Below the pieces are notes generated by a model. It saw nothing but the letters and a program-made list of their open reading frames with translations. It was not told the origin of the DNA and ran no database searches. This document shows, piece after piece, positions 1 to 34,353 of a DNA stretch of 34,353 nt. Origin of the DNA: Candidatus Hydrogenedentota bacterium (GTDB lineage: Bacteria > Hydrogenedentota > Hydrogenedentia > Hydrogenedentales > SLHB01); NCBI GenBank assembly GCA_045863335.1, contig BTVY01000059.1:1-34353 (forward strand). The letters run 5' to 3'. A program made the translations under genes and the position numbers. Position 1 is the stretch's first letter. Each line of letters opens with the position of its first letter.

Positions 1-52
1 AGCCTCGCAATGCTTTACAACGTAACACCAGAATCTTAACCGGACACCAGTG

Positions 53-84
53 ATCCGCAATCCGAAATCCGCGATCCGCAATCG
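53..84. repeat. Heptamer tandem repeat ATCCG(C/A)R, 4 copies plus partial
   Basis: atccgca atccgaa atccgcg atccgca atcg, immediately after the helicase stop codon. Confidence 0.8.
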
Positions 85-88
85 ATAA

Positions 89-2689
89 TTACACCGCACT
101 CATGGCGGGTAGCAGGGCCACTTCTCCGGGGCGCAGATCCAAGACGAAGCCTCGCTTCGGGATCGTCTTGACGACGCCTGCGCGGTGGGGCGCGACTTCC
201 TTGATGCCCGCCAGCAGCCTTCGTTTCTGGAAGTGCATCTGGTTCTGCTCGACGACAGTCTCGCCCCAGATTTCTTCGTAGATGGTGTCGTAGGGGATGC
301 ACTCGCCGGGCGATCCGGCCAGGGCGCGGACCAGGCGGTACTGTTTGTCCTGGAGTTTGACCCGCTTGCCCTCCACGACGATCTCGTTCGGACGCCGGTC
401 GTCGACGACAAGGACCGGCAGGGAGGGGGGTGGGTGTACCTCCCTGCCGGGCGGGTGTTCCTTGTCGTCGTGGTTCCGCAGCCCCCACGATTTGAGTTCA
501 TGGGCGGTAGCGGCCGGGACCCACTGGTCGAGTAGGTGGGTGGGGGCCCCGGCAAGGGCGGGTGGGGTATGGAGATCGTTGGTTTCCAGGGCGATGATCG
601 CGCTACGGTCCAGTCCGGGCAAGCGGAGCCGGGCCAACGCGAGGCCCTCGTCACGTAATCCATGCTGTACACGCTCGGCGAGGCGGGTCAGGCGGTCAAT
701 AAAGTCGTCCTGAGCGCCAAAGGCCGTGGCAAGCGCGGCGGTTGCGTCAATGATCCATGACATTTGTTCTGCGGCGGACACAATCTGGCCGAGTAAGGTG
801 TGGTACTTCTCTTCGATGTCGTATATCGATGACTCGTCAATCCAGTCCGAAAGGAATAAAGCGATCTTGATGGCCCGCACTTCTTCGAAGAAGGGCATCA
901 AGGAACTGTTCCGGAGGCGGTTCAAGGGGACGTCGGCCTCGGAATCCTCATCCAGAGTAATCCGTTTCAGGACGCCCGGATAATCCGCGCGGTCGTATTC
1001 GCGAGAGGTCAGGGTCACCTGAAGCATACGCCCGTCAGCGGTCAAGGCGGCCGCGAGGATGAGGTCGAGGTCGCTCCAGATGCGCGTTTCCGATTCGTGG
1101 AGCCAGTGGGACAGTTCTTGGGCGGTGGCGATGGAGATGCCTTTCGAGGCGACCGCCTGGCCCAAGGGCGTCGCGCCGAGGCGACCGGACCCGTCGCGGG
1201 TGATCATGCCGGTGTCGATGGCGCGGTTGATGGCCGCGCGCACGCGGAACTCGGTTTCCTCCAGGGGGACCGACTCCGCCCAGATCCAGGTGCCGGTGAG
1301 GGTCTTCTCGAAAAAGGCGTGCAGCTCTTCCTCCGTCAGGCAGGAGCGCGACGCGACCAGCCGGAGCACGTGATTCTCCAGGGGCTCCTTTGCTAGGCGC
1401 GGCTCGACCTTTTCGCGTTCTCCGTCCACGTAGCGCCGCCAGAGGGTCGTTTCGTCGTAGGGCGTCACGCCGATGAGGATGGACCGGCCAAAGGGGATGC
1501 CCGAACCGTAGCGTCCCGCGCGGCCGCCCATGTTCTCGTATTCGGAGCGGAGGATGGGCGTTTTCCAGGGCATGCCGAATCGATTGTCGTACATCCATTT
1601 GTCCGCCGCGATGAAGACGTTCTGCGCGGGGAGGTTCATGCCGACCGCCAGCGTGCTCGTCGAGATGAGCGCCTTCACCTCACCGGAGCGGAAGGCCTCT
1701 TCCACGATCCGCCGTTCCTCGCCCGACAGGTCCGCGCTGTGAAAGGCCACGCCCGTCGACAGCGTGTCCATCAGGCTGTCGCGGCAATGAGTGGTTTGGA
1801 GTTTGCGCAGCGCCTCGATGGCCTTCTCCGCGGCAGGTTCGTGGACGCGCCCGGCCAGCAACTCGGCGCCGCGCCGCGCCTCGTGCTTCGCCTTCACGAA
1901 GACGAGACAACTCTCGCCCCGTTCGACGAAGGCGCAGAGGTTGTCCGTGAGGATCTCCCAACTCGAATCGGAATGGGCGCCGACGAGGGGCTCTTCGGCC
2001 TGGCTGTATTCGTTGTAGGTGCGGTATTTGAACACGCCCTCGTGCAACACGCCGAACCGCAATTCGACGGGCCGCCGTTCGTGCAGCGCCAGGTCGGCGT
2101 TCATCCACTGGGCCAGCTTGTCCGCGTGGCCGATGACGGCCGACAACCCGATCATGCGGCACTTCGTCTGGAGGATGCGCGTCAACAGCAGTTCCACCTG
2201 CGCTCCCCGGTCCGGGTCGGACAGGATTTCCAGTTCGTCCACGATGACCAGTTCGACCTCTTCCAACCGTTCCGGCCGCCGCACCAGCAACTGCGCCAGC
2301 TTCTCGTACACGACGACCGCAATCGAGAAGTTGCCCGATTCGAGGCGTCCATCAAACTCGCGCCGGTCCCGGGTCGAGATGATGACGTCGATACCGTAGG
2401 GCGTGTACTTCTCCTGGAAATCGACGAACTTCTCCTCGGCCAGCGCCTTCAGCGGGACCACGTAGATGACCTTCTTGCGCCGGAGGGCCGTCTGGATGGC
2501 CGCCATCTCGCCGATGAAGGTCTTCCCCGAACTCGTCGGGGCCTGAAACAGCAAGTTCCCGCCTTTAAACAGGTTATGACGTTTCACCGCCATCTCCTGC
2601 AACGGCAGCAACACCTCGCTTTCCCGTTTCTGCCACAAACAAATGATTTCCGGCGGAATGTCGTATCGAAGCAGCTCCGTCATTTTCAT
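89..2689 (-). CDS. Ski2/Hel308-like SF2 helicase with C-terminal OmpR/PhoB-type winged-helix domain
   Basis: Q-motif LLPLQ, Walker A APTSSGKT, Ia PLKALAEEK, motif II DELE, III SAV, V STLAVGMNLPA, VI NMGGRAGR. C-terminal ~100 aa resembles Trans_reg_C (YRLVRALA...EEIWG...KTIPKRGF). Start moved to ATG 2689 because GGAGG lies just upstream and the promoter is at 2779-2807. Confidence 0.9.
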   Translation of the reverse strand: MKMTELLRYDIPPEIICLWQKRESEVLLPLQEMAVKRHNLFKGGNLLFQAPTSSGKTFIGEMAAIQTALRRKKVIYVVPLKALAEEKFVDFQEKYTPYGIDVIISTRDRREFDGRLESGNFSIAVVVYEKLAQLLVRRPERLEEVELVIVDELEILSDPDRGAQVELLLTRILQTKCRMIGLSAVIGHADKLAQWMNADLALHERRPVELRFGVLHEGVFKYRTYNEYSQAEEPLVGAHSDSSWEILTDNLCAFVERGESCLVFVKAKHEARRGAELLAGRVHEPAAEKAIEALRKLQTTHCRDSLMDTLSTGVAFHSADLSGEERRIVEEAFRSGEVKALISTSTLAVGMNLPAQNVFIAADKWMYDNRFGMPWKTPILRSEYENMGGRAGRYGSGIPFGRSILIGVTPYDETTLWRRYVDGEREKVEPRLAKEPLENHVLRLVASRSCLTEEELHAFFEKTLTGTWIWAESVPLEETEFRVRAAINRAIDTGMITRDGSGRLGATPLGQAVASKGISIATAQELSHWLHESETRIWSDLDLILAAALTADGRMLQVTLTSREYDRADYPGVLKRITLDEDSEADVPLNRLRNSSLMPFFEEVRAIKIALFLSDWIDESSIYDIEEKYHTLLGQIVSAAEQMSWIIDATAALATAFGAQDDFIDRLTRLAERVQHGLRDEGLALARLRLPGLDRSAIIALETNDLHTPPALAGAPTHLLDQWVPAATAHELKSWGLRNHDDKEHPPGREVHPPPSLPVLVVDDRRPNEIVVEGKRVKLQDKQYRLVRALAGSPGECIPYDTIYEEIWGETVVEQNQMHFQKRRLLAGIKEVAPHRAGVVKTIPKRGFVLDLRPGEVALLPAMSAV

Positions 2690-2778
2690 CGCGCAACGCC
2701 TCCAAGGGCTCTCGACGTCAAAGTACCCGCAACCCCGGCTCAGGGGCCCCGAACAGGCCACCGGGCATCACAAAGGGC

Positions 2779-2807
2779 AGTATACTGAAAAAAGATTCAG
2801 TTGTCAA
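2779..2807 (-). promoter_or_regulatory. Sigma70 promoter of the helicase gene, with a palindromic operator candidate in the spacer
   Basis: Minus strand TTGACA (2807-2802), 17 nt, TATACT (2784-2779). Inverted repeat ACTGAA-N6-TTCAGT at 2784-2801. Confidence 0.85.
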
Positions 2808-2898
2808 TAAGGGTGTTGTGCAAAGCAGCCGCGGGTTTCTTTCGTGACCGTTTTTGCCGCGAAGGAACGCAGAGAGCGCGAAAAAGGGGAAGGGGGAA

Positions 2899-3177
2899 CT
2901 AGGTTTTGTTTATGTGGGAGTTGTCGTTGCCGGGGGTGAGGTCGTCTTCGATTTCGCCGATGTCGGCGAGGCAGAACCAGGCGAGGCGTTTGGAGCCGCA
3001 GCGGGGGCAGCGTTTGCGCCAGAGCGTCGTGATGGGGGAGATGGTGACGACGTCCCCGGCTTCCGCACAGTTCAGGCAGAATTGGCGCTCTCGGTTGATG
3101 TAGGAGCGGAAGCATTCGCGGATGCGTAGAAGCAGCGTTAACTTCGTGGGGTGATCTTTTGTGGACACGGATTTCAT
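2899..3177 (-). CDS. Small zinc-ribbon-like hypothetical protein (92 aa)
   Basis: CLNC...RCPRCG pairs, acidic tail, promoter-like element directly upstream, and similarity to ORF 9335-9589. Confidence 0.65.
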   Translation of the reverse strand: MKSVSTKDHPTKLTLLLRIRECFRSYINRERQFCLNCAEAGDVVTISPITTLWRKRCPRCGSKRLAWFCLADIGEIEDDLTPGNDNSHINKT

Positions 3178-3183
3178 GTTTGC

Positions 3184-3213
3184 AGTGTATACCTGCGGCG
3201 GTTTTTGGAGCAA
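3184..3213 (-). promoter_or_regulatory. Sigma70-like promoter, probably giving a leaderless transcript
   Basis: TTGCTC-N18-TACACT, then 6 nt (gcaaac), then ATG 3177; no Shine-Dalgarno. Confidence 0.55.
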
Positions 3214-3229
3214 TGGGTTGAGTTGAAGA

Positions 3230-3252
3230 GCAGGCTGGAAGCCTGCACCACA
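3230..3252 (-). repeat. REP-like hairpin TGTGGTGCAGGCTTCCAGCCTGC
   Basis: GTGG lead followed by GCAGGCT/AGCCTGC inverted repeat; intergenic. Confidence 0.6.
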
Positions 3253-3283
3253 ATTCCGTTGGTGAAGTGTTGGGGCAGGGACA

Positions 3284-3307
3284 CACCGGTGAGGGCACCG
3301 GTGCCAC
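3284..3307 (-). repeat. REP-like hairpin GTGGCACCGGTGCCCTCACCGGTG
   Basis: GTGG lead followed by CACCGGTG/CACCGGTG stem; intergenic. Confidence 0.55.
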
Positions 3308-3354
3308 ACGGTTTTGAGGACGGGTCACTAGCACCGAAAATAGGAAACAGGCAG

Positions 3355-3514
3355 CGGGGACGGCAGGGACAACAGGACGCAAGGGACCTAAAGGACTTAA
3401 GGGACCTAAGGACTCAAAGGACCGAAAGGACGCCAAGGACGCAAGGGACGCAAGGGACCCAAAGGACGCCAAGGACGCAAGGGACCCAAAGGACGCAAAG
3501 GACGAAAGGGACGC
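3355..3514. repeat. Degenerate 9-bp tandem repeat (consensus AARGGACGC), 18 GGAC-anchored units
   Basis: GGAC at 3358, 3367, 3375, 3384, 3393, 3402, 3410, 3419 and every 9 nt to 3509. Confidence 0.92.
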
Positions 3515-3570
3515 ACGGAATACTGGGACCAGTGACGACACTCGTATTCGGCAGAGACTTAAAATACGGA

Positions 3571-3601
3571 AGGCGCGGAGTCTGTTTGAGACTTCGCGCC
3601 T
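3571..3601 (-). terminator. Intrinsic terminator downstream of the OmpA-family gene
   Basis: 13-bp near-perfect stem AGGCGCGGAGTCT/AGACTTCGCGCCT, followed on the minus strand by tccgtatttt, about 60 nt past the stop. Confidence 0.7.
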
Positions 3602-3659
3602 GCCGTCGGCAGCCCACTTTGTGGCGGATCTACCTGCCGCTAAACGTTGTTGGGAACTA

Positions 3660-4379
3660 TCAGGCCGTCGTTTCGGGGATCACGTGCAGGTCCACGCGAC
3701 GGTTGAGGGCCCGGCCGGAGGCGGTATCGTTGCTGGCGATGGGGTTTTGGGGTCCCATGCCTTCGGCGATGAGGCGGCTAGGCGCGATACCCGCCGCAAT
3801 CAATTCGGAGCGTACGACGTTGGCGCGTTGTTGCGACAATTGCATGTTGTATTGGAGATCGCCTTCGCTGCTCGTATGGCCGCGAATGTAGGCAATGGAA
3901 TCGGGGTAGTCGCGAAGCACCTGGGCGAGTTCGCGCACCTTCGTCATTCCTGCGGTCGAGAGGGCCGCGGAGCCTTGCTCAAAGAGGATCTCGGAAGGCA
4001 CACGGACGAGCACGGCTTCGGACCGCGTCTCCACCGGTTCGGCCGCAGTTTCGCCGGGGGCCGTTGCTGGAGCGGGTTGTTGCAGGATCACCGTCTCTTC
4101 CTGAACTTCGAGGTCATCGATGCGCTCAAAGGCTTCCTTCTGCTTTTTCAGCATATGGCCTACGCCAGCGCCGATTGCGCCGCCGGCCACCGCGCCGATG
4201 AGTGCGCCGCGGAAGGGGTCGTCCTTATCGATGAGCGCGCCCGCGCCTCCGCCGAGCGCCGCGCCCGTCAGTGCGCCGGTGCCCGTGCGGTGTTCGCTCG
4301 CGGTCTGACACCCGGCGAAGGGGAACAGCGCCAGGCTCAGTGAGACGAGCAGGCCAATAGAGAATTTGTCTGCTTTCAT
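3660..4379 (-). CDS. OmpA-family lipoprotein with glycine zipper (YiaD-like)
   Basis: Lipobox FAGC, glycine zipper GALTGAALGGGAGA..GALIGAVAGGAIGAGVG, OmpA-C motifs GHTSSEG..YNMQLSQQRA and NRRVD. Confidence 0.92.
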   Translation of the reverse strand: MKADKFSIGLLVSLSLALFPFAGCQTASEHRTGTGALTGAALGGGAGALIDKDDPFRGALIGAVAGGAIGAGVGHMLKKQKEAFERIDDLEVQEETVILQQPAPATAPGETAAEPVETRSEAVLVRVPSEILFEQGSAALSTAGMTKVRELAQVLRDYPDSIAYIRGHTSSEGDLQYNMQLSQQRANVVRSELIAAGIAPSRLIAEGMGPQNPIASNDTASGRALNRRVDLHVIPETTA

Positions 4380-4620
4380 GATTCGCTACCTCTCATGGTT
4401 TGCGCCGGCTCCGCGTGCGGCGAATGCCGCCACTCGCGATTGGGCCGGCACGAGAAGGCACAGTCATTCTTACCATGGAGGAGCAAATGGTGTGCCTGCG
4501 TGGAGGGCGGCGAATGGGGAGAATACCTCGAATTCCGAAGGGCGAGCGGTGGGTAGGTCGTATAGCAAACGCTCAGTGGCGGAAAGTTTTTATACGATGA
4601 GGTGCCGGTACACTAGGAAA

Positions 4621-4654
4621 CATCCCCCTAAATCCCCCTTCGAAGGGGGACTTT
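4621..4654. repeat. REP-like palindrome CCCCCTAAATCCCCCTTCGAAGGGGGACTTT
   Basis: Perfect palindrome CCCCCTTCGAAGGGGG, merging into the 37-bp array. Confidence 0.7.
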
Positions 4655-4873
4655 AAACAGCGCGTTACGCAAGTCTCCGGGAGGGGACTTTAAACAGCGC
4701 GTTACGCAAGTCTCCGGGAGGGGACTTTAAACAGCGCGTTACGCAAGTCTCCGGGAGGGGATTTTGAACAGCGCGTTACGTAAGACCCCGGGAGGGGATT
4801 TTGAACAGCGCGTTACGCAAGTCTCCGGGAGGGGACTTTGAACAGCGCGTTACGTAAGACGCCGGGAGGGGAC
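4646..4873. repeat. Tandem array of 6 x 37-bp units (GGGGACTTTAAACAGCGCGTTACGCAAGTCTCCGGGA), no spacers
   Basis: Units start at 4646, 4683, 4720, 4757, 4794 and 4831. The first three are identical; units 4-6 carry substitutions. Confidence 0.95.
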
Positions 4874-4912
4874 ATGGAGTCTCTCTGATGGGGCTGCTCT
4901 GGGTTCACGCCG

Positions 4913-6229
4913 TTAGCGATGGTTCCAATAGGCCGGGAGGTTGGGTTTGGTGTCGAGGAGGATTTCGCGGATGGCTCGGCTGGTGTAGTTGGTGAGATGG
5001 AGGTAGTCGGCGGTGTCGATCTTGGCGGTGAGGATGTCCCAGAGGCGTTGGTAGATGTAGTCCTTGGCTGCGTCGGGGAGGCCGTCGAATTGTTCGGAGT
5101 AGATGAGGTAACTGAGGGGATAGGTGAAGAGGCGCGATTCGAGATCGAGTTCACGCAAGGAGCGTCCCTGGCGGTCGACGGGGCCTTGGGAGGCAAAAAT
5201 TTCGGCAAATCCGGAGGTGCCTTGAATGGGGTCCCTTAACTCCGGTTCGCCGACGAAGAGCATGTAATCCACCAGCTTGTCGCACACGCTGGCGATGCGG
5301 TGTTGCGCGCTTTCGCTGAGGGTTTCCGGGTCGCGTTGGAGGGCTTCATCCATGACCGCTTCGTCGCGCAGGGCGAGGCGCGTTTCGAAATCGGCGCGGG
5401 TGATCAGGTTGTGCATGTGGGCTTGGTGTTCGAGCACCATCAACGCGACGATGTCGCTGTGGGCGGTGAGGTAGCCATCGGCGCGGACGTGTGGGGGAAG
5501 TGCGGGTTGGTTGGCGCCGAATTCCATATCGAGGTCGGCACCGTGTTCGGTCTTCGTGGCGATGACGTTGCCCATGTGGCGCGCGCCGCCGTGGGTGCCG
5601 GTCACGTACCAGCCGCCCCAGCGTTCTTCGAAGAGGCTTTCGTGGGTGGTCACGTGGGACCCGGCGCGCACGATGGGGAATCCGTCCGCGTCGGGATATA
5701 CGGAACGGACCATGTGGCCGGGGTAGTCGCGCGTGAAATTGCTCGCGTGACATTGGAGGCACTCGTGGCCTTTGCGGACGAATTCGGGTGTATCAGTTTT
5801 CTCTTGTGAGAGCGTGTAGAACACGGCGCCGAGGTTGGGGTCCGCGACGGACACCTCGATTACGCTGCCGTTCTGGACGGCGCCGATGTAGACATCGTCA
5901 TTGAAGTAGATGGCGCGCGGTGTTTCCGGGCTGATGAGATCGCTCTGGAAACTCGTCTTTGAAAAGACGAGCATCTGTGATTCGACGGGGATGTCCAGTT
6001 TCGCCAGGATGGATCGGAGGTACCCAAACTGGGAGTCGTACTCCAGTGCCTCGCGGTCCTGGTTGATGGCAACCTGCAATCGGGAGACGGGGTTGTCCGG
6101 CGCGGTTTCGGTGTAGCGGATGGGATCGGCGTCGAATCGGTCCTGTGCCGTGGCCAGCGCGGGGGATAGAACAGCGAATGCCAAGGCAAGAACGAAGCGG
6201 GTCGTTGTCGTGGGGGAAATGGCGTTCAT
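4913..6229 (-). CDS. Secreted hypothetical protein with one CxxCH (putative c-type cytochrome)
   Basis: Signal peptide (RFVLALAFAVLSPALATA) and HECLQCH. ATG 6229 chosen from the promoter position and signal peptide. Confidence 0.8.
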   Translation of the reverse strand: MNAISPTTTTRFVLALAFAVLSPALATAQDRFDADPIRYTETAPDNPVSRLQVAINQDREALEYDSQFGYLRSILAKLDIPVESQMLVFSKTSFQSDLISPETPRAIYFNDDVYIGAVQNGSVIEVSVADPNLGAVFYTLSQEKTDTPEFVRKGHECLQCHASNFTRDYPGHMVRSVYPDADGFPIVRAGSHVTTHESLFEERWGGWYVTGTHGGARHMGNVIATKTEHGADLDMEFGANQPALPPHVRADGYLTAHSDIVALMVLEHQAHMHNLITRADFETRLALRDEAVMDEALQRDPETLSESAQHRIASVCDKLVDYMLFVGEPELRDPIQGTSGFAEIFASQGPVDRQGRSLRELDLESRLFTYPLSYLIYSEQFDGLPDAAKDYIYQRLWDILTAKIDTADYLHLTNYTSRAIREILLDTKPNLPAYWNHR

Positions 6230-6235
6230 ATAAAA

Positions 6236-6264
6236 AGTATAACCGCATGCGATTATATGTTCAA
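6236..6264 (-). promoter_or_regulatory. Sigma70 promoter, probably leaderless
   Basis: TTGAAC-N17-TATACT, then 6 nt (ttttat), then ATG 6229; no Shine-Dalgarno. Confidence 0.7.
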
Positions 6265-6374
6265 GTCCGGGTTGATGAATTTGTGGCAACTCTGGCGGGG
6301 TCTGCGGCCATTGTATAGGACATTCGCCTCTGATACCGTCTGGCGAAGTGTTTCACACGCAAGGAGTACTCCCC

Positions 6375-7763
6375 ATGAAGCGAACTCTCTCCGTAGTTGT
6401 CTGCCTGGTTGCGGTCTCTGCTTCGGCCCTTGCCGCCGAGTGGGCGCCCTACCCGGCTAATCCCTTCAACATCGAACTCGACATTCCGGCGCCGACGGAC
6501 TCGGCTGGCGGGATTGTGGTGTGGGACATCGACAACGACGGGCTCATGGATTATCTCGTCACGGTGCCGGGTCATGTCGCGGCGTATGCCCATGACGGGA
6601 CGAAGCGTTGGATTCATCAGATCGACGTCCGGGTTGGCGGCTCCTCGGAGCGGGAAGGCCTGCCGGGACACAATGGTCCCGGTGTCACCGCAGGGGACAT
6701 CGACGGCGACGGGGCGACGGAGGTCCTGTACTTTACGAACGACAATACGTTTCACGTCGTGAACGGGGCGGACGGTGTCGAAGAGTGGACGGCGCAGCCG
6801 CCGCATCCTGAGGGGACCGAGCGTTGGGAGCACCTGGCGATCGCCAATTTCCGCGGCGAAGGGGATCGGGATTTATTCATCCAGACGACGAACAAAGACG
6901 GGTACCGGGTCGGGCACCATATCGCCGCGTACCGTCTGGAAGATTTGCGTGACGGCAAGTACACGCCGATTTGGCAGCGCGCGGACTTTACGACCTGCGC
7001 CCACAATGGAGCGCGTCTTGCCGACCTGGACGGCGACGGCCGGGATGAAGTGCTCGGCGGGCAAGTGGTCAGCCCCGACGGCGAATTCCTGTGCAACATT
7101 CCTTTGCGCGGTCACATTGATTCCGTATTCGTTCGGGATGCGCGGCCCGATCTGCCTGGTCTGGAAGTCGTCGCATTGGAAGAGGGGGGACGACGCGACG
7201 ACCTGCATGGCAATCGCGTGTTTCTGTATGGACGCGAGGCGGTGATTTGGGAAACCGATTTTCAGCAGTGGGAACCGCAGAACGCGGCGGTAGGAGAGTT
7301 CGATCCGGAACGGCCGGGGCATGAGATTTGGTGCCGAAGCCGGTTCAACGAACACCAGAAGCCCTTTGTCTTTGACGCCGAGGGAAATCTCATTGCCCAT
7401 TACGAGATGGACGACGTGGCGCCCGAAGGTTGGACCGCTTCCGGCGTAGAAGTGATTTTCACCATTGACTGGACCGGTGAGACGAAACAACTTGCCGCCG
7501 CCAAGGAGCGCCACACGGAGGGTGATGTGTGTATCTTCGACCCGATCACGGGTGCATTCGTTGAGACCTTTGACGAAGAAGCGGCCCGGCTCTACGTAGC
7601 GGATGTCGCGGGTGATTGGCGGGAAGAGATTGTCGTCCTCAATGGTCACACGTTGCACATCTACCAGAACGAGGCCGAAAATCCGAATCCTGAGCGACCG
7701 CGTCTTTGGGAGCAAGCCCACTACGGGCGGAGCAAGCGCACGCATAATTACTACAGCCCGTGA
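6375..7763 (+). CDS. Secreted FG-GAP/VCBS-repeat beta-propeller, rhamnogalacturonan lyase (PL11)-like
   Basis: RBS AAGGAG, signal peptide, Ca-loops DIDNDG, DIDGDG, DLDGDGRDEV, and ADVAGDWREEIV. Enzymatic activity is not established. Confidence 0.75.
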   Translation: MKRTLSVVVCLVAVSASALAAEWAPYPANPFNIELDIPAPTDSAGGIVVWDIDNDGLMDYLVTVPGHVAAYAHDGTKRWIHQIDVRVGGSSEREGLPGHNGPGVTAGDIDGDGATEVLYFTNDNTFHVVNGADGVEEWTAQPPHPEGTERWEHLAIANFRGEGDRDLFIQTTNKDGYRVGHHIAAYRLEDLRDGKYTPIWQRADFTTCAHNGARLADLDGDGRDEVLGGQVVSPDGEFLCNIPLRGHIDSVFVRDARPDLPGLEVVALEEGGRRDDLHGNRVFLYGREAVIWETDFQQWEPQNAAVGEFDPERPGHEIWCRSRFNEHQKPFVFDAEGNLIAHYEMDDVAPEGWTASGVEVIFTIDWTGETKQLAAAKERHTEGDVCIFDPITGAFVETFDEEAARLYVADVAGDWREEIVVLNGHTLHIYQNEAENPNPERPRLWEQAHYGRSKRTHNYYSP

Positions 7764-7880
7764 AGTGGGAGGTTCGGGAGTAGGCGCAGCTTCCGGCGGG
7801 ATTGGTACTTCGGGCTGGCGCCTTTGGTGTGCGAGACGTGCCAGATTGTTGAGGCGCGGGTAGCGTCTGAAACCATCGAA

Positions 7881-7903
7881 ACGGGCGGGACGCCCATTCT
7901 CCT
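7881..7903 (-). repeat. REP-like hairpin AGGAGAATGGGCGTCCCGCCCGT
   Basis: GGGCG/CGCCC stem between convergent genes. Confidence 0.55.
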
Positions 7904-7931
7904 TGGTGGCGCCACGGGATGACCAACGTAG

Positions 7932-9203
7932 TTAGTCGTGGAGGGTTTTGTCGTGGGCCTTGTAGGCTTTGGCTTCTTCGGCGAGGTTCTTGTGTTCGAG
8001 GAAGTGGAGCACTTGTTCGGGGGCCAGTTCGGGCAGCGGTCCTGTGGGGGGAAGGCGTTTCTGATAGGCGGCGATATTTTGCGCGGCGAGGTGCAGGTCG
8101 TCATGGGCGCGCCATGACTCGGCCTGCTTGTACATGAATACGCGGGCGCGTTCGATGAGCGTTTGCGCGAGGGATGTGCGGTCGTGGAGTTGCGCAAACA
8201 ATTGAATCGCGCGGGTGAAGCGGCGCTCGCTGAGAAGGTAGGCGCCATTGGTGCGCTCGGCAATGCCCTGGTCGCGATAGATTTCGCCGGCGTCGAAGAT
8301 GCAGCCGCGGCTGGGATGGTCGGCCGGTTTGTCGCTGAAGTGATGGTTAAGGAACATGCGGCAGGTCTTATCCTGATACTCTTCCCCAGCTTGTTCGAGC
8401 AAGAGCGCAGCAAGCACGAGTGAATTGACCTTCTCGGCGCGAACGAGGCCCTCGTTGATGTACTCCTCTGGCGACTTGTTAAGGATTCCTTTCTGCTGGT
8501 GCATCTCGTTCCACTGTTCCCAGGACAAGGAAAGCCGGTTCATGGATTTCCGAACGAACGTGATATAGCTATCGTTCGGTGCGTTCTTGCCGTCGCTGAT
8601 GCGGGCCAGGGCCTTTTGACAGTCCAGGAGGGCGTCGCGGGCAAGTTCGAGACTGTGCTGAATCTGTTCTTCGACAGTATACTTGCGCTCTACGAGGAAC
8701 TCCGAACCGCGGAGCGTTTGGGGTTGCGCCGCGTGGTCGGTTTGGGCGTTCGCGCTCTCGCCGGCGCTCAGGACGAGTTGGGTGACTTTTAGCAGGAAGA
8801 GGTCGGCGCAATACAAGGGACCTTCCAGACTGCGCTGTACATCGCCGGAGAGCTTGTAGCACTCCATCAATTCGGCGAAACGGCTGCTCATGTTGTTAGG
8901 GCCTATCTGGCCGAGCGTTTGCTCGAGGGCGGTCAGGAAGAAGTCTCCGACGACGGGGTACAGGAGTTTGCGGCTATCCGAGGCGACTTGTTTCCAGAGG
9001 AAATCGTACACCGCGGACGCGACGAAATAGGGGTCGCCGCCTTCCGCGGCGCGGTGCAGCCGTTTGGTGGAAACGAGACCCCTGGAGGAACTTCCCTTCT
9101 TCAGAATTCGCAAGACGACCCGGCGCAACTCATCAGGGATGAAGCTAATGCTCTCGTCGTCGTCCCGGGTCAAGACTAAGGGAATGTGGGTATCTTGATT
9201 CAT
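7932..9203 (-). CDS. Hypothetical protein, helical/TPR-like C-terminal half
   Basis: 423-aa ORF. Helical repeats such as AGEIYRDQG..ERRFTRAIQLF..LAQTLIERARVF. Confidence 0.75.
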   Translation of the reverse strand: MNQDTHIPLVLTRDDDESISFIPDELRRVVLRILKKGSSSRGLVSTKRLHRAAEGGDPYFVASAVYDFLWKQVASDSRKLLYPVVGDFFLTALEQTLGQIGPNNMSSRFAELMECYKLSGDVQRSLEGPLYCADLFLLKVTQLVLSAGESANAQTDHAAQPQTLRGSEFLVERKYTVEEQIQHSLELARDALLDCQKALARISDGKNAPNDSYITFVRKSMNRLSLSWEQWNEMHQQKGILNKSPEEYINEGLVRAEKVNSLVLAALLLEQAGEEYQDKTCRMFLNHHFSDKPADHPSRGCIFDAGEIYRDQGIAERTNGAYLLSERRFTRAIQLFAQLHDRTSLAQTLIERARVFMYKQAESWRAHDDLHLAAQNIAAYQKRLPPTGPLPELAPEQVLHFLEHKNLAEEAKAYKAHDKTLHD

Positions 9204-9334
9204 GACCGCGTCATCGCCTGTACTTCCCTACGATTCTCTATTCGTAATTCTAACTCTTTCCTCGGTTTTGGGAAAGGGGGCGCTTTGCGTACCGCCCAAG
9301 AGCCTCGCGCCGGTCTCAGCAGGAGTCTACTGAG

Positions 9335-9589
9335 TTAGAAGTGAAGCCAGGGCGTGGGGGGGGGAGGCTTATCCTCGCCGACGATATCGGCAAGGTTGAC
9401 TTCCACGCTTTCGGTGCATCCGCATTGCGGGCACCGCCCTAGGCGCATGATCGCGTAGCGTTCGTCGGGGATGATTCGATGGATGCACCGGGCGCAGCAT
9501 TCAAACGTTTCGTTTCGCCAGGGGAAGACGGTGCGGCGAACGGAAGAACAGATACGCCAGAAAGAACTCGAACTCAGGAGACTTGCCAT
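9335..9589 (-). CDS. Small zinc-ribbon-like hypothetical protein (84 aa)
   Basis: CARC...RCPQCG, RBS GAGGA before ATG 9589, extended -10 upstream, and similarity to ORF 2899-3177. Confidence 0.65.
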   Translation of the reverse strand: MASLLSSSSFWRICSSVRRTVFPWRNETFECCARCIHRIIPDERYAIMRLGRCPQCGCTESVEVNLADIVGEDKPPPPTPWLHF

Positions 9590-9619
9590 AGCTTCGTCCT
9601 CGCACCCAGAACGTTTCTC

Positions 9620-9628
9620 AGTATAGCA
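9620..9628 (-). promoter_or_regulatory. Extended -10 promoter element TGcTATACT
   Basis: TGnTATACT about 30 nt upstream of ATG 9589. Confidence 0.55.
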
Positions 9629-9745
9629 CACTTTTCACACTTGGGAAGCCGGCGTTGCGGTGAAGTGGGGAGCGATTGATCCGCGCACAGGTTGTCCGGT
9701 ACGGTTGCCTTCGAAGCCCCGGGTCTGGAGCAGAGAGGATCGAAC

Positions 9746-11173
9746 ATGTCAGACGCCACTCTACCGCGTCGTAGGTTTTTGCAGTCCATTGGTTTAGGAG
9801 CGGCGGCCCTCGCCAGCGGAGGATTCAACGCGTGGGGGCAAGGGGTCTCCGGGAAGCGCCCTCCGAACATCCTGCTTATCGTGTCGGATGACCAGGGGTA
9901 CCGGGATCTTGGCTGCTATGGGAACGGGGATATCCTCACGCCGAACCTTGATGCGCTGTCGCGGCAGGGGGCACGGCTGACGGAGTTTTACGTCACCTGG
10001 CCCGCGTGCACGCCGTCGCGCGGGAGCCTGCTCACGGGAAGATACCCCCAGCGGAACGGCACCTACGACATGTACCGGAATGACAAGGTGGATTACGGGT
10101 ACGCGTATGGGCCGGACGAGTACGCCGTCTCTCCGGAACGGATCCTGGGGATGGATACCCGCGAGGTTTTGCTGCCGCGCATGCTGGAGGCGGCCGGGCA
10201 TGTCAGCGGCATTTTCGGGAAGTGGGATTTGGGTCAACTGCGGCGGTTTCTCCCGCTGCAACGCGGGTTTGATGATTTCTACGGATTCGTCAACACGGGC
10301 ATCGACTACTACACGCACGAGCGTTACGGCGTTCCGTCCATGTATCGCGACAACAGCCCTACCACGGAGGACAAGGGGACCTACGCGACGGATCTGTTCA
10401 CGCGGGAGGCCAAGCGATTCATCCGCGAGCACCGGGACGAGCCGTTCTTCTGCTACGTGCCGTACAACGCCCCGCACATTGCGTCTATCCTCGACAAGCC
10501 GCGCCCCGTGCAGGCGCCTGAGAAGTTCGTGAACCTATACGACGGCGCGAACGACCCGGACCGCCGGCGGAAGGTGCAGCATATGGCGGCGATCACGGCC
10601 ATGGATGAGTCGATCGGCGAGTTGTTAGATCTTCTTAACGAACTTGGTCTGACCGATGACACCATCGTGATCTTCTTTTCCGACAATGGTGGTCACTCCC
10701 TTGCGGACAATGGTCCGCTCCGCGGAAACAAGGGTCAGATGTTCGAGGGAGGTATCCGGGTGCCTTGTGTGATCCGCTGGCCCGGCGTGACGCGGCCAGG
10801 TACGGTATGCGAGTCGTTTTTGACTTCCCTGGAGGTTTTGCCGTCCCTCTGCGCCGGAACCGGCGTCCCGCCTCCGGAGGACGTCGTGCTCGATGGGTTC
10901 GACATGCGCGGCGTGCTCGCGGGAAGTGAGCCGTCCAAACGGACCGAGATGTTCTGGCGAAGGCGAGGGGATCGCGCAGCGCGCGTGGACCAATGGAAAT
11001 GGGTGGATTCCCAACGCGGTTCCGGGTTGTTCGATCTGTCGTCCGACGCAGGCGAGGAGCATGATCTTTCGGACGAGAAACCGGAGATGTTGCAGATGGT
11101 TCGGGATCGGTTCGAGGATTGGGAGCGCCGGATGAACGAGGCCGAACCGAGGGGACCGTTCAGAGATTATTAG
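9746..11173 (+). CDS. Formylglycine-dependent (type I) sulfatase, Tat-exported
   Basis: Tat motif PRRRFLQ, PNILLIVSDDQG, CTPSRGSLLTGRYP, GKWDLG, FSDNGG; RBS GAGG. Confidence 0.95.
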   Translation: MSDATLPRRRFLQSIGLGAAALASGGFNAWGQGVSGKRPPNILLIVSDDQGYRDLGCYGNGDILTPNLDALSRQGARLTEFYVTWPACTPSRGSLLTGRYPQRNGTYDMYRNDKVDYGYAYGPDEYAVSPERILGMDTREVLLPRMLEAAGHVSGIFGKWDLGQLRRFLPLQRGFDDFYGFVNTGIDYYTHERYGVPSMYRDNSPTTEDKGTYATDLFTREAKRFIREHRDEPFFCYVPYNAPHIASILDKPRPVQAPEKFVNLYDGANDPDRRRKVQHMAAITAMDESIGELLDLLNELGLTDDTIVIFFSDNGGHSLADNGPLRGNKGQMFEGGIRVPCVIRWPGVTRPGTVCESFLTSLEVLPSLCAGTGVPPPEDVVLDGFDMRGVLAGSEPSKRTEMFWRRRGDRAARVDQWKWVDSQRGSGLFDLSSDAGEEHDLSDEKPEMLQMVRDRFEDWERRMNEAEPRGPFRDY

Positions 11174-11206
11174 GGCGGCGTGCGCGCGGGGGTGGCGATG
11201 CCGCGT

Positions 11207-14200
11207 TCAGGTGACCAGATCCCGCACCTTGGTTAACAGTTCGGCACTGGTGAATGGCTTTGTCAACAGGGGCACGCCCTTTTCCGGCGCGATTTCCCGA
11301 TCGAGGATATTGAAGTCGTATCCGCTGATGTGAAGCACGGGCAGACCGGGGCGCAGCGTGTGGATCTGTTCCCGGACTTGGCGTCCGCTCAGTTTGGGCA
11401 TCACCACGTCGATCACGCAGGCATCAATGTGGCCGGCATTCCGGTGAAAGGCTGCGACGGCCTCCTCGCCGTTAGCGGCGGGGATCACGCGGTACCCGCC
11501 TTGTTCGAGGATACGGATAGCGAGCATTCGGACCTGGGGATCGTCTTCGGCGAGCAGGATCGTTTGTCCCGATGCGGGAGGGATCGCAGAGGCGGCATCC
11601 TCGGTGTTCTGGTGCGACTCTTCAGGTGTGCGCGGAATGTAGATCCGGAACGACGTGCCGGTACCCAGTTGGCTTTCGACGTGGATAAGTCCGTTGTGGT
11701 TGGTGGTAATCCCGTACACGGTGGCGAGGCCTAAGCCCGTACCTTGGCCGATTCCTTTCGTCGTGAAGAACGGGTCGAAAATACGGTCCATATGTTCGGC
11801 AGGGATTCCGGCTCCCGTATCGGATACTTCGAGGACGGCATAGTCGCCCGGTCGGGCCCATGAATTTTCGCGGCAGAAGGTTTCATCGAGATCTGCGCCG
11901 TAGGTGGCGACGTTGATGTGCCCTCCTACGGTGAGGGCGTCCCGGGCGTTCACGCAAAGGTTGATGAGGATTTGTTCCATCTGCCCCGGGTCCGCACTGA
12001 TGGTCAACGATTCGCGCGGAGGCGCGATGCGTAGCTCGATGTGTTCGCCGATGAGCCGTTTCAGCATCTTGCCCATGCTGGAAACGACTTCGTCGAGGTG
12101 AATAGACTGCAACTGAGGTTCACCCCGTCTACTGAACAATAGAAGTTGGCGCACGAGCGACTCGGCGCGCGCGCAAGCCTGAATCGACTCGCTCAAAAAA
12201 GCGGCCACGGGATGTCCCGCGGGCAGGTCGCTGTGCGCAAGTTCCGTATATCCGCGGATGGCGGTTAACAGGTTGTTGAAATCATGGGCAACACCGCCCG
12301 CGAGTTGGCCGACCGCTTCCAGTTTTTGCGATTGACGGCGTTGGGCCTCCAGTTCGCGCCGCTCCGATTCGGCAACGATTCGGTCGGTGACGTCCCGGTA
12401 CATGATAACGCCGCGGACCTCGCCGTGGGGGTTCACGAATTGGGAACCAATGACTTCGACGTGACGAAACGTGCCGTTGCGATGGCGAATGCGGCATTCG
12501 AGCTTGTTGGGGTCTTTGGGGCTAGTGAACACGAGTTGCAGGCCGACGCGCGCCGCGGGCTGATCGTCGGGGTGAACGTAGTCCAGCACGTTGGTGCCGA
12601 TGGATTCTTCGCTGCCGAATCCCACGACGCGTTCGACTGACGGGCTGACGTATTCAATGATCCCGTCCTCACGGATGGTGGCGACCACGTCCGAAACGTT
12701 TTCGATCAGCGAGCGGAATCGCTCTTCGCTCCGCTGAAGTTCGAGTTCAGCCTTCTTGCGGTCCGTGATATCGCGGGCGAAGGCGCAGATCAGTTTCTGC
12801 CCTTCAAGCTCGTTCATATTCAATGAGATTTCCACGGGGAATCGTGTGCCGTCCTTCCGCTGGTGGAACGACTCGAACCGCAATCCGCCGTGTTGCTTGA
12901 GTTTTGTGTAGATCTTTTGGTGGCGTTCCGCGGGAAAATCGGGATCGATGTCCAGGACACCGCGTTGCAGAAGTTCTTCGCGAGTGTAGCCCAGGGCGCG
13001 GCAGGCGGCCTCATTCACATACAAGAAATTGCCGTCAGGTCCGTACATGTACGCGGCGTCAGAAACCGCTTCGAGGGCGAAGTGGGCCAATCGGGCCGCG
13101 TGTTCGGAGGCTTTGCGGCGGGTGATGTCGCGCGTGGTCAACAGAATCCCGTCGATTCCGGGCCGGGCGATGAGGTTAACGCCAGTGGCTTCGAGGTCGA
13201 CCCAGTGGCCTTGTGCGTGGCGAAACCGGAATTCGGTTGGTGTGTTGGGATTGGCGCGGTGGACGACTTCCTGGAATGCGGTTTTGACGGCCGGATGGTC
13301 GTCCGGATGCACGAAGTCGAGGCCGATCTTTCCGACCAGATCGTCGGGCGCGTAACCAAGTACGCGGGAGCAGGAAGGCGTGATATGCCGGATTCGCACC
13401 TGGTCATCGACGACCCAGATGACGTCGGTCATTTCGTCCAGAATCGCGCGATGCCGTTCCTCGCTTTCTTCGACGACCCGTTGCCGAATTGCACGATCGA
13501 GGGCTCGGGCAAGGTCCGCCGCTGCGATCCGGAGGAAGCCGATCTCGAGATCGTCCCAATGGGCCGCGTTGGCGGCGCGCTCCAGCACCAGGGCGCCGAG
13601 TAAGTCGTCTCCAACGGTGAGCGGAAGAAGGACGAAATGTCCATCCGATGACGCGAACAGGCATCTGCGTGCCTCCGGCAGGCGATCCAGCATGCCGGTT
13701 GGCGTTTCTCCCTGGACGAGCTCGTCGAGCCAGTTTCGAAGGGTTGCCGCATGGGGATCGACGGTGTTTGACACGCATTCGGCCACTTCAGACCGGTGGT
13801 CATTCCAAATGGTGCGGACGACCAGCCGGCCAGGGTCGTCGTTATCGTCTGGGTACACGTACAGGGCGACGCGCGCGGCGTCCGACGTGGATCCGACAAT
13901 TTCGGCGAACCCGCAATAGACGTCCGCCTCGAGATCGGAAAGCAGGAGTTGGGTGGATATGTTCAGGGCTTTCAGGTACCGCTCGCTCTGGGCGCGGGCC
14001 TGCTCGGCACGCTTACGGTCGGTCACATCTGCGAACAATACCAGGAGGCAATTGGTTGCCGCCCGGTAGGCGTGAACTTCGTAGGCTCCGGCGATTTCAC
14101 CGTGATCGTAGTTGACGCGTTCGGTACGCCAGGGATCTCCGGTGGCTAGCACGTTCCGGTATTGATTCGGAACTTCCGTCCCGGCCAGGCCGGGGAACGC

Positions 14201-14401
14201 GGATTCGAGGGCCTTGCCAATGAGTTGCTGATGGTCGATACCGAGGATGGTGTCCGCAGCGCGGTTGGCGCCGACGAATACGAGGTCATCTTCCATGTGG
14301 CGAAGGTACACGTGGATCCCAAAGGGGCATGCGTCGAACCCGGACTGCAAGAACGAGCCCCACTCGTCGTGGTTCTCCGGTACGAGTGAATCTTCCTGCA
14401 T
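11207..14401 (-). CDS. Cytoplasmic multi-PAS/GAF hybrid histidine kinase with C-terminal receiver
   Basis: PAS, GAF-like, 3x PAS, H-box [12 protein letters not shown]-box [41 protein letters not shown]. Confidence 0.95.
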
Positions 14402-14703
14402 GTACTCAGGCCTCTTCGAATTGCACTTCGGGTCTAGTCGAAACGGCGATCCACCTCCCGTACGGAATTCACGTTCCGTGGCATCCCCGCTCGAGTACTG
14501 GATAGACCATCGATACGTTACGACTCAGTGGAAGCATTGTACACGGAAATCGCAGAAAAGTGAGGAGTATATTTCCGGCGGGGTCGTCGTGGACGCTGCG
14601 CATGCAAACCGCGTGTTGTTCTGCGATTTCGAGTTTCCGCACAACTATCGATGAATCACGAAGTTCCGGTGGGACTTGCGTGGCCGTGTGGGAGATAGTG
14701 GGG

Positions 14704-16995
14704 TTAACTCTGATCGACGACGCTCCGGATACTACGTGCCAAATCAGCGCCGATCACCGGCTTCATGACGTGGTAGCGGACAGAATTATTGTCGCCTGAG
14801 GTGTCCCGGAGGGATTCGGCGAATCCGCTGCACAAGATAATGGGTATGTCGTCGCGAACGGTGCGAATGCGTTTTGACAGTTCAATGCCTTTCATGCCGG
14901 GCATCATCTGGTCGGTAACGACGACGTCGAATTCGGCGGGGTTGGTGGTGAAACGTTCCAAGGCTTTTAGGGAGTTTGTTTCGATCGTGACCCGGTATCC
15001 CAGGCGCTCCAGGGCGGTTTTTGCAAATTCGGCGATAGGACTCTCGTCGTCCACAAGCAGGACGTGTTCGGTGCCGCGCAGGGATCCGATGGGCGCAGGA
15101 GGTTCGCCGGTGGCTTCGCCGGCGAGGACGCATGGCAGCAAGACGGTAAAGGTCGAGCCTTCGCCGGGTTCACTATAGACATGGATGACGCCCTGCAGGT
15201 CGGTGACGATACCGTGGATCGTGGCCAATCCGAGGCCGGTTCCCTCGCCCCGTTCCTTGGTGGTGAAGTAGGGTTCGAAGATGCGCGCCTGGGTTTCTTC
15301 CGTCATACCGTGCCCCGTGTCATGGACTTCCAATCGTACGTATTCCCCGGGGGCCAGGTTGGGGTCTTGTTGTACTTCGTCGTCGCCGATTTTGATCTGG
15401 GAGAGGCGCATTACGAGCTTGCCGCCCGTATCCCGCATGGCATGGTATGCGTTTGTCCCGAGGTTCATGAGAATCTGGTGGATTCCGGTAGGGTCTGCAA
15501 GTACGGGAAGACAACTGTTGTCGATATTCTCGTGAATTTCGATCGTGGAAGGGATGGAGCCGCGTAGGAGCTTGAGGGCTTCGCGCATGATGGATTGAAC
15601 GCGGACGGGGCGGATTTCGCGATCGGTCTGTCGGCTAAACTCCAGGATTTGGGAGATCAGTTCGCGGGCGCGCTGGCTGGCTTTGGCAACTTCAAGCAGG
15701 CTGGAACGCACCTCATTGCAGCCTTCGGGGAGATCGGTCATAGCGATGTCCGTATAGCCCATGATGGCGCTCAGGATGTTGTTGAAGTCGTGGGCGATTC
15801 CACCGGCCAGGGTCCCGATGGCCTCGAGTTTCTGAGCGTGCTGCAACCGTTCTTCCAGCGCAAGCTGCGAGGTCATGTCGCGAGCGACCGCGAGGAAACT
15901 GACAATTTTTCCGTCCGCGTCGCGGACGGGAGAGGCGGTCACGTCCTCGGTGCTTACGGTGCCGTCGGGTTTTTCGATGTGAATGCGGCCGGTCCAAGTT
16001 TTTCCTGAAGTGACGGCTTTCCAGAGGGCACGCAGCACGGAACCGTCGGAGCGTTCGACGAGGAGTTTCCACAGGTTCTTTCCGAGCGTATGTGCCCGAG
16101 GGATACCGGAAACCTGCTCCCACGCGGGGTTCACGTATTGGGTGTAGCCGCGAACATCGGCAATGACGATCGCTTCGCCGGCCTGCTCGATGGCCGCCTC
16201 GAGTTGACGGCGCTCGTCTTCGACGCGTTTGCGGTCCGACACGTCCTCGACGATGGCGAGGATGTACTGTTCTCGAGTCGATGGGACTTCGACGAGGGAG
16301 TGGGTGGTCCGGCACCATACGCGGGAGCCGTCCTTTCTGAGGAGTTCGACCTCGCATGTCGAACCGTCCGCTTCGACGCCAATCGCCTGGAGCCGTTCCC
16401 GTTCCGCGTGGGAACGGAACGGTGGGCAGACAAACTCTTCGAAACGGCGCCCCAGGAGTTCGTGTTCCACGCAGTCCAGCAATTGGGCGAATCGGCGATT
16501 CACACGAAGGATCGATCCGTCGGTCGTCATGTGCGCCATACCCACCGCGGCCTGTTCAAAACTGCTCCGGAACCCGGCCTGACTCTCCGCCAATAAATGG
16601 CGGGTTTTCATGTGGGCATGCATTCGAACGCGAACCTCTTCGAACTGGTATGGCTTGGTGATATAGTCGCATCCGCCACAGTCGTACGCGGTCACCTTGT
16701 TGAAGGTTTCGCCCAGGGCGCTCAGGAAAATTACTGGAATATCCTGATACCTGGGGTCGCGCTTGAGCTGGCGGCATACCTCGTATCCGTCCACGTCCGG
16801 CATGTGGATATCCAGCAGCACGAGGTCGGGAGGAGACGCCTCGACGCTGCGGAGCGCCTGGCGCCCATCGCGTGCCACCCGGACTTCGAAGCCTTGATCG
16901 GCCAGCATCTCGCGCAGCACGCGCAGGTTTTCCGGATTGTCGTCAACGATGAGTACCGTTGACCGGTCCAAATCGCGCGCTTGAGCATCGTTCAT
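14704..16995 (-). CDS. REC-PAS-PAS-HisKA-HATPase-REC hybrid histidine kinase
   Basis: N-terminal REC VLIVDD..LDIHMP..KPY, H-box [18 protein letters not shown]-terminal REC LLVDDE..TDQMMP..KP. Start overlaps the upstream stop (ATGA). Confidence 0.95.
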
Positions 16996-19900
16996 TGGTC
17001 GTCCTCCTCGTCGGGGAAAAGTGCTTCGAGATTATGTAAGGCGAATTCCTCAGCGCGCTGGCTGATGAGCGCGGCCAGGCCGGGCGCGGACTCGCGCACG
17101 TCCTCCGCGATCGCGTAGGCTTCGTCGATACTTCCGGTCACGATCGCGTTCCGCAGTTTGTGCCGGACACCTACTGGAAGGTGTCGCAGGGCCCGCCGCG
17201 CCAGGTCAGCAGAAGCAACGGGGTCTGGTCCGGTTGTTTCCACGACTTCGTCTTCGTAGTCGAACTCTACGTTGCCGTGGATACGGATCAGTTCAAACAG
17301 GTCGTTTTCGCGGAATGGTTTCCGGAGAAATGCGTCGGCGCCTTGCGCAAGCACCGCGGCGCGCTCGTCTTCGAGCGTGCTTGCCGTGACCGCGATAATG
17401 CATGCGGGCCGGCCGGACTGGGCGGCGCGCATTTTACCGATGGCATCGCGGCCGTTCATTACGGGCATGACAAGATCGACGAGAACGATCTGCGGTTTCC
17501 AGTCGACGAATGCCCTGACCCCCCGTTCGCCGTCTTCCGCGGCGCGGGTGTTGAACCCCACTTTTTCAAGCAAGCGGCATAGCAAATCGCGGTTCGTTTG
17601 CCGGTCGTCGATGACGAGCACGCGCTGTTCGCCATACCGGGGTCGCAGGCGCTTGACGAAGCAGGCCGAATCTCTCGACTCGACGAGCGACGGGTCGCCA
17701 ATTCCGGCGCGCATCTCGAATTGAAACCGGCTTCCTTTGCCGGGCTCGCTTGATACCGTGATGTCTCCGTCCATCAGCCTTGCGAAACTGCGGCTGATGG
17801 GTAGGCCCAACCCGGTGCCGCCCCGTCGTTGTGCGGTGGGGCCGGCCTGTTCGAAACTTTCGAAAATGGCATCCCAATCGCCCGGGTCGATGCCGCAGCC
17901 GGTATCTTCCACATCAATGTCTAGCGTGACCTCGCCGTTTTGCGCACGCGTGATTGCGGAAGCGCGGATGGTGATGCGGCCGCGATCGGTGAATTTGACG
18001 GCGTTTCCGACCAGATTGACGAGGATCTGGCGGACGCGGCTTTCGTCGGCGACGACATACTGGGGGACATTGGAATCGATGTCCGTGACCAGTTCCACGC
18101 CCTTGCCGTTGGTGCGAACGCGAAACATGGTTTCCAGGTCGTGCAGCAGTGCGTGGAAGTTAAAGGTGGACGGGTGCAGTTCAATTCGACCGGCCTCGAT
18201 CCGCGACATTTCGAGGACGTCGTCGATCAAGGTCAAGAGATGATCGCCGCTGCGGCCGATGGCTTCGAGGGCATGCCGCTGGTCGGGATACTGCCCCAGT
18301 TCCCGCCGCAACAATTGGGTATAGCCGAGAATCGCATTCATGGGTGTCCGGATCTCGTGGGACATGTTCGCCAGGAAGGTGCTTTTTGCCCGGTTCGCGG
18401 CCTCGGCCGACTGTTTGGCTTCCTTGAGGGCGGCCTGGGCGGTGCGCCAATCGGTGACGTCGTGTGTGACGACGAGTGCATGGGTGACGCGACCCGAGGC
18501 ATCGGCACAGGGATACATGGTTACCTCGCAAGATCGTTCACCGCGAGCGGGAAACTCGACGGTTGATTCGTAGGAGACGACTTCTCCATTCAGGCAGCGG
18601 CCAAGATCCGGCCAGATGTGATTCTGGGCGGCCTCGGGTGGCCATACTTCCGAAATTGACTTGCCGATCACATTCTGGCGTTCCATGGACATGGCGGCAC
18701 ACCACGCGGAATTGACGACTTCATAGCGCCCATCGGAATCGATCACACTCATCATGTCGTCGACGGTGTTCACGATGAATTCGTAGCGGAACAGGATGGA
18801 TTCGGCGCGTTTTCGCGCGGTCATGTCCGACCCGACACAGAGGATTTCCTCGATGTTTCCTTTGGGGCCGTACAGGGGGCGGTTCGTCCATGCAACCCAG
18901 ACCCGCTCGCCCGAGCGCGTGATGTTCTCGTTTTCGTTGATGACATATCGATCGGGATCGCGCGCGAGGTCTTCCATGAGCGCGCGCAAGTCCCGGCCTT
19001 GGGATTCGGATTCGGGCACGATGGTGTCGAGTATCTTCTTCCCGAGAAGTTCGCCGCTGGGAAATCCGAAGAAACGTTCGCCGAAAGCATTGATAAACGT
19101 GACGGTGCCATCCGTCTTCATTCGCAGTATGACGCTGTTCGCGCTTTCGACGAGGGTCCGGTAGTCCGATTCGGTTTGGTTTCGCGCCGCTTCGGCCGCC
19201 CTGCGGGAGCGGATTTCCTTTCGAAGACGGTGGTTGTGAAGACCGAACAGCAGGAAAAAGAAGAGCGCGGCGGCGACCGCTGCGACGGTGTAGCGGAGAA
19301 CGCGCTGGGGGCTCAAGCCCGGTTCGACGGACACGCCCACCCATTTCTGGCGAATGGCGTGGGCCTCTTCTTCCGTGATGCTGGCGAGGCCCTTGTTGAG
19401 TATGGAAACGAGTTCCGGCCAGTCATTGCGGACGGCGAAGTGGAGGGTGTTTTCGCCTTGGTCGACCGGGGCGGCGATGCGGATGTTGGTCAATCCGAGC
19501 TTGCGAATCCAGTACGTAATGGTGGCCACGTTTCCGACTGCCGCATCGACTTCCCCGCGAGACACGGCGGCGAGTGTGTCCTGTACGGTATCGAAGAGCA
19601 CGGGGGAGAGGGAGGAATTCTCCACAAGAAACCCGTGGTGCGAAGAGTTCGCCTGTACCGCGACGCGCATTTTCGCCAGGTCTCCGATGCCGGCCACGAG
19701 GGGGGCGTCCACTCGTGTGACGGCAACGCGGTAAAAGGAGAGGTAGGGATCGGTAAACAGGAATCGCTCCGCCCGTTCTTCGGTAGTGGCAACACAGGGG
19801 AGCACGTCCAGTTCGTGGGCCATCGCCAAGGAGGAGGCCTCTTCCCAGGAGCGATCGTGCACGACCTGCAATGCGATGCCGAGCCGTTGGTTGAGCAGGT

Positions 19901-20897
19901 CAATGTAGTCGGAGGCCATTCCCTGGTAGCTGCCGTCTTCCGCGACGAATTCGAAGGGCGCAAATTCCGGGTCGATACCGAGTCGGATTGCGGGGTGCGC
20001 TTCGATCCAGTTTTGTTCGGCTTCGGTGAGTTCGACCCACTGCGGCACAACCGCGTACTTCGCGATGATGGCCCTGATCTCGGGCGCGGTGAGACTGTCG
20101 ATGGCCCGGTTCAATATCTCCACGAGGGGAGCGTAATCGGCTCGGACGCCGATGGAGAGTTGAAAGGAATCGAGTTCCGCGCACCAGACCGGCTTGAGTC
20201 CAGTGATCACATTGCGATCGATTACATATGAGGAAACAGCCGTGTTTCCGATGTACGCATCGGCGTCGCCGTTGTCCACGGCAAGCAAGGCCTGCAACGC
20301 GTTGGAAAACTTCGATAGCCGAATCTCGGGATACTCCGATTGCAGAATCTCCTGGGTGTAGTAGCCGCTTTCGACGGAAACCACTTTTCCTGCCAGGCCG
20401 TCCAGGTCCGCGATATCGAGGTTTTCGGACTGCACGTAGATCGCGTGGGGGAAGCGCCACAGCGGTTTTGTGAACAGGAACTCTCTCTTGCGGTCCGGGC
20501 TGACGCCCATGCCTGGGCACACATCCAGTTCGTGGTTGCGCAACATCTTGTAGAGTTCCGGCCACGGACCGGTTACGTACTCGACTTCCAAGCCGGTGCG
20601 ACGACAAAGCTCGGTCAGTAGGTCAGCGCTGATACCCGTATAGATACCGTCTGCGTTAACGAATTCAAACGGAGGCCAATCCTGGGTGGCTGCCACCCGG
20701 ATCGCGGGGTGCTCCCGGACCCAGGCCTGTTCGGATTCGGAAAGGGGAATGGAGGAATTCGGGCCATTCGACGCGCGAATCGGAGGAGCGGGGTCGACCG
20801 GCGCGTTCCCGTCCAGCGGTGCGGACAGGGCGGAGAACCGCAGCGACGAAATCGCTGCCAGTGCCATAACGACAAAGAAATCCCGGTAACGTCCCAC
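16992..20897 (-). CDS. BvgS/EvgS-like membrane hybrid sensor kinase (2x periplasmic solute-binding domain, TM, 2x PAS, HK, REC)
   Basis: DWPPFEF and PEFAPFEF solute-binding domains, TM AVAAALFFFLLFGL, H-box FLANMSHEIRTPMN, GGTGLGL, REC VLVIDD..DLVMP..KPF. Confidence 0.93.
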   Translation of the reverse strand: MGRYRDFFVVMALAAISSLRFSALSAPLDGNAPVDPAPPIRASNGPNSSIPLSESEQAWVREHPAIRVAATQDWPPFEFVNADGIYTGISADLLTELCRRTGLEVEYVTGPWPELYKMLRNHELDVCPGMGVSPDRKREFLFTKPLWRFPHAIYVQSENLDIADLDGLAGKVVSVESGYYTQEILQSEYPEIRLSKFSNALQALLAVDNGDADAYIGNTAVSSYVIDRNVITGLKPVWCAELDSFQLSIGVRADYAPLVEILNRAIDSLTAPEIRAIIAKYAVVPQWVELTEAEQNWIEAHPAIRLGIDPEFAPFEFVAEDGSYQGMASDYIDLLNQRLGIALQVVHDRSWEEASSLAMAHELDVLPCVATTEERAERFLFTDPYLSFYRVAVTRVDAPLVAGIGDLAKMRVAVQANSSHHGFLVENSSLSPVLFDTVQDTLAAVSRGEVDAAVGNVATITYWIRKLGLTNIRIAAPVDQGENTLHFAVRNDWPELVSILNKGLASITEEEAHAIRQKWVGVSVEPGLSPQRVLRYTVAAVAAALFFFLLFGLHNHRLRKEIRSRRAAEAARNQTESDYRTLVESANSVILRMKTDGTVTFINAFGERFFGFPSGELLGKKILDTIVPESESQGRDLRALMEDLARDPDRYVINENENITRSGERVWVAWTNRPLYGPKGNIEEILCVGSDMTARKRAESILFRYEFIVNTVDDMMSVIDSDGRYEVVNSAWCAAMSMERQNVIGKSISEVWPPEAAQNHIWPDLGRCLNGEVVSYESTVEFPARGERSCEVTMYPCADASGRVTHALVVTHDVTDWRTAQAALKEAKQSAEAANRAKSTFLANMSHEIRTPMNAILGYTQLLRRELGQYPDQRHALEAIGRSGDHLLTLIDDVLEMSRIEAGRIELHPSTFNFHALLHDLETMFRVRTNGKGVELVTDIDSNVPQYVVADESRVRQILVNLVGNAVKFTDRGRITIRASAITRAQNGEVTLDIDVEDTGCGIDPGDWDAIFESFEQAGPTAQRRGGTGLGLPISRSFARLMDGDITVSSEPGKGSRFQFEMRAGIGDPSLVESRDSACFVKRLRPRYGEQRVLVIDDRQTNRDLLCRLLEKVGFNTRAAEDGERGVRAFVDWKPQIVLVDLVMPVMNGRDAIGKMRAAQSGRPACIIAVTASTLEDERAAVLAQGADAFLRKPFRENDLFELIRIHGNVEFDYEDEVVETTGPDPVASADLARRALRHLPVGVRHKLRNAIVTGSIDEAYAIAEDVRESAPGLAALISQRAEEFALHNLEALFPDEEDDQ

Positions 20898-21555
20898 GAT
20901 GTGGTATCCCTCGGCTACTCAGCTACAAGGAACTCCGGTAGTATGCCAATAGTAAGTTTAGCAGATTTGGGGGGTGTTTGGGGCGGACATTTCGAGATGA
21001 TCCACAGTTTCCGTGTGGAAAATACTGGAATTTCTCTCTGCCTGTCGCATTGGGCGAGTGGATGAAGACCTGGCGTATGATCCAGGGTCCTCGCACGCAT
21101 AAAGGCAAGCGTGTGGTAAGTTCGCGGTGCACGGAGTCTTATTCAAAGATTTGGAATGACGGAATCGGCTACGGTGTGCGTGCGAGCAGTCCTTCTCTGT
21201 GCGCGTGCATGATTCTCCCGGGGATGGTTCTCTCCGCCAATCGGGGCGTTGCGCGTCGGCTTTCCGGACGGCTGTGCCATCCCAGGAAGGTCGTAACTAT
21301 TGCGACTGCGATAATCGTAGGATGGTGAGACTCCTCATACCGAATGGCGTCCCTCTCGTTGTTTTGCATCAAGCGCTAAAGGGCCAGAGTAGATTGGCGG
21401 CAAATTTGTAGCTAGGAATCCTTATCAGATATGGTAGTATAAAATTGGTGGTTTTGTGCTGAGGGGTTTGGCCCTCGAATGCTTTCTGGCTTCGAGGCCT
21501 CGAGTTCAATTGGGGTATACCATTTGCAGGGTCTAGGTGCGAGATTGGTAGGTCG

Positions 21556-22026
21556 ATGATGAACATCAACGGTGCGGCAGTCTGGGACATGGACGATCGG
21601 ATGGATGCATTTGTAACTGCGTGCAAGCAAAACGGGCTGCGGCTCACCCACCAAAGGCTTGAGATTTACCGGGAACTGATGGCGGCCAAGGATCATCCGA
21701 GCGCGGAGATGGTTTACACGCGGGTCCGTAAGCGGATTCCCACGATCTCGTTGGACACAGTTTACCGGACGCTAGGCAGCCTGGAGGAATGCAATATCAT
21801 TGGCCGGGTAGGCGCGTCGACATCGAGCGCGCGATTTGAATCGAATCCCTTTCCACACGATCATTTCATATGCGATGGGTGCGGAGAAATCCGCGATGTG
21901 TATGCGTCTGAATTGAATCGCGAGGCGTTGGTGCGGGCCGTTCCCGAAGCGTACGTGGTACGTTCCAGCCACGTCGAGTTGCGCGGGTTCTGCCCGGCGT
22001 GCGGGCAGGACGGGGGCAGCGCCTGA
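21556..22026 (+). CDS. Fur-family transcriptional regulator (PerR-like); start may be 21589 or 21601
   Basis: GLRLTHQR, DHPSAE, ISLDTVYRTL, HDHFICDGCG, GFCPAC. Confidence 0.92.
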   Translation: MMNINGAAVWDMDDRMDAFVTACKQNGLRLTHQRLEIYRELMAAKDHPSAEMVYTRVRKRIPTISLDTVYRTLGSLEECNIIGRVGASTSSARFESNPFPHDHFICDGCGEIRDVYASELNREALVRAVPEAYVVRSSHVELRGFCPACGQDGGSA

Positions 22027-22179
22027 TCGTACCCACTCGGGGGGGGGCGCCGGACCTTCCCCGGCAATGCCCTGAATTCCGTATCTCGTCCGCGCGAACG
22101 TGTTTTGTTCCTTGCCGGTTCGCGAATTGGCGGAGAACATTGCGGTCCGGGCGCCTCGTTCATCGGAAAACGATCGGAC

Positions 22180-23190
22180 TCAAGGGGTGTCGTCGAAATC
22201 CAGCAGCGCGCGATAGAAGGCGTTGATGTTCTCGATGGGAGTGCCGGGAGGGATGTCGCAGCCGGACGAGAGGACGAAGTTCGGGTATTCGCGGGTGCGG
22301 TTCAGCAGGTCAGTCGTGGTCGAGTACACGTGGTCTGCCGTCCCGTTTCGGAATGCCCCGGCAGGGTCGATGTTTCCACATACCAGTACGTTCTCCGGTA
22401 CCTGCGGTAGGATATCGAGCATGTTGACCGCGTTGCCGACGTGAATGCAGCGCACTCCGGTGCCCACCATGGACGCGATGGATTGGGTGACTTGACCGCA
22501 ATTGTGCAGGATGACAAGGAACGATTCGTCCTGAACGGCATCGACAATTCCTGCAATGAATCGCGATGAGAATGCTTCGCATTGCTGCGGAGCCAGGAGT
22601 CCCGCCGCCGGTTCCGCCATGATGACGCCGCCCGCGCCACAAGCTTTGAAGGCTCGTGCGTACTGGATCTGAAACGCCGTACAGCGCTCGAGGAGGTTCG
22701 CGACGCAGTCTGGTTCGAGCATGAGATCCAGCATGATCTCGGTCATGTTCCGCAGGCGTACGGCGAGGGAGAAGGGTCCGATCATTCCTGCGAACACCGG
22801 CCGGTCACAGAAGTGTTTGGCCAGGCGTTCGGCCGCATCGAGGTAGACGCCCGTTCGTGCCGCACCGATTTCGGGCACGGCCAGTTGCGACTGGTCCGCA
22901 GGGGACTGTATGCACGGCGCGGTAACCGTGGGGATATCGTCGTCATGAAATGCGACGCGGCACCCGAACGCTTCGGCTTCGACGGAGAGATCCATGGGCG
23001 CGAGCACGGCGATGGTGGGATAAGTTTCGTTGAGCGCGCGAATGCACGCGACCTGGGCGTCGGCGCGCGTGACTACGTCCCTGACGGTCCCGCCAGCGAA
23101 GACCAGGCCGGGATAGCTCATGATGGGCATGGCGGATCGTGCGGAACGCTTTCGAATTTGGTCAATCCATGCGGCGCCGCGGTTTCCCAT
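22180..23190 (-). CDS. Uroporphyrinogen decarboxylase family / MtaA-CmuA-like methyltransferase
   Basis: DLSVEAEAFG, GPFSLA, ILHNCG, GNIDP, SSGCDIPPGTP. Confidence 0.88.
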   Translation of the reverse strand: MGNRGAAWIDQIRKRSARSAMPIMSYPGLVFAGGTVRDVVTRADAQVACIRALNETYPTIAVLAPMDLSVEAEAFGCRVAFHDDDIPTVTAPCIQSPADQSQLAVPEIGAARTGVYLDAAERLAKHFCDRPVFAGMIGPFSLAVRLRNMTEIMLDLMLEPDCVANLLERCTAFQIQYARAFKACGAGGVIMAEPAAGLLAPQQCEAFSSRFIAGIVDAVQDESFLVILHNCGQVTQSIASMVGTGVRCIHVGNAVNMLDILPQVPENVLVCGNIDPAGAFRNGTADHVYSTTTDLLNRTREYPNFVLSSGCDIPPGTPIENINAFYRALLDFDDTP

Positions 23191-23240
23191 AGGTTACTAC
23201 CCGAAACGATCCCTCTCGTGACATGTCACGATTCCGCGGC

Positions 23241-24134
23241 CTACTTGTTAGCGTGCTTTTTGCCGAGGCGGTACTTCACGGGGTCCGCGGTGTCCGATGC
23301 CCATTCGCGGCCCGGGGCCAATTCGCCGCTCGCTTCGAGGGAAAAGGAGACATCGATCCTACGGCCCAAACGGACGATTGGATTGCCGTTCTTTCTGTCC
23401 AAGAATCCCCGGAAGGGGGCTTTCATCTCCGCCTCATGGCCATCGTCGGACAGGCCAATCTCGATGATGCCCTGATAGACTGGCCCTTTGTCCAGGACCC
23501 ATACGATGGCAGCGCCGTTGGGGAGAATGATCTCGTTGGGGAAACCGGTCGGGAAATCCCAGTAGACCCACTGGGTATACCAGTCGTAGGTGCCGGGGCG
23601 AAGTTTGACCCACCCGTTGGACTGTTGTTGCTGGGCCTGCTGGAATTCGGCCAGGTTGCGGCAGCCGTGATTCAGGTAGTGCCCCGTGTTGAAGGCGCCG
23701 TTGTAAAACTCGACTTCCATGTTCATGTCGTAGCCGGGGGTCGTCGGGTAGTAGCCGCCTTCGTGCAACCAGTATCCGGTTTCGTCCTTGTTATCCACGT
23801 CAATCGTCACGATCACATAGAACCGGCCGGGAGTGCCTTGGGCCTCGTTCTGAGTGCGGCCGATGATGCCGCCGGAGCGGAAGTAGGCGTAGAGGTTTTC
23901 CTCGTCGTGCGCGATCTTGAATTCGAGCAAGTCGACATCGGGATGGGACACGGGCAGGGGCACATCGAATTGCTGATCGTGGTCCGTGTCGTGGGTGTCA
24001 TTGGGCGGATCGAAATGGGACCGGACCTTCTGCCAGTCGTCGAATTCGCCGTCGATTGTGATTTCGCGAATCTTGCCGGCCCAAGCCATGCCACAAGTCG
24101 CTACGATGATTGATACTGTGAAGACTCTCCCCAT
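23241..24134 (-). CDS. Secreted hypothetical protein, paralog of 25245-26366
   Basis: RBS GGAG, signal peptide, ITIDGEFDDW start typical of CBM9/DOMON-like domains, long identical blocks shared with the paralog. Confidence 0.85.
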   Translation of the reverse strand: MGRVFTVSIIVATCGMAWAGKIREITIDGEFDDWQKVRSHFDPPNDTHDTDHDQQFDVPLPVSHPDVDLLEFKIAHDEENLYAYFRSGGIIGRTQNEAQGTPGRFYVIVTIDVDNKDETGYWLHEGGYYPTTPGYDMNMEVEFYNGAFNTGHYLNHGCRNLAEFQQAQQQQSNGWVKLRPGTYDWYTQWVYWDFPTGFPNEIILPNGAAIVWVLDKGPVYQGIIEIGLSDDGHEAEMKAPFRGFLDRKNGNPIVRLGRRIDVSFSLEASGELAPGREWASDTADPVKYRLGKKHANK

Positions 24135-24363
24135 GACGCTCTCCCTGGTTTACGGCTACCACCGTATCTGGTTCGCGCTGGCCAGATGCTGGCGCAGCTT
24201 GCGCGCCGCCTTGACACGTTTGCCCCCAATTGCAGCGGCATCTGCTGAGCGTGAGTATACTCCGGCGGAGCGTAAACGCAAAACCACCGCCGCCATGGAA
24301 CACGGGAGGCGGCGAGTTGGCGGCAGGGACATCAGAGACGGCAGAGAGCTTGCGTTCTTGACG

Positions 24364-25116
24364 CTAGTCCGCAGGACGTATTGAATCGCGGGTCCGGCGG
24401 AAATCCCGGAGAAACACGAGTGTCATGAGATAGATCATGAAGGTATAGTAGATGAAGAACTCGCGAAACTCTGAAAGGTTGCCGCGGGAGATGGCGCCAA
24501 CCTGGCCCAGAGGCCCGGCGATCTCACGCTCGCGCTCGCCCAGTTCGTGGACCACGAACCGCATGGCCACCATGCAAAGCAGGGTAAGGGTAAACCATTT
24601 GTCCGGCGCCAGGTAGCGGATGAGTGCGAAACGGCTTCGACCGCAGGCCCAGGCGACGATGAGGAACAACACGACCAAGCCGACGTCTACGGCGCGTTTC
24701 ATGATGTCCGTTACGTCGCCCTGGTTGTGAAGGTTGCGCACGTCGGCGGACTCATACCATTCGATACCGTGGATGTATTCGTAGTAGTGGAGGCCGTAGT
24801 CGATCTCTTCGAGGAAGATGAAGGCCGCGAACAGGGCTACCAACGTGAAGCCGGCTTTTTCCCAGCGCAAGGGCTTTCGCCAGGCCGCCCAGGCGCATGT
24901 CCCGATCATGATGAGGATTAGCAGGTGCTGGACGTTCTCCAGCAGTCCAAATTCGCGTCCGGAGTCGGGGCGCATGTCGTTGAAACTATGCGGCGCGATG
25001 ATGGACTGAAAGCAGTCGTTCCCCGAGAAGTACATGGCCGCCATGATTCCGTTTACGGTGAGCGGGACGACGGCAAAGATGAGAAGTTTACTGGATACGT
25101 GCTTTACACTTAACAT
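24364..25116 (-). CDS. Multi-pass membrane hypothetical protein
   Basis: About 6 hydrophobic segments; motifs GLLENVQ, FLEEIDYG, RNLHNQ. Confidence 0.8.
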   Translation of the reverse strand: MLSVKHVSSKLLIFAVVPLTVNGIMAAMYFSGNDCFQSIIAPHSFNDMRPDSGREFGLLENVQHLLILIMIGTCAWAAWRKPLRWEKAGFTLVALFAAFIFLEEIDYGLHYYEYIHGIEWYESADVRNLHNQGDVTDIMKRAVDVGLVVLFLIVAWACGRSRFALIRYLAPDKWFTLTLLCMVAMRFVVHELGEREREIAGPLGQVGAISRGNLSEFREFFIYYTFMIYLMTLVFLRDFRRTRDSIRPAD

Positions 25117-25244
25117 GATACGACAGCGCCGGCCTTAGACCCTTCGGCCTGAAGCGCGGCGTTACCCCCTGAATCCCAATACCGCCGATATCGTCGTCGC
25201 CACAACGACGATCGGGGATTCACCCTGCAACAAAGTCGGTCCGG

Positions 25245-26366
25245 TTAGTCGGCCGAGAACGTGCTGATCGTAACCGGTACCGGGAAACTTCCCGAATCCC
25301 GCGGATCGGTCCCCGCGGTTTGCTCCTGAAGATTGGTAAAGGTATCGCCATCGGGATCGCCGCTGGCGCCGTGATCGACATCCGTGGACCCGTCGTCGTT
25401 GGGATTCAACGCGTAGTCGGCTTCCCATCCGTCGAGAAGAAGGTCACCGTCGCTGTCCTCCGTGGGCAGTGCGAGGTAGTAGCCGTTCAGCGGGTCTGCG
25501 GTATCCGACGCCCACTGTGCGCCGACGGCCAATTCGCCGCTTGCTTCGAGCGAGAACGAGGCGTCGATGGTTTTACCGAGGGCCATGATGGCGTTGGCGG
25601 GGGCGTTCTTGTCTTTCATGAACCCGCGGAAGGGGGCCATCATTTCCGCCTCGTGTTTGTCGGCAGAAAGTTCGATGGTGATGATGCCCTGGTACACGGG
25701 ACCCTTGTCCATGACCCAAACGATGGCACTGCCGTCTGGTAGTATGATTTGGTCGGGATCGCCCGGTGGCGTGTCCCACCAGACCCACTGGGTGTAATAC
25801 TCGTAGGTTCCGGGGCGCACATCGACGACGCCATTGGACTGGTCCGTCTGGGCCTGTGCGTACTCGGTGGCGTCCAGGCAGCCGTGGTTCAGGTAATGCC
25901 CCGTGTTGAAGGCCGCATCGAAGTATTCAACCTCCATGTTCATGTCGTAGCCCGGGGTGGTTGGGTAGTATCCGCCTTCGTGGAGCGGGTATCCGGTGGC
26001 GTCGTTGTTGTCCACGTCGATCGTGACGATGACGTAGTAGCGGCCCGCCGTGCCGGAGCCGGAACTTTGCGTCCGGCCGATTTCCCCCGTTGCTTTGAAG
26101 TAGGCGTAGAGGTTATTTTCGTCGTGGGTGAATTTGAACTCGATGAGGTCCACGTCTTCGTGATCGACGTAGGCGGGCGTATCCCCGGGCAGGTTGTGAT
26201 CCGTGTCGTGCTGGTCGTCGACGGGATCCGTGTAGGCGGGCACGTACTGCCAGTCCGTGAAACTCCCGTCGATGGTGATGCGCGAGACCGGCTCGGCGTG
26301 AGCAATTCCGAAACCGGCCAGGCACAGTCCCAGAACAGACACTAGCATTCGGTTCATCGTTTTCAC
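25245..26366 (-). CDS. Secreted hypothetical protein with C-terminal Ca-binding DxDGD repeats, paralog of 23241-24134
   Basis: Signal peptide, shared core domain, DSDGDLLLDGWE..LNPND..DPDGD..NLQE..GTDP, ending in PVPVTISTFSAD. Confidence 0.85.
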   Translation of the reverse strand: MKTMNRMLVSVLGLCLAGFGIAHAEPVSRITIDGSFTDWQYVPAYTDPVDDQHDTDHNLPGDTPAYVDHEDVDLIEFKFTHDENNLYAYFKATGEIGRTQSSGSGTAGRYYVIVTIDVDNNDATGYPLHEGGYYPTTPGYDMNMEVEYFDAAFNTGHYLNHGCLDATEYAQAQTDQSNGVVDVRPGTYEYYTQWVWWDTPPGDPDQIILPDGSAIVWVMDKGPVYQGIITIELSADKHEAEMMAPFRGFMKDKNAPANAIMALGKTIDASFSLEASGELAVGAQWASDTADPLNGYYLALPTEDSDGDLLLDGWEADYALNPNDDGSTDVDHGASGDPDGDTFTNLQEQTAGTDPRDSGSFPVPVTISTFSAD

Positions 26367-26511
26367 TTCCCTACACCATTGGCTTGCATGATTACACCGG
26401 GGGCATCATACTACAAACAGGCGTTGGAATTCGCATCCTTTTTGCGAACGCGCGACCGTACGGTCTACAATCTGTTTCGAGACCGCAACCGGGATTTGTC
26501 CAGCGCTTCAG

Positions 26512-27666
26512 GTGGAGTTGAATCGTTTTGTGACCAGACCCATACCCCAGCATCGGATTCAGACGGCGTGTTTGCTTGCGCTGACCGCCATCGCGGTCGC
26601 GGCCGCCCTGTTCTGGATGCGTGCCGTAGTCGTCCCATTCGTTTACGCGTTATTCCTCGCGATCACGCTGACCCCGATTGTCCACACGATGACCCGCGTC
26701 ACGCGCATTCCTCACGTTGTGTCGGTGATCATCGCGCTCATTGCCGTCTTTGTGGTCGTCGCGGTGCTCGGCGGATTTATCTCGGTGTCGATCACGCAGT
26801 TTGCCCGGAATGTGGGCGCTTACCAGCGCCAATTTCAGACGCTGGTGAATGACATCGCTGAGCGATTGCCCCTGGCACAATTTGGAATCGATCCGGAGCG
26901 GGACATCGATTTCTTTTCGATCCTACCCGCCGGGACCGTGGAAGGCGTGCTGCGCAGCTTGACCGGTACGATCGCAAGCCTGCTTTCGAAAGGCTTGCTG
27001 GTCATGTTGTTTGCCCTGTTCATTCTGCTGGGCAATAAGGGGACGGGGAAACGCAGTACGGGCGCGCTGGGGGAGATCGAGAAACACATCAAGCGGTACA
27101 TCACCACGAAGGTTGCCCTTTCCGCGATCACGGGAGCGCTTGTGTACGCCACGCTCGAACTTCTGGGGGTTCAATTCGCGATCACCTTTGGCGCCTTTGC
27201 GTTTTTGCTGAATTTCATTCCCAATATCGGCTCGATTGTGGCAACCGTTCTGCCGCTCCCCATCGTGCTTCTGTCGCCGGAGCTTTCGCAAACGGCGAAG
27301 ATTCTAGCCATTCTGATTCCTGCAACGATTCAGTTTTCAATCGGCAGCGTGCTTGAACCGAAGATTATGGGGATGTCGCTGGATCTCCATCCAGCGGTGG
27401 TATTGCTCTCGCTGATTTTCTGGGGCATTCTGTGGGGATTTGAGGGAATGGTCTTGGCGGTACCTATTACGGCGATCATTCGCATGTCGTTGGAACGAAT
27501 CGATTCAACGGCGCCGATTGCCGGGTTGCTCGCCGGGCGGCTGGACGGTTTTCGGGAAGCGCAACGGCCGGCGACGGGGAGTGCCGCCGGTGGAAATGAA
27601 GACAGGCCGACCGGTATCCCGGACGGCCTGCGCAACGAAAGTGATGGTGCCGGAGAAGGGACTTGA
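26512..27666 (+). CDS. AI-2E family (UPF0118/PerM) transporter; start may be GTG 26530
   Basis: Multiple TM segments, LLNFIPNIGS, LEPKIMG.SLDLHP, FWGILWGFEGMVLAVP. Confidence 0.92.
   Translation: MELNRFVTRPIPQHRIQTACLLALTAIAVAAALFWMRAVVVPFVYALFLAITLTPIVHTMTRVTRIPHVVSVIIALIAVFVVVAVLGGFISVSITQFARNVGAYQRQFQTLVNDIAERLPLAQFGIDPERDIDFFSILPAGTVEGVLRSLTGTIASLLSKGLLVMLFALFILLGNKGTGKRSTGALGEIEKHIKRYITTKVALSAITGALVYATLELLGVQFAITFGAFAFLLNFIPNIGSIVATVLPLPIVLLSPELSQTAKILAILIPATIQFSIGSVLEPKIMGMSLDLHPAVVLLSLIFWGILWGFEGMVLAVPITAIIRMSLERIDSTAPIAGLLAGRLDGFREAQRPATGSAAGGNEDRPTGIPDGLRNESDGAGEGT
27603..27630 (-). terminator. Probable intrinsic terminator of tRNA-Leu
   Basis: Hairpin CAGGCCG.CCGG-loop-CCGG.CGGCCTG followed by tcttcattt on the minus strand, 15 nt after the CCA end. 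Confidence 0.6.
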
Positions 27667-27731
27667 ACCCCCACGGGCTTGCGCCCACACGGCCCTGAAC
27701 CGTGCGTGTCTGCCAATTTCACCACTCCGGC
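27645..27731 (-). tRNA. tRNA-Leu (anticodon CAG), 87 nt with encoded CCA
   Basis: Acceptor GCCGGAG/CTCCGGC, anticodon arm CACGG-TTCAGGG-CCGTG, long variable arm, GGTTCAAGTCC T-arm, ACCA end. Confidence 0.97.
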
Positions 27732-27767
27732 AAATCAAGCGATTTTGTGTGGTGTCAGCGAAGGCGG

Positions 27768-27797
27768 AGTGTACAACAGGGCCGCTGGGCGATGCAA
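27768..27797 (-). promoter_or_regulatory. Sigma70 promoter for tRNA-Leu
   Basis: TTGCAT-N18-TACACT followed by GC-rich discriminator ccgcc. Confidence 0.6.
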
Positions 27798-27810
27798 CTT
27801 TTTGTGCGGG

Positions 27811-28329
27811 TTATTCGACGCCGGAGACGAACGCGTCGAGCCGCTGCTGGATCAAGTCCGCAATGGTTTCGATCTTGTTGTCCACGTCGGGATTCAAGGC
27901 CTGTAGCGCGCCGAGGATACCGCGAGCCTCTTCAATCCCTTGGCCGATCGCGCCGCCGATAAACTCGGCAAACTGCTGGCGCGCCTCATTCTCGCCGAGT
28001 TCGGAATGCTGCTCGCGATAGACGTCGAAGAAACCCAGGGCGAAGTCCGCGATACGGCCGGCGGTGGCCTCGGGGGAGATGTCCAGGACGGAGCCTTCCG
28101 GGATTCCAAGTTCCGCGCGCGCCTCGTTCACCACCGAAAGCAGCTTGTTCAACGACCGTTCCGTGACGATGTTGATGGCATCTTCTGTAGATAGCGGGCC
28201 GCTCTGGCCGAGGTCCAGGCTGTCGCGGACCAGTGCCGTCGCCGATTCCTGGTTTTGGCGGAAGCTGAGTTGCGTGGATTGATACTGGGCGAAGAGATTC
28301 GTTTGCACGGAGGAAATTGTTGCAGCCAT
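27811..28329 (-). CDS. DUF5610-like hypothetical protein
   Basis: SPEATAGRIADFALGFF..F..FI.GAI.QG.EEARGIL pattern recalled from DUF5610 (not searched); RBS GAGGG before ATG 28329. Confidence 0.75.
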   Translation of the reverse strand: MAATISSVQTNLFAQYQSTQLSFRQNQESATALVRDSLDLGQSGPLSTEDAINIVTERSLNKLLSVVNEARAELGIPEGSVLDISPEATAGRIADFALGFFDVYREQHSELGENEARQQFAEFIGGAIGQGIEEARGILGALQALNPDVDNKIETIADLIQQRLDAFVSGVE

Positions 28330-28389
28330 TCGGTTTACCCTCTCAAGTCGACGCCGGCGCCACGGCGTTTCCGCATGTCCCAAACCCAT

Positions 28390-28416
28390 TTATCGGCATT
28401 TGCGGTGGAATCTTTA
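28390..28416 (-). promoter_or_regulatory. Sigma28 (FliA/SigD) promoter
   Basis: Exact TAAA-N15-GCCGATAA on the minus strand, 60 nt upstream of ATG 28329. Confidence 0.88.
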
Positions 28417-28685
28417 GGGGTGCTGGCAGAATTCTCAGGGTGGTGGGTTTCGCCGGAGCGAAGGACAGCACCTTCGGCTCCATTCGTCGCGATCGGGATC
28501 GAAGTGGGAAGCGCAATACGCTTTCGATACCGATATCGGTAGCGATTAAAGACGGAGTATTGAATGCAATTTCTCGGCAGGCAACCCGCGGGGACGGTGA
28601 GGGATATATAGTTCCGTACGCCGGCGAAGAATGGACAGCAATCTACCACACTGTATCGCGGTATCCGCGGAAGGAGTGTATCGCC

Positions 28686-29228
28686 ATGCGTTTCGCCCAG
28701 CCCCTGCTTGTACTGTTGGTTGCTATTGCGATCCTTGGAATGTTTCCCGCAGGCTGTGCGCGGAAGTCCAACGTGAATCCCATCTTCACGGCAGACGCTC
28801 TCCAACAGGGTCAGCAGCAAAGCGGAAGTGGAGGAGACATCGGTACACGCTATCCGGGCGAATCAAGCTCTATGGATAGCCTCGGAATTCAGTGGCCGCG
28901 CGCGCCATACGATCCGGTGTACTTTGCCTACGACAGCTACGCGCTTTCCCAGGATACGCTGACCACGCTCAGCGGTTACGCGCCGCAGATGCAGTCGGAC
29001 GGGTCGCGGGTACTCATTGAGGGGCATTGCGACGAGCGCGGCACCGCAGAATACAACTTGACGCTTGGCGAACACCGCGCGCAGGCCGTCAAGGCTCATC
29101 TGGTGCGTCTCGGTGTGGAGCCCGGCATTCTCACGACGATCAGCTATGGCGAAGAGTTGCCGGCGGACCCTGGACACGACGAGCAGGCCTGGAGCCGTAA
29201 TCGTCGCGTGGAGTTCGGGAAGAACTAG
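28686..29228 (+). CDS. pal: Peptidoglycan-associated lipoprotein (Pal/OmpA family)
   Basis: RBS AAGGAG, lipobox PAGC, YFAYDS, GHCDERGTAEYNLTLGEHRA, ISYGEELP, NRRVE. Confidence 0.88.
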   Translation: MRFAQPLLVLLVAIAILGMFPAGCARKSNVNPIFTADALQQGQQQSGSGGDIGTRYPGESSSMDSLGIQWPRAPYDPVYFAYDSYALSQDTLTTLSGYAPQMQSDGSRVLIEGHCDERGTAEYNLTLGEHRAQAVKAHLVRLGVEPGILTTISYGEELPADPGHDEQAWSRNRRVEFGKN

Positions 29229-29418
29229 CGCCGTTGAACCGAGGCCTGCGCCTGGAAATTGGGGCTGGGTCTGCCGGTTCCAGCATCGAGACGATGTCAG
29301 CCACAACGGCGGTCATGATCGGAGAACCGGTACCGATTTCAAATCTGAGATCTCAGAATTGGAAAATGCGATACCAAGACGCTTGCCCTCGAGCCGGTGT
29401 GCACTTAGCCGGGGACTT

Positions 29419-29532
29419 CGATTACGATAGCGATACCGATTACGATAGCGATGGCGATACCGATGGCGATACCGATGGCGATACCGATGGCGATACCGAT
29501 AGCGATACCGATAGCGATACCGATACCGATAG
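29419..29532. repeat. Hexamer tandem repeat CGATNN (mostly CGATAC/CGATAG/CGATGG), 19 copies
   Basis: Read directly from the sequence; intergenic, ending 35 nt before ATG 29568. Confidence 0.92.
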
Positions 29533-29567
29533 CGTCGCGTCAGGATTTATGAAGGGGGAACCGTCCT

Positions 29568-30683
29568 ATGCTCCGAAGCTTCCGCATTACATGGTTGTTG
29601 GCGATCGTTGGCAGTTTAGTAGTGCTTGTTGCTGCGCCGGTGCCGGCCGGCGCCGAGACCTTGGGGCCCGCGCCGGAAGGGACGTTTACATTCGCGGTGA
29701 TTCCTGATACGCAGCGGTATCTGGGTCCGGGTTCGGGGCGGGAGGATGAGAGCGGGGAACCCAGTAACCCCGCGTTTGATTCGCGCACGACGTGGCTGGC
29801 GTCCAACCTCGAAGCCCAGCGCGTCGTGTTTGTCACGCATACGGGAGACATCGTCGACCGGCTCAATGACTTCCAGTGGCAGATCGCCCGCGAGAATATG
29901 GATCGCATTCATGGCAAGGTTCCGTACGGGATCGTCGTCGGGAATCATGACATGGAGCGGGAGTCGGGCGACTCTTCGCTGTTCCAGAAGTATTTCGGCG
30001 CGGAACGGTACGAGGGCGAGCCGTGGTATGCGGGGACGTACGCGGGCCTTCCGGATTTGGCTCCGGCCGTTTCTGGAAACAACGCTAACAGCTATCAATT
30101 GTTCTCCGCGGAGGGGTTGGACTTCGTCATTGTGCACGTGGAGTGCAACGCGCCGGACAACGTGCTCGCGTGGGTGGACGGGGTGCTGGACGAACATCGC
30201 GACCGAATGGCCATCATCGCGACGCACATGTATCTCGGCGGCATACCGCGAAAGGGGATCGACGTGCCGCAGGGGCGCATGGAATGGAAGAAGGTCCACG
30301 GCGAACGCGGCAACACGCCGCAGCAACTGTGGGATAAGTGTTTCCGGAATCATCCGAACGTGTTTCTCATCGTCTGCGGCGACCAGTCCATATCCATCAC
30401 GCACCACCAGACCAGCCTCGGCAAGAACCTGAACCCCGTGCACGAGGTGCTTACGGACTATCCGCGCGACAGGGATGAATCGGATTGGGTGCGCTTGTTC
30501 CGCTTTGTTCCTGGCGAGCACAAGATCCAGGTTTGGACGTACAGCCCGGCGCAGGACGCGCTGTGCGAGCAGGCGGGGCATATCGCGGGACTCCGGTATC
30601 ACCAGTTTGATTTGGATATCGCGAAGGCGATTGCTTTCCACCGCGCGCAGAACGAAGTGGCGACATCTGGTGGAACACCCTGA
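29568..30683 (+). CDS. Secreted calcineurin-like metallophosphoesterase
   Basis: Signal peptide, PDTQ, TGDIVD, GNHD, ATH; last motif reads GDQS instead of GHxH. Confidence 0.88.
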   Translation: MLRSFRITWLLAIVGSLVVLVAAPVPAGAETLGPAPEGTFTFAVIPDTQRYLGPGSGREDESGEPSNPAFDSRTTWLASNLEAQRVVFVTHTGDIVDRLNDFQWQIARENMDRIHGKVPYGIVVGNHDMERESGDSSLFQKYFGAERYEGEPWYAGTYAGLPDLAPAVSGNNANSYQLFSAEGLDFVIVHVECNAPDNVLAWVDGVLDEHRDRMAIIATHMYLGGIPRKGIDVPQGRMEWKKVHGERGNTPQQLWDKCFRNHPNVFLIVCGDQSISITHHQTSLGKNLNPVHEVLTDYPRDRDESDWVRLFRFVPGEHKIQVWTYSPAQDALCEQAGHIAGLRYHQFDLDIAKAIAFHRAQNEVATSGGTP

Positions 30684-30729
30684 GAAGGGCAGGGAGGAGC
30701 CTGCTCAGAGCCGAACTGGCATGTCTCCG

Positions 30730-32916
30730 CTACTCGGTTGCCGTGATCTCGTTCCAAACAACGGTCGAGCGCCCGGCCAGGTCAGTCGTCGCCGCACGGA
30801 GGCGATAGGTACCGGGAGCGTCGATGCGGATCTCGGCATTCACCTCATAGTTACGGCCGGGGTCCACCGTAACGGTTCCCGGCACGATGGCGGGCACGCG
30901 GCAGGTGTAATCTTCTTCTTCAGGCCCGTAGAGTTCCCACGCCACCACCTGATTGTGATGGACGCCTTTCGCGTCCGGTTCGCGCGAGTAATATACCGGT
31001 GCGGAGCCTTCCTGCACTTGGGCCGTAACGGTGATGGAGAACGGCGCCTTCCCGCTTGCGGTCGATAGCGCCAGGGAGAGTTGGGGGGACGCACCTTCCG
31101 GACGTTCCGGTATGCGCGGCCCGTCCAGTACGGACCGGGACGTTCCATCGATGATTTCCACTTTGCCGTCTTCACGCACACGCACAATCTCCCGATACCC
31201 GTCGGTCGAGATCGCGGGGAGATCCCAGAGCAGATCGAAGGCAATGCCCAGGCGCAGGTAACGTTCGATCTCCGTGAAGGCGTTTCCCATGACCGTCCGG
31301 TAGGCGACGCCTTTCGAATTGCGCCGCTCGAGATTCAGCTCGGTAATCCCCCAGAGGATGCCTTTCCCCATGTAGACGTGCCCCAGGTTGTATCCCGGCG
31401 GAATCAGGATCACGACTTCGGCGGCGTTGCGTAGCCGTTCCAGATCGCGGTTGGGGTATTGTCTCGCGTGCTCACGGAGTACGCGGGTCAGTGCGAGTAC
31501 TTCACTGAAGGGTACGCAGGCCAGGCGTGCGTTGTCCCAGTAGAAGAACCGTGTCGCGCCCAAGTCGTAGGCACGGGTCAGAAATGCCGGGGACTCCCCG
31601 CGTTCCACGCTGCCGTAGATGCTGATGCCCCATTCCTTATCGCTCGCCCGGGCTGCGCCCCGCAAGAATCCGATGATGATGTCGATGAAGTGATCCGAAC
31701 CGGTCACGGGGATCTGGCAGCCGTAACTCATGTTCATGTCGGGCAGCAGGCGTCGCGTGCCCACATGTCCTGGAGGCTCAAAGACGATCGCATCCGGCGT
31801 ATCGGGATGGAAAAGCAGTTGGTGCGCGGCCGAACTGATCATCGTCTCCCAACTGTAGACGTTCGTCTGATCGAAGGACATTGATCCCAGGTCGAGGTCT
31901 TCGCGCGCAGCAAGGCCCCGGATGAGTTCCGTGGGGGTGCCGGTCTCGATGACCTCCGCGTAGTGGGTTTTGAATGCATCCAGCGCAACGGCGGGGCTAA
32001 TGGACTTGCGGAATAGGGGGTCTTCGGCCAACCGCGGCCGGAGGATGTGGTCGCGTGTGACGACCGCGGGTTCATTCAGGAACAACGCGGGGCCGATGTA
32101 GAGGGGGTTGTAGAGATCATCGGGGAAGACGATGTCCTTGCCCCCGACTCCCCAATAGAAAACACCGGCTTCTTTCGGCCATTCCAGATTGTCTGGCGGG
32201 GCGTTGAAACAGTTCAGGCCCGCGTCGATCATGGCCGCGTAGTCGTCAGGTGTCAGCGGGATATACTCGTATTCCGAATCGTCGTACCGGCGCGTTTCGT
32301 CGGCTTGGCGCGTGTTGTGGGGAAGCCCCGTGAGCACGTCGGGACGCAAGGTGACCAACTTCACATCGACCGGTGGCGCTGTGGGCTCTTCCATCGCTCG
32401 GGAACTGCGAACGTACCGGTGACCGAGGTATTCGATCGACGGGGGAAACAGATCGTCAGGGTTTGGTGAATCCGACGAGGCGAACGGACGGGGGAGAAGA
32501 TAGGGCCAGGCTCCACTGGTGGGGAGGAGTGCGCGTGTAGTCAACCGATGGCGGTATTCCACGGGCGGGTCGTCGCCGGATTGCAGAACATAGCGGAGTG
32601 CGGATGCCTGGGCCGATTTCAGGTCGCTGGATGGCCACTCTTCACTCAGTAACCACAGCCGGAACTGGCTCCCCTTTGCCGTGGCCGCGTCGAGATGAAG
32701 CCATTGCCCCTTCGCGTTGTTCCACGCCTCCACTGAGCCCAGGGCTACCGTCAGCTCGATGACGTTGGCGGGTTTGGCTGAATCGGATTGTTCGAGGGCG
32801 TATGTTGCGATCAGGCCCGGCGGTCCGATTGGGGGATCGGATTGCGCGATGCCGCGTTCGGCGCCGGTACCGATTATCGCCGCAAGTATGAGCAGTCGCG
32901 TAACGTTGTTCATCAT
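30730..32916 (-). CDS. Large secreted hypothetical protein (possible glycoside-hydrolase-like TIM barrel with C-terminal Ig-like domain)
   Basis: RBS GGAG before ATG 32916, signal peptide, FLNEP motif, beta-rich C-terminus (PGTYRLRAATTDLAGR). Confidence 0.75.
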   Translation of the reverse strand: MMNNVTRLLILAAIIGTGAERGIAQSDPPIGPPGLIATYALEQSDSAKPANVIELTVALGSVEAWNNAKGQWLHLDAATAKGSQFRLWLLSEEWPSSDLKSAQASALRYVLQSGDDPPVEYRHRLTTRALLPTSGAWPYLLPRPFASSDSPNPDDLFPPSIEYLGHRYVRSSRAMEEPTAPPVDVKLVTLRPDVLTGLPHNTRQADETRRYDDSEYEYIPLTPDDYAAMIDAGLNCFNAPPDNLEWPKEAGVFYWGVGGKDIVFPDDLYNPLYIGPALFLNEPAVVTRDHILRPRLAEDPLFRKSISPAVALDAFKTHYAEVIETGTPTELIRGLAAREDLDLGSMSFDQTNVYSWETMISSAAHQLLFHPDTPDAIVFEPPGHVGTRRLLPDMNMSYGCQIPVTGSDHFIDIIIGFLRGAARASDKEWGISIYGSVERGESPAFLTRAYDLGATRFFYWDNARLACVPFSEVLALTRVLREHARQYPNRDLERLRNAAEVVILIPPGYNLGHVYMGKGILWGITELNLERRNSKGVAYRTVMGNAFTEIERYLRLGIAFDLLWDLPAISTDGYREIVRVREDGKVEIIDGTSRSVLDGPRIPERPEGASPQLSLALSTASGKAPFSITVTAQVQEGSAPVYYSREPDAKGVHHNQVVAWELYGPEEEDYTCRVPAIVPGTVTVDPGRNYEVNAEIRIDAPGTYRLRAATTDLAGRSTVVWNEITATE

Positions 32917-33002
32917 TCTACTCCAGACCATCTTGAATGGACATGGCATTGAAGTGTCCACTCGGTTGCCGCTTTGTGGCTATTGGTTCCGGAAACCCCT
33001 GG

Positions 33003-34136
33003 TCACAACAGCAAGCCCAAGATTACCTGGGCGTACAGGCGGTGGCCGAAATCGTTGGGGTGGTTCACGCCGTTGCCGGTGAAGGAGGTGAAGGGCTTGT
33101 ATTTCAGCAATTCCTGCCAGACCGATGTTACGTCGGCGACGGCGATGCCTTCGCCGGTGAGTTCCAGCAGTCCTTCGCGATAGGCTTCGTAATGTTCGGT
33201 CGACGTTGCGGTCCATTCGGGATTGCCGGTCATGGTGGCCACGAAGATGAACTCGGCGTTGGGGTTCGCGGCGCGGATGGCGTCCATGATGGCGGTATTG
33301 TTCGCGATGTAGGTTTCCCGCTCGACGCGGCCGGAGGCGTCGTTCATGCCGAAGGCGATAATCGCCAGATCCGGCTTGGCTTTTGCCACTTCGGGGGCCA
33401 CTTCGACGCCCCAGCCGGTCGCTTTGCCGCCGACGGAAAAGTTCTTGAAGGTGACAGGGCATCCGAACTGTTGGCGCAAGCGTTCCGAAACCAGCCAGCC
33501 GAAGTACGGCATGAAAGGGGGCGCGCTGACGAAACCCGAGGCGTTGCCGCCGGTGGCGATGCTGTCGCCGAGCAATACGATGGTGAGGGGCTGGCCGGAC
33601 TGGATCTTCTCGCGCGTGCGGGGCAACTCGTTTACCGCTGGCTCGGGGACGTACGCGCCGCGTTTTTCCCAGAGTCCCGGCTCGTGGGTGTAGGTAACCT
33701 CGACTTGTTGGTCGTGGTAGAAGTGGCCTTCGCCGAACAGCATGTGCCGGTCGCTGTCCCGTTTTGCAGGATAGGAATTCTCCGCGCCGGCCGGAGGGTA
33801 CATCTCGTCACGCGTGCGGTAGAAGATGCGGGAGCCCTCGGGCAGCAGCAGCTTTGCGCCGTCTTCACTGAGGACATAGTCCGGGCCTTCCGAATACACC
33901 ATCCCCGAGTTGGGTTGAATCACGGCGAGGATCTTCGACGCCGGAAAGAGGAGGGGTGATTCCGGGCGCGAATCCGCGTTCTCCTGAATGAAGAACAAGC
34001 TTTCGCCGTGGAGTGTGTCGCCCGCCCAGAGGGGAGCGGTCCATTGTTCGATGAGATTCACGTCCGAATTCGCTCCCTGCGCGATGACCGCTGCGCCGAT
34101 GATGACTGTTGACAGCAATATAAGGTGTATCCGCAT
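33003..34136 (-). CDS. Secreted SGNH/GDSL hydrolase
   Basis: Block I LLGDSI, block II VGG, block III FGMND, block V NGVNHPN; RBS AAGGA; signal peptide. Confidence 0.9.
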   Translation of the reverse strand: MRIHLILLSTVIIGAAVIAQGANSDVNLIEQWTAPLWAGDTLHGESLFFIQENADSRPESPLLFPASKILAVIQPNSGMVYSEGPDYVLSEDGAKLLLPEGSRIFYRTRDEMYPPAGAENSYPAKRDSDRHMLFGEGHFYHDQQVEVTYTHEPGLWEKRGAYVPEPAVNELPRTREKIQSGQPLTIVLLGDSIATGGNASGFVSAPPFMPYFGWLVSERLRQQFGCPVTFKNFSVGGKATGWGVEVAPEVAKAKPDLAIIAFGMNDASGRVERETYIANNTAIMDAIRAANPNAEFIFVATMTGNPEWTATSTEHYEAYREGLLELTGEGIAVADVTSVWQELLKYKPFTSFTGNGVNHPNDFGHRLYAQVILGLLL

Positions 34137-34255
34137 AATGTCTATCCTTCTCTTCTGGATCTCCGACCGTATCGATCATAAGAAATTCTCGCACCTGAAT
34201 AGTAGATATTTCTGAAACAAGAGGGATCGCGATAGACCTTGTGCCCGCAGGGGTT

Positions 34256-34353
34256 CTGCCGCCCCCGTTCGGGGGCTATGTGACTGGGGTGACTGCCGGA
34301 CCCAGGGTTCCGCTCGTGCCTCGCTCCACCCTGGGCTACAATCCTCCGCCCCT
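34256..34353. repeat. Composite REP-like element, truncated by the window end
   Basis: Hairpins GCCCCC-GTTC-GGGGGC (34261-34276) and CCCAGGGT..ACCCTGGG (34301-34335); CCGCCCC recurs at the window end. Confidence 0.65.

Follow-up and report, generated by a model that had tools for sequence, protein, structure and literature searches.

Hel308/HELQ is regarded as a repair enzyme of archaea and eukaryotes. At one end of the window, a 34,353-nt stretch of contig BTVY01000059.1 from a Candidatus Hydrogenedentota bacterium, a single gene encodes a helicase core of this kind joined to a C-terminal OmpR-type winged helix-turn-helix (wHTH) domain. What would such a helicase do in a bacterium, and what would the added domain contribute? 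A sequence-only reading of the locus knew of no characterised counterpart of the architecture, and our literature search found no paper on a Hel308 core combined with an OmpR-type wHTH. With a probability of roughly 60 per cent, we infer that the gene encodes a LexA-controlled, damage-inducible repair helicase of a bacterial Hel308 family, in which the wHTH serves as a tethered duplex-DNA anchor.

The helicase core and its motifs

The gene is a single minus-strand open reading frame (ORF) of 866 codons (positions 92–2689, stop codon 89–91). By sequence inspection, a ribosome-binding site (GGAGG, 2699–2703, minus strand) lies 9 nt 5' of the ATG at 2689, and GGAGG- or GGAGA-like sites precede the ATG in the orthologues compared upstream. 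An alternative GTG frame extends to 2761, where the start would fall within the promoter region. The contig stops 88 nt past the stop codon, so the downstream context in this genome lies outside it.

All five Hel308 domains are found in the 866-aa protein, ahead of a linker and the wHTH. RecA-like domain 1 (2075–2689, minus strand; residues ~1–205, with approximate borders from an AlphaFold2 model) matches Pfam DEAD at residues 30–186 (1e-22) and contains motif I (APTSSGKT) and motif II (DELE; nt 2228–2239, residues 151–154). RecA-like domain 2 (1466–2074, minus strand; residues ~206–408 in the model) matches Pfam Helicase_C at residues 304–395 and contains a modelled beta-hairpin (residues 363–378) and motif VI (NMGGRAGR; nt 1511–1534, residues 386–393). 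Domain 3, the internal winged helix of the Hel308 fold (1169–1465, minus strand; residues ~409–507), is placed by the secondary structure of the model, and HTH_61 matches occur at the equivalent position in two relatives (P0129 and P0175). Ratchet domain 4 (656–1168, minus strand; residues ~508–678) matches Pfam Helicase_dom4_arc at residues 600–677 (2.8e-14), and its long ratchet helix (residues 633–656) bears the conserved W645. The helix-hairpin-helix-like (HhH) domain 5 (461–655, minus strand; residues ~679–743) includes the segment LRLPGLDRSA (residues 688–697), which the sequence-only reading had called a degenerate HhH and which aligns with the domain-5 segment of Pyrococcus furiosus Hjm; the alignment to Hjm and Archaeoglobus fulgidus Hel308 runs to residues 695–696 of the query.

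Conservation was measured over an alignment of 56 diverse family members. G55 and K56 of motif I, R390 and R393 of motif VI, and R695 are invariant, and D151, E152, W616, G634 and W645 are conserved in at least 90 per cent of sequences; motifs I, II (Asp and Glu), III and VI (both arginines) are all conserved. The AlphaFold2 model, built from a 56-sequence alignment (pLDDT 92.4, pTM 0.82), is matched by Foldseek to Hjm (2zj8; E 4e-44, TM 0.90 on target) and similarly to 2va8, 2p6r and 9b15 (E 4e-44 to 3e-38, TM 0.84–0.91 on target), and it superposes on Hjm/Hel308 across ~750 alignment columns. The Hel308/Ski2-type core proposed earlier is therefore borne out by Pfam domains and by TM-scores of ~0.9 to archaeal Hjm/Hel308. 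Compared with the archaeal proteins (2zj2/2zj8, 2p6r, 2va8 and 9b15), the five domains stand in the same order (TM 0.86–0.91, 26–28 per cent identity), and the separation hairpin, the ratchet Trp and the domain-5 Arg are shared; HELQ and the Pol theta helicase domain are more distant relatives. The model predicts the complete Hel308/Hjm fold (RecA1, RecA2, winged helix, ratchet and HhH). The protein retains every ATPase and translocation element of Hel308: motif I, Asp and Glu of motif II, both arginines of motif VI, the hairpin for strand separation, the Trp-bearing ratchet helix and the HhH domain 5.

The bacterial protein differs from archaeal Hel308/Hjm in its nucleotide-sensing motifs, in ~120 extra residues that make up the linker and the wHTH, and in lying behind a putative LexA operator. 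In the alignments, Hjm and A. fulgidus Hel308 have DEIH and Q-M-x-GRAGR, whereas the query has DELE and NMGGRAGR, as noted from the sequence; its motif II is thus DExE (the wider family has DExQ) where archaeal Hel308 has DExH, and Asn replaces Gln in motif VI. The further suggestion that the two changes compensate each other as a pair did not hold up, because the motif VI Asn is family-wide (121 of the 137 cluster representatives, whose motif II has Q, E, H or D) and the motif II Glu is confined, among the same 137, to the Hydrogenedentota clade. DExQ is the prevailing motif II in a large bacterial family marked by the motif VI Asn. At most, a coupled change from His and Gln (archaea) to Gln and Asn may have occurred at the base of the family, and we propose that DExE or DExQ with the motif VI Asn is the family's own form of the DExH/Gln nucleotide-sensing pair. 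The absence of the DExH His and of the motif VI Gln counts against a Hel308-family repair helicase, as do the curated NCBIfam Hel308 equivalog cut-offs, which are missed by a wide margin (NF002654, 369 versus 887 bits; NF040935, 269 versus 1200 bits). Archaeal Hel308 profiles match at 1e-110.

The promoter and the distribution of the gene

Upstream of the gene lies a sigma-70-type promoter (TTGACA-17 nt-TATACT; 2779–2807, minus strand) that agrees with 11 of the 12 consensus positions. The palindrome CTGAA-N6-TTCAG, a putative LexA (SOS) operator, occupies positions 2785–2800 within its 17-nt spacer; this combination of near-consensus promoter and palindrome is newly described here. The operator sits within the same promoter frame in 36 of 39 unique orthologue upstream regions, and inspection of those regions upstream of the -35 element and in the 5' leader revealed no common motif beyond the LexA box.

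Elsewhere in the genome, the box occurs directly 5' of lexA (Peptidase_S24 plus LexA_DNA_bind) and dinB (IMS) and 5' of genes for an MrfA-like helicase, a DinB-family protein and a radical-SAM/SPL-like protein, and recA is preceded by a box with one mismatch. All five other Hydrogenedentota genomes compared have the box 5' of lexA. When the genome (6.75 Mb) was scanned with a matrix built from six lexA-promoter boxes alone, the helicase site ranked seventh, and the top ten also included sites at dinB, lexA, the radical-SAM gene, the DinB-family gene and recA. Across the genome, the strict box is no commoner than chance would give (10 sites versus ~14 expected from base composition), so the regulon call rests on where the sites lie and on the genes downstream of them. 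In four Armatimonadota and one Sumerlaeales orthologues, all with the wHTH, the upstream region instead holds a Cheo-type CGAAC-N4-GTTCG-like box, located between -35- and -10-like hexamers in the four Armatimonadota, and lexA of the same five genomes also has a Cheo-type-like box. Each of the three phyla checked appears to place the gene under its own predicted LexA operator, and the helicase gene looks like a member of the LexA regulon. Given the apparent LexA site in front of it, this gene most probably encodes a repair helicase, so far unstudied, that is induced by damage and does not serve defence; the repair-helicase reading offered from the sequence fits this promoter.

The gene is matched in 127 of 135 Hydrogenedentota genomes, including 81 of the 86 high-quality ones. 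Usually a genome has one match, and the majority of complete matches extend to residue ~860 of 866. As a point against the repair-helicase reading, the eight genomes without a match, five of them high-quality, indicate that the gene is dispensable or sometimes missed. Roughly 1200 relatives match at E ≤1e-30. The same architecture is found in Armatimonadota and Sumerlaeales and, as partial matches suggest, probably in further phyla.

Gene neighbourhoods were compared in 21 loci (20 loci of ±8 kb plus the window, with all ORFs of at least 60 aa). No neighbour or operon is conserved among them, and none of the neighbours is common to more than six of the 21. Histidine kinases, a phosphodiesterase-family protein and a 148-aa ORF recur patchily; otherwise, the ORF comparison found only shadow ORFs of the helicase in this high-GC DNA. 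An upstream 92-aa zinc-ribbon ORF (2902–3177, minus strand) was rejected as a partner, since tblastn found no homologue in any compared locus; its genome matches are short and weak (best E 0.047), and its only Pfam match is sub-threshold. The idea that the helicase stands in for a missing RecQ, RecG or PriA was also discarded, as all three are encoded in the genome. Their presence leaves no obvious gap to fill, which counts against the repair-helicase reading.

The C-terminal winged helix and its possible roles

Domain 5 is followed by a Pro-rich flexible linker (419–460, minus strand; residues 744–757), recognised as such in the sequence-only reading and modelled with pLDDT below 50 at residues 744–755. 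Beyond it lies an OmpR/PhoB-type wHTH (110–418, minus strand; residues 758–860), with which the segment singled out earlier (nt 130–415, residues 759–854) coincides. Its OmpR-type assignment was upheld: Pfam Trans_reg_C matches residues 774–850 over model positions 1–77 of 77, at 27.9 bits (gathering score 26.2; up to 50.5 bits in relatives), and AlphaFold2 and Foldseek agree. Specifically, the model shows at residues 760–860 three strands, helix 1, a strand, helix 2, helix 3 and a hairpin wing, so that the N-terminal beta-sheet, the three helices and the C-terminal wing of the OmpR/PhoB fold are all predicted; the recognition helix is at residues 816–832, and the wing, a beta-hairpin, at residues 840–850. 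Modelled alone, the domain has a pLDDT of 92.8. Its Foldseek matches in the PDB include the DNA-binding domains of ArlR, BaeR, CadC, GlnR, ToxR, YycF and PhoB (E 3e-6 to 6e-4), and the matches listed, out of 60 with E ≤0.001, are OmpR/PhoB-type DNA-binding domains or response regulators. The helicase-wHTH architecture is recorded for nearly all of the best 120 database proteins, so the wHTH is not a chance match. It shares topology and Pfam family with OmpR/PhoB effector domains, including the receiver-less CadC and ToxR, but is carried on the C-terminus of a helicase instead of on a receiver domain or a membrane sensor.

The domain could be released on its own by internal initiation, but the only in-frame ATG, GTG or TTG within residues 691–800 is a GTG at V772 without a Shine-Dalgarno sequence, and this candidate was rejected. 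Predicted as a complex, the core (residues 1–745) and the wHTH (110 aa) gave a score of 0.01 in a run without controls, which weighs neither way on docking between them. No candidate direct repeats for the wHTH are conserved near the gene in the 21 loci or in the orthologue upstream regions. A 9-bp tandem array at 3374–3515 was rejected as its target, being one of 75 such arrays (period 8–10 bp) in the genome, and the short repeats upstream of orthologues differ in their units.

The closest competitor of the repair helicase, possible yet considerably less likely, is a helicase-coupled transcription regulator acting as a second tier of the SOS response. In such a protein the Hel308 core would be the input, sensing single-stranded DNA or damage or remodelling promoter DNA with ATP, and the wHTH would be the output that recognises specific sites and touches RNA polymerase. 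OmpR-type domains usually activate transcription by binding specific sequences, and to our knowledge Trans_reg_C domains occur almost only in transcription factors; the nearest folds of the wHTH all come from regulators. Within the phylum the recognition helix changes little (EPNQMHFQKR-like), and E814 and Q817 do not vary across phyla. The C-terminal slot of relatives can hold signalling-type modules: nine of the 120 listed proteins have a HATPase_c (GHKL) domain there, and a singleton has a sigma-54 AAA+ domain. Against a regulator, the ATPase motifs are all conserved, the 21 loci contain no conserved neighbour or operon, the orthologues share no upstream or leader motif apart from the LexA box, and the sigma-54 fusion is one sequence on one contig whose nearest relatives are without that domain.

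A bolder and somewhat more doubtful form of this idea makes the Hel308 motor the sensor of a one-protein DNA-damage switch. Once LexA cleavage had released its synthesis, the protein would run a second wave of the damage response, with single-stranded-DNA-dependent ATPase cycles gating the engagement of specific DNA sites or RNA polymerase by the tethered wHTH. If so, the recurrent sister subfamily, whose core is the same but ends in a GHKL/histidine-kinase-type ATPase, would be a two-component version of the switch.

Alternatively, the wHTH may be a protein-docking module and not a DNA binder, taking the motor to RNA polymerase or another repair factor; one possible task would be the removal of stalled transcription complexes, as carried out by Mfd or UvrD. 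In OmpR/PhoB domains, the loop that connects helices 2 and 3 makes contact with the sigma or alpha subunits. The corresponding loop (WG..VVE) is conserved here (W808 invariant, V813 at least 90 per cent), and the net charge of the domain is modest (+3, with -5 to +6 over 38 relatives). Yet no partner gene is conserved nearby in the 21 loci, and the genome already has Mfd-like and UvrB genes, and we consider docking unlikely.

A place for the protein in RNA decay or surveillance, as an RNA helicase of the Ski2/Suv3 kind, is improbable. Many Ski2-like helicases are RNA enzymes, Pfam DEXQc_Suv3 matches weakly (26.1 bits against a cut-off of 27), and DExQ of the wider family is also found in Suv3; however, in sequence and fold the protein is most similar to DNA helicases (Hel308/Hjm and the Pol theta helicase domain), the gene appears to be in the LexA regulon, and an HhH domain 5 is present that archaeal ASH-Ski2 lacks (PMC10946056). 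An anti-phage helicase of the Hachiman (HamB) or a related type, another early suggestion, is the least credible reading, for although both proteins have a Ski2-like SF2 core and PADLOC HamB profiles match at 1e-34 to 1e-15 (PDB HamB 8vx9 at 2e-13), these matches cover only parts of that shared core and fall far behind the archaeal Hel308 profiles, no HamA-like (DUF1837) partner or other conserved neighbour is adjacent in the 21 loci, the gene is near-universal in the phylum, unlike patchy defence islands, and its promoter carries the SOS-type box.

A proposed damage-inducible Hel308 relative

The preferred reading, a LexA-controlled repair helicase with a tethered anchor, can be set out as follows. 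In undamaged cells, LexA would occupy CTGAA-N6-TTCAG in the promoter spacer and keep the gene silent; damage would then lead to RecA-stimulated cleavage of LexA and so free the promoter. As its fold suggests, the protein would then load on single-stranded DNA, most likely at gaps, 3' tails or stalled forks, and travel 3' to 5' like Hel308. The weakest step concerns the wHTH, which, on its ~14-residue disordered linker, may act as a tethered module that binds duplex DNA and keeps the motor in place, or orients it, where single strand meets duplex. The usual role of OmpR-type domains as activators and the net charge of only +3 argue against such an anchor.

SOS-regulated helicases of the MrfA/YprA type and Lhr offer a parallel, being damage-inducible SF2 3'-5' motors with accessory C-terminal domains, as is predicted for the protein described here. 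The MrfA-like gene of the same genome bears the same LexA-type box. The accessory domains differ: a Hel308 ratchet, HhH and wHTH here versus the Zn-binding domain of MrfA or the tail of Lhr. Lhr is reported to be damage-inducible in mycobacteria (PMC5758891).

A structurally complete relative of Hel308 is a near-universal gene of a bacterial phylum. If the preferred reading is true, many uncultured bacteria would include Hel308-type processing of forks or gaps in their SOS response. The family would also offer two natural experiments, one on how a permanently tethered duplex-binding domain affects a Hel308 motor and the other on how DExQ or DExE with Asn takes the place of the DExH/Gln nucleotide sensor. 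The analysis also provides, as a by-product, a candidate LexA box and a first putative SOS regulon for Hydrogenedentota.

Architecture and distribution of the helicase

The helicase is encoded by a single open frame on the minus strand (positions 89–2689), and its product is 866 residues long. The start is an ATG at 2689 with GGAGG 9 nt upstream; an alternative, longer GTG frame extending to 2761 would start just 18 nt past the −10 hexamer identified in a promoter scan. The window is the opening 34,353 bases of C59, one of 105 contigs of a 6.75-Mb genome. Because only 88 nt follow the helicase stop codon, its downstream context is missing from the assembly.

The sequence-only reading had described a Hel308-type core, a linker and a C-terminal OmpR-type domain, and this observation is confirmed in all parts by Pfam, an AlphaFold2 model and a fold search. 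Specifically, Pfam recognizes DEAD (residues 30–186), Helicase_C (304–395), archaeal helicase domain 4 (600–677) and Trans_reg_C (774–850; 27.9 bits against a gathering score of 26.2, with the whole model covered). The motifs DELE (motif II, 151–154), NMGGRAGR (motif VI, 386–393) and LRLPGLDRSA (688–697) each lie where that reading had placed them. By far the best named NCBIfam matches are archaeal Hel308 models (E from 3.5e-110 to 2e-62, residues ~10–700), all far below their equivalog cut-offs. A sequence search of the PDB returned Pyrococcus furiosus Hjm first (2.9e-71), followed by Archaeoglobus fulgidus Hel308 (2p6r), 9b15 and 2va8; all four alignments stop at query residue 695–697, so no solved structure spans the tail.

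The full-length AlphaFold2 model (pLDDT 92.4, pTM 0.82; 56-sequence alignment) matches Hjm/Hel308 with target-normalised TM scores of 0.84–0.91 and the Pol theta helicase domain with one of ~0.75. After a disordered stretch (residues 744–755), the tail (760–860) runs through three strands, helix 1, one further strand, helix 2 and helix 3 to a hairpin wing. When the tail was modelled alone (pLDDT 92.8; 38-sequence alignment), its nearest solved folds were the OmpR/PhoB-type DNA-binding domains of ArlR, BaeR, CadC, GlnR, ToxR, YycF and PhoB (E from 3e-6 to 6e-4). In the five-domain scheme of Hel308, as set out in a 2026 review, domain 5 is a brake and annealing element (PMC13623763).

A match at E ≤1e-20 was found in 127 of the 135 genomes searched in the phylum, and 81 of the 86 that are of high quality had one; most genomes have a single match. 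Most complete matches extend to residue ~860 and hence include the winged helix-turn-helix domain (wHTH). Eight of the 135 genomes had no match, including five in the high-quality set (four of them 95–100 per cent complete). The top database relatives carry the names Candidatus Hydrogenedentes or Hydrogenedentota. An exhaustive search of representatives gave 1220 clusters at E ≤1e-30; named full-length relatives come from Armatimonadota and Candidatus Sumerlaeales, and shorter matches from Coatesbacteria, Zixiibacteriota, a Myxococcia bin and others. Among 55 sampled representatives 800 aa or longer, Pfam found Trans_reg_C (E ≤0.01, up to 50.5 bits) in 31, and a family-specific profile detected the tail in 69 of 137. 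Everywhere, the database name of the protein is merely 'DEAD/DEAH box helicase' or 'helicase'.

Some copies depart from this pattern. Genomes of genus g53 in family f8 (e.g. L039) carry a divergent copy (34–39 per cent identity, frames of 905–955 aa), in which the query match is split into two stretches, core and tail apart, and the promoter box reads GTGAA-N6-TTCAC instead of CTGAA-N6-TTCAG. One orthologue (G072:C33:305327-307897) has a single in-frame stop, TAA, and those on G024:C41 and G025:C183 (genus g39, only 35 per cent identical) have an in-frame TGA; these may be pseudogenes, sequencing errors or cases of recoding.

Residues of motifs II and VI were tabulated after aligning every fetched relative that is 650 aa or longer. 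All 120 close homologues (61–91 per cent identity) have DExE, and their motif VI opens with N (111) or S (9). Among 137 representatives of 50 per cent identity clusters, 119 have DExQ (the remainder E, H, D, S or N) and 121 open motif VI with N; relatives of an Armatimonadota-type member have DExQ in 98 of 102 cases and N in all but a few. Archaeal Hjm and Hel308, in contrast, have DEIH and Q in the matching columns. Judging from this tabulation and the archaeal columns, the Asn of motif VI marks a large bacterial family and is found alongside Q, E, H or D in motif II, and the Glu of motif II is a later change in the Hydrogenedentota clade. The earlier suggestion that E and N compensate for each other within this helicase is therefore unsupported; a coupled switch from His and Gln to Gln and Asn may have taken place at the root of the family. 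Because the catalytic essentials (G55, K56, D151, E152, S183, A184, R390 and R393) reach at least 90 per cent conservation, or are invariant, across 56 diverse members, we take the motor to be active.

A putative LexA operator in the promoter

The helicase has a sigma-70-type promoter (TTGACA-17-TATACT at 2807–2779; 11 of 12 consensus positions), the spacer of which contains a perfect palindrome, ACTGAA-N6-TTCAGT (2785–2800). Of 39 distinct upstream regions from Hydrogenedentota-type orthologues, 36 have CTG-N10-CAG between TTGAnn and TAnnnT, and 29 have the strict form CTGA-N8-TCAG. The three exceptions are a box at another spacing, a GTGAA-N6-TTCAC box and a sequence from another phylum.

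Strict CTGA[AT]-N6-[AT]TCAG sites show no excess in the genome (10 vs ~14 expected from base composition), but they do directly precede genes linked to DNA damage. The box lies upstream of lexA (Peptidase_S24 and LexA_DNA_bind), dinB (IMS family), an MrfA-like helicase gene (DEAD and MZB), a DinB-family gene, a radical-SAM/SPL-like gene and a 64-aa ORF of no known family; recA has GTGAAAAGATTTTCAG, with one mismatch. CTGAA-N6-TTCAG thus defines a candidate SOS regulon of these seven genes, with candidate sites at C94:369, C27:88184, C2:70421, C8:41225, C21:32720, C14:49291 and C8:62736. In each of five other Hydrogenedentota genomes, from four genera, the same box comes just after the lexA −10 hexamer. 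With a weight matrix built from the six lexA boxes alone, leaving out the helicase sites, the helicase site ranked seventh among all genome positions. The top ten also contained the sites of dinB, lexA, the radical-SAM gene, the 64-aa ORF, the DinB-family gene and recA, one site inside a coding region and two of unclear placement.

Upstream of the wHTH-bearing orthologue, four genomes of Armatimonadota and one of Sumerlaeales have instead a Cheo-type box, the type of LexA site used by Gram-positive-type bacteria (CGAACACGTGTTCG, CGAACACTCGTTCG, CGAACGCGCGTTCG, GGAACGTATGTTTG and AGAACATTTGTTCT). In all four Armatimonadota the box is flanked by −35- and −10-like hexamers; at the Sumerlaeales locus, where the start codon is uncertain, it lies just upstream of TTGACA. 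In these five genomes lexA carries a Cheo-type box as well. We conclude that LexA apparently controls the helicase family in three or more phyla, each with its own putative operator.

Separately, a perfect Escherichia coli-type palindrome (CTGTACATATGTACAG, C16:100183) has a PIN-domain gene 14 nt to one side and uvrB, on the opposite strand, 158 nt to the other; it may serve as a LexA-like site or as a toxin–antitoxin operator.

Gene neighbourhood and possible role of the winged helix

We compared 21 loci, namely 20 from the phylum (±8 kb) and the window, and found no neighbouring gene common to more than six. The neighbours that recur are paralogous histidine kinases, a ~690-aa phosphodiesterase-family protein downstream of the helicase (five loci) and a 148-aa ORF (four loci). 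In the window, the minus strand encodes three large hybrid histidine kinases in a row (11207–20897; 1064, 763 and 1301 aa), rich in PAS domains; one of them also has two periplasmic solute-binding domains. The helicase promoter is directly preceded, on the minus strand, by a 92-aa ORF (2902–3177) with a zinc-ribbon-like CxxC...CxxC pattern; this ORF has no tblastn homologue in the fetched loci, short weak matches elsewhere in the genome (best E 0.047) and only a sub-threshold Pfam match, and it may not be a real gene. Between it and an OmpA-like gene lies a 9-bp tandem repeat (3374–3515; unit AGGACGCAA, 15.9 copies, 76 per cent matches). The genome has 75 arrays of period 8–10 bp with at least four copies, several at contig ends (unit ACACGGACCT and similar), and short repeats of other kinds precede several orthologues.

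In the mechanism that we propose, LexA would repress the helicase gene and DNA damage would induce it; the enzyme would load on single-stranded DNA as Hel308 does and move 3′–5′, with the wHTH as a duplex-DNA anchor at single-strand/duplex junctions. We favour the anchor, weakly, because the motor is intact, neither a conserved target operon nor a further shared motif turned up across the 21 loci and the orthologue upstream regions, and a basic domain (pI 9.2, net +3) sits on an acidic core (pI 5.5). The case is weak because the net charge of the tail varies from −5 to +6 across 38 relatives and because domains of the OmpR type otherwise act as transcription activators. The alternative that the wHTH is a transcription-regulator output of the helicase keeps real weight. 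Signalling-type domains occupy the same C-terminal slot in relatives: HATPase_c (GHKL/histidine-kinase-type ATPase) replaces the wHTH in a ~1065-aa subfamily with a Hel308-like DExQ core (9 among the 120 proteins listed: P0143, P0387, P0389, P0392, P0393, P0394, P0396, P0400 and P0407), and one singleton (P0146, 1067 aa) carries a sigma-54-interaction AAA+ domain. An anti-phage system like Hachiman, also raised from the sequence, is strongly argued against by the phylum-wide presence of the gene, the lack of a HamA-like partner or conserved neighbour among the 21 loci and PADLOC HamB matches restricted to parts of the SF2 core.

On distribution, the 2026 review goes no further than placing Ski2-like helicases in bacteria, archaea and eukaryotes (PMC13623763); PMC10946056 covers archaeal Ski2-like groups only. 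Full-text literature searches returned no paper on a bacterial Hel308–wHTH fusion or on Hel308 under LexA, and the papers returned with both 'Hel308' and 'LexA' concern yeast splicing. New here are the putative operator of Hydrogenedentota, the lexA-only matrix test and the tabulation of motifs II and VI. RecQ, RecG and PriA are all encoded in the genome, so the helicase comes on top of the usual bacterial set and replaces none of its members. The gene is neither a defence system nor a one-off: it is real and well conserved, and encodes a bacterial Hel308-type helicase that is wHTH-tailed and apparently SOS-controlled.
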